Below, piece by piece: positions 1 through 64,000 of a DNA stretch of 64,000 bases. A program made the translations under genes and the position numbers. The stretch is from an uncultured Thermoplasmata archaeon. GTDB lineage: Archaea; Thermoplasmatota; Thermoplasmata; UBA10834. The stretch covers positions 224,001 through 288,000 of the forward strand of contig CAVRDX010000001.1 in assembly GCA_963719945.1 (NCBI GenBank), written 5' to 3'. Below the pieces are notes generated by a model, which did no database searches, was not told the origin of the DNA, and saw only the letters and a list, made by a program, of their open reading frames with translations. Every line of letters begins with the position of its first letter. Position 1 is the stretch's first letter.

Positions 1-1032
1 CTCTCCAGCCGTCTCAGTCAGCCAGATTATCGGGGTCACCTGGATGTTGAACCTCTCCCTGATGTTCTCTGGAAATTCCCTCGTCACTATGATCCCTCTG
101 GGAATCAGGTATTCAAGCGTCGCTGATGCGGAATCTTCCTTTCCAGGGATATGGGCGTCAGGTCTGAGAGGCAGGGATATCAGTTCTGAGAACAGTCGCA
201 TGGCCGAACCAGACTCCTCGTCCTCGATGATGTATGGCCCTCGCGGAATGTCGTAAGCTCTGAACCCTGACTTCTTGGCGTTCTCCACCTCTGGATCGAC
301 AATCAGAGCAGTGAACCGTGTCTGCGTTATGGATCCCAGTATGCCTGCGAAGAGCGCAACCATTACCCAGGAATACGGGTTCGGGCCATCGTATTCGATG
401 AAATTGCCCAGAACGATGAACAGGGCGAACTGGGACGCTGGTATGGCTATCCACGCGAGTCCTATGCCCTTCATCACCCCTGCGAATACCCTCGCGCCTT
501 TGCCCTCGTCGAACGCCTCATCCTTTCGCGTCAAGGGAAGGAGGAAATCTATCACTATCGATGCGATGAGGTATGCGAACAATGCGGTGAGGAGGCCCAC
601 CTCGTCCTTTATCTGGGACCCGATCGGATCGATGACCCACGAGTAGACTATCACGACCAGGCCGATGAATCCCCAGGCAGTTATCATGTTCACGGGGTGC
701 TTCTTCATCATATCAGAGAACTGATCGATGCTGCTGAATGTCCTGTATCTCGAGTTCAACGCGACCAGGCAGACGGACAACCATATCATGACCACCATGA
801 AAGTCGCATATATCGCGATGTGCGACTGTTCGCCCCAGGTGCCCAACAGCTCCCTCAAGACCTCGAAGGTCCACAGCAGTGCGATGGATGCGATGAACAG
901 TGTGAATATCCATCCGCGTATCACGGTGAAGAAATCTGAACCCAGCTTCCTGATGTGCACTGCTGAATACATCACAAGGAGAAGCCCCAGTACACTCGGT
1001 GCGATCTCGAAAGCAATCCTCTCCGCGTCCAT
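1..1032 (-). CDS. Multi-pass membrane protein with C-terminal DUF835 domain (truncated by window edge)
   Basis: Not in the ORF track because it has no stop in the window. Manual translation from the ATG at 1032 (GGAGG upstream) gives hydrophobic helices, then GIIVTREFPENIRERFNIQVTPIIWLT, matching the other two DUF835 proteins here. Confidence 0.8.
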   Translation of the reverse strand, partial: MDAERIAFEIAPSVLGLLLVMYSAVHIRKLGSDFFTVIRGWIFTLFIASIALLWTFEVLRELLGTWGEQSHIAIYATFMVVMIWLSVCLVALNSRYRTFSSIDQFSDMMKKHPVNMITAWGFIGLVVIVYSWVIDPIGSQIKDEVGLLTALFAYLIASIVIDFLLPLTRKDEAFDEGKGARVFAGVMKGIGLAWIAIPASQFALFIVLGNFIEYDGPNPYSWVMVALFAGILGSITQTRFTALIVDPEVENAKKSGFRAYDIPRGPYIIEDEESGSAMRLFSELISLPLRPDAHIPGKEDSASATLEYLIPRGIIVTREFPENIRERFNIQVTPIIWLTETAGE

Positions 1033-1160
1033 CGACGAATCCTCCTGTTCCCGATCCTGGCTCGTTCAGGCCGACCGTCTGTGACCTAGACTGGTTTCGG
1101 CCGTCCCACCCAATGAGGTATCTATGGTATTATGATTATTGGCTCGTTGGACCGATGCCA

Positions 1161-2852
1161 TCAATTCTTCTGGATGGTCATGACGGCTCCATTGCTTGCG
1201 GAGCTCACACCCTCTCTATATCTCGCGAGGTATCCGGACACCGCCACTTTTGGAGCCTTCCGCTCCTTCAGCCTTGATTTGACCTCCCTCTGGGAGATCA
1301 GCACCTCGATCTCTCTCTCGTCCAGATCGACCCGGATTATGTCTCCGTTCCTGACTGCGGCGATTGCTCCGCCGGAATAAGCCTCGGGCGATATATGGCC
1401 TATCGACAGTCCCTTCGTGCCTCCGGAGAATCGTCCATCCGTGATGAGCGCGACCGATTCCCCGAGACCAAGGCCAGCTATCATTGATGTGGGGCCGAGC
1501 ATCTCAGGCATGCCTGGAGCGCCCTGCGGTCCCTGGTATCGGATTATCACGGCGTCTCCAGCCTTTATCGCGCCCTTCATCATCGCATTCGTCGCAGCCT
1601 TCTCGGTGTCGAAGACCTTCGCTGGGCCCTCGAAGCGCCTCATGGAATCAACGACCGCCGCCTGCTTGATCACGCATCCTTCCTCAGCAAGGTTGCCGTA
1701 CAATATGGCTATGCCTCCTTCTTCGTGATACGCCTTATCGAGCGGTCTGATGACATCAGCATCAATTACGGAGGATGCCTTCGCGATCTCGAGAGTCTTC
1801 CTCCCCGAGACCGTGTCTGTATTCTTCAGGGAGCCTGAAAGCCTGTTTAACACCGCGGGTATCCCGCCAGCTCTCTCGAAATCGTCCATGAAATGATGGC
1901 CTCCGGGTTTCAAGGCCACTATGTGTTTGGTCTCGCGGGAGAGCCTATCGAACACGGACAGTTCAAGATCCAGACCGAACTCTTTTGCTATCGCGACCAA
2001 GTGAAGACAAGTGTTCGTCGAACCGCCGATGGCGTTGTCGACCCTGATGGCGTTCTCGAGGCCATCCTTGGTGACTATGTCTCTTGGCCGGATGTCCTTC
2101 CTGACCAGCTCGACAGCGACTATTCCAGTTCTCCTGGCAGTGACCAGTTTCTCCTTTGAGATCGCATGCTCTGTAGCGGATCCCGTCAGGCTCATCCCCA
2201 TCGCTTCGGTCAAACAGGCCATGGTGTTGGCCGTGAATAGTCCAGAGCACGATCCTGGTCCTGGACATGCGCGTCTCTCGATCTCGTCAAGGTCCTCCTG
2301 CGTGATCCTGCCTGCAGCGAGCTCACCGACCGCTTCGAATATGGATATCACATCGAGCTTGCGGTCCTTGTACTTCCCAGGCATCATAGGTCCGCCTGTC
2401 AGCATGATTGCAGGTATGTTCAGTCTCCCTGCCGCCATGAGCATGCCAGGCGTTATCTTGTCGCAGTTGGTGACCCCTACCCATCCGTCCGCGACATGCG
2501 CTTCGACCATGGCCTCCACCGTGTCTGCGATTATCTCCCTAGATGGAAGCGAGTATCTCATGCCCTCCAATCCCATCGCTATTCCATCACAGATGCCTGG
2601 TACCCCGAACTCGAAGGCGACTCCACCGGCCTCCTCGATGCCTTTCTTGACCTCGGCAACCAGCAGGTTCATGTGTATATGGCCAGGGACGATCGTGTTG
2701 TACGAGTTGGCGATTGCAATGATCGGTTTATCGAAATCCTCATCCTTCATACCGACCGCTCTGAACAATCCTCTCGCGGAAGCCCGCGAATTCCCTTTCT
2801 TCACCGCATCGCTCCTGAGCGTGGTGCCCTTGATATTCTGGACCAACCTCAT
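1161..2852 (-). CDS. ilvD: Dihydroxy-acid dehydratase
   Basis: PGHIH, CDGIAMG, NCDKITPG, CSGLFTANTM, GPQGAPGMPEM and ITDGRFSGG motifs; ATGA overlap with the lysC stop. Confidence 0.97.
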   Translation of the reverse strand: MRLVQNIKGTTLRSDAVKKGNSRASARGLFRAVGMKDEDFDKPIIAIANSYNTIVPGHIHMNLLVAEVKKGIEEAGGVAFEFGVPGICDGIAMGLEGMRYSLPSREIIADTVEAMVEAHVADGWVGVTNCDKITPGMLMAAGRLNIPAIMLTGGPMMPGKYKDRKLDVISIFEAVGELAAGRITQEDLDEIERRACPGPGSCSGLFTANTMACLTEAMGMSLTGSATEHAISKEKLVTARRTGIVAVELVRKDIRPRDIVTKDGLENAIRVDNAIGGSTNTCLHLVAIAKEFGLDLELSVFDRLSRETKHIVALKPGGHHFMDDFERAGGIPAVLNRLSGSLKNTDTVSGRKTLEIAKASSVIDADVIRPLDKAYHEEGGIAILYGNLAEEGCVIKQAAVVDSMRRFEGPAKVFDTEKAATNAMMKGAIKAGDAVIIRYQGPQGAPGMPEMLGPTSMIAGLGLGESVALITDGRFSGGTKGLSIGHISPEAYSGGAIAAVRNGDIIRVDLDEREIEVLISQREVKSRLKERKAPKVAVSGYLARYREGVSSASNGAVMTIQKN

Positions 2853-4252
2853 ACCCCCAGTTTGAAATCTTCATGAAGTGCATTAACTGCTTTGACCGCG
2901 TCCTTGCTCTTTATTATGCATGATATGTTGAGTTCGGATGAGCCTTGAGCGATGGCTCGGATGTTGATGTTCTCCTTTGCCATGGTGGAGAACACCCTGG
3001 CGGCGACTCCTGGAGTTCCTTTCATGCCCGCTCCGACCACTGCAATTATGCTCAACCCCGTCTCGATATTGACTTCTCTGACCTGCTTGGAACCCAGCAG
3101 GGAAAGCTCAAGCGCGTTCTGCGCCCCTGAGCCGCTCTCCTTCGGTATGGCGAGCGTGATACTCTCCTCTGAGGAACTCTGCGATATCATCAGGACATCG
3201 ATGTCCTCATCCGTTAGGATCTGCAGGACCTTGGCCGGAAGTCTTGGGGTGCCAACCATGCTCGCACCGCAGACTGTGATCAGGTCGACATCGTCTATGT
3301 TGGTGATCGCCTTCACTACATCGCCATCTTTGACCTTGACCTCGCTGACGATGGTGGATCCTGGTCTATCAGGGTCCGTCAGGCTCTTGACTCTGAACGG
3401 CAATTGATACTTGGCCGCGCATTCGAGCGCCTTCGGATGGATGATCTCAGCGCCGAAGTGTGCCAGTTCCATGGCTTCCGGGAATGAGATGCTGTCGATC
3501 ATCCTGGCGTTCTTCACGATCTTCGGGTTCGCAGTCATGAGTCCGTCGACGTCCTTCCATACCCACACCTCGTCGGACCTTATCGAAGCGCCGATTATGG
3601 ATGCGGTATAATCCGAACCTCCTCGACCGATTGTCGTCTGGATGCCCTCCTGGGTCTGGGCTATGAAACCGCTGACGATGGGTATGGTTCCCTCCTCCAT
3701 GACCGGGCCGAGATTCTGTCTCACCTGGAGTATCGTCATGTTCATGAGCGGTTGGGCAGCGCCGAAATTGTCATCCGTCACTATTCCTGCCTCTCCACCA
3801 GAGATCGCCTTCGCCTTCATGTCCAGGTCTTCGAAAACACCTTGAAGCACGGGCGCTGCGAGTCTCTCACCGAAACCTATGACATAATCCCGCGATCTCG
3901 GAGTGAGCTCACCTATGTGTGCGATGCCGAGCAGGATGTTCCGGAGGTCATCGCAAGTTGATGTTACGACGTGCAGGGTCTTGTCCAATATCTCACGGTT
4001 CTTGATTGCGCCTTCACAGGCCTTCCTGTGCCTGTCGGTGAGATCATCCACGTATTTCCGGACCTGCTCCTTGCGCCCTCGACCCGCTTGTGAAGCGGCA
4101 TCTATCAGCGAGTTGGTCACGGAGTGCATGGCGGATGTGACGACTGCGATCTGGTCACCTCGCTCATGGAACTTGTGGACGATCGTGCCGACCTTCCTGA
4201 ATCCCTCTCCGTCCGCAACGCTGACTCCTCCGAACTTCATCACCAATCTCAT
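2849..4252 (-). CDS. lysC: Aspartate kinase with ACT domains
   Basis: VMKFGG, VTSAM, GERL, TTIGRGGSDYTA and DVDG motifs; two C-terminal ACT domains. Confidence 0.96.
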   Translation of the reverse strand: MRLVMKFGGVSVADGEGFRKVGTIVHKFHERGDQIAVVTSAMHSVTNSLIDAASQAGRGRKEQVRKYVDDLTDRHRKACEGAIKNREILDKTLHVVTSTCDDLRNILLGIAHIGELTPRSRDYVIGFGERLAAPVLQGVFEDLDMKAKAISGGEAGIVTDDNFGAAQPLMNMTILQVRQNLGPVMEEGTIPIVSGFIAQTQEGIQTTIGRGGSDYTASIIGASIRSDEVWVWKDVDGLMTANPKIVKNARMIDSISFPEAMELAHFGAEIIHPKALECAAKYQLPFRVKSLTDPDRPGSTIVSEVKVKDGDVVKAITNIDDVDLITVCGASMVGTPRLPAKVLQILTDEDIDVLMISQSSSEESITLAIPKESGSGAQNALELSLLGSKQVREVNIETGLSIIAVVGAGMKGTPGVAARVFSTMAKENINIRAIAQGSSELNISCIIKSKDAVKAVNALHEDFKLGV

Positions 4253-4279
4253 TGCTTACCAACTCTCGATGTGAATGTG

Positions 4280-5305
4280 CTACCTAGCGTATGCTCTGCG
4301 TATCTCTAGCAGGTCCCTGATCACAGAGGTCGCTGTCTCAGGACCTCCTGCGCCTTTGCCCACGAGTGTGACCTCACCTGAAGGGTATGTGTCGAAGCAG
4401 ATCGCGTTGAACGTGCCCGATACATTGAGCGGGTGTGTGAGTTTCACTCTCTGAGGAGAGACCGTTGCCTTGCCGTCAGTAACGCTGCCTATGAGCTTCA
4501 TCGTCTCTCCTTCCGAAAGCGCTCTCTTGATGTCTTCGACGGAGAGGTCGGTGATCCCTCGTATATCGATTTCCTTGATGGAAAGACCTGTGCCAAGCAC
4601 ATGGTTTGATGTTATCACGAGTTTACATGCGGTATCGAGTCCTTCTACGTCGTATGTGGGGTCGGCCTCAGCGTACCCCAACCGCTGAGCATCTGCGAGT
4701 GCATCCTTCATGGTGGCGGACTCGTTCGCCATCCTTGTGAGAATGTAATTGCAGGTACCATTCAGTATGCCCTTTATCGACCGGACTTCGCTGCCCTCCA
4801 GACATTTCTTCGCGAAATCTAGGACAGGGGTCCCGCCTCCGACTGTGCCACTGAACTTGAGGATGATCTCGTTGTGATGGGCCAACTCAATCAGGGCTGG
4901 CATCGCAAGGGCCAATGGGCCCTTGTTTGTGCATACGACATGACGCCCTTTCATCATAGCTGTCTTGAGGTGTGTCAGTCCTGGCTCGGCCGTCGTGATC
5001 TCCGTAGGGGTGGATTCGACTACGACATCGCAGTCCACTTCCTTGATGACTTGGGTACCGGTCATGCCTTCATGATATATGCCCCCGAATCCGCTCAGGT
5101 TTCCCTTGTCCTTCTTGGACTCGAGCGCCCTTCTGAGATCTATACCTGTCTGGGATATCGCAGCTCCTCTGCTGTCAACTATGCCAACGATCTTCGGCTT
5201 CAATCCGTATCTTCTTGCAAGAGATTCTCCATCCGATTCGACTATCTCCGCGAAGCTCCTAGCGACGACTCCGAAACCGACGAGGATTACTCTCAAATCA
5301 AGCAT
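4280..5305 (-). CDS. hom: Homoserine dehydrogenase
   Basis: GFGVV Rossmann motif, TNKGP, GILNGTCNYIL, GYAEADPTYDVEG and GKGAGG. Confidence 0.96.
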   Translation of the reverse strand: MLDLRVILVGFGVVARSFAEIVESDGESLARRYGLKPKIVGIVDSRGAAISQTGIDLRRALESKKDKGNLSGFGGIYHEGMTGTQVIKEVDCDVVVESTPTEITTAEPGLTHLKTAMMKGRHVVCTNKGPLALAMPALIELAHHNEIILKFSGTVGGGTPVLDFAKKCLEGSEVRSIKGILNGTCNYILTRMANESATMKDALADAQRLGYAEADPTYDVEGLDTACKLVITSNHVLGTGLSIKEIDIRGITDLSVEDIKRALSEGETMKLIGSVTDGKATVSPQRVKLTHPLNVSGTFNAICFDTYPSGEVTLVGKGAGGPETATSVIRDLLEIRRAYAR

Positions 5306-6533
5306 CCTCCAGGAGTTTCTCGAGTGCCTTCATGTCCGCATCTATCACATGAGGTTTCGAGCATTGTTTGATCGCAGTGTCCGGGTCCTTCAGTCCGTGC
5401 CCCGTCGATATGCAGACTATCTTCGCTGATCTATCGATGAGCCCGCTCGCGACATCCTTCGCAAGGCCTGCGACAGCCGCTGCGCCCGCTGGCTCGGGGA
5501 ATACCCCTTCCAGGGTCGCCATCAATCTCTGAGCGTCGAGTATCTCATCATCCGTGACGGTGAAAGCTGTTCCCTTTGATTCCTTGATTGCCCTGACGGT
5601 CTTCTTCCAGTTAGCAGGGTTGCCTATCCTTATCGCAGTGGCAATCGTTTCAGGCTTCTGGACAGGGACCATCGTATCCACACCTTTCGCGAACATCTCG
5701 GCGATGGGGGCGGACCCGACCGCCTGGACTCCCCTGATCTCTGGACGGCCTGCGACGAGGTCTAGCGCCTCGTATTCTTTGAACCCTTTCCAGTAGGCGG
5801 ACGAATTGCCTCCGTTCCCGACGGGCACATAGAGCGCATCCGGGCATGTACCTTCGAGTTGGTCGCACACCTCAAATGCGGCCGTCTTCTGTCCCTCGAT
5901 CCTGAACGGGTTGACCGAGTTAAGGACATACATGCCGAGGGAATCCGATGATCTCATGACCATGTCAAGAGCCTGGTCGAAATTTCCCCGAACAGAGACG
6001 ACAGTCGCTCCGTGCATCATCGCCTGTGCGAGCTTTCCCAGTGCCACCTTCCCTTCCGGTATCAGGACGACACATCTCACACCCGCGTGTCCTGCGTAGG
6101 CCGCGAGTGACGCAGAAGTGTTGCCGGTCGAAGCGCAGGTGACCACTTTCATCCCAAGCTCCATCGCCTTCGTGATTCCCATGGTCATGCCGCGGTCTTT
6201 GAATGACCCCGTGGGATTTGTACCATCGAATTTGAGCCATAGATGGCTGAGGCCTAGATGTTCCGCAAGTCTGTCGCATCTGACTAGCGGCGTCCCTCCC
6301 TCTCCTCTCGTGTATATCCTGGTGTTCTCGGTTACCGGTAACAGTTCTCTGTACTTCCAGACCGATAGCCGCCTGGATGAGAAATCGGTCTTCGACAGCC
6401 TCTCCCTTGCGGAATCGATGTCGACGCTGATCTCCAGAAGATTGCCGCACGAGCTGCATGCATAGGCAGGCCTGGACATATCGTGGACTCTTCCGCATTC
6501 CATGCACTTCATTTCAAAGAACGGCAAACGCAT
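5298..6533 (-). CDS. thrC: Threonine synthase with N-terminal Zn ribbon
   Basis: CMEC/CSSC ribbon, NPTGSFKDRG (PLP lysine), CASTGNT and PVGNGGN. Confidence 0.96.
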   Translation of the reverse strand: MRLPFFEMKCMECGRVHDMSRPAYACSSCGNLLEISVDIDSARERLSKTDFSSRRLSVWKYRELLPVTENTRIYTRGEGGTPLVRCDRLAEHLGLSHLWLKFDGTNPTGSFKDRGMTMGITKAMELGMKVVTCASTGNTSASLAAYAGHAGVRCVVLIPEGKVALGKLAQAMMHGATVVSVRGNFDQALDMVMRSSDSLGMYVLNSVNPFRIEGQKTAAFEVCDQLEGTCPDALYVPVGNGGNSSAYWKGFKEYEALDLVAGRPEIRGVQAVGSAPIAEMFAKGVDTMVPVQKPETIATAIRIGNPANWKKTVRAIKESKGTAFTVTDDEILDAQRLMATLEGVFPEPAGAAAVAGLAKDVASGLIDRSAKIVCISTGHGLKDPDTAIKQCSKPHVIDADMKALEKLLEDA

Positions 6534-6719
6534 TCCTCATGGGGCGCGCATGCTATGTTTAGAGTGAATATAAGCCCTTCGCACATCTGGTCATCATCTT
6601 ATTGGTGGTGCGAGCCATCTGGCAACGGCATTTTGCACAAATATGTCCATGGCGAGAATGTTCGATCACAGAGCTTCTTTAATATGCCTTTGTCTCATCC
6701 CCTCCGGTGGGGACAGATC

Positions 6720-7646
6720 ATGAGGTACAGCAAGGTGGTCATATCTTCGCCCGCGACTTTGGCGAATTTCGGTCCGGGATTCGATTCATTCGGATTGTGC
6801 TTGGGCTCTCCAAGGGACACAGTCACTATCCAATTGAAACAACCTGGCATACGCGAGGTCAAGGTATCTGGACGGAGCGGCATACCGACAGATCCTGAGA
6901 AGAACACCGCATCCTATGCTGCCATGCGTCTCGCCGATATGTGTGGATGCGAAGAATACGGTTTCTCGATGACCATCAAGAAAGGCATGAAACCTGGCAG
7001 TGGTATTGGCAGCAGTGCTGCCTCGTCCGTCGGCGGAGCGCTCGCAATGGCTACGCTGATGGGCATGCGCGACGAATCGCTCATTCTCGAAGCGGCGGCC
7101 ATGGGTGAGGAACTGATCGCAGGTGCTAGGCATTTCGATAATGTCGCTGCGGCGCTGCACGGAGGATTCACTGTGGTATCCGATGCTCGCAAGCGAACGA
7201 TATTGAGGATCAAACCTCCGAACTTCCAGATCGTCGTCGTGCTTCCTGAGGTCTCCGTGGAGACACGCGAGGCGCGTGCGGTCCTTCCAAAATCAGTGCC
7301 GATGTCGGATGCCGTGAGCAATCTCTCCATGGCCTCTGGCATGGTATATGCGATGATAAAGCGCGATGTCCGCGCAGTTGGTGCATATCTCGAGGACACA
7401 CTCTCTGTCCCATATAGGAAGAAGCTGGTGCCTGGGTTCGACGAAGTGCGAAAGAGCGCACTCGATTCCGGAGCGCTGGGTGTTTCCCTGGGAGGGTCCG
7501 GACCAGCGGTCTTCGCGATAGCTCTGGAAGACGCGTCGAAGATCAAGCGGGCAATGGTGCGCACGTTCCGGGAATCTTCCGGCCTTGAATCAGAGTCCTT
7601 CATAACGGTTCCTGGCGAAGGCGCCAGAGTTGTGAAGGTCTATTGA
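6720..7646 (+). CDS. thrB: Homoserine kinase (GHMP family)
   Basis: PATLANFGPGFD, GSGIGSS, HFDNV and GSGP motifs. Start moved to the ATG at 6720; the ORF-track start overlaps thrC. Confidence 0.95.
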   Translation: MRYSKVVISSPATLANFGPGFDSFGLCLGSPRDTVTIQLKQPGIREVKVSGRSGIPTDPEKNTASYAAMRLADMCGCEEYGFSMTIKKGMKPGSGIGSSAASSVGGALAMATLMGMRDESLILEAAAMGEELIAGARHFDNVAAALHGGFTVVSDARKRTILRIKPPNFQIVVVLPEVSVETREARAVLPKSVPMSDAVSNLSMASGMVYAMIKRDVRAVGAYLEDTLSVPYRKKLVPGFDEVRKSALDSGALGVSLGGSGPAVFAIALEDASKIKRAMVRTFRESSGLESESFITVPGEGARVVKVY

Positions 7647-7689
7647 CATGGCATGCCCGCCGCGCTGGAAACCGTTGGGCAATGTGACA

Positions 7690-8619
7690 CTAGAATGCTA
7701 TCTTCTCGCCGGGCACCCTCGGGAAGAGTGAGATGTCCCTCACGTGGCTCTGCCCTGTCAAGAATCTGATCATTCTCTCGATTCCAAGGCCGCCTCCGAC
7801 GGTACGAGGTATCAATCCTTGCGTAGCCGCCTCGAGGTATCTCTTGTAGGCGTCCATGTTGGTCCTGCGTTCCATCATCTTGCGGATGATCTCCTGGTAC
7901 TCCCACTCCCTCTCGCCTCCGGAAAGGGCTTCGCCATATCCTTCTGGCCAGAAAACATCGTAGTTGTGGTAGTATCCCTTCCGCTCCTTGTCTTCCCTGT
8001 CGTAGAACTCGCGGCGGAAGTTCAGGACCCAGAACGGGTCCTTCTCCGTCTCGGATGCGACCTTCTCGAAATCATCGCCGTATTTCGCCTTCAATTCCTC
8101 GGATTCGAAGATCTTCAGAGGGAGCTTCGGAGTTTCCAGCTTCCTGTCGAGCGCTCTCAAATCATCCGAGCACTCCTTCTTGACGAACTCGAAGACCTTC
8201 AAGATCATTCCATCGACGAGTTCCTTGAATTCCTTCTTGGTCTTGTCCTTCATCTCGATGTCTACCTGGGTGAACTCGAAAAGGTGCCTTCCCGTGGATC
8301 CCAGGTCGCCCTGCTCGAGCCTCACGTTCGGGGACATTATGTAGATCTTGTCGAAACCATCGTTCAGAAGAGCGAGCTGCTTGTGCATTATCATGCTCTT
8401 TGTGAGATGCAGTCTCTGCCCGTAGTATTCCACCGATGCGTCGAAATGGGGATGGTTGAGGGGGTCGGTCTCAGGGGACAATATGACTGGCATCGCTTGG
8501 ACCACACGGTTCTCGTACATGTAATCGTGAATCGCTTTCAGAGCGGCACTCTGGATCCTGAGTATATGTCCCATCTTGCTCTCTTTCAGGTGCAATACGG
8601 TTTCCTGCATGCTTATCAT
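7690..8619 (-). CDS. asnA: Archaeal asparagine synthetase A (AsnRS-catalytic-domain-like)
   Basis: SPETDPL, LTKSMIMHKQ, SPNVRLE, RHLFEFTQVD, EALSGGERE and GGGLGIER; no anticodon-binding domain. Start could be 8655, 8619 or 8610. Confidence 0.9.
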   Translation of the reverse strand: MISMQETVLHLKESKMGHILRIQSAALKAIHDYMYENRVVQAMPVILSPETDPLNHPHFDASVEYYGQRLHLTKSMIMHKQLALLNDGFDKIYIMSPNVRLEQGDLGSTGRHLFEFTQVDIEMKDKTKKEFKELVDGMILKVFEFVKKECSDDLRALDRKLETPKLPLKIFESEELKAKYGDDFEKVASETEKDPFWVLNFRREFYDREDKERKGYYHNYDVFWPEGYGEALSGGEREWEYQEIIRKMMERRTNMDAYKRYLEAATQGLIPRTVGGGLGIERMIRFLTGQSHVRDISLFPRVPGEKIAF

Positions 8620-8710
8620 CGACGAAAGACGACAAGTCGGGATAGTATTTGACATTTACTTCTATTTTAACGGAAACAATCCGAATAAGGGCAATATTCA
8701 TATAAGAAAG

Positions 8711-8725
8711 CCGTCATATTGACGG
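8711..8725. promoter_or_regulatory. Palindromic putative Lrp operator CCGTCA-TAT-TGACGG
   Basis: Perfect 6-3-6 inverted repeat between a TATA-like element (about 8699-8706) and the Lrp ATG at 8729. Confidence 0.55.
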
Positions 8726-8728
8726 TTT

Positions 8729-9166
8729 ATGCTTGATGAGAAGGACTCGACCATACTCGAGGAGTTGATGAAAGACGCGAGGAAGACCACCAAGGCGATA
8801 GCTCGCGAATTGGAGATCCCGAGGGCGACAGTCCATGACAGGATCGTCAAGATGGAGCAGAAGGGGATCATTCGCAAATACACGGCGCTCCCGGACTATT
8901 CCGCGCTGAGCCTGGGTGTCTCTGCTTTCATCCTCGTTCAGTTCGAGGCAGAGAAAGGGCTCTCTCAGAGGGACACGGCCGAAGAGATCGCCACCATCCG
9001 TGGGATATTCGAAGTCCACATGATATCCGGAGAGTATGACATGCTCCTGAAAGTGCGCGGTTCAAGCATGGAAGAGATCGGCCAGCTGGTCATTGATAGA
9101 TTGAGAGAAGTGAGAGGCGTGGCGCGCACGCTTACCTGCGCGTGCTTCACCACGGTAAAGGAATAA
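8729..9166 (+). CDS. Lrp/AsnC family transcriptional regulator
   Basis: LDEKDSTIL..DAR..IAREL HTH, and a RAM domain (SGEYDMLLKV); divergent from asnA. Confidence 0.95.
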   Translation: MLDEKDSTILEELMKDARKTTKAIARELEIPRATVHDRIVKMEQKGIIRKYTALPDYSALSLGVSAFILVQFEAEKGLSQRDTAEEIATIRGIFEVHMISGEYDMLLKVRGSSMEEIGQLVIDRLREVRGVARTLTCACFTTVKE

Positions 9167-9177
9167 TGAGTTTGCGG

Positions 9178-10620
9178 CTACCTGCTTCTCTTCTTGAGGA
9201 GCCTATCCACGGTCTCACCGAGTTCTTTTGGAACGGGTTCAACACGGTGCTCCTTGAATATGCGCCTGACTTCTTGTGCGGCGCGGTCGAGCAGTGTCTT
9301 CGAACCCTTCTGCGTCCACGAATCCCAGGATGTCCTGTCTGCCAGGGTCGGCATGAAATGCTCTGTCCTGAATTTCTCCACAGTGTGCCTCTGTCCTAGG
9401 TAATCCTTGCCGACGCCCACTTTATGGACGACATCCAGAGCTAGAGAATCCTCGTTTACTTCCATTCCTCTGGCCATCCGGCCAATCATACGAGACATTT
9501 CCGAATCGATGACCAACTGCTCCAGCCAGACTGTCCTACAGTCCTCGAGCAATCCTATACCGGCAATCATGTCCGCTCCTGCAAGTATTGGTGGTATAGC
9601 GCTTGCGAGTTTCTCTGCGGATGCCTGCTGGTCGGGTTCTTTGGATGTGGTGACAAAACCGCCCACGAGTGCAGGGAATCCGAAGTAATGCGCCATCTGC
9701 GCGTATGCAGCGGAAGTCAGACCGTGCTCAGGGCTTCCTCCCGCTCTCGTCGACGCTCTCATGTCCAAGTTGGCCATCCCGGCAGCGAAAACGAAAGATG
9801 TGCCAATCTGGTTCAACTGGAAGATCGTGTTGCCTGCCAGTGCCTCAGCAACCCCGACGGCCACCGATCCTGCGAGCGTCGCCGGACCTGTCGCACCTGG
9901 TCCGGGCATCACATAGAAGCAGATCGGTATGCCTGCGTCTGCCGCCACGAACCCTGCTTCCAGTCCCTCACCCTCGATCTGAAGTGGCGATGAGCTGGTA
10001 TGAATCGAAGATATGATCGGTCTCTTCCTCAGCTCGTCCCGTCCTCCGACTGCTGCGGAGGCGAGTTCGATGACATCTTCGACCTCCCATGAGGTAGTAT
10101 CCGTTGCGATCGTGATGTGCTTCTCCGTATTCTCGAGTGATGCCTGAAGGTCGTGAATGTGCCTCGTCCCTTGAGGGACGTCCTGGGATGTGACGTTTGG
10201 CCAGTTGACGCCATGCCCTGATAGGGCATCGGAGATGAAAGCACTCTTTGCAACATCCGATTTCCGGGACTCCCTCCTCTGTCTGGTCTCGAAATCCATC
10301 GCCATGGTGCCGTTGCCGTCGCTGGCGACATATGTATGCTCACCGTCGAGCCGCGCATCGTGTTTCCTTGTCCTTCCATAGAACGTGACTGCTCTGTTGT
10401 TCTTCCTGGAGAGCTCCTCAACGAGCCCCTGAGGGAATTTTACGACTGCACTTTTCTTGTCAACATCGCAACCGGCATCTTGAAGCATCTTCTGCGCTTT
10501 TTCGCTTCTGACAGCCACACCGGTCACTTCGAGGATCTCCAAGGCCGCGTAGTGGATCATCCGCATGTCGTCTTCGTTCAGGACATTCCTCTTGTGCGAT
10601 ACGGTTATGCAATTCGCCAT
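9178..10620 (-). CDS. Trimethylamine methyltransferase (MttB) superfamily, non-pyrrolysine member
   Basis: SSPLQ, GATGPATLAGS and SKEPDQQASAEK..LAGADMIAGIGLLE; Lys at the Pyl-equivalent position; no in-frame TAG. Confidence 0.93.
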   Translation of the reverse strand: MANCITVSHKRNVLNEDDMRMIHYAALEILEVTGVAVRSEKAQKMLQDAGCDVDKKSAVVKFPQGLVEELSRKNNRAVTFYGRTRKHDARLDGEHTYVASDGNGTMAMDFETRQRRESRKSDVAKSAFISDALSGHGVNWPNVTSQDVPQGTRHIHDLQASLENTEKHITIATDTTSWEVEDVIELASAAVGGRDELRKRPIISSIHTSSSPLQIEGEGLEAGFVAADAGIPICFYVMPGPGATGPATLAGSVAVGVAEALAGNTIFQLNQIGTSFVFAAGMANLDMRASTRAGGSPEHGLTSAAYAQMAHYFGFPALVGGFVTTSKEPDQQASAEKLASAIPPILAGADMIAGIGLLEDCRTVWLEQLVIDSEMSRMIGRMARGMEVNEDSLALDVVHKVGVGKDYLGQRHTVEKFRTEHFMPTLADRTSWDSWTQKGSKTLLDRAAQEVRRIFKEHRVEPVPKELGETVDRLLKKRSR

Positions 10621-10673
10621 TCGTCATCCCCCAAGATTGAATCTATCTCATTATGTGCTATTTATTGGAAACG

Positions 10674-10724
10674 CGATAATCTGAAAAGTGATTATCGAGG
10701 CCGGGCGGAAGACCGCACCGGCCT
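10674..10724 (-). terminator. Two adjacent inverted repeats between the MttB paralogues (hairpin/terminator plus possible operator)
   Basis: CGATAATC-N8-GATTATCG at 10674-10697, and the GC stem AGGCCGG/GCGG-AAGA-CCGC/CCGGCCT at 10698-10724. Confidence 0.5.
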
Positions 10725-10733
10725 TGAATAGGT

Positions 10734-12212
10734 TTAGTATGTCTTGGACTCGCCGCCCCACATGCCCTTCTTGGTGCTCTCGATGATGGCATCGATCTTC
10801 TTCTGCTTGTCCGCATCGAGTGCCGGGACCTTGTGGTCCTTGAGGATCGCTTTGACCCTGTCCCTGGCGGAGTCTCTGAGAGACTTCGATCCAGAGGTGG
10901 ACCATGCATCGTACGAGCGCCTGTCTATGAGCGTCGGTCTGAAGTGCTCCGACTTGAGATGGTCGACAGTGTGTCTTTGGGCAAGGTAGTTCTTACCCAC
11001 TCCGACCTTCTCGATCACATCGAGCGGTACTGTGTCGTCATCTGCCCACTCGCCTCGTATGAGCCTCTTTATCGAGCCAACGACCTCGTTGTCCATGACA
11101 ATCTGTTCATAGTGCAGGCAGCTGGAATCCTCCAACAGTCCGACACCACACATCAGGTCTGCACCCGCGAGCAGCGGACCGACGCAACCAGTGTAGTACT
11201 CCAGGACCGACTGGTCACCGGGCACCTTCGCGGTTGCCGATACACCGACGCAGGAGGGCATTCCATAGTAGTGCGCTAGCTCAGTCGCCATCGCGGATGA
11301 GATCGAGTGCTCAGGGCTTCCGCCAGCTCTGATCGTCGTCCTCATGTCTAGCGGTGCGTTACCCATACCGTATATCACGGCTGCTCCGGGTGTCGCCAGC
11401 TGGATCATGGTCAGAGCGCTGAGAACCTCAGCGTTGCCCACTGCGAGTGAACCGACGAGCGTCGCCGGGCCTGTCGCACCTGGCTGTGGCATTCCGAAGA
11501 AGACGAGCGGAACTCCCGCTTCGGCAAAGTGCAGGCTCGCGTCCATGACTCCTGCATCGTGCTGGAGCGGAGCGTATGTGCACTGCAGGCACGATGTGAT
11601 CGGCCTGTTCCTGTACTCCTTCTCGCCGCCAGCTGCTGCGTAGCCCATCTCGGTCAGGTGCTTCGCATCTGACAGTGTCACACCAGTCTCGTACATGACG
11701 TGCTTCTCTGTGTTGTTGAGAGACGCGTCAAGGTCGTGAAGGTGGACGGAAGCCGGGTCCTGATCCGTCGAACTGACCATTGGCCAGTGGATATGGACGT
11801 TCTCCAGAGCGTCGATGATCCTCGACGAGTTCACGACATCCTGCTTTGTCGAGCCCCTTCTCTCTCCGGTCTCGAAGTCGACTGTAACTGCACCGTTGCC
11901 ATTCGCCGTTATGTGGCTGTGGTTCATGTCCAGTTTCGCATCGTACTTCGGGTTCCTTCCTGCGAGAGTGATGGAAGTCTTCTTCTTCACCAGTGCTTCC
12001 TCGATCAGATGAGACGGTATCTTTGCGATACGGGTACTCTCATCGACCACGCAGCCGTTGTCCTTCAACAGCTTCCTGCACGTTGGACTGTCGACCTGCA
12101 CACCTATCTTCTCGAGTATGTGTAGTGTGCTCCAATGAATCCTATCCAAATCCTCATCGCTGAGGATCTGGAATTGGATGCCCCTCTTGATTCCGTAGGC
12201 CATGGACTTCAC
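10734..12212 (-). CDS. Trimethylamine methyltransferase (MttB) superfamily, non-pyrrolysine member
   Basis: Paralogue of 9178..10620: YAPLQH, GATGPATLVGS and AKVPGDQSVLEY..LAGADLMCGVGLLE; Tyr at the Pyl-equivalent position. Confidence 0.93.
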   Translation of the reverse strand: MKSMAYGIKRGIQFQILSDEDLDRIHWSTLHILEKIGVQVDSPTCRKLLKDNGCVVDESTRIAKIPSHLIEEALVKKKTSITLAGRNPKYDAKLDMNHSHITANGNGAVTVDFETGERRGSTKQDVVNSSRIIDALENVHIHWPMVSSTDQDPASVHLHDLDASLNNTEKHVMYETGVTLSDAKHLTEMGYAAAGGEKEYRNRPITSCLQCTYAPLQHDAGVMDASLHFAEAGVPLVFFGMPQPGATGPATLVGSLAVGNAEVLSALTMIQLATPGAAVIYGMGNAPLDMRTTIRAGGSPEHSISSAMATELAHYYGMPSCVGVSATAKVPGDQSVLEYYTGCVGPLLAGADLMCGVGLLEDSSCLHYEQIVMDNEVVGSIKRLIRGEWADDDTVPLDVIEKVGVGKNYLAQRHTVDHLKSEHFRPTLIDRRSYDAWSTSGSKSLRDSARDRVKAILKDHKVPALDADKQKKIDAIIESTKKGMWGGESKTY

Positions 12213-12841
12213 CCGACAAGCTTCCTGGCGACATCGACCGCGCTGGAAGCGTCACCGCTGTATCCCTCGGCTCCGATCTCCTTCGCGTAGACGTCGGTGA
12301 CAGGTGCACCGCCAATCAATGCCTTGATTGGAAGGTTCTTCTGCTTGATTGGTCCTATGACTTCGGCCATTCTGGGCATTGTCGTGGTCATCAGGGCAGA
12401 CATCGCAACCATCTTTGGCTTCAGTTCCTCCGCCTTCTTGACGAATTCTGCTGATGCAACGTTCACTCCAAGGTCAACGACCTCGAATCCGTTCGCGGAC
12501 AGCATCGTTGCCACGAGGTTCTTGCCGATTTCGTGAATATCGTCCTGGACTGTGCCGATGACAACCAAGCCCGCACTGGCCCTGTGCTTCCCCGACGGAA
12601 CTGCGGGTTCAAGCACGGCCAACGCAGCCTTCATGGCCTCTGCGCCCATGACGAGTTCTGGTAGGAATATTTCTCCCTTGCCGAATCTCTCGCCAACGAC
12701 TTTTATTCCTTCCGCCAAGCCCTTCTCAATGGCGACGAGCGGGTCGACGCCTTCCGCGAGCGACTTCTTCGCCAGATCAGCAATCGTCTCCATCTCGTAG
12801 TTTATCACTGCGTTCTTAAGCCGTGTTACTGCATCTTCCAT
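12209..12841 (-). CDS. Methyltransferase cognate corrinoid protein (MttC/MtgC-like)
   Basis: B12 cap (IFLPELVMGAEAM), DIHEIG (DxHxxG), SALMTTTM and IGGAP. Start placed at ATG 12841, after GGGGGT. Confidence 0.95.
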   Translation of the reverse strand: MEDAVTRLKNAVINYEMETIADLAKKSLAEGVDPLVAIEKGLAEGIKVVGERFGKGEIFLPELVMGAEAMKAALAVLEPAVPSGKHRASAGLVVIGTVQDDIHEIGKNLVATMLSANGFEVVDLGVNVASAEFVKKAEELKPKMVAMSALMTTTMPRMAEVIGPIKQKNLPIKALIGGAPVTDVYAKEIGAEGYSGDASSAVDVARKLVG

Positions 12842-13138
12842 TGGTTTTACCCCCAATTGGTTTCCTTCCAGGACTTTTGTTCCGGTCGGATTTTCCAGCT
12901 CGGTTTTAAGAGCGATTCATCTCCAAGACAAATCCCCTTCTCCGATTGAACCGGCATACTCGATACCCTAATTAAGTTTTCTGCTATTTCGAGGCATTTC
13001 TCTACCAAACACTATACAAATGTCAATATTATGCTCTTATGGCCCGATAGCAACCCGTTCATCCGTACATGAGCGTCAAGGGAGATCGTCACGCGAAAGG
13101 CATGATTCGCGAATGATGGCACAACTATCGAAAAGTCA

Positions 13139-13154
13139 TCCAGATGTTTCTGGC
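13139..13154. promoter_or_regulatory. Putative regulator site TCCAGATGTTTCTGGC (copy 1)
   Basis: 15/16 identical to 19744-19759; near-palindromic; upstream of a + strand gene. Confidence 0.45.
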
Positions 13155-13225
13155 CTAGTGCTCATGAATTACCCAAAACTATTTCTCGGAAAAGGCGTTC
13201 ACCCCTTTCATAGGAGGCGAAAAAT

Positions 13226-14119
13226 TTGCCTTGTGCAGTTGTGCCAGTTATTGAGCTGAAGGGTACGGCAAAGACAGTGAAGATTGGAGCCACGAAGACC
13301 CCGGTTCTGGTGGGCGAGAGAATAAACCCTACCAACCGTAAGGACTTGATCGCCAAGCTGAAAGCCGGCGAGTTTGGAGTTCTTGAGATGGAGGCCAAGA
13401 GGCAAATTGAGGCGGGTGCGGATATCCTGGATATCAACGTGGGTGTCCCTGGAATAGATGAGAAGCACGCCATGCTCGAAGCCATCAGGATCGTCCAGGA
13501 ATCAGTTGATGTTCCTCTTTGGATAGACACATCCGATCCAGCGGTCCTCGAAGTCGCTCTCAAAACGGTAAAGGGTCGCGTTGGGATCAACTCCACCACT
13601 GGGGAAGAGAAGAGGATGGACGCAGTCATACCTCTCGCAGCTCAGTACGATGCTGCATTGGTCGGACTCTGCATCGACGATTCTGGGATCCCTCAGACCT
13701 CTGAGAAGAGGGTGGCGATCGCCAGGAAGATCATCGACCGTGCTGAGCGTGCCGGTCTCGACAGGAAGAACCTTATGATCGATTGCGTCGCCCTTGCGTG
13801 CGGAACCAACGACCAGGGTGCCAAGGCTACACTCGACACCATACGCATCGTGACCGAGGAACTAGGCGTGAACACTACGCTCGGACTCAGCAATGTATCG
13901 TTCGGATTGCCAGACAGGCCCAAGCTCAACGCAGCTTTCATGCTCATGTGCGCGGGACAGGGCATGACCAGCTTCATCGGCAACCCTCTGGATCCCAACA
14001 TGCAGCTTGCAACCAAATCGTCCAAGCTGTTCTGGGGCGAGGACAAGTTCGCGATGGGCTACCTTACATTCTACAGGAAGATGCAGCAGGCCCAGGCCGC
14101 TGCAGCTGAGAAGAAGTGA
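13226..14119 (+). CDS. Methylcorrinoid:tetrahydrofolate/pterin methyltransferase (AcsE/MtgA/MetH pterin-binding family)
   Basis: GERINPT, DINVG, WIDT, GINS and GLSNVSFGLPDR..LN; TTG start after AGGAGG; divergent from the corrinoid protein gene. Confidence 0.88.
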   Translation: MPCAVVPVIELKGTAKTVKIGATKTPVLVGERINPTNRKDLIAKLKAGEFGVLEMEAKRQIEAGADILDINVGVPGIDEKHAMLEAIRIVQESVDVPLWIDTSDPAVLEVALKTVKGRVGINSTTGEEKRMDAVIPLAAQYDAALVGLCIDDSGIPQTSEKRVAIARKIIDRAERAGLDRKNLMIDCVALACGTNDQGAKATLDTIRIVTEELGVNTTLGLSNVSFGLPDRPKLNAAFMLMCAGQGMTSFIGNPLDPNMQLATKSSKLFWGEDKFAMGYLTFYRKMQQAQAAAAEKK

Positions 14120-14135
14120 GAGATGCGCGAGATGA

Positions 14136-14175
14136 AAACCCCTTACAGAAACTCATTCCATACCATTATTCTCGA
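14136..14175 (+). terminator. Putative terminator AAACCCC..CAGAAAC..CATTATT
   Basis: 17 nt after the stop; resembles 25410-25445. Confidence 0.4.
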
Positions 14176-14236
14176 TAGCATCCGACATCTGCTAACCCAT
14201 GGTCGGTTGACCATCGTCAAAATGCGAGGATGTTGT

Positions 14237-15991
14237 CTATCTCCTTCTCATCTTCGGATTCAGCACATCATCAAGGGCGTATCCGACCAGTGAGAACGAC
14301 AGCACCATTATCACGATGGCTCCTCCAGGCGGCAGTATCCACCACCACGCCCGTGAGCTGAACGCACTGAAATTGTACGCGCCCTCGAGCATGGCTCCCC
14401 AGCTGATCACATCCGGATCACCCAGGCCAAAGAAGTCCAGGAACGCTTCGGAGAATATTGCAAGCGATATCAAGAGGACCGTGTTCGCGAAGATCAGCGG
14501 AAGCACGTTTGGCAGAATATGTTTGCCAATTATGTGCGCATCCCCGGCGCCGATCGCTCTTGCCCTCTCGATGAACTGACGCTCCTTGATCGTCAGGACC
14601 TGCGACCTGACTATTCTTGCCGTCGACGGCCAGCTCGTGATGCCGATGACCAATATGACCCAAATGAACTTGGAGCCAAGGATGGCCATCATGACGATCA
14701 TGAGAGGGAACCACGGGAGAACCAGGAAGAAGTCCGTGATCCTCATCAAGAGTTCCTGCACCGCTCGGCCGAAGTACCCAGCGGCGAGCCCGATCCCCGC
14801 ACCGAGCGCGACCGAGATGAGTGTGGCGACGATCCCGACGATAAGCGATGCTCTCGTGCCGTACAAGGTCATGCTGTATATGTCTCGGCCGACGTTATCT
14901 GTACCTAATGGGTGCAGCTGGCCTGTATATGGCGAAGGATCAAGGATGGATGGCGGCAGTGGGTTGTACCAGCCATCATCTATCACGTTCATTTCGTAAT
15001 TGTTCGTGTTGTTCGGATCAGGAACTGTCGATATGTATGGTGCTAGGATTGCCAGTACGACGAAACCTATCAGAACCAGGAACCCACTGAAACCGATGCT
15101 ATTGGATCTGAATATCTTCCAAGTCTTCCTAAAATCCGCCAGCCTGAGTCTGAGTTTCTCCTTGTCTGTGCTGGTCATCAGAGTATGGTCCTTGCGCCAC
15201 TTCTTGATTATCAAGAATGCAGCAACCGCGATGATCGTGGCGCTGATCGCGATCTTGAGCCAGTTCTCTTCCAGCCATGTAGGCGGTGACTTCACTGCGA
15301 TGGTTATTGCCGTTTCGTTCGAATTGCCACCGAGGTCTGTCACACGCAACCTGATCTCGTAGATGCCCGTTTGATTGAACCAATACTTCCAGGATGGGAC
15401 ATCGTAGGTGTCTATGACCTCGCCATTCCGTGAGACTGTCCACTCGTATTCCACAATCATGCTGTTGTCACTGGACGATCTGCTCGCATTGAATGTTACG
15501 TTCGAATACACTTGGACCGTCATGTTGACGTGACCGATGTTCACAACTGGCGGCTCAGTATCCAGTGCAACGGTCACGGAGACAGTGTCAATGTCCCAGT
15601 TCCCTTCTGCATCGGTGACATTGAGCGTCACCACATAGGTCCCGATATACAGGAATGTGTAACTCACGACCTCCCCGTATAGGACCCGTTCCACTCCATC
15701 GAAGAACGACCATGTGAAGTTGACTATATCCACATCATCGGATGATCGCGCAGCCGACAGGGTGACTTTCATCTCGACATAAGTCGATACATCGGCGCCA
15801 GCATTCGCGATCGGCGGAGTCACATCCTGCAGATATGAGGTGCTTACGCACTCCTGGTCATTCCTGTCGGTGACGCTGCAACTGAGGATGGTGATTGTGA
15901 TGACTGAAAGCAGCAGCATCATCGATAATGTCGCTGCGAATCTGCTGGGACTTTTGCCCTTCATCCCATGATTTCGATTTTCATGAACCAT
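14237..15991 (-). CDS. Peptide ABC transporter permease OppC/DppC fused to two N-terminal PKD domains
   Basis: C-terminus has HPLGTDNVGRD, GTRASL and the EAA loop (FIERARAIGA..HILPN). N-terminus has a hydrophobic segment, two PKD-like units and one TM helix. Confidence 0.9.
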   Translation of the reverse strand: MVHENRNHGMKGKSPSRFAATLSMMLLLSVITITILSCSVTDRNDQECVSTSYLQDVTPPIANAGADVSTYVEMKVTLSAARSSDDVDIVNFTWSFFDGVERVLYGEVVSYTFLYIGTYVVTLNVTDAEGNWDIDTVSVTVALDTEPPVVNIGHVNMTVQVYSNVTFNASRSSSDNSMIVEYEWTVSRNGEVIDTYDVPSWKYWFNQTGIYEIRLRVTDLGGNSNETAITIAVKSPPTWLEENWLKIAISATIIAVAAFLIIKKWRKDHTLMTSTDKEKLRLRLADFRKTWKIFRSNSIGFSGFLVLIGFVVLAILAPYISTVPDPNNTNNYEMNVIDDGWYNPLPPSILDPSPYTGQLHPLGTDNVGRDIYSMTLYGTRASLIVGIVATLISVALGAGIGLAAGYFGRAVQELLMRITDFFLVLPWFPLMIVMMAILGSKFIWVILVIGITSWPSTARIVRSQVLTIKERQFIERARAIGAGDAHIIGKHILPNVLPLIFANTVLLISLAIFSEAFLDFFGLGDPDVISWGAMLEGAYNFSAFSSRAWWWILPPGGAIVIMVLSFSLVGYALDDVLNPKMRRR

Positions 15992-16001
15992 TCCATCACC
16001 C

Positions 16002-16985
16002 TCAGATCTTGACCCTCGGGTCAAGGTAGAAATATACAATGTCCGCGATCAGATTTGCCACCAATACTGCAACTGCCATCAGAAGGAAGAGTGCCTGTAG
16101 CAACGGGTAGTCGAGGCTCACAACAGCGTCCCATGTGAGCTTTCCCAGCCCGTCGTACGAGAACACCATCTCGACCATTATCGTTCCTCCGAGTACCCAT
16201 CCCACGCTTATGGCCATGACAGTTACGACGGGCAGCAGTGCATTCTTCATCGCGTGCTCATTCAATATGTTCTTGTTGCTCACTCCTTTTGCTCTTGCAG
16301 TTATTATGTAATCTTCAGTAAGGACATCCGTCAGCGAGTTCCTCATTATGAGGGCGAATTCCGCCATTATCTCTAGAGTGAATGCGATGACTGGCAGAAT
16401 AAGGTGGTAACCTCGATCGAGTATTTTCTCCCATAAGTTCATGTCTGTATAGCCTGGGCCATATGCCCCACGTAACGGGAACCATCCCAGGTATCCAGAG
16501 AAGATCATCAGGAGAATCAGTGCGAACAGGAAGGTGGGCATCGAATAGAATATGAGCGCGAATCCCATGCTCGCCGCATCAGCTGCTTTTCCTCTCCTCC
16601 AGGCAGCGAACTTACCAATCATCACTCCCAGATATATCGCGAGTCCAGTTCCTATGCCTACCAACAGGACTGTGTTGAATATCTTCGGTCCCAGACCATC
16701 AGATATCTCGCTGTTCTTCCAGACTCCGGTGCTGACTCCGAAATCGCCAGAGAATATCTGGATGATGTAGTAGTATAATTGGTCCAGCAGCGGATCGTTG
16801 AGGTGAAACCTTTCTCTAATGATATTCTTCAACACCTCGTCCCCGCTCTTGGGGACAAGTACCGCAGCCGGATCTCCAGGCATTATCCTGAACAGGAAGA
16901 AGTTGAAGGCTATGATGGCGAACAGCGTGATTATGAGATAAATGACCTTTCTGATGACATACGATCGCATATCCACTGGAATCAT
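16002..16985 (-). CDS. Peptide ABC transporter permease OppB/DppB
   Basis: MPGDPA, GDFGVS, EAA loop DYIITARAKG and VEMVFSYDGLG; start may be 16976 or 16970. Confidence 0.95.
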   Translation of the reverse strand: MIPVDMRSYVIRKVIYLIITLFAIIAFNFFLFRIMPGDPAAVLVPKSGDEVLKNIIRERFHLNDPLLDQLYYYIIQIFSGDFGVSTGVWKNSEISDGLGPKIFNTVLLVGIGTGLAIYLGVMIGKFAAWRRGKAADAASMGFALIFYSMPTFLFALILLMIFSGYLGWFPLRGAYGPGYTDMNLWEKILDRGYHLILPVIAFTLEIMAEFALIMRNSLTDVLTEDYIITARAKGVSNKNILNEHAMKNALLPVVTVMAISVGWVLGGTIMVEMVFSYDGLGKLTWDAVVSLDYPLLQALFLLMAVAVLVANLIADIVYFYLDPRVKI

Positions 16986-17112
16986 CTCCCCCTGCGGATC
17001 GATTCTCTGGACATCGATGGCTCCCTTCCCACGCCATCTACATCTCGGCTACGAACAGTTACCAGTTTGTCACGCGTGCTTATCGCATCCCTTGCATGAT
17101 TGAAAGCGGAAA

Positions 17113-17128
17113 GGGGGTATGTACCCCC
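17113..17128 (-). terminator. GC hairpin downstream of the solute-binding protein gene
   Basis: GGGGGTA-CA-TACCCCC followed by TTT on the minus strand, about 10 nt after the stop. Confidence 0.55.
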
Positions 17129-17138
17129 GAATTCGTTT

Positions 17139-19103
17139 TCATTCTCCCAGCGGGCTGTCGTCTTTCTTCTTACCACCTTTATTTTTCTTCATCATAGTCA
17201 TGGCCACTATCACAGCCACTACCGCGACAACTGCTCCTATTCCTATCGCGACATACATGATGTCGATTGGTTTCTTTTCCACAGGCTCGAGTGCCTCCAG
17301 ATCGAAGAAGAGCGGGTTTCCTGTCCAGAAGGCATCCATGCTTCTTCCTGGGTTAGCTTCCCAGTCTCCCCAGCCCTCGAAAGTATCCGTCCTCCATGCG
17401 TATGTCTGATACGGATAGGCCAATAGGATGTAGCCTGCATCCTCATAGTTGATCCTCTGGCAGTTATCGACGTAGATCTTCCTCTGGGCTGGATCGAGTT
17501 CGGAGATCGACAGCGTGTAATTCTCCTCATACCCTGGAGTCGAGTACAGGTTGTCATTCCAGCCGTTCCATGCGCGATATGATTGGCAGAACAGCATGAA
17601 GTTCGGGTCCGGATCCGCGCTCCAGTACCAGATCATGGTGTCATATGCATATGCATAGACTTGTGTGCCTAGTTGTGCCTCGGTCATGTAATCTGGCACC
17701 AGTTCGATTCCTATCTGCTTCCATTGATCCACCAGGTACTTCGCAATCAGTGTCTCCTCTGGGAACTCTATCCGAATCAACATCTCGAACGAGAGCTGTC
17801 TATCCGGCGTGACCCATCCTTCCTGTACTGCTAGGCTGTCCGCCGTAGCGACCCTGTAAGTGGCACTCGCACTTGGATATCTATAACCTGCATCCTCAAG
17901 CATCTGTGCCGCTGCGTCCATATCGAAATCGTATAGTTCATCCGCAGTCGGCTCATAGTGCCACTCCTCGTTCACAGGTGATATCAGAGTAGTGCCCACA
18001 TCTGCATAGCCGAGATAGTACTGGTCCACAATGGTTTCCTTATCAGTGGCCATTGCAAGAGCCTGCCTAACTGCAGGATCGAGTCTTGCCTGGTTCGGAC
18101 CCGCAGTGTTCATGTTGAACCCTATCTCGGTCCAGTACTGTGTGCACTTCAGACCGTCGTAAGTCTCTATGTTCTTCAGGGTTCCAGCATCCACGCTCTG
18201 CTTGATGGTGTGATATTCTGATGGCGGGAATTGCGCGATGTCCAGCTCACCGTTCTTCAAGGCGAGACTCATCGCAGTCGCATCATCATAGAAGTACATG
18301 ACAATCTTATCGAAGCTGACATTCAGTCCCTTGTCATCCTGCCAGTGGTAGTTCGGATTCCTGAAAAGCGTTATGTGATCTCCCTCGAAGTACTCGGCTG
18401 CGATGTCAGGACCTGCCATGAACGGTCCCGTTCCGACAATCGGTATACCTCCGTCCTCGAAGTACCCTGTCCATGTGAATGCGATATCTGCCGAAGACAT
18501 CGACTGGAGCTTGTGACGCGGAAGCATCGGGACGCAGATCAGCTCAGCATATGCGGCGACCATCGGCTCATCGGTGTCTCTGTCGAAGAAGTGGATTCTG
18601 ATGGTGTCGTCATCGACAGCTTCTGCATATTGCATGAAGTATGCATATGGTTGGTATGCCCACCACAGATCGTACTGCTGACCGTTCTGGTCGATCGTCC
18701 AAACCGCGTCTTCTGCAGTGAATGGTTCTCCATCATGCCACATCGCGTTCTGGGTCAAATCGAATTCCCAGACTGACCCATATGGTTCACCACTAGCAAT
18801 CATATCGGGATCGCTGAGCGGAACAATCCTCCAATCGGTTGCAAGATTCCCCACAGTCTCGTAGTCATCCCCGACCGAGTGAAGTGCGTCATAGACCAAT
18901 CCATAGAACACGTAGGCTGCATCTGTCAGCCCCATCAATGGATTCAAGCTGTCGATACGCTGCATGAATCCGATCCTAAGTTCGGTTTCGACCACTTCGG
19001 TATCTTCCGAATTCGCAGCACCCATAACACTGGTAACCGGAAGCGCCAATATGGTCGCCAAAAGCAAGACTGCACACAAAGATGGAACTCTAGTTCTCTT
19101 CAT
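17139..19103 (-). CDS. Family 5 (oligopeptide) ABC solute-binding protein, C-terminally membrane anchored
   Basis: Signal peptide, WHDGEPFTAEDA, VGTGPF, RNPNY, VRQALAMATDK, and a C-terminal TM with a Lys tail. ORF could extend to 19133. Confidence 0.93.
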   Translation of the reverse strand: MKRTRVPSLCAVLLLATILALPVTSVMGAANSEDTEVVETELRIGFMQRIDSLNPLMGLTDAAYVFYGLVYDALHSVGDDYETVGNLATDWRIVPLSDPDMIASGEPYGSVWEFDLTQNAMWHDGEPFTAEDAVWTIDQNGQQYDLWWAYQPYAYFMQYAEAVDDDTIRIHFFDRDTDEPMVAAYAELICVPMLPRHKLQSMSSADIAFTWTGYFEDGGIPIVGTGPFMAGPDIAAEYFEGDHITLFRNPNYHWQDDKGLNVSFDKIVMYFYDDATAMSLALKNGELDIAQFPPSEYHTIKQSVDAGTLKNIETYDGLKCTQYWTEIGFNMNTAGPNQARLDPAVRQALAMATDKETIVDQYYLGYADVGTTLISPVNEEWHYEPTADELYDFDMDAAAQMLEDAGYRYPSASATYRVATADSLAVQEGWVTPDRQLSFEMLIRIEFPEETLIAKYLVDQWKQIGIELVPDYMTEAQLGTQVYAYAYDTMIWYWSADPDPNFMLFCQSYRAWNGWNDNLYSTPGYEENYTLSISELDPAQRKIYVDNCQRINYEDAGYILLAYPYQTYAWRTDTFEGWGDWEANPGRSMDAFWTGNPLFFDLEALEPVEKKPIDIMYVAIGIGAVVAVVAVIVAMTMMKKNKGGKKKDDSPLGE

Positions 19104-19247
19104 CCCCACGTTATTTCCCCCACACTTGAGCATGTCCAGACCGCTCCCACATGGGTCTGGTTCGACATCTCGGATATGTTACCTTATCCAAAGCCGTGGT
19201 GTTTCAAAGTCCCCACTTCTTACACCTAACGACTATGGCTGGTTTGA

Positions 19248-19264
19248 TTGACATTGAATGTCAA
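19248..19264. promoter_or_regulatory. Perfect palindrome TTGACATT-G-AATGTCAA, putative operator of the peptide ABC operon
   Basis: 8-1-8 inverted repeat just downstream of a minus-strand TATA (about 19271-19278); partial second copy TGACATTGAAT at 19284-19294. Confidence 0.55.
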
Positions 19265-19743
19265 GCGTGGTATAAGAATATTGTGACATTGAATCGACAT
19301 CTTCTCATATCATTCAAGTCTGGTGCAGAATTCCGAAACGATATTTCAAAACATGCAATTAGTTTCACGTATCAATGAATATTGGTGAGTCAAACGTCAG
19401 GCTCGTTTCGATGGCCGAAACGATTTTGTGAATCGAGTCCTCGATATTGGACATCTATTCCATCCGCTCAGAATGATCCTCAACTCATTTTCTCTGCTTC
19501 CGTTAATGACCCGCGATGGATTCTCATTCGTTCGAATCTCGTTCGTCATTTTAGATCATTACTGTGGCTCTCCATTCGATTCCCGATGCACTGTCGACAT
19601 GGTCGAGGCGATGCGAAAATCCGTTCAGATGCGCTCCGTAATCTACTTTGCAGGGGAAGTCATAATTCGACAAGCGATGCTTCATTCGACGGATTTCTCG
19701 AAATTTTGACAACTAGTATTAAACTGATTCAGGAAGAATAACG

Positions 19744-19759
19744 TCCAGATGTATCTGGC
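19744..19759. promoter_or_regulatory. Putative regulator site TCCAGATGTATCTGGC (copy 2)
   Basis: CCAGAT-GT-ATCTGG palindrome about 23 bp upstream of TATAAATA (19782-19789) of the giant surface-protein gene. Confidence 0.5.
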
Positions 19760-19851
19760 TGTGTGACAAGAAATGACAGGATATAAATAGTGTAGAAACA
19801 ATTATCGCGATCGGTTGGAGTTGAGCCCAACCATAGGGGGATTAAGTCAAA

Positions 19852-22800
19852 ATGTCTGGGGATATGAGTGATAGTGCACCTGCTGTTCAGCCACCATCAG
19901 AAAAGCCGATTTCTCCACCTGTGAAGAAAGGTGACAAGAAATTCTGGCTGATGATTGTTGCTATCATTGTCGCTATCGCGTTGATATCGACAACTGCGTA
20001 CGTTCTGCTTCTGCCCAAAGATGAGAAATTGATCGAACTCACTCTTGCATCTGAAATGGATCCTTCGGGAACCATCACGATAGATGCGGGTCGACCGGTA
20101 GACCTGTCCGTTACTAGTGTCTTGGCAAACGAAGACGAAGATATCTCTTTCGATGCTGACACCTGGACGAATGTCACCTATCGATGGTCCCGTTCTCCGA
20201 TAACTCTTGGGTCGTTCGACCTCCTTGCGAAGAGGACAGTCACATTCACAGCTGGAGATGCTGCCAATTCTGGAACGATCACATGCAACATCACCTTCGA
20301 TGATTCTGTTCGCGAAAGCCAGATGGTAACGCTTACTGCATCGATCGTCGTCAGTCCGCCATATCTCGATTCCATTGCTGTCACGCCTTCCGTGAAGACT
20401 CTATCATCTGATGAGCCATGGCCCTTCACGGCCACTGCGATGGATTCAGTGGGCGGCACAATGACTGGCGTGACTTTCGCATGGTCTGTCACGAATTTCT
20501 CCGATGAGGAGCACGATCTCAGTGCAATGACGGGATCGACCGTGACTTTCACGGGATTCGTTGAAGGCAATGCATCTCTGAATGCTACTGCCACTGTCGG
20601 CGGAATCTCGAAGACCGGTTCTGCACTCATTCAGATCGGTGGACCGGCTGAGAGATCTGTCGATTACTATTGGTACGACATGTTCGATGTGCCCCTTGGC
20701 GAGTGGTGGGACTTCCGTTGGGAGGTCTACGGCACTGAGGAGCCTTTGACCGACGAGTACCCCTACCTGTTCAAGTGGTATGGGAAAGAGGATGGCAACT
20801 TCTGGACCTATACCAACATGAGGCTGGACATAACGGGTCGCAACATGCCCGAGCTCAACATGAACGAGAACCCAGAGTTCCTGCCATACCTTGGCTCCAG
20901 CCGCGGCGGCACCGCAATCATAGACTGGTACATGCAGTATCTTACCGCTGACGAGATGAGCGCGTTCCCGGATGCCACGAGCGCATGGCTCGACGGTTGG
21001 GTCATAGCACTCAACGGAACCACTACTCTGGACCAACAGGCCGCAATGTCTGTGCTTGGAATCACATCCGAAGAACTCGGGAATTTCGCATCCTGGTGGA
21101 CGGCGAACAACGCGAGCGTCAACGCAGATTATTCGGACTGGATGAAATACGAAGCTGGAAGATACCGTCTTGACATCTACCCGATGTACGAGTATCCGTT
21201 CACACCTCTGACATTCAAGATATGGGCAGAGGAGGTCGGCAATTCGATCGTTCTGAATTACAACCTCGTCACATGGGGCATGGAAGCCCTGATGACCAGA
21301 TGGATGCACGAGGCCTTCATGGAGACGGAGTGGTACTTCGAGGACATGGATTTCCATGCGGTGATCGGACCTGAGGACGCCGACCTTGATGTCAGCACTG
21401 CTGTCGAGTATGCGATGTATGCGTACGAGACAACGCTTGAAAGTGAGCCATGCTGGATGTGGGAGGCGCTTGTACAGGATTATGTGGAGTCATCGCTCGC
21501 CCATCCGGTCTCTGATTATGATCTCTACGCCGATAAGGAATATCTGATGCTCTCTCCAGGGAGCCCGTTGTACGGGGACATGATGACGTATGACTACGCA
21601 CCAGGCGCATGGAACCTCACCGAGGGCGAGACGATATCCATCGAATGGCCATCGGACGATCAGCTCTTCCTGAGGCACGGGGGAGACTACATCGTGTACG
21701 AGGAATACGGATCCATGAGATGTGACTACTCTGAACCGATGTGGACGGACTTCTCTGATCTAATATCTGTAGATACTGCCGAGAGGGTGTTGACTTTCGA
21801 AGGCCCATTGGACGTCTGGACCTGGTCAAAGGACCAGACCGTTGACGAGAACCTCGCATCCGAATGGGATCGTCTTGGTATCCTTCCCTATGGTATGCCG
21901 ACGATCGAGTTCAGAATGGCCGGACCGCCTATGGCGTCATCATTCGATGTTGAACCATCGACTCTGGATGTCGAAGGCGGAACTCCTTTGAGCGTTACGG
22001 TAACGGTGAAGGACCAGTATGGTGAGGTGTATCCAGGATACGCCGGAACGATCGGATTCGAGAGCACGGATGAGCTCGCGACTCTTCCCTCAGATTATGA
22101 GTTCGTCGTAGGTGATGCTGGAGTCCGCTTGTTCACCGATGCGGTCGTGTTCAACACCGAGGGTGTCCAGACGATAACCGCGAGGGATTCGGTAGATTCC
22201 AGCCTATTTGGCGTCAGCGACGATATATCCGTCGCCGAGCCTCCGATGCCGACCTCCTTGCTGATAGAAGGCGTGACGAATCCGATATTGAAAGGTAATT
22301 CGTCGAACTTCACGGTGACAGTGCTTGACCAGTTCGGTGATCTGTATCCGGGTTATACGGGCGAGATAGAGTTCTCATCCAACGACTCATCAGCAGTGTT
22401 CACTCCAGCGACATATACGTTCGTGCCTGGGGACAGCGGCGTCGCGCCATTCACTTACGGTGTCGTGTTCAACACAGGTGGCGTGCACGATCTGACGGCT
22501 GTGGATACTTCTGATCCGAGCATTTCGGACTCTCTACTGGGCATAGTCGTCCTACAGCTGAAGCTGGTCGTATCATACGATCCTGTGGATGTGATCGCCA
22601 ACGAGACTGCGGTTGATGTCACGGTCGAGGTATTCGATCAGTATGATGACCCATTCATCGAATACATCGGGACGGTGGAGCTTACGAGCACCGATGGTCT
22701 GATATATATGCCCGAGTTGTCGCACGAGTTTGACCTGGCTGATGAGGGTGTTTACACATTCTCTGATATAGTCATGGGAATGCCGGGTACTCAGACGATT

Positions 22801-25392
22801 ACGGCTACGGATGCTAATGACGCCACTATCACAGGCTCGGTCGATGTGGATGTATCAGAAGAGGCTGTGGCATCGTCGTTCCGACTGACCGATCTGCCGC
22901 CGACCTGCAGGGTAGGCACCCCATACGACCTGACAGTGACCGTGCTGGATCAATATGACCGCGTTTATCCGGACTATCTCGGCACCGTGGATTTCGATAC
23001 CAACAGGTCTGGCGAAGTGACTCTTCCGTCTAGCTACGAGTTCCTTGTCGCAGATGCGGGAGTGCACCAGTTCGTGGACGGGGTCACCTTCACGGCCGTG
23101 AATACGTTCTCGATATACTGTACGGATTCGATTGACTCATCAATCACCGGCAGTGTCGATGACATATACGCCACGGATGTCGATATCGTGATATCGAAAT
23201 TCACGGTCGAAGGGATAACGGACATGTGGAACGGTAACACCTCCGATGTGACGGTGACTGCATACGATCAGTTCGATAATGTGTTCACGATCTATGAAGG
23301 GACGATCCATTTCATGGTCGACCCTGATGTGGGCACCATCTCGTTGCCTGCGGACTACAAGTTCCTGCTGGCCGATGAAGGCATACATACCTTCCCGGCT
23401 GCAGTGTCGTTCTCAGACCCGGATACGTACAATGTAAGCGTGCAGGATACCGTAGTCACGAGTGCGAATGGTTGGCAGGACGATATCGTCATATCGCAAG
23501 GTCCTTATGCTGCGAGGTTGGAGATATCAGGCGCTCCGTCCTCGGTTCCATCGGGCACATCGTTCACCGTGACGGTCACGGTCTATGATCAATGGGACAA
23601 TGTGTTCGAGGATTATGACGGAACGGTCGTGTTCTCGAGCGATGATACCGCAGCGACTCTACCTGATCCGTACCCATTCGAGCTGGTGGATGCTGGAGAA
23701 CACGAGTTCACAGACGAACTCATCCTCGTCACCGAGGGCGATCAGACAATCACGGTTGAGGACTCGGTGGATGCGGCATTGACTGATACCGTCGCCGTGA
23801 CTGTCACAGAAGCCGTCGTGAGATCGATGGCGTTCACGGTGTACGACATGCTCGCCGAGCCTTGGGGCGAATGGTGGGACGCACCCACCTGGGGTAGAGA
23901 GACCATGTATCAGGACAGCTTCGTCATAAACAGAGGCGAATACAACACGATGCTGTACCTACCTGGCTACGATGCCAAGATAGACAAGGTCGTTCGCACG
24001 CAGGGGATCATAATGGCTCCATATAGGATGTCGATGGAAGGACAGAACCTGCCAGAACTCGATGCCTCGAACCCGGTATTCATGCCGACCCTGGGATCAG
24101 GATCCAGCACGGGAGCTGCCGTTCAGCTCGATCTGTACTTCCAGTATCTGAGCACTGATTGGTGGGCGGATTACTGGGTCACCGAATGGGGCGACAACGC
24201 TAATTGGCCTGGAGACAGCGCTTTCCCAATGACATCCAGCGATGGATACGATGTGGGCACGAACATGACAGTGACGATGAACAGGGAGGCTGCTCTGCTT
24301 TGGATGGGCATCCCGAACGATTCGACCAACCCGCTGACCTGGTGGACTGCAAACAAGGCGACATACAAGACTGCATGGGAGACCTGGCTGAGCAATCAGG
24401 GCAACGTTGTATACGACATATACTGCGGATTCGAATGGACTATGGATTTCCGATTCGCTCCCTCGAATCCGTCGATGATGGATCTCTCCGTAGATGGTGA
24501 CGGCAACGTCGTCCTCAAGATCGGGGTTATCACATGGGGGTATGAAGTCCTGATGTGCAGGTGGCTCGATGCAGCTGGTCTGATGACTCACCAACCATGG
24601 TATGAGGACTTCTCGATGAGCGTGACGTATGGCGAGACCATGTCGAACCTGGTTTCGGATGCTGTCTGTCAATATAGCATGCATGCCGTGAAGGCAAACG
24701 GGACGACGGAGGATCCCGCCTGGGTATGGGAATCGGTCAGGATCGATTATATTGGGAGCTTCGGGGCTCATTTGATTTCTGACTATGACGACTACGTTGC
24801 GCTTTATTACCAGACCTGGAATGCTGGAGACAGCCGGTTCGGATACGACGCGATGTACGACACCGCCCCTGGCATATTCGACCTGAACGATGGCGAGCAG
24901 CTGATATTCCAGCTGTCCACAGAGTCGGATGTGATAGGCTATCTCGGGAAACATACGCCCAACTACGACGATGACTACCTTGACGTGATGTATTCCGATG
25001 ACCCGAGCGGCTTCGAGGCCATACAGCAGGACGGCTCCATGGAACTCGGCTACTACATCACGAACCCTGCCGATCCGCTGGACTTGATGTCCATGTACAA
25101 CCCGACGACGAAGACGTTGACCATCGATGGTGACAGCAGCTACGACTTCGACAATGTGCACTGGGGAACTGGTGCGCTGTACCACGGAGCACCGTGGATC
25201 GAGTTCAACATCGTGACTCCCAAGGCCGCGGTCGCCTCTGTGCCCATGACCGAGGTAGTCGAGTCAGAACCTGTCGCCGTCAGCGGGTCTTCGGGAGCCG
25301 CCGAGCTGTTGAGCCTTTGTGCCGTCGTCTCAGCTTCGATGATCGCGATTGCTGCGCTGGGATGCAACGTACGCAGGATCGAGAATGCCTGA
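19852..25392 (+). CDS. Giant cell-surface (S-layer/adhesin-like) protein with a duplicated unknown domain and six Ig-like repeats
   Basis: 1846 aa, acidic, N- and C-terminal TM helices, many NxS/T sequons, visible internal repeats; strong TATA and GGGGG SD. Confidence 0.85.
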   Translation: MSGDMSDSAPAVQPPSEKPISPPVKKGDKKFWLMIVAIIVAIALISTTAYVLLLPKDEKLIELTLASEMDPSGTITIDAGRPVDLSVTSVLANEDEDISFDADTWTNVTYRWSRSPITLGSFDLLAKRTVTFTAGDAANSGTITCNITFDDSVRESQMVTLTASIVVSPPYLDSIAVTPSVKTLSSDEPWPFTATAMDSVGGTMTGVTFAWSVTNFSDEEHDLSAMTGSTVTFTGFVEGNASLNATATVGGISKTGSALIQIGGPAERSVDYYWYDMFDVPLGEWWDFRWEVYGTEEPLTDEYPYLFKWYGKEDGNFWTYTNMRLDITGRNMPELNMNENPEFLPYLGSSRGGTAIIDWYMQYLTADEMSAFPDATSAWLDGWVIALNGTTTLDQQAAMSVLGITSEELGNFASWWTANNASVNADYSDWMKYEAGRYRLDIYPMYEYPFTPLTFKIWAEEVGNSIVLNYNLVTWGMEALMTRWMHEAFMETEWYFEDMDFHAVIGPEDADLDVSTAVEYAMYAYETTLESEPCWMWEALVQDYVESSLAHPVSDYDLYADKEYLMLSPGSPLYGDMMTYDYAPGAWNLTEGETISIEWPSDDQLFLRHGGDYIVYEEYGSMRCDYSEPMWTDFSDLISVDTAERVLTFEGPLDVWTWSKDQTVDENLASEWDRLGILPYGMPTIEFRMAGPPMASSFDVEPSTLDVEGGTPLSVTVTVKDQYGEVYPGYAGTIGFESTDELATLPSDYEFVVGDAGVRLFTDAVVFNTEGVQTITARDSVDSSLFGVSDDISVAEPPMPTSLLIEGVTNPILKGNSSNFTVTVLDQFGDLYPGYTGEIEFSSNDSSAVFTPATYTFVPGDSGVAPFTYGVVFNTGGVHDLTAVDTSDPSISDSLLGIVVLQLKLVVSYDPVDVIANETAVDVTVEVFDQYDDPFIEYIGTVELTSTDGLIYMPELSHEFDLADEGVYTFSDIVMGMPGTQTITATDANDATITGSVDVDVSEEAVASSFRLTDLPPTCRVGTPYDLTVTVLDQYDRVYPDYLGTVDFDTNRSGEVTLPSSYEFLVADAGVHQFVDGVTFTAVNTFSIYCTDSIDSSITGSVDDIYATDVDIVISKFTVEGITDMWNGNTSDVTVTAYDQFDNVFTIYEGTIHFMVDPDVGTISLPADYKFLLADEGIHTFPAAVSFSDPDTYNVSVQDTVVTSANGWQDDIVISQGPYAARLEISGAPSSVPSGTSFTVTVTVYDQWDNVFEDYDGTVVFSSDDTAATLPDPYPFELVDAGEHEFTDELILVTEGDQTITVEDSVDAALTDTVAVTVTEAVVRSMAFTVYDMLAEPWGEWWDAPTWGRETMYQDSFVINRGEYNTMLYLPGYDAKIDKVVRTQGIIMAPYRMSMEGQNLPELDASNPVFMPTLGSGSSTGAAVQLDLYFQYLSTDWWADYWVTEWGDNANWPGDSAFPMTSSDGYDVGTNMTVTMNREAALLWMGIPNDSTNPLTWWTANKATYKTAWETWLSNQGNVVYDIYCGFEWTMDFRFAPSNPSMMDLSVDGDGNVVLKIGVITWGYEVLMCRWLDAAGLMTHQPWYEDFSMSVTYGETMSNLVSDAVCQYSMHAVKANGTTEDPAWVWESVRIDYIGSFGAHLISDYDDYVALYYQTWNAGDSRFGYDAMYDTAPGIFDLNDGEQLIFQLSTESDVIGYLGKHTPNYDDDYLDVMYSDDPSGFEAIQQDGSMELGYYITNPADPLDLMSMYNPTTKTLTIDGDSSYDFDNVHWGTGALYHGAPWIEFNIVTPKAAVASVPMTEVVESEPVAVSGSSGAAELLSLCAVVSASMIAIAALGCNVRRIENA
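21937..23805 (+). repeat. Six tandem ~105-aa Ig-like repeats
   Basis: Consensus VTVTVxDQ[YFW]xxxxxxYxGTxxFxxxD...LP..YxF...DxGxHxF seen six times; boundaries approximate. Confidence 0.85.
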
Positions 25393-25454
25393 TGGAAATC
25401 GGCGTCTGTAAACCCCAGAAACCTCTTTCATTTCTCATTATTTCGTTTGATCTA

Positions 25455-27563
25455 TCACGATGAGGGCTGGTGCCTCTCGACAGGGAACAAGATGCAGAAT
25501 TTCGCTCCCAGTTCCGGCTTCCCTGGGACCCTGTCCTCCACCCAGATCCTACCCATGAATTTGTCAGTGAGTGCCCTGCAGATGGATAATCCCAATCCAG
25601 TGCCAGCCACCTTGGATTCGGTCTTCAAACGGACATACCTCTGGAATAGCAGATGTTTCTTGTCATCAGGCACCCCATATCCGTTGTCGATTATGCTGAT
25701 CCTCCAGCAGGGGGTATCATCTTCCAGGATCCTGGTCATATCCACGTCTATTTCGACATCTTCGTGCGGATCGTATTTGGCCGCGTTGTTGAGGAGGTTG
25801 ACGAACAGTTCCTCAATCAACAGATTTGCCCTCACATATCCGTGGTCGGGGATGTTCAACCGCACGCTGACAGTCTTGTCCGGCGAGGAACTTGAGATGC
25901 TTGATGCAACCTTCCTAAGGATGTCCGTTATATCGATAGGAGCGAAATCGTTTGGATCCATTATCCCGATCTTGGTGAGCTTCTTGACGTTGTCGATGAG
26001 CTTGGCGTTCTTCCTTATCAACTGAAGGGACTTGTCGAGGTATATGTGCAGCTCCTTCGGTAGGTTCTGGCTCTTGGCTGCTGTCTCGATGTAGTTCATG
26101 GTCGCGAAATTGTAGTTGTTGATGTCATGGAACATCAGGTCGTTGAGCAATTCGATCTCCTTATTCGCCTCTTGGAGCTTGGCTACCAGTTGGGCATTGG
26201 ACAGTGCCACGGAAGCCTGCTGAGCGAATAAGAGACCCGCCTCGAGGTCGCTCTGTGTGAATAATTCATCTCTATTGCGGTACAGTTCAAGAACCCCGAT
26301 CACACCGCTGGATCCAACCAGTGGGATAGCCATCATCGCGTCGTGTTCGAGTGGCATCCCGGGTATGGCTGCGGTCCTTGGGTCGGAATCGACATCATCC
26401 ACGAACTCCGCCCTCCCGGATTTCGCTACATGTCCTACCATACCTTCATCGAGTCCGCCAGGTGATGCCAGTATCTCTTCCTCATATCCGCCGACTGCAT
26501 AGACGGGGAGGACTAGTCTCCTCTGCCAATCGATTATGTAGAATGAGAGATCCTTGTATGGCACGATTTCCTTGATGAATGACGCGATCGCCGCATAGAT
26601 CTGCTCAGTTCCGATCGCCTTCTGCAATTCCACGCCCGATCTGATGAGGGTTTCCTGGAGTCGCATCTGCTTCTCTATCGAGTTGAACAGGATCGTGCTA
26701 TCGATCATGCCACCCAGAAGGTCTGCGACCATCTGCAGCGCCTCGGCTCTCTCCCAATCGTACTCCCCTTGCCTTGCATGCATCATGCACAAGGTGCCCA
26801 ATATCTTGCCTCGTGAGGTCAAGGGCACCGCCATCATCGAACTGACTTTGTTGGTCTCCATTATGCTGAACTCTGAGAACAGCTTTCTCCCGACGTCCTT
26901 CTCGACTATGATCGCATTGCCGCCGAACTTGAGCTTCTCAACCAGACTGCCTTCATATGGGACCTTGCCGAGAGACTTCGCCTTCTTTGGATTGTCGGGA
27001 TCCGGCACTATGACCTCCACATGCCTGTCCTTGTCCTCCATGACTCCAAGGGCGACCCTGTCGAAATCTACGAGCTTCCTGAATTCATCTGCGATGCTGC
27101 CCAGGACCGCTTTCACGTCGTTGTTGGTCCCTGCCAGCTTTGCGATCCTGTTGAGTATGTCTGATCTGAACGCCTTGTCTCGAAGGTCGCGTTCGACTCC
27201 CTTTCGTGTGTTTATGTCCCTCGCTACCCCTGCGATTCCTATTTGGACACCTTTATCATCATGGATCATCGAGGCGGTGAGGGAGATTATCATTACCATT
27301 CCGTCCGCTCTACGGAATTTGATCTCATAATCCTGTATGGGGCTTCCCTGTTCTAGCAATGATACTAGAGCCTTCCATTCGAGCTCTCTGTCTATGATCT
27401 CTCTGCCGAGGTTGAGAGACTTTATCTTACTCTTCGGGAAACCTGTAAGAGTCGCGAATGCGGGGTTGGAGTAGAGAATCTCCCCAGACTTGCTACTGAC
27501 GAAAATACCGTCAAGAACACTCTCAGTGAGGATATTCTTATCAACCTCTTGGCCGGTCTGCAT
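25455..27563 (-). CDS. Cytoplasmic PAS-GAF-GAF sensor histidine kinase
   Basis: PAS (SNPAF..LTG), two GAF-like domains, H box FHDINN, N box NLLNNAAKY, DNGYG and GTGLGL. ORF could start at 27635. Confidence 0.93.
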   Translation of the reverse strand: MQTGQEVDKNILTESVLDGIFVSSKSGEILYSNPAFATLTGFPKSKIKSLNLGREIIDRELEWKALVSLLEQGSPIQDYEIKFRRADGMVMIISLTASMIHDDKGVQIGIAGVARDINTRKGVERDLRDKAFRSDILNRIAKLAGTNNDVKAVLGSIADEFRKLVDFDRVALGVMEDKDRHVEVIVPDPDNPKKAKSLGKVPYEGSLVEKLKFGGNAIIVEKDVGRKLFSEFSIMETNKVSSMMAVPLTSRGKILGTLCMMHARQGEYDWERAEALQMVADLLGGMIDSTILFNSIEKQMRLQETLIRSGVELQKAIGTEQIYAAIASFIKEIVPYKDLSFYIIDWQRRLVLPVYAVGGYEEEILASPGGLDEGMVGHVAKSGRAEFVDDVDSDPRTAAIPGMPLEHDAMMAIPLVGSSGVIGVLELYRNRDELFTQSDLEAGLLFAQQASVALSNAQLVAKLQEANKEIELLNDLMFHDINNYNFATMNYIETAAKSQNLPKELHIYLDKSLQLIRKNAKLIDNVKKLTKIGIMDPNDFAPIDITDILRKVASSISSSSPDKTVSVRLNIPDHGYVRANLLIEELFVNLLNNAAKYDPHEDVEIDVDMTRILEDDTPCWRISIIDNGYGVPDDKKHLLFQRYVRLKTESKVAGTGLGLSICRALTDKFMGRIWVEDRVPGKPELGAKFCILFPVERHQPSS

Positions 27564-27790
27564 CTGCGCCCCCGAAGGAAGCCTCCACTCTTGGTTGGAG
27601 TGCATCCTTGCTAACCTACAGGAGTTCAGCCTCATAAAAAAGTTGTGCGCTGATTAACGGCCATGATATTGACTTAGAGTTTCTGAATCGTTTCATGAAA
27701 ATGGCTGGGTCTGCGATACTGACGTCACCAATGCCAAATGATATCTGGCCAATAGCCTATTCCCCTACGGTATTCATTATGAGCGCGAAG

Positions 27791-28042
27791 ATGCACAAGA
27801 TCTTCATGACTCGGTGCGATCTGAGGGAATCACGCATGGTCAGTGCGCCTGACTGCAACAGATGTTCTCGCGGTAGCGTCGTCGATAATGGGTCTAGGGT
27901 GCTTTGCGCAGGAATAACGAAATTCTTCACGGTCCCTTGCTACTTCGAAATGAAGTCGTCCTCTTCGGTCATCGAATGTCTGCGTTGTCCGCATGGCGAG
28001 GTATCTCAGGACCGTCTGCGAGTGTTCTGCGACAGCGTTTGA
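27791..28042 (+). CDS. Small Cys-rich protein with two tandem C-x12-C-x2-C-x13-C repeats (putative metal-binding)
   Basis: Two ungapped 37-aa repeats share all four Cys plus K, F, S, R, G, V and RV. Start could be 27779, 27791 or 27806. Confidence 0.7.
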   Translation: MHKIFMTRCDLRESRMVSAPDCNRCSRGSVVDNGSRVLCAGITKFFTVPCYFEMKSSSSVIECLRCPHGEVSQDRLRVFCDSV

Positions 28043-28145
28043 ATTCTATGGGCTCGGACACCCTCATCTTTTACTCACTGGCGAAACCGAATCAACAGTA
28101 TTATATAAGCTGTCAAGGCATACTTACGATGGATGGGATGCTCGT

Positions 28146-28721
28146 ATGGTGTCCATACTTAGCTCAGGCACCAGTTTATCGAACGATATACGAACCGGCA
28201 ACGTCTACCTCGTGGAGGAGCGCCGGCCGAAGCTGAGCTATGAGCTTTTCGAGCATGCCCTGTCGTCGGGCTGCAACGGTATGATAATGACCCGCGAATT
28301 CCCCAAGAAGCTGCTAACTGAGAAGGAATTGGATAGCTGCAAACTCATCTGGCTCACCAACCTTGTCGGGGATGGACGAGTGAACCCGACCGCGATAGGC
28401 ATCCTGATGAGTCAGGTTCGATCTTTTATCGAAGGTCAGCCGAAATCCGTGGTAATGATCGATGGTCTGGAGTACATGATCTCACTCAACACCTATGACC
28501 GCATGCTCCAGTTCATGCATCAGCTCAGAGATCTTGTCGTCACGAACGAGAGCATCCTAGTCGTACCTATGGATCCAAGGACGGTGACGGAGAGGGAACT
28601 CGCACTGCTTGAACGGAATCTAGAGGTGCTCGTGCCCAGGGTCGATGCAGAGCTCACGGAGGAGCCTATGATCAACGCAAGTACGGGCGAGATCAGGCTC
28701 CTCGATGTCGGTAACAGATAG
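28146..28721 (+). CDS. Stand-alone DUF835 protein (inactive KaiC/RecA-like domain)
   Basis: YLVEE, MTREFP, IWLT, NPT, VMIDGLEYM and ELALLER; TTATATAA upstream supports the 28146 start. Confidence 0.88.
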   Translation: MVSILSSGTSLSNDIRTGNVYLVEERRPKLSYELFEHALSSGCNGMIMTREFPKKLLTEKELDSCKLIWLTNLVGDGRVNPTAIGILMSQVRSFIEGQPKSVVMIDGLEYMISLNTYDRMLQFMHQLRDLVVTNESILVVPMDPRTVTERELALLERNLEVLVPRVDAELTEEPMINASTGEIRLLDVGNR

Positions 28722-28760
28722 GCGACTTTTTAATTACAAATCCTTTCGAGGAATGATTTA

Positions 28761-29498
28761 TCAGCCTTTTTTTGGTTGAATTATGAAAAATCCTTCGAAC
28801 CAATGGATCAGGTGTCCGACATCCTGGAAGACTGCTATGCTTCCGGCCTCCCTTAATATGTCCTCCGGCACATCGCCGGTCATAACAGAGATGAATGGAA
28901 CGCCCGCGTTCTTGGCACATTGGGCATCTATGACATGATCTCCGACGAATACAGTCTCGTCCTTCTCGATGCCAAGGGCATGAACCAGTCTTAGGTATGC
29001 ATCTGGGCTCGGCTTCGGCCTCGTGTCAGAGTTTCTGCATTCCAATCCATCGACCATTTCGATGAGACCAGTTCTCTCAAGGACATGTTCTGCATATTGT
29101 CTGCATCCTCTCGTCAGGATGCCTATCCTGACACCATTCGTTTTGAGCATCTTGAGCAGTTCGACCGCTCCTTTGATGGCAATCGTCTGATCCGCCCTCT
29201 CCATCTCCACCTGGTCCATTATGGCATCCAGTTCCGCAAGTCTGCTCCTGATTGCATTTTCGGGGACACTCGATGCTCTTTGATTCTCTTCGAACTGGCC
29301 CAGGATTGTTACGATGAGGTCGGAGGGGTCGTAATTGTCTCGATCCTCCCCGTATTCCGTTATCCTATCTATCACTAGTTTTCTGAACTTGCCGAAATCG
29401 ACTTCTGACTGCACGAGAGTATCGTCGAGGTCGAATATCACCGCTCTCAACGGTCTGGTGTCCTTCATGATGGGTTGACGGAATTCTCCTTGATTCAT
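28761..29498 (-). CDS. HAD family hydrolase (phosphoglycolate phosphatase-like)
   Basis: IFDLDDTL, ILTR, KPSP and VGDHVID motifs; its own TATA at about 29524-29531. Confidence 0.92.
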   Translation of the reverse strand: MNQGEFRQPIMKDTRPLRAVIFDLDDTLVQSEVDFGKFRKLVIDRITEYGEDRDNYDPSDLIVTILGQFEENQRASSVPENAIRSRLAELDAIMDQVEMERADQTIAIKGAVELLKMLKTNGVRIGILTRGCRQYAEHVLERTGLIEMVDGLECRNSDTRPKPSPDAYLRLVHALGIEKDETVFVGDHVIDAQCAKNAGVPFISVMTGDVPEDILREAGSIAVFQDVGHLIHWFEGFFIIQPKKG

Positions 29499-29619
29499 GG
29501 GGGTCCCCCAATCGGTCGTCGGAGATAAAACTCTATGGCCAGATGCTTCCAACCGATGTTATCACACATGATTCCTGGGGGAAAGGGTATATGAAAGGAC
29601 ATAGCCGATAAGGATTCAA

Positions 29620-29745
29620 GAGATTGGAAGCGGATTGAATCACGGTTTTCATATCGACCCGGATTCTGCCACTCTCCTCCCCCCACCATTCCCCCCAAGA
29701 AACGGGTCCCGGTCCGCTTTCAATCTCCGTTCCCCCCCTTTCTGT
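29620..29745 (+). ncRNA. Candidate structured small RNA with C-rich loop
   Basis: BRE/TATA (GAAAGGG-TATATGAA, 29581-29595) with no convincing ORF downstream. 15-bp stem 29620-29634/29713-29727 with one G-U; inner stem GACCCG/CGGGTC closes a C-rich loop; pyrimidine tail. Confidence 0.5.
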
Positions 29746-29933
29746 AATGATGACTGGCATGTTCCTCAATATGCGAATTCCATGTATGGTGGCCAGCTCG
29801 ATACATTGATTGAGGGGTCCCAGCGAAGTCCTAAAATAGGTTCACCTTGATTTTCCACAAGCATGGGATATTGGAAAATAGGCCATTAGAAGCCTACCCA
29901 ATAGTCCTTAAACTGCTGTTGACGGTGTTGGAT

Positions 29934-30992
29934 TTGACTGCGAAGAAGAGGAAGGCCGCAAAGACCAAGGCTAAGTCGGAGAGTCTAGATCTCGTTCAGT
30001 TCAAGTCCGAGCTGCTCAAGATGGCAAAGGAAGTCAAGGGTCAGCTTGGACTGTACATCAAGCACGTCGAATCTGGCCAGGAACTAGCCGTTGAAGCGGA
30101 CAAGACCTATCCTCTCTCCAGCGTTTTCAAGTTAGGTGTGATGGTTGAGACATTCAGGCAGATTGAGGAAGGATCGATATCTCTTGAAGAACGGATCGAG
30201 CTGGAGCCGAGGCATTATTGCATCGGCGAAGGTGTCCTACAATACTTGTCCCCTGGCCTCAAACCGACGGTCGGAGACCTTCTTTCGCTGATGATCATAT
30301 CTACGGATAATACAGCTTCCGAGATGCTGTGGAAGAGGATTGGCATCCAGAGGGTCAACATGCTTATGCGAGAACTCGGCCTCGCCAAGACTTCCATCTA
30401 CATCCCCTACAGGGAGAGTTTCCTCATGTCCATGGGCTATGGCCCGCTAAAGGACCGAACCATACCAGAGGCTGCGAGGGCATGGGCTGGCATGTCCGAT
30501 GTCGAAAGGATGAAGACTCTGAATGAGACCGAGCGCGAGTCCGCCGGCCTCTCCATAGAAGAATTCAGGACCCGATATGCGAGCATATATGGGGTCAGGG
30601 CTGAGAAGAAGTTCAAGACACAGAGGGTGTACGACGAGGTCTTTGACAATTTGAGCACACCCAGGGAGATCGGCATAATACTCGAGAAGATCCTGAAGAA
30701 TGAGATAGTCTCACCGCAGGCCTGTCAGGCAATGCTCAAGCTCCTGATGCGTCAGAAGGACTCGACTTCGATGTCCTACCTGCTGTCCCCGGATACTCCC
30801 GTCGCACTGAAATCCGGATGGGCTGCAGCTTCACTTACAAACGCAGGCATCATATTCATATCTGCGAAATCGCACGTGATCCTCTGCACATTCTTCAAGA
30901 AGATTGAGGAAGGTCATCTTGAGAAGACTCTGGACGTAGAGGCTCGGATTGCCAGAGCGGTGTACGACTACTTCTCCCGTGTCCGCCCATGA
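29934..30992 (+). CDS. Serine hydrolase of the class A beta-lactamase / PBP-like family
   Basis: SVFK (SxxK), STDN and KSG motifs; long omega-loop-region insertion; no signal peptide. TTG start inferred from the TATA at about 29906. Confidence 0.88.
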   Translation: MTAKKRKAAKTKAKSESLDLVQFKSELLKMAKEVKGQLGLYIKHVESGQELAVEADKTYPLSSVFKLGVMVETFRQIEEGSISLEERIELEPRHYCIGEGVLQYLSPGLKPTVGDLLSLMIISTDNTASEMLWKRIGIQRVNMLMRELGLAKTSIYIPYRESFLMSMGYGPLKDRTIPEAARAWAGMSDVERMKTLNETERESAGLSIEEFRTRYASIYGVRAEKKFKTQRVYDEVFDNLSTPREIGIILEKILKNEIVSPQACQAMLKLLMRQKDSTSMSYLLSPDTPVALKSGWAAASLTNAGIIFISAKSHVILCTFFKKIEEGHLEKTLDVEARIARAVYDYFSRVRP

Positions 30993-30998
30993 TCCTCG

Positions 30999-32270
30999 TC
31001 ATGAGAGCACGATGGCCCCCTTCTCGATCAGGGCAGCCTCCTTATCCGTGAGAGTTATCCTGTCTATCACGAGTATGAGTCTCGATTTTCTGTATGCGAT
31101 GACATCTTTCAGGTGATCAATCACCAATAGCGCCTTGCGAAAATCATTATATGTCACGATACTCTCGAAACCATCCAAGAGCACGATGGTGTTAGAACCG
31201 CGCTCGATGAACCTGATGATGGTATCAGTCAATATCCCGATGTTTGCAGGATTGATGACGTCCTGGCTCGCGGTGGTCGAGAGCCACAGTATAGCCGTCT
31301 TCTTTAGTCCATATTGCTCACGAATCGCGTTGGGATGCTTCCTGGCTATGATCAGTCCTTCGAGCCCACTGTTCAGCCCCTCCATCATCATCTCATATGC
31401 TCTCTTCCCGTCGCCACCCCAGACAATGTATGATTTCTTTGCTTCGAGAGTTATTGGTCTCGCATCATCCAACATTCTCTCTGGCTCGGGCGTGATAGAC
31501 GAAAACCGCTGTCTCGATCGAATGATCATGCCGAATCCGATGGCCAGAGTCGTGTATGAGCAGAAGAAGAGTATGTCTGGCAAAGACCCGATCGAGTACT
31601 CGCCAGATGCGCTCGTGAATGCATACAGGAGATCTCCAACCGTCCAGAACAGCATCGATACCGATATTGTCAGCCAATAGTCCTCGAGCCGCCCTCGCTT
31701 GTAGAACCATATCAGGATAATGAGCAGCGTCAGCATGATCGAATCGAATATGGGGTACATGCTGTACACCACTTTCTCTAGGGCAGAGATATCCGTTGAT
31801 TTCGTTGTGGTGTATACGGTAAACTCGAGCATTACACTCATCGGGACCCAGAAAGCCAGTTCTGCCGCCAGGACTGAATTAGGGATTCTTGTCCAGGTCT
31901 TTATGACTGTGGTTGCGAGGACTGCCGTTAGAATCGCATAACCGGCCAACCAGAATGCGTCCGCGAGAGTCACCGGTGGCACATCATCCATCAGATGGTG
32001 ATAGATCGGGTATGTGACCCATCCCATGGCAAAGAGTGCAAAGGCGATTACGAAGAATACGCCGATCTGTCGAAACGGGGTCTTCCTGTTTGTCCAATAG
32101 AGGATGAACGATAGAACTGCAGCGAGGACCGATATCGCAGGGGTGACCACATTGGCCATGAATTCCGCCTGCTCATCATTTGCCAAGAGCATTGGCATGG
32201 ATGCTGAGAAGGCGAGCACAGCTACGATGAGAAACCATCCACGAGTTGTTCTCGGGAGTGCGAGCCTCAA
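30999..32270 (-). CDS. Multi-TM sensor-like domain fused to DUF835
   Basis: About 7-8 TM helices (ADAFWLAGY, YPIFD, VGDLLY), then IIARKHP, ILWLS, INP, VLLDGFE and EAALIEK. Confidence 0.88.
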   Translation of the reverse strand: MRLALPRTTRGWFLIVAVLAFSASMPMLLANDEQAEFMANVVTPAISVLAAVLSFILYWTNRKTPFRQIGVFFVIAFALFAMGWVTYPIYHHLMDDVPPVTLADAFWLAGYAILTAVLATTVIKTWTRIPNSVLAAELAFWVPMSVMLEFTVYTTTKSTDISALEKVVYSMYPIFDSIMLTLLIILIWFYKRGRLEDYWLTISVSMLFWTVGDLLYAFTSASGEYSIGSLPDILFFCSYTTLAIGFGMIIRSRQRFSSITPEPERMLDDARPITLEAKKSYIVWGGDGKRAYEMMMEGLNSGLEGLIIARKHPNAIREQYGLKKTAILWLSTTASQDVINPANIGILTDTIIRFIERGSNTIVLLDGFESIVTYNDFRKALLVIDHLKDVIAYRKSRLILVIDRITLTDKEAALIEKGAIVLS

Positions 32271-32350
32271 TTCTCTTCCTCCGTTCTCTTGTAAGATGGC
32301 GTTTGTCGGTATATTTTGAATCTCTTTCTAGGTATAGTCGATGATGGGGT

Positions 32351-32944
32351 CTATTGCCGCTTTTTCCAGATGATCTCTTTGTCCCTGAGCTCGACAGCGA
32401 GACCACCCTTTCTGGACATGTCCGTCTTCGCCACGTAGAGAGGAACTACAGTGATATTGAGCTTCTTCCTGACCTCATCCGACAGATTCGAAGCCGCCTC
32501 TTTTGCCTGTTGTTCGGTTACCTTTGCATCATCGAAGACTACAGCGACATCGACCTCTTCCCCTGGTCCATGCTCCCCTCTCCCAACAGTTCCGAACAAT
32601 CTGCATTCCTCCAGCCAATCATATCTGCTCATCATAATCGAGTAGGATCTGGCTGCATCTCTGTGTGGGTCTGCGTCTGGCAAGATCTTCAACGGTCGGA
32701 GCTTCTCTCTGTCGTCGGTAAGCCTGACTGAGGTCGAATTCCCCACCTTTCTTGTCTTGACCAACCCAAGCTTCTTCAGCTCGTCGACCGCTCTCCACAC
32801 GGTCATTGTCGGAATTCCAGAAGTCCTTGAGAGTTCGTTGATGCTGAACCTGTGGTCGTGATGGGCCCTTAGGGTTCGAATTATCTCTATTCTGCCTTTC
32901 CTAGCCAGTATCTCGATAAATTCCCTTGAGATCGCATTATTCAT
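32351..32944 (-). CDS. Winged HTH fused to a minimal nucleotidyltransferase (MNT) domain
   Basis: SINELSR..TVWRAVDELKKLGLV HTH; LFGTVGRGE..EEVDV corresponds to the MNT GS..DxD motif (degenerate). Confidence 0.82.
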   Translation of the reverse strand: MNNAISREFIEILARKGRIEIIRTLRAHHDHRFSINELSRTSGIPTMTVWRAVDELKKLGLVKTRKVGNSTSVRLTDDREKLRPLKILPDADPHRDAARSYSIMMSRYDWLEECRLFGTVGRGEHGPGEEVDVAVVFDDAKVTEQQAKEAASNLSDEVRKKLNITVVPLYVAKTDMSRKGGLAVELRDKEIIWKKRQ

Positions 32945-32980
32945 ATCATCAATGGTATGAACATATCATATGTGGTATAA
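32940..32980. promoter_or_regulatory. Tandem operator-like sites over the start codon and TATA of the HTH-MNT gene
   Basis: CATATCAT-N3-TGGTAT occurs twice, 20 bp apart. The first copy lies in a 9/10 palindrome, TTCATATCAT-CA-ATGGTATGAA. Confidence 0.55.
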
Positions 32981-33042
32981 GAAATGGATGCATAAGCCAC
33001 GCCAGTATGAAGAAAAAATGAAAACATAAGTTGGGGTTTGCT

Positions 33043-33999
33043 TCAATCGACGACGGACTCGAGGACGCGAATCTCCCTTTCGGTCGCGTCGATTGCTATC
33101 TTGGCATTTAGCGGCAGGGGCGCGTTGTACATGCCATGGCCCGCGCAGAGACCCCATATGGACGGCCTATTCACCCCTCCGATTCGTTCCCTGACTATCT
33201 CCTCAACGCTGGGGTATGGTTCATCCGGCTTCCTCATTTCTGAGATCTCGCCCATTATTATCGCCCTGGCGTCCTCGATCTTCTTGCACAATCTAAGCTG
33301 AGTCAGGTGGTACTCTATGTGATAATATGTCTCACCGACCTCTTCCAGGAGCAGGATCTTATCCTTGGTATCGAGTTCGTACTTGCTCCCGAGGATGCCG
33401 CACACGAGCGTCAGATTCCCACCACACAGTCTTCCGGTGGCCTTTCCCTCTCCGATGGTCATCATCATCATGCCCTTTGGCGGGTTCTTGATTACCTGGA
33501 GCTCCTCCTGCCCCATCATTACCCTTATGGCCGTCTTCAGATCCTCTGACTGGGTCTTGATGAACTCCTCTCCTCTGGCGGGCCATATATCGACCAGAGG
33601 ACCATGGAATGTGACCATCCCGCACAATTGGTTCAATGCGGCATGGTATGCAGTGATGTCGCTGAATCCCATGAACACCTTGGGATGGTCCTTGATCATG
33701 TCGAAATCGATCATGTCCAGTATTCTCATCGAACCGTAGCCACCGGTCGCGCAGAGCACTCCGTCGATGGAGTCGTCCTCGAATGCCCAGTTGAAGTCAT
33801 CCGCTCTAGACTTATCGTCTGCTGCCAGCGTCCTTACGCTGAGCAATTTCCTGGTGGTGTCTCCAAGCTTGACCTTCAGTCCCATCTTCTTGAGCAGTTC
33901 CACTCCAAGGTGTATTCCACAGTGGTCCGGATTGCTTGATGGCGATATGACTGCCACAGTCGAATTCTTCTTCAGTTTAGGCGGCTTCTGTATCTTCAA
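33043..33999 (-). CDS. LD-carboxypeptidase / MccF-like peptidase, S66 family
   Basis: VISPS, GGYG, GFSDIT (Ser), FHGP, GGNL, LLEEV (Glu) and AGH (His). Confidence 0.93.
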   Translation of the reverse strand: MKIQKPPKLKKNSTVAVISPSSNPDHCGIHLGVELLKKMGLKVKLGDTTRKLLSVRTLAADDKSRADDFNWAFEDDSIDGVLCATGGYGSMRILDMIDFDMIKDHPKVFMGFSDITAYHAALNQLCGMVTFHGPLVDIWPARGEEFIKTQSEDLKTAIRVMMGQEELQVIKNPPKGMMMMTIGEGKATGRLCGGNLTLVCGILGSKYELDTKDKILLLEEVGETYYHIEYHLTQLRLCKKIEDARAIIMGEISEMRKPDEPYPSVEEIVRERIGGVNRPSIWGLCAGHGMYNAPLPLNAKIAIDATEREIRVLESVVD

Positions 34000-34129
34000 C
34001 TAAACTCCCCCATGGTTGCGACATTGTCGAAGTGGCATAAAACCCCAACGCATGAGCGTGCATTCTGGAACCTGATGGAAACGTATATTCCGACGGTCAT
34101 GGATTTGGATTCAGACCTGGGGAGGATAC

Positions 34130-37851
<3,722 letters not shown>

Positions 37852-37979
37852 TCACTTCTCTCGGGCGTTACACCTCGGCTATCATCGCTTGCAGTAGCTG
37901 ATAGCCAGACGCGCGGATTCAAATACTCGAAATTGACACATTAATAGGTGCAGGTTATTGCTAGCGGAGTGAGCACAAG

Positions 37980-38909
37980 ATGCCCCGAAATGATAGCAGA
38001 GAGGGATCCAGGACGCGGACTGCAGTCGGGTCCTTCGATGATGGCGCTTCGCTCAACAAGCAAAGGCGAAAGCTTCAGAGGATCGTTCGGAACCAGGACC
38101 TGAAGTTGCGTGATGTGTCCGGCGAGTTCGATCCGAGGGAGACCTCCAGCCCGAGCTTGGCGCAGAAGCAAGCGACCCTCTCGCCGGAGCTGCTAGTGCC
38201 TGCAGCGGTCTCGGAAGACGAGTGCGTGCAGTATCAATGCACCGAGTGCGACATGATGGTGAAGGATTCCGATCCATACTGTCCGTTCTGCGGTGCCATA
38301 TTCGCAGACGGCCCGCTATCGTCTTCAGACGAGACCGCGGAAGCGGATGAGAAGCCATCAGACGCCCCTCCGATGATCCGAGAGGAGTTCGTCCGACCGG
38401 AGAAGTTCGACCTGTTCGGCATGATGAAGACAAGGGCCCGGGCACGAGAACTCCTCTACCAGGAGGCTCTGAACGGATTCGCTGGTTCGGCTCGGCTTCT
38501 CGAGGAGATCGAGCACCTGATTTCAGACATCAGCTCTCTGGGCACGGACACCACGAGGGCACGGAGGCTGATGGGCAATGCATGGGAGGCCTGCAGGGAA
38601 GGCAATTGGACGCTTGTCTCTGCCCTTGCAAGACAGACGGAAGAGGTCATGACCCCGAGCATACCATCGCTGGTGAGGTCCGAACTGGCCAGAGCCAGGG
38701 AGTATCTCATGGATGCGAAGGCTGCAGGGGTCGAGGTCTCGGACTATGTCCTGCGCATGAAGGCTGCCATGAATAGCCTGAAGGCCAACGATGTCGACGA
38801 GGCGCTCCGGATAACCAAGGATCTGATGGATATCCTGAGAGAGGACTCGGTCTCCTGGAAGAAAGGCGGATCACCCGCTTCCAGAAACTCCCTGCTATCC
38901 ATATTGTGA
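37980..38909 (+). CDS. Hypothetical protein with Zn ribbon and helical C-terminal region
   Basis: YQCTECDMMV..PYCPFCG; start uncertain. Confidence 0.7.
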   Translation: MPRNDSREGSRTRTAVGSFDDGASLNKQRRKLQRIVRNQDLKLRDVSGEFDPRETSSPSLAQKQATLSPELLVPAAVSEDECVQYQCTECDMMVKDSDPYCPFCGAIFADGPLSSSDETAEADEKPSDAPPMIREEFVRPEKFDLFGMMKTRARARELLYQEALNGFAGSARLLEEIEHLISDISSLGTDTTRARRLMGNAWEACREGNWTLVSALARQTEEVMTPSIPSLVRSELARAREYLMDAKAAGVEVSDYVLRMKAAMNSLKANDVDEALRITKDLMDILREDSVSWKKGGSPASRNSLLSIL

Positions 38910-38956
38910 AAGCGCGGGGAAAGAATTCTTATCATTGTAAATGGGTAATGTGAACG

Positions 38957-39688
38957 ATGTCTTCGGACCATACTTCCATAGACTCTCAGGGCATTGAGAT
39001 CCTCAAGAAAGCATTGAATCAGAGGGTAATTGTCACGAGGTCCAGGATTGTCCCGAGCAATAGAAATCGAGTCTGGTTCGTTGAGACAGATGTGCGACCC
39101 GTAGTCGTAAAGCGTTCTTTCTCCGGCCGTTCGCCCGTGGAGTTCGAGACGATGTTGTTGGCGAAGAAAGCTGGGGTGGATGTGCCCTACCCGCTCTATA
39201 TGGACAAGCATTATCTGGTCACAGAGTTCGTCGCTGGCGAATCATGCGATCTGCTGATAAATCACATGTTCAGCCATGATGCTGCTGGAGGATTGGGCCG
39301 ATGGTTCGCGTCATTCCACGAGCGTCTCGAGAGCTTCGGTCGACCACTCGTTATGGCGGATGCCACACTTCAGAATTTCATCATGCAAGATGATCGCATA
39401 TACGGTTTCGATCTCGAGGATGCGTCTCCTGGAGAACCACTCGATGACTTGGGCCAGATGGCTGCCTCCATACTTGGCAACGAGCCATTCTTTACACCCA
39501 TCAAGTTCGATCTATGCTTCACAATGCTCGAGGGATACGAAGACGAGAGTGGTTTGGAATCATTGGAGAGCGTCCGACCATATGTGGCCAAGCATCTGCG
39601 TAATTCCGTCCGGTCGAAACCTCTCTTCAGGAGACCCTTTGAAAAAGTCGCGCTGACTCTTGAACGCGGTTGGCCGAGCCTCGCCTAG
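38957..39688 (+). CDS. Protein-kinase-like phosphotransferase (RIO/Bud32/APH/Kdo-like)
   Basis: VVVK, VPYP, LVTEF, catalytic-loop-like ADATLQNF and FDLED. Confidence 0.75.
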   Translation: MSSDHTSIDSQGIEILKKALNQRVIVTRSRIVPSNRNRVWFVETDVRPVVVKRSFSGRSPVEFETMLLAKKAGVDVPYPLYMDKHYLVTEFVAGESCDLLINHMFSHDAAGGLGRWFASFHERLESFGRPLVMADATLQNFIMQDDRIYGFDLEDASPGEPLDDLGQMAASILGNEPFFTPIKFDLCFTMLEGYEDESGLESLESVRPYVAKHLRNSVRSKPLFRRPFEKVALTLERGWPSLA

Positions 39689-39733
39689 ATGCTCATCTAG
39701 TGACTGCCTTTGGCAATGCGATGAATAGCCTTC

Positions 39734-41962
39734 TCATTCCGCATCCGTCTTCTTATCCTCAGGTTCGCCGTGGGCATCCGCCCTTCTCTTCGCTCGGCTC
39801 CTGATCTCCTCAAGCTTCTTGGTGATCTCAGAGATGCTGTCGACCTGGTCTCCTATGACCTGTTTCCTGCGTTCGATGGTCTCCCTCATCTTCTCCGTCT
39901 TGGACTTCTCGAGAGCTATCTTCTCCATCTCCTCGGCCATATGCTCCCTGCGCTCGTCCATCTCACGCATCTTCTCCTCGAAGGCCTGCTCCCTTGTCCT
40001 GAGCTCCTCCTCTCGCTCCCTGAAGGAATCGTCCCTCTCCTGGATCGTCCGTTCCCTCTCTTCCATCTCGGCCATCCTCTCGGAGACGTGTTTGCGCTCG
40101 GCATCGAGCCGCTTCATCTCATCTTCCACTTGGGCCTTGGCCTGGTCTACCTCCTGTTGGAGGTTGCTCTCGCGGTCCGCGAGCGCCTGAAGCTTGGAAT
40201 CGAGTTCCTGTCGGGAGGCCTTCTGCTCTTCCGCCATCCTATCCATCTCGGCTCTGTCGGCCTCGACCCTCTGCTCGCGCTCCTCGATTACCCTATCACG
40301 CTCTTCGAAGTCGCCCGCCTTGTTATCCATATCGGCTTTGAGGGATTCCAACTCCATCCTCTGTCTGGCGAGTTCTGCGGATTCGGTCTCGAGTTTCGCC
40401 CTGAGCTCTTCGCTCTCGCCCTCTTTTGTTACCAGAATGCGTTCCTTATCCACTATCTCCGATTCGCGGTCCGACATGCTCTGGGCAGCCTCTTCATGAC
40501 CTGCGAGTGATTCGCTCAGCTTGGATTCCCTCTTCTGGACCTCTTTCTCTCTCTTGTCCAGGTCCCTGAGCATCGATTCAATGCGTTTCTCGGAATCCTG
40601 CACGCCCTCCTCTCTCTCAGTGAGGGCTGCCTGTATCGAGTCGAGTTCCTGGGTCCTCTTCTGCAGGTCCTCGTTCTCCTTGCCTATGTTGCCAAGTAGT
40701 TTGGATAGCTCGGCCTGCTGTGATTCGGCACTGGAGTCGATCTCCGCTCTCCTTCTCTCCAATTCCTCCTTCTCTGAGGCCAGCTCCTGTTCTCTACCTT
40801 CAATGCTCGCAATCTTGTCCTTGAATTCCTGTTCTTCCGATTCGAAGGCGGTTCTCCTCTGCTCTTGGTCGTCAGCGGACCTCTGGAATTCCTCCTGCCT
40901 GACTCTGAGATCATCCTCTGCTTGGGCTATCTTCGTCTCCCTTTCTCCGAGGTTGACCTCCGTGTCCGCCAGATCTGCCCTGAGGTTCTCCGTCTCGACT
41001 ATGAATGCTCTCCGCTCGTCCTCCAGAGCCGAGGTTGAATGGTCCAGGTCCATCTTTCGTACCTCAAGGTTGGATTGCAGCTGCTTCAGGGAGTGTTCCC
41101 TGGCTTCGATCTCACCGCGCTCGGCCTCGATCTGCTTCCTATCCCTGTCAAGGCTTTCAAGTCGCACCTTGGTCTCCTCGACTTCCTTGAGCCATTCGAC
41201 CCTGGACTGTTCGAAGCTCTCCTTCTCTTCGTCGAACATCTTCTGGCTCTCTTCGAGTCCGATCCTTTCCTTCACTAATCGTCCATAGCCGATCTCGTAC
41301 TCGTTTATCGATTGGCCGATGCCTACCTGCAACGATCTCATCAGGCCACGCTTCGCCTCAGCAGCTGCCTCGAACGCATGCTTGCTGCGGTTGAGGTTCT
41401 GCTCCCTTTCCAGCAGTAGTGTGACCCTCTCGTTTATCTGGGAATGTCTGTCCGAAACCTCTGCCTCGAACGCCTCTAGCTCTTTCTGCCATGATTCCGT
41501 GTCTTGTTGGAACTTCGAGAGCTCGTTCCTGAGATTCTCCAGTTCCTCGATCTCCTGAGTATGAGCGACCTTCTCCGCTTCCATGGCCTTAATGGCTTCT
41601 TGCGCGTTGGTCTGTTCGCTCTTGGCCTTCTGCTCGGCTTCGAGCGCGGCCTTGCTCCTGGCCTCTATCGATGCATCGAAGGCGCCTTCGACCGAGTTGA
41701 GCATCTCCTTTATGAACCCTGTCTCATCATCCTCGGCGACGTCTTTTCCCACGAGAATGAAATGGAGCTTCTGGCCTCTTATGATAGTTCCGACGAGTCT
41801 GTCGACCTCAAAGGCTCCAATGGCTGCTATGTCTCCCTTGCCTTTGATCGCCTTTTTGACATCATCATAGGTGACGTCTGCCTTTGTGCTGAATACAAAC
41901 TCCTTCAGAAGTCGGCCATCTGGCTCAACTAGAAATCCCTTGTATATCTTCTTACCGAACAT
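39734..41962 (-). CDS. Long coiled-coil protein with small N-terminal globular domain
   Basis: About 640 aa of E/R/K/Q-rich helical sequence; no Walker motifs; no TM. Confidence 0.85.
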   Translation of the reverse strand: MFGKKIYKGFLVEPDGRLLKEFVFSTKADVTYDDVKKAIKGKGDIAAIGAFEVDRLVGTIIRGQKLHFILVGKDVAEDDETGFIKEMLNSVEGAFDASIEARSKAALEAEQKAKSEQTNAQEAIKAMEAEKVAHTQEIEELENLRNELSKFQQDTESWQKELEAFEAEVSDRHSQINERVTLLLEREQNLNRSKHAFEAAAEAKRGLMRSLQVGIGQSINEYEIGYGRLVKERIGLEESQKMFDEEKESFEQSRVEWLKEVEETKVRLESLDRDRKQIEAERGEIEAREHSLKQLQSNLEVRKMDLDHSTSALEDERRAFIVETENLRADLADTEVNLGERETKIAQAEDDLRVRQEEFQRSADDQEQRRTAFESEEQEFKDKIASIEGREQELASEKEELERRRAEIDSSAESQQAELSKLLGNIGKENEDLQKRTQELDSIQAALTEREEGVQDSEKRIESMLRDLDKREKEVQKRESKLSESLAGHEEAAQSMSDRESEIVDKERILVTKEGESEELRAKLETESAELARQRMELESLKADMDNKAGDFEERDRVIEEREQRVEADRAEMDRMAEEQKASRQELDSKLQALADRESNLQQEVDQAKAQVEDEMKRLDAERKHVSERMAEMEERERTIQERDDSFREREEELRTREQAFEEKMREMDERREHMAEEMEKIALEKSKTEKMRETIERRKQVIGDQVDSISEITKKLEEIRSRAKRRADAHGEPEDKKTDAE

Positions 41963-42171
41963 CAGACCACTTCCGACGGGGGTGTCGTGACTTGGGTCAT
42001 TTAGGTACGGACAACGACCATTCGAACCATCTGTGTGTTGTCGGCATACCTGGACGATTGGAAGTTGTTATCGGGTCGCCTGAACATAACCTTTTCCCTA
42101 TGGGTATCTGTCGTGAATCCCTCGCCATACTCCCGATGTGAATCGATCCTGCTATCGTCCTGTCGCTCTGC

Positions 42172-44604
42172 TCAAGGTCGGAACCTCCTCAGCATGGACG
42201 CGTTTGTGACAACTGAGACCGAGCTGAACGCCATGGCCCCTGCGGCTATCATCGGACTGAGAAGCCAATCAGTGAACGGGTAGAGTATCCCTGCCGCAAT
42301 CGGTATCGACGCTGTGTTATAGGCGAGTGCCCAGAACAGGTTCTCTTTGATCTTGCGGAATGTGCGCCTGCTGAGCCGAATGGCCGTGGAGACTCCTTCC
42401 AGATCGTCTCGGACGAGAACGATATTGCCAGACTCGAGGGCGATGTCCGTCCCGCTCCCGATGGCAATCCCTATGTCTGCCTGGGCAAGTGCCGGCGCGT
42501 CGTTTATTCCATCTCCTACCATTGCTACGATCTCTCCGATATCCTGATACGATCGGATGGCAGCGGCCTTATCCTTCGGAAGGAGGTGGGCTTTGAAATC
42601 ACGGATGCCCGCTTTTGTGGCAATCGCTCTTGCGGTCCTCTCATTGTCTCCGGTGAGCATCACCACCCTCAACCCCATTTCCGTCAGAGTGCGGACCGCC
42701 TCTCTTGTCCCTGGCTTGAGGGTATCGGCCACCCCGATGGCTCCCAACGCCTTATCCTGAGCGATGCAGACCATAACTGTCATTCCCTCATCTTCCATCT
42801 GTGAGATGGATTGGTCCAGGTCTGATATGTCTGTCATCAATCGCGCTGCCATTCTCCTATTGCCGACATGTATGGTCACGCCCTTCACGGTCGAGGTCAC
42901 TCCTTCACCTGGCGTCACTATGGATGTGTCCGGATCGTCCAGGGAGATGCCTGCCTCACGGGCAGCCTCGATCACCGCATTGGATAGGACATGCTCAGAA
43001 CCCCTCTCCGCGCTTCCAGCATGGTACAGCAGTTCTCGCTCGTCGTGCGCATCCCCAAGCACCAACCTCACGACCTTCGGTTCGCCGACGGTCAGTGTGC
43101 CCGTTTTATCAAATATCAGGGTGGTCAGTTTTCCAGCGGTCTCCAGAGCGTCGGCATCCTTTATCAGCACTCCAAGTTGCGCACCCCTGCCCGTGCCGAC
43201 AACGATTGCGGTGGGAGTGGCGAGCCCCAATGCGCATGGGCATGCGATCACTAGCACCGTCACGAATGTGGTCAGGGAGAACGACAGTGCATCTCCGACG
43301 TCCCATATCTCGGATCCTACGAAGTACCAGAAGATGAATGTGGACACGGCTACTGTCAGTACTGCTGGCACGAAGTATCCCGCGATCTTGTCGGCATATC
43401 TCTCTATCGGCGCTTTAGAGCTCTGCGCATCCTCCACAAGCCTCACTATCTGGGCCAAGGTCGTGTTCCTGCCTATGCGAGTGGCCTTCACTTTCAGCAC
43501 GCCTGATATGTTGACGGTCCCGCCGATTACTTCGGCTCCCTCGACCTTCTCCTGAGGCATCGATTCGCCAGTGACCATGGATTCGTCCACCGACGAACGC
43601 CCGGATTGGACATTGCCATCGATCGGCAATCTCTCTCCAGGCTTGACCACGACAAGGTCCCCTTCTTTGATTTCATCGACGCTGACCTGCATTTCCACAC
43701 CATCCCTTATCATCACTGCTGTGGATGGCTGGAGGTCCATGAGCTTCATTATCGCCTCCGAAGTCGAACCCCTGGACCTGAGTTCCAGATACTTCCCTGC
43801 GAGGACCAATGTAATTATCACGGCTGAAGTGTCGAAATAGACATCGGGTGTGCTCACCAAATCAGGACTCAGCGTGACTATCAAGCTGTATATGAACGCG
43901 GAGCTGGTCCCAAGGACCACCAGTGTGTCCATGTTGGCTCTCTTGTTCAAGATCGCTCTGTATGCACCCTTATAGTACCTGAATCCCGCGAAGAATTGGA
44001 CCGGAACCGCGAGGATTAGCAGGATGTAATTCCTGGCCTCTGTGGTCATGAGGTCTGACCAGAACGAGTATGTCATGGTCATCGACGCGATTGGGATCGC
44101 GAACGCCAATGCGATGACGAGATCCCTCACCCCCGCACTCAACTCTGCTTTCCTGGCCAGCCGCTCGGCCATGACCCCCTCTATCTCGAGGACCTTGTAT
44201 CCCGCCTTCTCGACTGCTGCTGCGAGCATGGACCTTGAAGCCAAGGTGGAATCGTAGTCCACCGTCGCCTTGCCGAGGGCAAAATTGACCTTTGCGTCCG
44301 TCACCCCTGGGACCTCTTCCAGAGTCTCCTTGATCGTGAGCGCGCATGTGGCGCAATGCATTCCACCGATTGTCAGCGTTGATTCATCATGCGCGATATC
44401 GTACCCCGTTGACCTGACAGCCTCGGCAACATCCTCAATCGAAGCCCTGTCTGGGTCAAATCGGAAGGTGGCTTTCTCGGTCGCCAGGTTGACAGTGATA
44501 TCGTCAACACCTTCAACTGATTCTATGGATTCTCGTACTGCATCTACGCATGTTGCACAATGCATGCCCTTGATTCGGACCGACCCCTTTCTCGAACCCG
44601 ACAA
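42172..44604 (-). CDS. copA: Cu(I)-exporting P1B-type ATPase
   Basis: Two GMHCATC HMA domains, TGES, CPC, DKTGT, HV in the N domain, GDGIND, YN and MAFSS. Confidence 0.95.
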
Positions 44605-44791
44605 ATCCTCTCTCCTCTCAGATCAGATAATAGATTGTCCTAGCACATGCAATCAAATATCAATTGTGCCGGTCCGATGCCCTCGTACGCTTAGTCTTCG
44701 ATGTGATCGAACGGACGGTGGATAATGTATCAAAAAGGGGAATATTCGTTCAATACATATGTCTGTTTGACCGTAAATAGGCACATCTTTC

Positions 44792-44926
44792 ATGAATGAT
44801 TCTATACCACAACAGTCTCTTCCGCGAGATCTCTGCTGCCCTCTCATCTCGGCCGTCATGATCGTTCTTGCCCTTCTCAGCGAAGGTCCTTTGTTTTCTG
44901 ATTGCTGCTCTGATTGTCATAAATGA
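44792..44926 (+). CDS. Possible 44-aa Cys-rich microprotein divergent from copA
   Basis: Manual translation MNDSIPQQSLPRDLCCPLISAVMIVLALLSEGPLFSDCCSDCHK; below the ORF-track cutoff; no clear SD. Confidence 0.25.
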   Translation: MNDSIPQQSLPRDLCCPLISAVMIVLALLSEGPLFSDCCSDCHK

Positions 44927-45054
44927 TGCAAGGCGCGGTCATTGGGGTCGTTCTGAGCGGGCAGATATGCCCGCGGATTGGCCACTTACCGTACTTTCCC
45001 AGGGATGCATTTACTATGGAGTATCTCCTATGTTCCAATGCGAGGTGTCGCTCA

Positions 45055-45330
45055 TTGGCTCGAGTCAATGTCAAGTTCTTCGCTACCATACGGGAAGTTG
45101 CAGGGACAGCATCGATAAGTTTGGAAGTCGATGATATCGACTCTCTAATCTCGCACCTTTCAATTAGCTATAGTCATGCCATCGTTTCGGCGGGTATCGA
45201 TCCTGATTCCTTCTCCGATTCTCTCGTGATATTGGTGAATGGTCAGAACATCCGTCAGCTGAAAGGGTTCGACACGCCCCTGGCCGATGATGACGAAGTG
45301 TCCTTGTTCCCACCAATTTCAGGTGGATGA
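45055..45330 (+). CDS. MoaD/ThiS/SAMP ubiquitin-like sulfur carrier
   Basis: VKFFATIRE, ILVNG and C-terminal FPPISGG; TTG start after GAGGTG. Confidence 0.92.
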   Translation: MARVNVKFFATIREVAGTASISLEVDDIDSLISHLSISYSHAIVSAGIDPDSFSDSLVILVNGQNIRQLKGFDTPLADDDEVSLFPPISGG

Positions 45331-45414
45331 CGACCGATTGCCTTTGGGAAGCCTTGCGAATCGCAAGATAAGCTTTATATCGGGCCAGGCCATAACCGCG
45401 ATTCAGGATTTGAG

Positions 45415-46362
45415 ATGGCAAGCGAGACCGAGCCACGCAAGCCCAGAGACCCGTTGGGCATGGTTTTGGCCGTACTGATAGCGCTCATCGTCGTGTCTAT
45501 CGGTCTGATTGGATATGTCATATACGACAACTCCCAGGCTGCAGATTCAGGGACCGTCTACCTAGCGGAGTCTGGGGACACGGTCTATCTCGACTACATA
45601 GGCATGTTCGAAGACGGAAGGGTCTTCGACACGAGCCTCTACTATGTAGCCTCGAACGACACGAGCTATCCGAAATCGCTCACATTCTCTCCCAGGGAAG
45701 AATCGTCGTATTCCGCCTTTGAGATGACCGCTGGTCTCTATGGCGCGTCCGGCGGAACCATCAAGGGATTCGCCCTAGGGGTCATAGGTTTGAAGACTCA
45801 CGATGTCAAAACCATTGTGATCGCCCCCGAGGACGCCTATGCGGTCAACGCCGGTATGATCACAAACATCAGCCTTTATCAGGAAATACCGATTGTGGAG
45901 ACGATGCCCGAAACTGATTTCACTTCTCTCTTCGGCACTCCCGCGGTCCCGTTCAACTATGTGACTCACTTTGAATGGGGTTGGGATGTCCAGGTCCTGT
46001 CGAATGAATTCGGCATAGTGACCTACAAGCATGTCCCTAGCGTTGGTCAGGTGGCATATCCTTTCGGGGACCCTGAGGACGAATACACCCCCTCTGGATG
46101 GGCATGCACGGTTGTGTCCTACGATCCTGCTGCTGATGATGGCATTGGGACGATAACGGTCCACCACGACATCACGGAGTCGGATGTGTACGACGTCAAG
46201 GGCGTGACATATGATGAATCGGTATTCATCGTGTCAGGCTACAATGAGAGTGCAGGCACATTCCAGATCCATTGGAGCAACAGCGAGATCGGATACAACG
46301 GGGAGATAGCTGGAAGAGCGCTTATCTTCGAGGTATACATCCGAGGTGTAGTGAAGGCCTAG
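45415..46362 (+). CDS. Membrane-anchored FKBP/SlyD-type peptidyl-prolyl isomerase with large insertion
   Basis: N-terminal TM; DYIGMFEDGRVFDTS, IKGF, PEDAY and NGEIAGRALIFEV. Confidence 0.82.
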   Translation: MASETEPRKPRDPLGMVLAVLIALIVVSIGLIGYVIYDNSQAADSGTVYLAESGDTVYLDYIGMFEDGRVFDTSLYYVASNDTSYPKSLTFSPREESSYSAFEMTAGLYGASGGTIKGFALGVIGLKTHDVKTIVIAPEDAYAVNAGMITNISLYQEIPIVETMPETDFTSLFGTPAVPFNYVTHFEWGWDVQVLSNEFGIVTYKHVPSVGQVAYPFGDPEDEYTPSGWACTVVSYDPAADDGIGTITVHHDITESDVYDVKGVTYDESVFIVSGYNESAGTFQIHWSNSEIGYNGEIAGRALIFEVYIRGVVKA

Positions 46363-47270
46363 TCCTTCCCTGACCCTGCTTTCTCTGGATCGACATGTCC
46401 CTCTCTGATCAATCTTGCCGAAAGCTTTCTGAACTGCCTATCCACGGCGAGCTGCACCTTCTCGTTCCCCGATATCAGAGTCGCACCCACGGCCAATAGG
46501 AAACCTGCAAACACATCCGCGAGCCAGTGGACCCCGAGAAATAGGACTGTGAAGGTGATTCCTACGACCGATAATCCGACGAAATAGACGTACGCCTTCT
46601 TTCTCCAGTCGACGATGCTTCCTTTGAGGCCTGCTGAGCTCAGGACAAGCAACGTGGTCATCACGATGCTGACGTGTCCGCTCGGGAAATCATTGTTGAG
46701 TGGGTCGACGCTCGTCACCATCCTCCCCCAGTTGGTGTTGATATAGAGCAAGGGTGTCAGACCGGAGTCCGCATAGAACCCTGTCACGGTGACCGGGAAT
46801 AAGAGGTAGAATGGCAACAGCACGGCGTAGTTGAACATCATCGCAACGGAATATCGTCTTACCAGATCCATCTCGCGCACGGTCATCAGGATGATCGGTG
46901 TGAAGTAGAGTATGAATGTGAATATCCAGACGTAGACCAGTATTGACATGTCCACGATGATCTGGTAATCGAGACGGTCCTGGAGTATCCGGATCGCGTT
47001 CCCACTTATGCTGAAGATCCAGTTTGTATAGAGGACCTCTTTGGAGACTTCCTCCGCGCTCCGGATGGCGCTCTCGACGAGGGTTATGAGCGGGAGCATG
47101 ATGAGCATTAGAACATACGCCAGGTTGTACTTCAGGGCCTGAAGCGTCTTGTGCATCATGATGTTCTTCCAGCCAACCAGTAGCAGCACGCCAGCTACGA
47201 CCCCCACGATCATAGAAACGACATATAGCAGTAGGAAGACAGGGTACGACAGCGGCATATGTCCCGTCAT
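46359..47270 (-). CDS. PAP2-superfamily membrane enzyme (Aur1/inositolphosphotransferase-like)
   Basis: Multi-TM; FYLLFPV, NDFPSGH and VHWLAD. Confidence 0.85.
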   Translation of the reverse strand: MTGHMPLSYPVFLLLYVVSMIVGVVAGVLLLVGWKNIMMHKTLQALKYNLAYVLMLIMLPLITLVESAIRSAEEVSKEVLYTNWIFSISGNAIRILQDRLDYQIIVDMSILVYVWIFTFILYFTPIILMTVREMDLVRRYSVAMMFNYAVLLPFYLLFPVTVTGFYADSGLTPLLYINTNWGRMVTSVDPLNNDFPSGHVSIVMTTLLVLSSAGLKGSIVDWRKKAYVYFVGLSVVGITFTVLFLGVHWLADVFAGFLLAVGATLISGNEKVQLAVDRQFRKLSARLIREGHVDPEKAGSGKD

Positions 47271-47325
47271 TACATCTGAACTGGCATAGAAAAAGGTTCC
47301 CAGAGCATGGCGTTTGCAGGCTCTC

Positions 47326-48483
47326 TCAGAACCATCTGTTCTCCAGGTCGTTCTTCATTACCTCAGCAGCCAGAGCGTAAGTCTTCTCAAGCTTGGCAGT
47401 GCACGAGTCGATGGAGAAATCCCTTGCAGTCGCCACCGCTTCCATCTTCATGGAGTTTGCCTTGGACAGACATCTCCTGATCGCATCGGTGCAGAATGGC
47501 TCGTCGAAGAGGCAGCCGTTCTTGCCTTCCTTCACGAACTCCGGTATCGCCCTGCTCCTTATCCCCGCGACTGGCGTGCCGGACGCCATCGCCTCGAGGA
47601 CCACCAACCCTTGGGTCTCGAAGGTTGAGGCCAAGGCGAGCATGTCGCAGCTCGCATACGCTGTTGGCAGGTCGTCGTCTGGCAGGAACCCTGTGAAGAC
47701 GACTCGGTCCTTGATTCCGAGGGATTCGGCAAGTCGTTGATAATGATTCGAAGCCGGACCCTTCCCAACGACCAGCAACCGCAGATCAGGTTCATCCTTT
47801 CTAAGGTCGGCTATCGCATTCAGTACGATATCCAGCCGCTTCTCGAATGATAGCCTGCCAACATGCAGGATGACCCGATTCCCGTCGAGTCCCCATCTTT
47901 CTAGAAACCCTGGATCATGATTCTTCGGCGTGAACCGTTGTATGTCGATGCCTGTAGGGACCACCTCGCAGGCCTTCATCTTGATTCTGTTCTCGATCAA
48001 CTCGTCTTTTATGGGAGCAGAAGGTGCTATGACGACCTCCGGTCGCCTCAGGAGGTTCCGGAGATATATCCAGACCATTGGCACCATCATATCTTCTCTC
48101 AAGGGGACGAACGAATAGTACTTCACCGCCTCATTTGCCATCGTATGGAACGTCAGCACATGTGGTATGTTCATCGCTCTGGCAACGGTGAGGCTCAGGA
48201 TCGCCATCGATGCCAGGCCATGGCAGTGGAGCACGTCGACCTTCTCCTTTCTGACGCATTCCATCATCCGCGGGGCTGCCCATACGATGCGATAATCCGT
48301 GTACGATCTGAATGCAACCGATGGAAAGTAATGGACTGGCCGCTCCATCTTCAACCTCTTCGGAGTGTCCGGAGCGAACATGACAACTTCATGTCCCCGG
48401 GCCTCGAGTCCTCTTGCCTGGGTCTCCATGGAGATGACAGCACCGTCGATGGTAGGATAGAATGAATCTGCGAACATGGCCAC
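47326..48483 (-). CDS. GT4 glycosyltransferase
   Basis: DSFYP..DG, TFHT, VPTGID, VGRLSFEK and ETQGLVVLEAMASG; true start may be CTG at 48489. Confidence 0.93.
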   Translation of the reverse strand: MAMFADSFYPTIDGAVISMETQARGLEARGHEVVMFAPDTPKRLKMERPVHYFPSVAFRSYTDYRIVWAAPRMMECVRKEKVDVLHCHGLASMAILSLTVARAMNIPHVLTFHTMANEAVKYYSFVPLREDMMVPMVWIYLRNLLRRPEVVIAPSAPIKDELIENRIKMKACEVVPTGIDIQRFTPKNHDPGFLERWGLDGNRVILHVGRLSFEKRLDIVLNAIADLRKDEPDLRLLVVGKGPASNHYQRLAESLGIKDRVVFTGFLPDDDLPTAYASCDMLALASTFETQGLVVLEAMASGTPVAGIRSRAIPEFVKEGKNGCLFDEPFCTDAIRRCLSKANSMKMEAVATARDFSIDSCTAKLEKTYALAAEVMKNDLENRWF

Positions 48484-48502
48484 CTTCAGCGAATCACCTC
48501 GT

Positions 48503-49819
48503 CTATCTGTTGGACGATATCTTCTTGAGTTTCAAGAGCAAATCCTCTGGGGATCTGCCGAGCAGTCTGATCATGGGTTCCTTGCCCATCCCACCCTTGT
48601 CATATATAACGTCCGGAACTCGGCCATATCTCTCGATGGCGTCGAGGACTCCCCATGTCATGGATGACACTCCTTTCGGTTCCTTGGCCCTATCGAACGA
48701 AGCCACCGATAGCTTGGCCTTCCTACAAGCGGAGACGTTCGCATCCGAATACTTGACATTCATGGCGCATCGGATCTCCGGGTTCCGTGACGATGTTGCG
48801 AGCACGATCCTTGCAACATGCTTGGACGCGCCGAACCGCGCACATCCGACCTTCTTCGCCCTCGTGCCGCATCTGACTATCCTTCCATCAAAGGCTGCGA
48901 CTTCCTCGGGCTCCAAGGCTCCCATCATACCATATCCCATGTTCGTTCCGACTTCCGGGATGAGGTCGGAGTCCATTATGTCCTCGAGAGCCTTTGAAGC
49001 AATCTCCAGGTCCTCGAGCACGGTCGCCTTCTGTGCCTCGGCCCTGAGTATGGAAAGGGGATTCGCGCAAGGTATGCCCGTGCCGACGGTCTCCCTGCTC
49101 AGTATTGCTTTGTATATCATCGATTTTGAGATCCTCACTGCCTCCTCGATCTCGTATCCATGTGCAAGGTTGCCTGCAATCAGTGATGCGAGTGTGCAGC
49201 CTGTTCCATGGACCTCAACGTCGATTCTCGGTGACGATAGCTTCAGAATCTCTCCATCCCATAGGAGGAAATCCGTCGCCTCCTTGGTCTTGAGATGCCC
49301 TCCCTTCAGCAGTACTGCATCTGGGCCGAACTCCAAGATCTCAGCGGCCGCTCGTTTAGCGCTCCTCTCGTCCTTCACCTTGATGCCTGTCATTCTCTCG
49401 GCTTCGAGGAGGTTTGGGGTCACAATGGTGCTCATTGGAATAAGTTTGGTGATGAGCATTTCCAGGAACCCTGATTCGTGTAGAGGACTGCCCGTCGTTG
49501 CGATCATTACTGGGTCGACGACGATGGGTGCTCGAACTCCTTTGAGGAGGGTAGCCACGGTCTTGACGGTTTCGCTGCTGAAAAGCATCCCTGTCTTCAC
49601 AGCGTCGAGCTTCACATCCTCAAGGACCGATCTGATCTGGCTAGCCACCTCCTGCTGAGGTATGGGGAATATCGAGGATACACCCTTGGTGTTCTGGGAA
49701 GTCACACAAGTCACGACTGTACATCCGTGGATCCCCAGGGCCTCGAACGCCTTAAGGTCGGCCTGGAGGCCTGCCCCTCCGACTGAATCGGAGCCAGCAA
49801 TAGTCAGAGCGTTGGCCAT
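48503..49819 (-). CDS. thiD: Bifunctional HMP/HMP-P kinase and thiamine-phosphate synthase (ThiDN)
   Basis: [27 protein letters not shown] and HGTGC; C-terminal ThiN domain ([20 protein letters not shown]). Confidence 0.95.
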
Positions 49820-49927
49820 CGAGGCTCCATGGATTCCTATTGATAAATCTCTTGTGTCCGATGGTGAACACGCTCGATGGACGCTACACTACGGTTATAT
49901 ATGCGGTAGCCAATCAGAACGGTTTGT

Positions 49928-50302
49928 ATGAAGGCTGAGTCCGGCCACATCGTGTTCAAGGAGAAGTTCAGGTGGAAATCCCTGAAAGGCTGTTTCGAGG
50001 AACTTCTCAAGACCTTTCTTGAGGAGACCGACCAGGTCCCCGACGACGATGAGATCGTCCAGATGTTCCTCCGCATCAATATGATGGACATCGAGATGAA
50101 TCGGAAGCCCGAGGGATTCAATCGGAGAGGGCGGATCAGGATGGTGTTTCCGAACACTCCTGACAGGAAGGAGTTCTATATCCGGTCGGATTCGAAGACC
50201 ACTGAGATCATCAGGATAACCGAGAAGCTCAGCAGGTTTTTGAAGAAGGCGGGAGTGCCTCACACGGTCGAATGGGATCAGCTCAAACATCTCCAAGCCT
50301 GA
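49928..50302 (+). CDS. Hypothetical protein
   Basis: 124-aa ORF with TTATATA about 30 nt upstream; protein-like composition. Confidence 0.75.
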
Positions 50303-50342
50303 GATCGGTCGATACAATTGCATTGCGTGAGTCGTGTGATCC

Positions 50343-52349
50343 ATGGGACTCAAGGAGCGGGTTGACCAGACTGTTCGTGACAAGTCGTCTCTTGATGGCA
50401 TGAGGCATTCTTTTAGAACCATCGAGGCGAGGCAATCCACAAACAAGGCAAAGATACCTGACCTCGAGGGTCGCAAGGACCGGTTGCGCGCCGTGAAAGA
50501 GGGTTCTGTTGGCAATCAGGAGCTACTCATCGAGGCGATCTCTGTTCTTAGAGAGAACGGATTCAGGGTTCTTATGGTCAAGACCGCCGAGGCTGCTCTG
50601 AAGGCCATCCAACACGAGCTGCACGGTCACGAACTGGTTGTCAAATCGAAGTCAAACGTCACGAAGGAGCTACACCTGGCCGAACACCTTGCGAAATCGG
50701 GAGTCGAGGTGATCGAGACCGATCTTGGAGACAGGATCATCCAATTGGCCGGCTGCAAGGCTGCCCATCCCACCGGACCTGCCTGCCACATGACGCGGTC
50801 TGAGATCGCGCAGCTCTTTTCAAAGCATTTTGGACGGGAGATATCCGACGATCCAATGGAACTCACATCGATCATGCGCGACGAGATCGCGGAGTATCTG
50901 TCGAAGGCTAGAGCGGGGATAACGGGTGCGAACGCCATCACCGCGGCTGAAGGCGCGGTGGTGATCGTGCATAACGAGGGCAATGCGGCGAAGTGCGCTA
51001 TGCTCCCAGACAAGCATATCATCGTGACCACGCCTGAGAAGATAGTACCCACTCTTGAGGATGCCATGAACTCGGTCAGATTGCAGACTTATCTATCGAC
51101 CGGGAAGATAGTCAGTTCGTACATCAACGTCATCACTGGCCCCAGCTACACAGCCGACATCGAGAAGAAGCTATATCGCGGGATGCACGGGCCGAAGGAC
51201 GTCGTCATTGTGCTGGTCGATGATGGGAGATTGTCCGCCGCCGATAAGGAGCCGCAGTATTGCATCGGATGCGGCATGTGCCTCCTGCACTGTCCCGTGT
51301 ACAATGTAATGGGGCCGAGTTTTGGGAGTTCAGGGCACATGGGTGGTCAGGGAGTATATCTCTCGGGCTCGACGGGGAAGCTAGAAGACTCTCTTGATGG
51401 CGGTCTATTCCTCTGCACTTCATGCGGCGCATGCACCGAAGTATGCCCTTCTAGAATCGATACTAAAAAAGGGGTAGCTAATCTTAGATGTGCTGCAATA
51501 GACTCAAAAAAGGTGGATATATCCGAGCACAAGGAAGTGCTTGCAAGCCTCAGGAATTACGACAACCCTTGGAAGGTCCCGAGGGCACAGAAGTCCAAGT
51601 GGTCGAAAGGCCTCGGGCTGAAGCCAAAAGGCGATGTCCTGTTCTTCGCAGGTTGCTCAACATCCCTCCTCTTCCCTGAGACTGCTCAGAAGATGGTGGA
51701 GATACTGAGAGCTCTCGGGATAGAGCCTGCGTATATGGGCTCCAAGGAGAAATGTTGCGGATCAACTGCCAGGAAACTGGGTGCGTTCTCTATCGCGCGG
51801 GACAAGGCGGAGGCCTGCTTCCGAGATTTCAGTAATGCCGGGGCAAGGACGGTGGTCACGTCGTGTCCCGGATGCTCGTCTGCTCTGAATCATTATCCTG
51901 ACCTGATGGAAGAATACGGGGTCCAGGTCAGTCACATCTCTCAATTCCTCGATGGTAGGCTGTCGCAGGAATCGCTCTCCCCTGTGAGCCTCAAAGGCAA
52001 GGTGACATATCACGATCCTTGCGACCTTGGAAGGATACAGGGCGTCTATGACGAGCCCCGCCGTGTGCTGTCACAGGTCTTGGACGCACCTTTGGTCGAG
52101 ATGGAGCGATCTCGTAGGAACAGTTCTTGCTGTGGTTCTGGCGGCGGCGTCAAGAGCGGATTCCCCGCGCTCTCCGAAGCGATAGGCGCAGATCGGATCG
52201 AGATGGCCAAATCCGTGGGTGCAGAACTGATTGTGACTTCATGCCCGTGGTGCGTTCAGAGTCTGCGCGAATGTCAGAAATCCAGGGTCAAGGTCAAGGT
52301 GAGGGACCTGGTGGAAGTCGTCCACGAAGCGCTCATGCCCAGGGAATGA
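50343..52349 (+). CDS. LUD domain + 2x[4Fe-4S] + CCG domains oxidoreductase (LutB/LutA- or HdrD-like fusion)
   Basis: VKSKS, ETDLGD, HNEGN, TGPS.TADIE and HGP; CIGCGMCLLHCP and CTSCGACTEVCP; CCG motifs, YHDPC and TSCP. Confidence 0.9.
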   Translation: MGLKERVDQTVRDKSSLDGMRHSFRTIEARQSTNKAKIPDLEGRKDRLRAVKEGSVGNQELLIEAISVLRENGFRVLMVKTAEAALKAIQHELHGHELVVKSKSNVTKELHLAEHLAKSGVEVIETDLGDRIIQLAGCKAAHPTGPACHMTRSEIAQLFSKHFGREISDDPMELTSIMRDEIAEYLSKARAGITGANAITAAEGAVVIVHNEGNAAKCAMLPDKHIIVTTPEKIVPTLEDAMNSVRLQTYLSTGKIVSSYINVITGPSYTADIEKKLYRGMHGPKDVVIVLVDDGRLSAADKEPQYCIGCGMCLLHCPVYNVMGPSFGSSGHMGGQGVYLSGSTGKLEDSLDGGLFLCTSCGACTEVCPSRIDTKKGVANLRCAAIDSKKVDISEHKEVLASLRNYDNPWKVPRAQKSKWSKGLGLKPKGDVLFFAGCSTSLLFPETAQKMVEILRALGIEPAYMGSKEKCCGSTARKLGAFSIARDKAEACFRDFSNAGARTVVTSCPGCSSALNHYPDLMEEYGVQVSHISQFLDGRLSQESLSPVSLKGKVTYHDPCDLGRIQGVYDEPRRVLSQVLDAPLVEMERSRRNSSCCGSGGGVKSGFPALSEAIGADRIEMAKSVGAELIVTSCPWCVQSLRECQKSRVKVKVRDLVEVVHEALMPRE

Positions 52350-52364
52350 TCGAGCCCGCCTGGA

Positions 52365-52931
52365 TCATTCGTGTCCTTCTAAGGCGAATTCTCCCAGCGT
52401 GTGATAGGTCGGTCCGCTAGGGCTGAGGATACTCTTCTTCAAGCGAATGCAATCGACCCTGTAGCTGCCATATTGAGTTGCGGCCTTCTCCCTGATCATG
52501 TCCTGAAGCCGACGAATGTCTCTGGAACTCCTCGTTCTGGCGATCGTGAGATGCGGTTTGAACCCTTTTTGATCTCGTTCGAATCCGAGTCCTCCAAGGG
52601 CGATGTCCAAGTGCTCAGCCATGACTGTGAGCAGGTTGCTATCGTGTACGCCTATCCAGACCACCCTGATGCTCGACACAGATGGGAACGCCCCCAATCC
52701 CGTCAATCTCATGGAGAATGGTGTGGTCTCCTTGGATATCTTGCCCATTCGCGAACATATCTCGTCGATGAGACCCTCATCCGTGTCTCCAAGGAATTTC
52801 AACGTGAGATGGAGTGATTCCTGTTTCACGATCTTCAAGTCCGCCCCTGAATGGCGCAGCTCACCCAGAAGCCCGACAAGGTCCTGGGTCGGCTCGATAT
52901 CGACTGAGATGAATGCCCTGATTCTCAACAA
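52365..52931 (-). CDS. thpR: RNA 2',3'-cyclic phosphodiesterase (2H family)
   Basis: Two HxT motifs (HLTLKFLG, PHLTIAR), RVVWIG and SILSPSGPTY. Confidence 0.94.
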   Translation of the reverse strand: MLRIRAFISVDIEPTQDLVGLLGELRHSGADLKIVKQESLHLTLKFLGDTDEGLIDEICSRMGKISKETTPFSMRLTGLGAFPSVSSIRVVWIGVHDSNLLTVMAEHLDIALGGLGFERDQKGFKPHLTIARTRSSRDIRRLQDMIREKAATQYGSYRVDCIRLKKSILSPSGPTYHTLGEFALEGHE

Positions 52932-52994
52932 CTGAGGAAATGACTTCTCGACTAATAGTCCTTGCTTGTGAGCGGCTGCGATTCTCCTCTTTGG

Positions 52995-53765
52995 CTACCT
53001 CAGTCGTCTCCTGCGATGTCCCCTGTCCAGGTCGCGTATCTTGCCCCTGAGCAGGCTGAACCCCATGATGGCTATGATGAACGCTACAGAGAGACCGATC
53101 ATATATGCGAGGTCTCCGAGGGAACTCTCATACAGCGCTCCGAACGAGGCTGAGAAATTGAACGCGCTGTGCAGCCCAACCGCTCCAAGGTAATACGGCA
53201 GCCAGGACTTTCCAAGGATTCCGCTCTTCGCTATTCCGAAACCGAATAGCGCAGATGCAGTGGCGTGGAGAAGCGCCGAGGAGAGGCTTCTGACGATGGC
53301 TGTGGCGATCCATGCGCCAGCGCCATCGGATGCGTAGGCGCTGAACTCATAAAGGAGGTTCTCTGTCGCTGCAAACCCCAACCCTGCAGCTGCGCCGTAT
53401 ACGATCCCGTTCTCCAGTTCGGTCAACATCCTGCGGGACTTGGCTCTGAAGATTCCGACCGCCTTCGCCGCCTCCTCTACGAATGGCGCGATGACACATG
53501 CGAGGATTAGCAGGGGGATGCTCGGGTTCTCTCCGACGAATTCGTAAAACCTTTCTAGGTTCCTGTTGAAGAATGATGAAAGAACTATCTCCAATGCGAT
53601 CGCGATTATCACGGAGATCAGGGATCCATAGAAGAACACCTTGACGACCGAACCCCACGGTTCGCGTGAGTACTTCTCCGTATTCCTGACCCATACCAAA
53701 TACAGCAGGGATGGCACGAATGCGACAAGAATTATGGCTATAGCGAACAAGACCCAATCGTCCAA
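52995..53765 (-). CDS. PrsW family intramembrane metalloprotease
   Basis: REP, APFVEEAAK, GLGFAATENL, LLHA and LHSAFN. Confidence 0.93.
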   Translation of the reverse strand: MDDWVLFAIAIILVAFVPSLLYLVWVRNTEKYSREPWGSVVKVFFYGSLISVIIAIALEIVLSSFFNRNLERFYEFVGENPSIPLLILACVIAPFVEEAAKAVGIFRAKSRRMLTELENGIVYGAAAGLGFAATENLLYEFSAYASDGAGAWIATAIVRSLSSALLHATASALFGFGIAKSGILGKSWLPYYLGAVGLHSAFNFSASFGALYESSLGDLAYMIGLSVAFIIAIMGFSLLRGKIRDLDRGHRRRRLR

Positions 53766-53914
53766 TACCGCACCATGTCTCGAAGGATTGCCATATTATA
53801 TCAAGATTGACCCAGGGTTGCCTTCGCGGCGAAATGATAGTGATTGAGAATGTCGGAGACAAGAATCAAAAATCCATAAATAGGAAGTATTTTGGAAGGG
53901 GTTTGAGGACTCGC

Positions 53915-54088
53915 TTAGTCCTCCATCTTGATTGCATTGTTAGGGCACTCGTCCACGCAGGCGCCACAGTCCAGGCACTTCTTCTCGTCCACGACTGCGA
54001 CATCCTCACAAGTGATCGCTCCCTCGGGGCAGACATCTACGCAAGCGCCACATGCAACGCATTCATCCTTTGTGATCTTAGCTGGCAT
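53915..54088 (-). CDS. 2[4Fe-4S] ferredoxin
   Basis: Not in the ORF track (57 aa): MPAKITKDECVACGACVDVCPEGAITCEDVAVVDEKKCLDCGACVDECPNNAIKMED; GGAGG SD. Confidence 0.96.
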   Translation of the reverse strand: MPAKITKDECVACGACVDVCPEGAITCEDVAVVDEKKCLDCGACVDECPNNAIKMED

Positions 54089-54281
54089 CTGACTAACCTC
54101 CGTTGGTATTTTTCGGCATTATCTGCCGCCATATAAACTTTCTTGACCGAAACTTATAATGTTAGATTTTTATTCGTCCCTAGAATCTAATTCTGGCAAG
54201 TCGTCATCGAGGCGAGGGCGGGAGTGGTTAGTTCTTCTCGACAAAGTATTTGTTTGGAATGACCCTTCGCTCATATAGAAG

Positions 54282-55355
54282 ATGACTGCAGATTTCATCG
54301 GAAGGTGGATTCTCACTAGTGAGGGTCTCGAGGAAGGATGTCTCGTCCTGGCCGGGGATGAGGTAGTCGATGTTCGCATAGGCAGAGCTCCGCTGGAATC
54401 GAGAAAGTCATTGATCGTTCCATGTTTCGTCAATGCGCATACCCACTTGGGTGATGCTTTCGCATACCCTTCCCCGAAAGGGTCGGTTGAGGAGATCGTC
54501 GGTCCTCCCGATGGCTACAAACACCGCAGATTGAGAGAAGCCGACCGTGACATCAAGGTCCGTGCAATGCAGGAATCCGCCAGATTGATGCTTTCCACTG
54601 GATCGTCTGTTTTCGCAGATTTCCGGGAAGAAGGGGCCGAGGGGGTATGCATGATTCGTGAGGCCATGACTGATTCGTTGCTCAATCCGATCATTCTGAG
54701 CCGCCCATTGAACATCGATGCAGGGGACGTTGAACTGAGGGAAATGCTCTCACTATGCGATGGATTTGGAATGAGTTCGATAAGGGATGTACCCTATGAT
54801 CTCCTTGAGCGTGCATCCAGACTCGCGAGGGCTTCGGGAAAGATATTCGCGTTGCACTCCAGCGAAACCGTGCGTGATGATATCGACAGAGTACTGGACC
54901 TGAAACCCAGATTCATCATCCATATGACCTCTGCTCTCGATTCGGACCTCGTGAGATGTTCCGAAGCGGGGGTTCCCATAGTGGTCTGCCCAAGGTCAAA
55001 TGAGTTCTTCGGCATGGATCCCCGCATACCAACCCTGTTGCGTCACGGGGTGGAGGTCTCGTTGGGGACTGATAACGCCATGATCGCTCCTCCTGATATG
55101 CTTCATGAACTGCAGGCTGCGTATCGGTTGAGCGGACGAGATGGCGGCATATCTCCTGAAACCGCGATACGTCTGGCGACATATTCTGGGCGCAAAGTAT
55201 TAAATGCGGAGCGCATCACTACGGAAATCAGTTGTAATGATGACCTTGCAGTCATCGATGTCACGGGCGATGAACCTTTGACTGAGGTGGCTACTGTTGC
55301 GAGGTCCGCGACCGTATCTGCTATCTCCCTGGGAGGAAGGCTGCGGAGGCCGTAA
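54282..55355 (+). CDS. Amidohydrolase family protein
   Basis: NAHTHLGD, DFRE, HSSE, IHM, CPRSN and GTDN. Confidence 0.92.
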   Translation: MTADFIGRWILTSEGLEEGCLVLAGDEVVDVRIGRAPLESRKSLIVPCFVNAHTHLGDAFAYPSPKGSVEEIVGPPDGYKHRRLREADRDIKVRAMQESARLMLSTGSSVFADFREEGAEGVCMIREAMTDSLLNPIILSRPLNIDAGDVELREMLSLCDGFGMSSIRDVPYDLLERASRLARASGKIFALHSSETVRDDIDRVLDLKPRFIIHMTSALDSDLVRCSEAGVPIVVCPRSNEFFGMDPRIPTLLRHGVEVSLGTDNAMIAPPDMLHELQAAYRLSGRDGGISPETAIRLATYSGRKVLNAERITTEISCNDDLAVIDVTGDEPLTEVATVARSATVSAISLGGRLRRP

Positions 55356-55356
55356 G

Positions 55357-55794
55357 TTGGATGATATCAAGAAGATACTCATAGCCACAGACGGATCCGA
55401 ATACACTAGAGAGGCAGTCACATATGGCCTCTGGCTTGCCAAGCGGCTCGATGCAGAGGTCACTGCCCTGTATGTCATCGACCAGACATCGTTTGTCAGC
55501 TACCCTATGGATTCGTCAATTGTCAGCGTCTTCTCACTCCTCGAGAACGAGGGCAAGAGGGCTGTTGAGGAGGTTCGCAAAGATGGGGAGACGATGGGCG
55601 TGAAGGTCACTCCCATGGTTCTCGAAGGCTCGCCTACTCGGAAGATCATCGATACATCTTCCGATTTCGATCTCGTCGTTCTTGGCACGCTGGGGCGCTC
55701 AGCAATATCCAAGCTTTTTATGGGGAGCGTGGCCGAAAGAGTCACTCGTTATGCTCCGTGCCCTGTCCTGGTTGTTAGGAGCAAGAAGAGGTGA
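55357..55794 (+). CDS. Universal stress protein
   Basis: ILIATDGS, EGSP, GTLGRS..FMGSVAERV and PCPVLVV; TTG start after GGAGG. Confidence 0.95.
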   Translation: MDDIKKILIATDGSEYTREAVTYGLWLAKRLDAEVTALYVIDQTSFVSYPMDSSIVSVFSLLENEGKRAVEEVRKDGETMGVKVTPMVLEGSPTRKIIDTSSDFDLVVLGTLGRSAISKLFMGSVAERVTRYAPCPVLVVRSKKR

Positions 55795-55801
55795 CGGCCT
55801 G

Positions 55802-56644
55802 ATGAAAGTAAAAGAGATAATGACTGAGAATCCAATAGTCGCCGAATTGCCAGGAACGCGTTCCGAAGTGCTGAAGCAGCTGGTCGGTCACAATATCACT
55901 GGCATGCCCGTCGTGAAGACCGATGACGGAACCCTCGCTGGTTTCGTGACTCGTCAGGACATCTTCTTCAAGCCAGAGGAGGAGCAGCTCGCACTCGTCA
56001 TGAAGAGGGACTATCCGTCGATCGGTCCGAACGCCAGCGTCAAGGATGCTGCTCGTATACTGGTCGAGATGGATCTTGGCCACCTACCTGTGGTGGAGAA
56101 AGGCAAGCTCGTAGGGATCATAACTCCCACGGATCTTCTCATCGTGGTCGAGAAGATGAATCCGGAGATATCTGTTGAGGATATCGTTCGGTCTCCCTGC
56201 ATCCCCATATACCACGGGGCTCCGTTGACTGTCGCACTCGCCACGTTCAAGACTGCGAAGGTCTACGCCCTTCCTGTACTGGACGATGACGCCAAGCTCG
56301 TGGGCATCGTGACGGACAGGGACATATTCAATCAGACAATCGTCGACAGAACGGTCGCGATGAGTGACCTCGGGATAAGCGATGGTGACGATAACTGGAC
56401 TTGGGAAGGTCTGCGAAACGTCATGAAACTCTGGTATGAAGTCTCAAAAGTGGACCTCCCGAAATTGACTGTCAAGGATATCATGATCAAGAACCCGATC
56501 ACGGTATTCAGGAAGACTCTTGTTGGAGATGCGGCTCGAGTTATGAGAAAGAACGACTTCGGGCAGCTCCCAGTGAGGGATTCCAAGGACAACCTCGTAG
56601 CAATGATTTATGATATCGATGTTGTATCCACACTCACAAAGTGA
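55802..56644 (+). CDS. CBS domain protein (four CBS domains)
   Basis: VKEIMT, MPVV, LPVV..LVGIIT, LPVLD..LVGIVTDRD and LPV. Confidence 0.93.
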   Translation: MKVKEIMTENPIVAELPGTRSEVLKQLVGHNITGMPVVKTDDGTLAGFVTRQDIFFKPEEEQLALVMKRDYPSIGPNASVKDAARILVEMDLGHLPVVEKGKLVGIITPTDLLIVVEKMNPEISVEDIVRSPCIPIYHGAPLTVALATFKTAKVYALPVLDDDAKLVGIVTDRDIFNQTIVDRTVAMSDLGISDGDDNWTWEGLRNVMKLWYEVSKVDLPKLTVKDIMIKNPITVFRKTLVGDAARVMRKNDFGQLPVRDSKDNLVAMIYDIDVVSTLTK

Positions 56645-56650
56645 TGAGAC

Positions 56651-58345
56651 ATGGACTCGCAGGATATTCTCTCCCTCTGCAAGCGCAGAGGATTCCTATG
56701 GCCCGCCTATGACATATACGGTGGGCTGGCAGGGATGTATGACTATGGCCCGCTAGGTGCAGCTCTTAAGAACAATATGGAGAACCACTGGCGGAGGTTA
56801 TACGTTCTTGGCGAGGGTTTTCTGGAGATATCTTGTCCTATCATCGCTCCGGAGCCAGTGTTCAAGGCGTCGGGACACCTCGATGCGTTCTCAGACATGT
56901 ATGTGGAATGCCTCAAATGTCATGAGAGCTACCGTGCAGACCATCTCGCGGAAGGTCTTCATGGCAACCCCGCGACCCTCAAGGAGGATGAACTGGGCAA
57001 GCTGTTGAAGGACAATGATGTGAAGTGTCCTAGCTGCAAGGGTGACCTCACAGATCCGAGGAAATTCAACCTGATGTTCAAGACATCTGTCGGGGCCGGG
57101 GTCTCCAAGCCGGGATACCTTCGACCGGAGACCGCCCAGGGCATGTTCGTCAATTTCTCCCAGGTCTACAGACACGCTCGCGAGAAACTCCCCGTAGGTG
57201 CGGTCCAAATCGGAAAGGCATTCAGAAACGAGATATCACCGAGGCAAGGCCTTCTCCGTCTGAGGGAGTTCCATCAGATGGAGGCCGAATTATTCGTCCA
57301 TCCAGAGATCAAATCATGGCCGAGATTCTCTGCGGTGAAGGATACGAAGCTGCCATTGGTCCCCAATTCCGGGCAGCCAAGGATGATGACCCTTGCGGAA
57401 GCGGTGGAGCAGAATGTCATTGTCAACGAGGCCCTCGCATATTTCATCTACCTCACATACAAGTATGCATGCGATATCGGATTGGACCCTTCGAGGTTGC
57501 GCTTCAGACAGCATGAGAAGGACGAGATGGCGCACTATGCATCCGATTGCTGGGATATGGAAGCCGAACTTTCGTTTGGATGGATAGAAATGGTCGGGAT
57601 AGCCGATCGGGGATGCTACGATCTTCAGGCACATATCGATCACTCCGGGTCTGAGCTGATGGCGTTCGAGCTATTCGATGAACCGAAGGAGATTGAAGAG
57701 GAAGTCGTGAGGGCCCGGTTCGATGTGATGGGCAAATTGTTCAAGGGCGAGACGAAGAAGATTGCAGACGCCCTATCCAAGCTTCCTGCAGAGTCGGTCA
57801 AAGGAAAGGCCGAAATTTCGTTAGATGTGAACGGAAAGGCGTACACGATCTCCTCAGACTGCTTTGAAGTCGTCATGCGAAAGGAGAAAGTTTCTGGACG
57901 GAAGCTGGTGCCTCATGTGATTGAGCCATCGTATGGTGTGGACAGGCTGCTATATTCCCTCCTGGAGCATTCGTACACGAAGAAGGACGATTATATTGTG
58001 TTGAGGTTCAATGGGCACATCGCTCCGGTGAAAGCTGGCGTGTTCCCGCTCATGGCCCGAGATGGTCTCGACTCTATTGCAACGGAAGTGCATGGTTCGA
58101 TCACCTCTGCTGGCATGACCGCCTATTATGACGATTCTGGTTCGATCGGACGCAGATATGCTAGAATGGATGAGATCGGGGCTCCGTGCTGCGTCACTGT
58201 GGATTACGAGACAAAGACGAACGGAACGGTGACGATTCGTGATAGGGACAGCGCTGACCAGGTTAGGATTAAGAAGGAGAACGTCGCTGTAGCTGTTGCG
58301 AGGATCGTGTCGGGAGCTGGTCTGGGTGCTCTCGAAGGACTCTGA
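56651..58345 (+). CDS. glyS: Glycine--tRNA ligase (archaeal/eukaryotic type)
   Basis: DYGPLG, ASGH, LRPETAQG, FRNEISPRQG, HVIEPSYG and SIGRRYARMDEIG. Confidence 0.97.
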   Translation: MDSQDILSLCKRRGFLWPAYDIYGGLAGMYDYGPLGAALKNNMENHWRRLYVLGEGFLEISCPIIAPEPVFKASGHLDAFSDMYVECLKCHESYRADHLAEGLHGNPATLKEDELGKLLKDNDVKCPSCKGDLTDPRKFNLMFKTSVGAGVSKPGYLRPETAQGMFVNFSQVYRHAREKLPVGAVQIGKAFRNEISPRQGLLRLREFHQMEAELFVHPEIKSWPRFSAVKDTKLPLVPNSGQPRMMTLAEAVEQNVIVNEALAYFIYLTYKYACDIGLDPSRLRFRQHEKDEMAHYASDCWDMEAELSFGWIEMVGIADRGCYDLQAHIDHSGSELMAFELFDEPKEIEEEVVRARFDVMGKLFKGETKKIADALSKLPAESVKGKAEISLDVNGKAYTISSDCFEVVMRKEKVSGRKLVPHVIEPSYGVDRLLYSLLEHSYTKKDDYIVLRFNGHIAPVKAGVFPLMARDGLDSIATEVHGSITSAGMTAYYDDSGSIGRRYARMDEIGAPCCVTVDYETKTNGTVTIRDRDSADQVRIKKENVAVAVARIVSGAGLGALEGL

Positions 58346-58365
58346 AGGGGAGATTAGGAAACAGT

Positions 58366-59688
58366 ATGTCCTCACAATCTTCCAGTGACCCGCCTGATTT
58401 CCACGGATTTCCAAGGCCCGTGGACTTATCCGACGAGTTCCGGAAATACATAGGCAAGCAGGTCAGCTATGCCACTCATGGCATCCATAAATATCCTGCA
58501 AAATTCATTCCTCAAATCCCTAGATTCTGCATTGAATCCTTTTCCAAGGAGGAGGATGTTGTCCTTGACCCGTTCATGGGCTCAGGGACTACGCTCCTGG
58601 AGTCGTACATACTTGGTCGGGAGAGCTACGGCATCGATATCCACCCATTGGCGAGGATGATCGCAAAGGTCAAGACCTCACCCATGGACCCCACGCATCT
58701 TTCTCGCGTTGCGGAGAGACTATTGGACGGCATCCGTTCGGATGATTGTGACAACAGTTCGCTGATTCCTGATATACCCAATAGGGACCACTGGTTCCGC
58801 CCTGAAGTCCTCGGAAATCTGGCTACGATCAAGAAACATGTATGGCGTATACGAAGTGGACCCACACAGGATTTCTTCAAGATATGCTTCTCATCAATCA
58901 TACGGAAGATGTCGAACTCGGACGCTGACTCGTTGATCCCTGAGGTCACGAGCTTCAGGAAGAAACTAGACGAGCAGGGTAAGACCTCGTTCGATGTGCT
59001 CTCCAAATTCGAGAACACGGTTGGCAACAAACTGCTGGATGCCGAGGGACTCTGGAAGATCTCTCAGGAGGTGCAGAAGGATTTCAGAAACCCGCCGACC
59101 ATCAATATAATCGGACGGGATGCAAGGGCCATCGACATGGAAGATTCATCCGTGGATCTCGCTGTCACCTCTCCTCCATATGCCAGTGCTGTCCACTATG
59201 TGAGCGTTCACAAACTGGAGATGTTCTGGCTTGATCTGCTTGACGACATGGCGAGGCTGGATGGTCAGGTTGTCGGGACATCTAGGGCGTATGTCCGAGA
59301 GTATAGACCCTGGGAGCCAAAGACTCGCGTCCCAGAATTAAAACGAGTATTGACTGAACTGATCGAGAATGAGAAGAAGAGCGCGTACATCGTCTACAAG
59401 TACTTCGACGACATGAGGCGGAATCTCTGCGAGATCAATCGTGTCCTTCATCGGAACGGGATATATTGCATGGTTGTCGGAGAGAACACTTTCAGAAAGG
59501 TCAGAATACCAACTTATCTCATTCTGGCACGGATAGCTTCACAATGCGGGTACGAACTCAAAGGGACATATGTCTATGACGTGATCAATCGGCATCTTGA
59601 CATTCCCCGCTGGAACGATAGCCGGATTGAGAGGGATTACATACTGGTCCTTCAGCGGAAGAGAAAACCTTCCATGGATTGTCTCTGA
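58366..59688 (+). CDS. Orphan amino-DNA methyltransferase (probably N4-cytosine, motif I before motif IV)
   Basis: HKYPAKF, DPFMGSGTT and TSPPY; no neighbouring endonuclease. Confidence 0.88.
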   Translation: MSSQSSSDPPDFHGFPRPVDLSDEFRKYIGKQVSYATHGIHKYPAKFIPQIPRFCIESFSKEEDVVLDPFMGSGTTLLESYILGRESYGIDIHPLARMIAKVKTSPMDPTHLSRVAERLLDGIRSDDCDNSSLIPDIPNRDHWFRPEVLGNLATIKKHVWRIRSGPTQDFFKICFSSIIRKMSNSDADSLIPEVTSFRKKLDEQGKTSFDVLSKFENTVGNKLLDAEGLWKISQEVQKDFRNPPTINIIGRDARAIDMEDSSVDLAVTSPPYASAVHYVSVHKLEMFWLDLLDDMARLDGQVVGTSRAYVREYRPWEPKTRVPELKRVLTELIENEKKSAYIVYKYFDDMRRNLCEINRVLHRNGIYCMVVGENTFRKVRIPTYLILARIASQCGYELKGTYVYDVINRHLDIPRWNDSRIERDYILVLQRKRKPSMDCL

Positions 59689-59699
59689 ATCGATTGACG

Positions 59700-60926
59700 T
59701 CATGAGGGCATCCTGTAACCCTCTAGCGGAACGAGTATCTCAAACTTCGCTCCTTTGCCATGCTCGCCCTTTTCCCTTATGAATATGCCCGTCAGATCCA
59801 GAATTTCTCTGGTCACGTACAATCCATATCCAGTATTCTTCCCGTATCCCTTTTCGAAGATGATCTCCTTCTCGTTGTCTGGAATCCCAACCCCATCATC
59901 CTCGAAGCTTATTATCAATCCATTCTCTGTCTGTGTGTCATGAACCCGTATCGTGGTGACTCTGGTTCCGTGCCTCATTGAATTCTCCGCCAGGTTATAG
60001 AAGATTCTCTCGAGCATCATATCCGCATAGATCCGAACTCCACTCAATTCGTTGACCACTTTCACTCCGCTCAAATCCAATTCTGACATCGCCTTATCGA
60101 ATACCTGTCGAACATCCTGCCATTCCGGACTGGTGGAGCCTATCGATTGATAGATTCGAGTGAAATCCAGTTGAGCGCTCATCGACTCCCCTGAGAGGAT
60201 TATCTTATCCAGGTATGACGTCAACTTGCTGTCCTTCGATATCCCCCTGGCTACCTGTGCGTAGCCCAGTATGAGGCTGAGTTGATTTAGGCCATCATGC
60301 CGGGTGACCGCACTCATGAGTCCGAGTTTCTTATTCGCAAGCTTGACGGCTTCATCTGCTTTCCGTCTCTCGACTTCGATTCGGTCCCTCTGCAATCTTG
60401 CGTGCAGCACGGGCGCCACAAAATCCGCAATCGCTTTCACGTGCTTCACATCGTCTTCATGGTAATCGGAGGTCCTGTTCGCTACAGCAAACATGCCGAT
60501 GAGCTCACCCTGGTGAATTATCGGGACGCAGATGGATCTGGTTATAGCAATGTGTCCTGCAGGAACATGATGCGTGCCGTTTGAATAAAGTGCCCTTCTC
60601 TGGCTCAGCGAGCGTCCCCAGATACCTCCCCAGACTTCCCGCGGGAAGATGTAGGTCTTGCCAGGGATCTGGCATTGGTCCCAGATGTCTCTGGTCATCG
60701 AAGGTGCAACCATCGAACCATTCTCATCAATATATGCGAAGATGCCATGTCTGCTGTTGGTATCTCTGAGCAGTACTTTGAGCACTTCGTTGTACATCTC
60801 ATCATCTGGCGAATTCAAGAATATCGGGATGATCTTGTTAGCAATGTCGAGAAGCTGCTTCGAATCGAGGACGGAACCCTCTTCGCATGTCTGGTCGCCT
60901 TCTGCCTCTTTCAACTTCCTATCCAT
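59700..60926 (-). CDS. GAF-domain sensor histidine kinase
   Basis: GAF (RSICVPI..AVAN), H box RHDGLNQL, NLAENSMRHG, DDGVG and TGYGL. Confidence 0.93.
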   Translation of the reverse strand: MDRKLKEAEGDQTCEEGSVLDSKQLLDIANKIIPIFLNSPDDEMYNEVLKVLLRDTNSRHGIFAYIDENGSMVAPSMTRDIWDQCQIPGKTYIFPREVWGGIWGRSLSQRRALYSNGTHHVPAGHIAITRSICVPIIHQGELIGMFAVANRTSDYHEDDVKHVKAIADFVAPVLHARLQRDRIEVERRKADEAVKLANKKLGLMSAVTRHDGLNQLSLILGYAQVARGISKDSKLTSYLDKIILSGESMSAQLDFTRIYQSIGSTSPEWQDVRQVFDKAMSELDLSGVKVVNELSGVRIYADMMLERIFYNLAENSMRHGTRVTTIRVHDTQTENGLIISFEDDGVGIPDNEKEIIFEKGYGKNTGYGLYVTREILDLTGIFIREKGEHGKGAKFEILVPLEGYRMPS

Positions 60927-61121
60927 CCTCGAACCTGCCTGCTTGTGGTATCTACGCGCTAATGATTTAACATAATCGTTTTCCGATCACCATTGATGTC
61001 CTGCCCTTGCCTTTTCCAATCCTTCTGACCCCTCGGGTTGCATCTTCGGGAGCATACATGCGCAGTGAATCGCTATCTTATTATGCCCGGTTTCTAATCA
61101 TGTCTCTGGAAGGATGGGATC

Positions 61122-61664
61122 ATGCCAGTCGAACCGCCTCTTAAATTAAGACTCTCTAGGTTGACCGTCACCAGTCTGAGGAACCTATGCGACGCTCAGA
61201 AGCTATCCGGTTGGTCGAATCTGAAGAAGGATGAGTTGGTCCAGTTCATATTGAAGAATCTCAAGCCAAGGATACTCGAGGATTTCTGTACTGTGCAGGA
61301 AGATATCTATTTCGTGGAGAATATGGCGAAGGCGATCAAGTGGGCCGGGAGCCGGAAAGTCATAGAGCTCGACCCCGAGAGCGATCATACGATCGCGAAC
61401 GCCACATTCACCCTACGCCGGTCCGACGGTTACGAGGTCTATAACATACGTTTCGTTAATCAGACGACGGATGACATCGGTACTTCTTGCGAGTGTCTTG
61501 AGTTCAGGGAGAAGGGGTACTTCTGCGGCCATCAGATGGCCACTCTTGTTCGATGCCTTCAGGAAGGGCTCTTCACGTTGGACAAATGGGCCGGTCCCAT
61601 GACCCCTGAGGTCGAAGACATAATCCTCGCGAACGTGTTCCGGAAGAAGAGGGCCAGACATTAG
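61122..61664 (+). CDS. SWIM zinc-finger protein with N-terminal SAP/Rho_N-like helical domain
   Basis: LTVTSLRNLC..LSGWSNLKKDELV; CxC..CxH motif (CECLEF..FCGH). Confidence 0.8.
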   Translation: MPVEPPLKLRLSRLTVTSLRNLCDAQKLSGWSNLKKDELVQFILKNLKPRILEDFCTVQEDIYFVENMAKAIKWAGSRKVIELDPESDHTIANATFTLRRSDGYEVYNIRFVNQTTDDIGTSCECLEFREKGYFCGHQMATLVRCLQEGLFTLDKWAGPMTPEVEDIILANVFRKKRARH

Positions 61665-61733
61665 ATGATATGACCCTGGCCAGACTGCTCGTTGACAAGC
61701 TTTATCTATGCTTACTCTTTTGTCCCGAAAGTC

Positions 61734-64000
61734 ATGGCCCAGTACGATTGGCGAGAGTGCGAGCCCAAGTGGCAGTCGAAGTGGAAGGAATGGCAGGTCT
61801 ACAGATTCGACCCCGCCTCTGAAAAAGAAGTATTCAGCATAGACAATCCTCCTCGATATGCCTCTGGCGCGATCCATTTGGGGCACGCTTACGGATATAC
61901 AGTCATCGACTTCGCCGCGAGATACAAGCGGCTGAAGGGCTACAATGTATTCTTCCCGCTCTGTTTCGATGTCAATGGCACACCAGTTGAGGTGAGAGTG
62001 GAGAAGGTCAAAGGAATCAAGGCATCGGATGTTCCCCGGAAGGAATTCGTAAAGATGTGCAGCGAATTCGCAGAGAAGTACATTGGCGAGATGATCAGCC
62101 AGTTCGAGGTCCTAGGGGAGAGCATGGATCCGTCGATCTACTACCAGACCGATGCCGAGTACTACCGCCGTCTCACACAGATATCATTCATACGCATGTT
62201 CAAGAAAGGACTCGTGTACAAAGGTCATTTCCCTGTGAACTGGTGCACTCGATGCGGAACCGCCCTCGCGGACGCAGAGGTCGATTACGAGCACAGAACC
62301 ACCAAGTTGAACTATATCAAATTCCACGAGGTGGAGTCCGGCCAAGAAGTGATGATCGCGACGACTCGGCCCGAACTGCTCTGCACTTGTCTTCTGGTCG
62401 CCGTGCACCCGGAAGACAAGTCCAAATCCCATCTCATAGGGAAGGAGCTGGCCACACCGGTCTACGACCGACGAGTAAAGGTCATTGCTGACCCGAAGGT
62501 CGACCCAGAGTTTGGGACTGGGACTGTCATGATCTGTTCTATCGGTGACAAGGACGACTTGGAGTGGATCATGAAATACAGCCTTCCATTGGAGAAGGGT
62601 ATCAGCGAGGATGGCCTGATGACATCGCTCGCTGGAAAATACGAAGGAATGCCCGTTGCAGATGCCCGGAAGGCAGTCATTGAAGAACTCCGATCGCAAG
62701 GGTTATTGACGAAGCAGGAGCCACTCGATCAGAATGTGGGCATGTGCTGGAGATGCAGCACGCCGATCGAATTCCTGAAGGTCCCCCAATGGTTCATAAA
62801 GACTGTCCAATACAAAGATGAAGTTCTGAAGATGGTCGATGAGATCGTCTGGAAACCTGATTTCATGAAGATCAGGATCAAAGACTGGATCAATTCACTC
62901 GCCTGGGATTGGGTGGTTTCCCGCCAGAGGTACTTCGCCACTGCCATCCCTCTCTGGGAATGCGATAAGTGCGGCGAGGTGATCCTTCCTGAGGAGGACC
63001 ATTGCTATGTAGACCCGACAGTCGACAACCCATCGGTCGACAAGTGCCCGAAATGTGGTGGCGAGCTCGTCGGTTCGAAGGACGTCTTCGATACCTGGAT
63101 GGATTCAAGTATCTCGCCTCTATACAACACATTCTGGCAGAGGGATGCGAAGATGTTCGAGAAGTTATATCCGATGAGTCTTCGCGCACAGAGCCATGAC
63201 ATCATCCGCACATGGGCCTACTACACGATACTCCGCGAGCTGCATCTCCTGAACCAGAAGCCCTGGAACGAGGTCATGATCCATGGTTTCATAATGGCCC
63301 CGGACGGGAGACCGATGCATACGTCCGCAGGGAATGTAATCGATCCGATGCCCTTGCTTGCAAAATACGGCGGGGACGCGATGAGATACTATGCTTCCAC
63401 CTGCAGTCTTGGAATGGATCATTCCTTCAAGGAGCAGGAACTCGTCCGCGGGAACCGACTCTCTGTCAAGACCTGGAATATCATGAGGTTGGTCGGCGCA
63501 GCCTGTAAGGGTCGCCCAGCCAAACCCGAGAAGATGCATGCCATCGACAGATGGATATTGAGCAGATTCGGGGAGCTAGTCGGAAAAGTGGAGTCACACA
63601 ATGAGCAATACCAATTCGACCGTTCCACTGCACTCCTGGAGGACTTCCTCTGGCATGAGTTCGCCGATCATTATATCGAACTCGTCAAACACAGGGTCTA
63701 CTCCGACGATGACGAGGGTGCCAGATATGCGCTCTACACGGTCGGTCTCGGCCTGCTCAAGATGATGTCCATCATATTGCCTCATATGGCGGAGGACGCC
63801 TATCAGGTCAATTTCAGGGAATTCGAGGAACCCGTGAGCATACACGTTTCCGCTTGGCCTGAGAAACTCGATAAGGACGAGGCCCACGAGGTCATGGGCG
63901 AATCGGTGAAGGATATAGTGTCTTCGATCCGTGCCTGGAAGGCGGCCAATGGAATGTCACTGAATTCCGAACTGTCGCGTGTCGAGATCGTCGGCCCAGA
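61734..64000 (+). CDS. valS: Valine--tRNA ligase (3' end outside window)
   Basis: Not in the ORF track because it has no stop. MAQYDW..EPKWQ, DNPPRYASGAIHLGH, WDWVVSRQR, DVFDTWMDS and GRPMHTS. Confidence 0.96.
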   Translation, partial: MAQYDWRECEPKWQSKWKEWQVYRFDPASEKEVFSIDNPPRYASGAIHLGHAYGYTVIDFAARYKRLKGYNVFFPLCFDVNGTPVEVRVEKVKGIKASDVPRKEFVKMCSEFAEKYIGEMISQFEVLGESMDPSIYYQTDAEYYRRLTQISFIRMFKKGLVYKGHFPVNWCTRCGTALADAEVDYEHRTTKLNYIKFHEVESGQEVMIATTRPELLCTCLLVAVHPEDKSKSHLIGKELATPVYDRRVKVIADPKVDPEFGTGTVMICSIGDKDDLEWIMKYSLPLEKGISEDGLMTSLAGKYEGMPVADARKAVIEELRSQGLLTKQEPLDQNVGMCWRCSTPIEFLKVPQWFIKTVQYKDEVLKMVDEIVWKPDFMKIRIKDWINSLAWDWVVSRQRYFATAIPLWECDKCGEVILPEEDHCYVDPTVDNPSVDKCPKCGGELVGSKDVFDTWMDSSISPLYNTFWQRDAKMFEKLYPMSLRAQSHDIIRTWAYYTILRELHLLNQKPWNEVMIHGFIMAPDGRPMHTSAGNVIDPMPLLAKYGGDAMRYYASTCSLGMDHSFKEQELVRGNRLSVKTWNIMRLVGAACKGRPAKPEKMHAIDRWILSRFGELVGKVESHNEQYQFDRSTALLEDFLWHEFADHYIELVKHRVYSDDDEGARYALYTVGLGLLKMMSIILPHMAEDAYQVNFREFEEPVSIHVSAWPEKLDKDEAHEVMGESVKDIVSSIRAWKAANGMSLNSELSRVEIVGP

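Follow-up and report, generated by a model that had tools for sequence, protein, structure and literature searches.

Between a divergent HAD-family hydrolase gene and a beta-lactamase-fold gene, a BRE/TATA promoter is followed by inverted repeats in the 64-kb window (the whole stretch of DNA analysed, 64,000 nucleotides from an uncultured archaeon of the order UBA10834). An earlier note on this DNA read these elements as the promoter and stems of a new small RNA (sRNA) with a C-rich loop resembling an anti-Shine-Dalgarno (anti-SD) sequence. Is there an RNA gene at this locus, and what might its product do? The region from 29618 to ca. 29742 on the + strand is very probably a stand-alone gene for a structured RNA, as predicted from folding, covariation and synteny. 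Its family was previously unlisted and is placed here, tentatively as far as function goes, among RNAs of a known kind, the riboregulators with C-rich loops. The features of the locus are listed in Table 1.

Table 1. Features of the sRNA locus and its flanking genes (positions within the window)
Feature	Position	Strand	Remarks
Divergent HAD-family hydrolase gene	28761..29499	-	Pfam HAD_2, E = 7e-27; own TATA
Operator-like palindrome GTTATCA-N4-TGATT (core ATCA-N4-TGAT)	29558..29573	+	ca. -60 to -45 from predicted start
BRE/TATA box GAAAGGGTATATGAA	29581-29595	+	TATATGA at 29588-29594; TATA(T/A)G(A/T) kept in 42/42 homologues
Predicted sRNA transcript	29618..29742	+	Covariance-model match 29618-29735; C7/T tail to ca. 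29742
P1 5' arm, purine-rich	29620..29637	+	15-bp conserved core 29620-29634, 3 bp more in this clade
P2, small variable hairpin	29644..29655	+	Weak here; most relatives have AAGGA-UUU-UCCUU
P3 5' arm GACCCG (29656-61) and P3b UUCU	29656..29667	+	Pairs with CGGGTC
Apical loop	29668..29697	+	CACUCUCCUCCCCCC 29670-29684; second C6 run 29691-29696
P3b (AGAA) and P3 (CGGGTC, 29703-08) 3' arms	29698..29708	+	Folding, covariation
P1 3' arm, pyrimidine-rich	29710..29727	+	Folding, covariation in both sequence sets
C-rich 3' tail (C7, 29732-38), then short T-run	29728..29744	+	Putative termination site
Beta-lactamase-fold gene and promoter	29833..30992	+	Pfam Beta-lactamase2, E = 1e-46; BRE/TATA TAAAATAG 29833-29840

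Folding and covariation of the predicted RNA

The BRE/TATA box, the outer stem, the inner stem GACCCG/CGGGTC, the C-rich loop and the C7/T tail are all present where the earlier note had placed them. In the outer stem, GAGATTGGAAGCGGA (29620-29634) pairs with TCCGCTTTCAATCTC (29713-29727) through 14 Watson-Crick pairs and one G-U; the sequence verifies the claim that this lone mismatch is a G-U pair on the + strand only. The TATA box lies ca. 30 nt upstream of the conserved 5' end of the RNA (AAGAGA or GAGAGA), and both the box and its spacing are kept in 42 of the 42 genomic homologues, in agreement with the proposal that the sRNA has a promoter of its own. The start of the transcript was set from the TATA spacing and the onset of conservation, and its 3' end from the T-run. 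The tail itself stands, but the "terminator" that it was taken for amounts only to a short pyrimidine stretch with T3-5. This T-run is found at most about 10 nt from the stem in most homologues and is absent in some, and a generic terminator scan found none.

The + strand RNA folds with -39.4 kcal/mol (z = -3.8), and none of 200 shuffled sequences was as good. For the - strand, folded alongside it, shuffling makes no difference (z = +0.1); the fold is significant only on the + strand, the one assigned in the earlier note. The predicted structure is a three-way junction, with P1 as a long clamp, a small P2, and a P3 capped by a large unstructured loop. Single-sequence folds of the 42 homologues, which are independent of the covariance model, nearly always gave one architecture: P1 is long and purine-rich on its 5' side, P2 is small and variable, and P3 leads to an apical loop of 25-35 nt. 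P3 is often lengthened, by UUCU/AGAA in the host genome and by GUCAG/CUGAC in the genera g2 and g3.

The stems are kept in all 42 genomic homologues and covary, as the earlier note had anticipated for a genuine RNA. Standard pairs fill 88% of cells in the alignment of these homologues, where 17 of the 25 pairs have changed on both sides, and 0 of 500 shuffles matched any observed covariation measure. When the 3' partner was slid by one column, pairing fell to 60% or less; slid registers overall reached at most 67%. The 44 metagenome copies, which were left out of model building and used as a separate covariation set, have 92% of cells paired and double changes at 14 of the 25 pairs, with both alignments fitted to the covariance model and biased to that extent towards the modelled structure. 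P1 (15 pairs) has 92% of cells paired and compensatory double changes at 8 pairs, P2 has 70% of cells paired in the genome set with three of its four pairs doubly changed, and P3 has double changes in six of six pairs.

G-U pairs are frequent – two positions in P1 have them in 20 and 10 sequences, for example. Since these would be C-A on the other strand, the transcript is the + strand RNA and a DNA palindrome is ruled out. In the P1 5' strand and in the loop, sequence conservation exceeds what pairing needs, which for the P1 5' strand suggests contacts with proteins or a further role.

The reading that there is no RNA gene here, only a DNA-level palindrome, a MITE remnant or a small ORF (the 71-aa TTG ORF or ORFs on the minus strand), draws on a 15-bp inverted repeat that recalls terminal repeats and on the ORFs of 67-78 aa that overlap the sRNA region, and is refuted by the G-U pairs and strand-asymmetric model scores, which are RNA-level signals, by the single, syntenic copy in every genome, by overlapping ORFs with no Pfam match, and by homologue lengths that cover all three residue classes modulo 3. 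These lengths run from 104 to 121 nt, with the closest relatives differing by 1 nt, so indels break every frame; the 71-aa ORF, which the earlier note had kept in view as an alternative, has no protein-level conservation. Coding was judged by indel phase, as the stop-to-stop open-frame test is uninformative in GC-rich DNA. Among more specific candidates, a MITE or other repeat was rejected on the single-copy, syntenic occurrence. A minus-strand G-quadruplex element was set aside because the G-U pattern and the strand-specific scores favour a + strand RNA, and an H/ACA or C/D guide RNA because no ACA or C/D boxes are visible and Rfam has no match.

Distribution and gene neighbourhood

The claim of novelty was borne out by Rfam 15, in which no known family was found for the sRNA. 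The comparison covered 4227 families and gave no match at gathering score anywhere in the window. Between 29500 and 29900, matches up to E = 10 were chance matches only (E 0.5-5.6, far under the gathering scores), and four diverse homologues had no match up to E = 0.05.

By BLASTN, the sRNA region was found in 11 of 11 genomes of the same genus and also in other genera. A covariance model (R1), for which 19 sequences and a manually defined P1/P2/P3 structure were used, gave exactly one full-length match in 41 of the 46 genomes of the family, spread over all four genera (g1 to g4; GTDB order UBA10834). There were no R1 matches in 135 genomes from 28 other families of the class. Of the five family genomes with no match, one has a completeness of 90% and the others of 60-87%. 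The rebuilt model (R2) agrees with R1, with forward matches of 61-113 bits and at most 27 bits on the reverse strand; it found no sRNA homologue in three genomes of the sister family (f2). The locus in the window scores 100-106 bits with the two models, and the element is single-copy in the host genome.

A pattern scan of the genomes of 185,579 species gave 19 true matches, all confirmed by the model. The labels of 17 of these point to Thermoplasmata-type or other euryarchaeal MAGs; the other two are called "Methanomassiliicoccales archaeon" and "Thermoproteota archaeon". Among the matches are the MAGs RBG_13_57_23, RBG_19FT_COMBO_56_21 and UBA9653. All three fall within the GTDB order UBA10834, which is uncultured and non-methanogenic and is related to the Methanomassiliicoccales (bioRxiv 10.1101/2020.03.09.984617). 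A scan of metagenome contigs added 44 further copies of the sRNA; contigs of this lineage (Ga0315*, Ga0153915/6 and Ga0316*) came from sediment and wetland metagenomes. Many weak model matches in JAAU* metagenome contigs (four loci) were discarded as false positives in low-complexity purine/pyrimidine tracts and do not belong in a seed alignment.

Synteny gives the ancestral order as a DUF835 gene, the divergent HAD gene, the RNA and the beta-lactamase-fold gene. In g1, g4 and some g2/g3 genomes, the beta-lactamase-fold gene lies 110-290 nt 3' of the RNA on the same strand, which is the placement expected if the RNA were a cis-acting 5' leader or riboswitch of that gene. This explanation is already largely refuted and is very improbable. 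The beta-lactamase-fold gene has a conserved BRE/TATA of its own, as the earlier note had claimed for this flank, and it stands between the RNA and the start of the gene. In one g3 genome and most of those in g2, the RNA is followed instead by a convergent ORF of at least 467 aa, whose end lies 50-85 nt past it, and there the RNA and its promoter are still intact. A riboswitch would be expected to keep its place in the 5' UTR of a gene on its own strand, and this RNA does not. Because the gene that comes next differs between genomes and often points the other way, and the beta-lactamase-fold gene is self-promoted, the RNA is predicted in silico to be a stand-alone unit.

Two observations concern the flanking genes themselves. 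Upstream of the beta-lactamase-fold gene, the promoter CCAGCGAAG-N4-TAAAATAG (29818-29840) is conserved from g1 to g4, and the alignment of homologues suggests that the true start of the gene is near 29925-29934 (GTG/TTG) and not at the TTG at 29847. The HAD gene has a TATA-like GTTTTATC at 29524-29531 on the - strand, ca. 28 nt upstream of its ATG at 29499, and is probably leaderless.

An operator shared with a zinc-ribbon operon

Ca. 14 nt further upstream of the TATA box, all 42 of the 42 homologous promoters carry (G/A)TTATCA-N4-TGAT(T/A) at a fixed spacing. Its position at ca. -60 to -45, upstream of the BRE, would fit an activator site of an archaeal promoter. The operator also lies between two divergent TATA boxes, those of the HAD gene and the sRNA, and could act on both.

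The 12-base operator motif has three exact copies in the host genome, all upstream of TATA boxes, with a chance expectation of ca. 0.2 by our estimate from base composition. One copy precedes an operon (host contig C1:486836-488275) that encodes a multi-zinc-ribbon protein of 314 aa and a winged-helix (wHTH) protein of 139 aa, the latter at 487856-488275. The Pfam matches of this operon are DZR and HTH_20/TrmB-like, with weak ArsR/SmtB similarity. The operator and a TATA box precede the orthologous operon in g1, g2, g3 and g4 (five loci), and a reversed control pattern gave no matches. In the sister family, the operator stands directly before the wHTH gene itself and also before a zinc-ribbon gene, and none of the promoters with the operator drives a C-rich RNA there. 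The 314-aa protein is narrowly distributed and confined to this order, being found in 15 of 15 genomes of family f1, one of two in f2 and none of 133 elsewhere.

The sharing of one operator by the sRNA promoter and a lineage-specific operon for a zinc-ribbon and a wHTH protein is a new observation. As the operator precedes the sRNA, this operon and, in the sister family, the wHTH gene, it points to the wHTH protein as a candidate autoregulator that would also control the RNA. That the regulon is linked to metal (zinc) is a guess, made from the weak ArsR/SmtB match and the Cys-rich products. For the sRNA family, ca. 86 sequences and a clear model of the three-way junction are available, its promoter and operator are defined, and a cognate regulator can be proposed; the family could be entered in Rfam as it stands.

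The third exact operator site in the host genome (contig C3:209950-210957) precedes a gene for a 300-aa protein made up of five or six CPxCG...WYCxxC zinc ribbons. Three sister-family genomes have a third orthologous promoter, TTATCA-N4-TGATATCCAT...TTTAAAA, which is followed by ca. 200 nt with no obvious ORF and then by a membrane-protein-like gene. This stretch may represent a long leader, or else another non-coding RNA of the same regulon.

The apical loop and its possible partners

The apical loop is the best-conserved unpaired segment of the RNA; in it, a short stretch of A/U separates the motif CACUCUCCUCCCCCC from a second C6 run. All 42 homologue folds put the C-rich motif in this loop, and its predicted mean unpaired probability is 0.94 (39 homologues matching the motif pattern). 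Every homologue's loop has CCUCC, the anti-SD core of 16S rRNA, together with C-runs, and the loop can be called anti-SD-like, as it was in the earlier note. The 3' tail of 16S rRNA reads GGAUCACCUCCU in g1, g2 and g4. Several g4 loops read (G)AUCACCUCCU, also given as (G)AUCACCUCCUCCCCC, and are identical to the 16S tail over 8-11 nt; the loop motif in g1-g3 is CAC-UC-UCCUCC followed by a C-run, and identity to the tail is partial. CCUCC is thus common to the tail and all the sRNA loops, but the sRNA is not part of an rRNA. A triple helix or an alternative pairing between the loop and P1 was rejected, as the registers misfit by eye and changes in P1 are not mirrored in the loop.

The preferred reading, to which we give a probability of roughly 45%, is that of a stand-alone regulatory RNA of ca. 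120 nt whose loop pairs in trans with SD-type or G-rich segments of mRNAs and blocks ribosomes. The sRNA would be transcribed from its own archaeal TATA promoter, under the control of the upstream palindromic operator, which is probably bound by the lineage-specific winged-helix regulator. The loop, whose CCUCC and two C6 runs would make it a look-alike of the 16S rRNA 3' tail, would then base-pair with purine-rich SD-type segments (GGAGG, G-runs), and this pairing would occlude ribosome binding and repress translation. If the loop acts in this way, it offers a handle on how initiation is tuned in archaea whose mRNAs are partly leaderless, partly SD-led and partly SD-less.

Such pairing is known from other sRNAs. 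In Firmicutes, sRNAs with C-rich regions use C-rich motifs to pair with G-rich or SD regions of mRNAs (PMC8216469, PMC6158497). RsaE/RoxS, FsrA and the loops of S. aureus RNAIII are likewise stand-alone, condition-controlled sRNAs with several unpaired C-rich motifs. Unlike RsaE/RoxS and FsrA, the sRNA in the window is archaeal and has a TATA/BRE promoter, and it has no homology to them in sequence or structure, with no match to their Rfam families even at E < 10; whereas the Firmicutes sRNAs carry UCCC in several hairpins, the CCUCC and C6 runs here share a single 30-nt loop of the three-way junction. Within the Archaea, the closest precedent for the mechanism is provided by sRNA154 and sRNA41 of Methanosarcina mazei, intergenic sRNAs whose anti-RBS loops mask ribosome-binding sites (PMC5867862). 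These differ in coming from a different phylum-level lineage, with no homology detected, and in some members of the present family the loop copies 8-11 nt of the 16S 3' tail. Y RNAs are also ca. 100 nt long, with a long stem between the 5' and 3' ends and a pyrimidine-rich loop; a Y RNA/Ro RNP was rejected because the host genome (87% complete) has no TROVE/Ro protein (PF05731) and there was no Rfam Y_RNA match. To our knowledge, archaeal sRNAs with a covariation-supported structure are few, and none is from the UBA10834 Thermoplasmata.

In the search for targets in the host genome, perfect complementarity to the loop extended over 12 nt at most. An RNAduplex ranking of 17,737 candidate starts had no outstanding target, and it is uninformative because pairing a C-rich with a G-rich sequence inflates the energies. 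The leader of the co-regulated zinc-ribbon operon has no conserved G-rich site. A match to the SD region of the MttB gene, pointed out earlier, does occur (CCCCCAAGA, 10628-10636), but at 9 nt it lacks significance. The best-looking candidate was the thermosome mRNA (5' UTR GGGGGGAGGA), which was rejected since the site is not conserved in other genera; its G6AGGA sits in a 5' UTR hairpin that lacks sequence conservation. SD 5-mers are enriched 3-4 fold upstream of starts, and each is found at only ca. 5-6% of them. With each 5-mer before so few starts, the idea that the sRNA would regulate leadered but not leaderless mRNAs is one that we infer.

These target searches, which gave no conserved RNA target, leave room for a second reading, in which the loop and the purine-rich P1 form a binding platform for a protein and the RNA is a scaffold or a titrating sponge instead of pairing with mRNAs. 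The partner could be one of the co-regulated multi-zinc-ribbon proteins or a factor that normally recognises the 16S 3' tail. Because the loop and the P1 5' strand are conserved beyond the needs of pairing, and because the sRNA and the zinc-ribbon protein genes have an operator in common, this stays a serious rival, if on the whole an unlikely one. The 314-aa protein is also nearly as narrowly distributed as the RNA, but co-distribution inside one lineage is not independent evidence, and in the sister family both protein and operator are present with no detectable RNA. The zinc-ribbon proteins, moreover, have no identified RNA-binding domain beyond generic zinc ribbons.

A different function in trans that the sequence does not reveal, for example as a sponge for a G-rich sRNA or as a sensor of a ligand or condition, is improbable. 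It would suit a conserved three-way junction that matches none of the 4227 Rfam families and a promoter that seems tightly regulated. The architecture is simple, however, with conserved unpaired nucleotides mostly in one low-complexity C-rich loop and not in a ligand pocket of the junction type, and no G-rich partner in the genome is complementary over more than 12 nt. A bolder version of the preferred pairing mechanism, and quite an improbable one, takes the loop as a true mimic of the 16S tail. An abundant sRNA, induced by the wHTH protein, would compete with ribosomes for SD sequences or sequester a factor that recognises the anti-SD tail, and translation would shift globally from SD-led to leaderless and SD-less mRNAs. 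We know of no RNA-based switch between initiation modes described in archaea.

The thermosome genes drew attention for a feature of their own. Both thermosome paralogues share a promoter block, TTATATAGAAG(C/T)NCTA(A/T)CATA, in four genera (in the host, contig C3:181977-182060, - strand, with ten further loci). In one of the paralogues, the 5' UTR hairpin is conserved in structure and not in sequence. The promoter block may be a heat-shock regulatory element.
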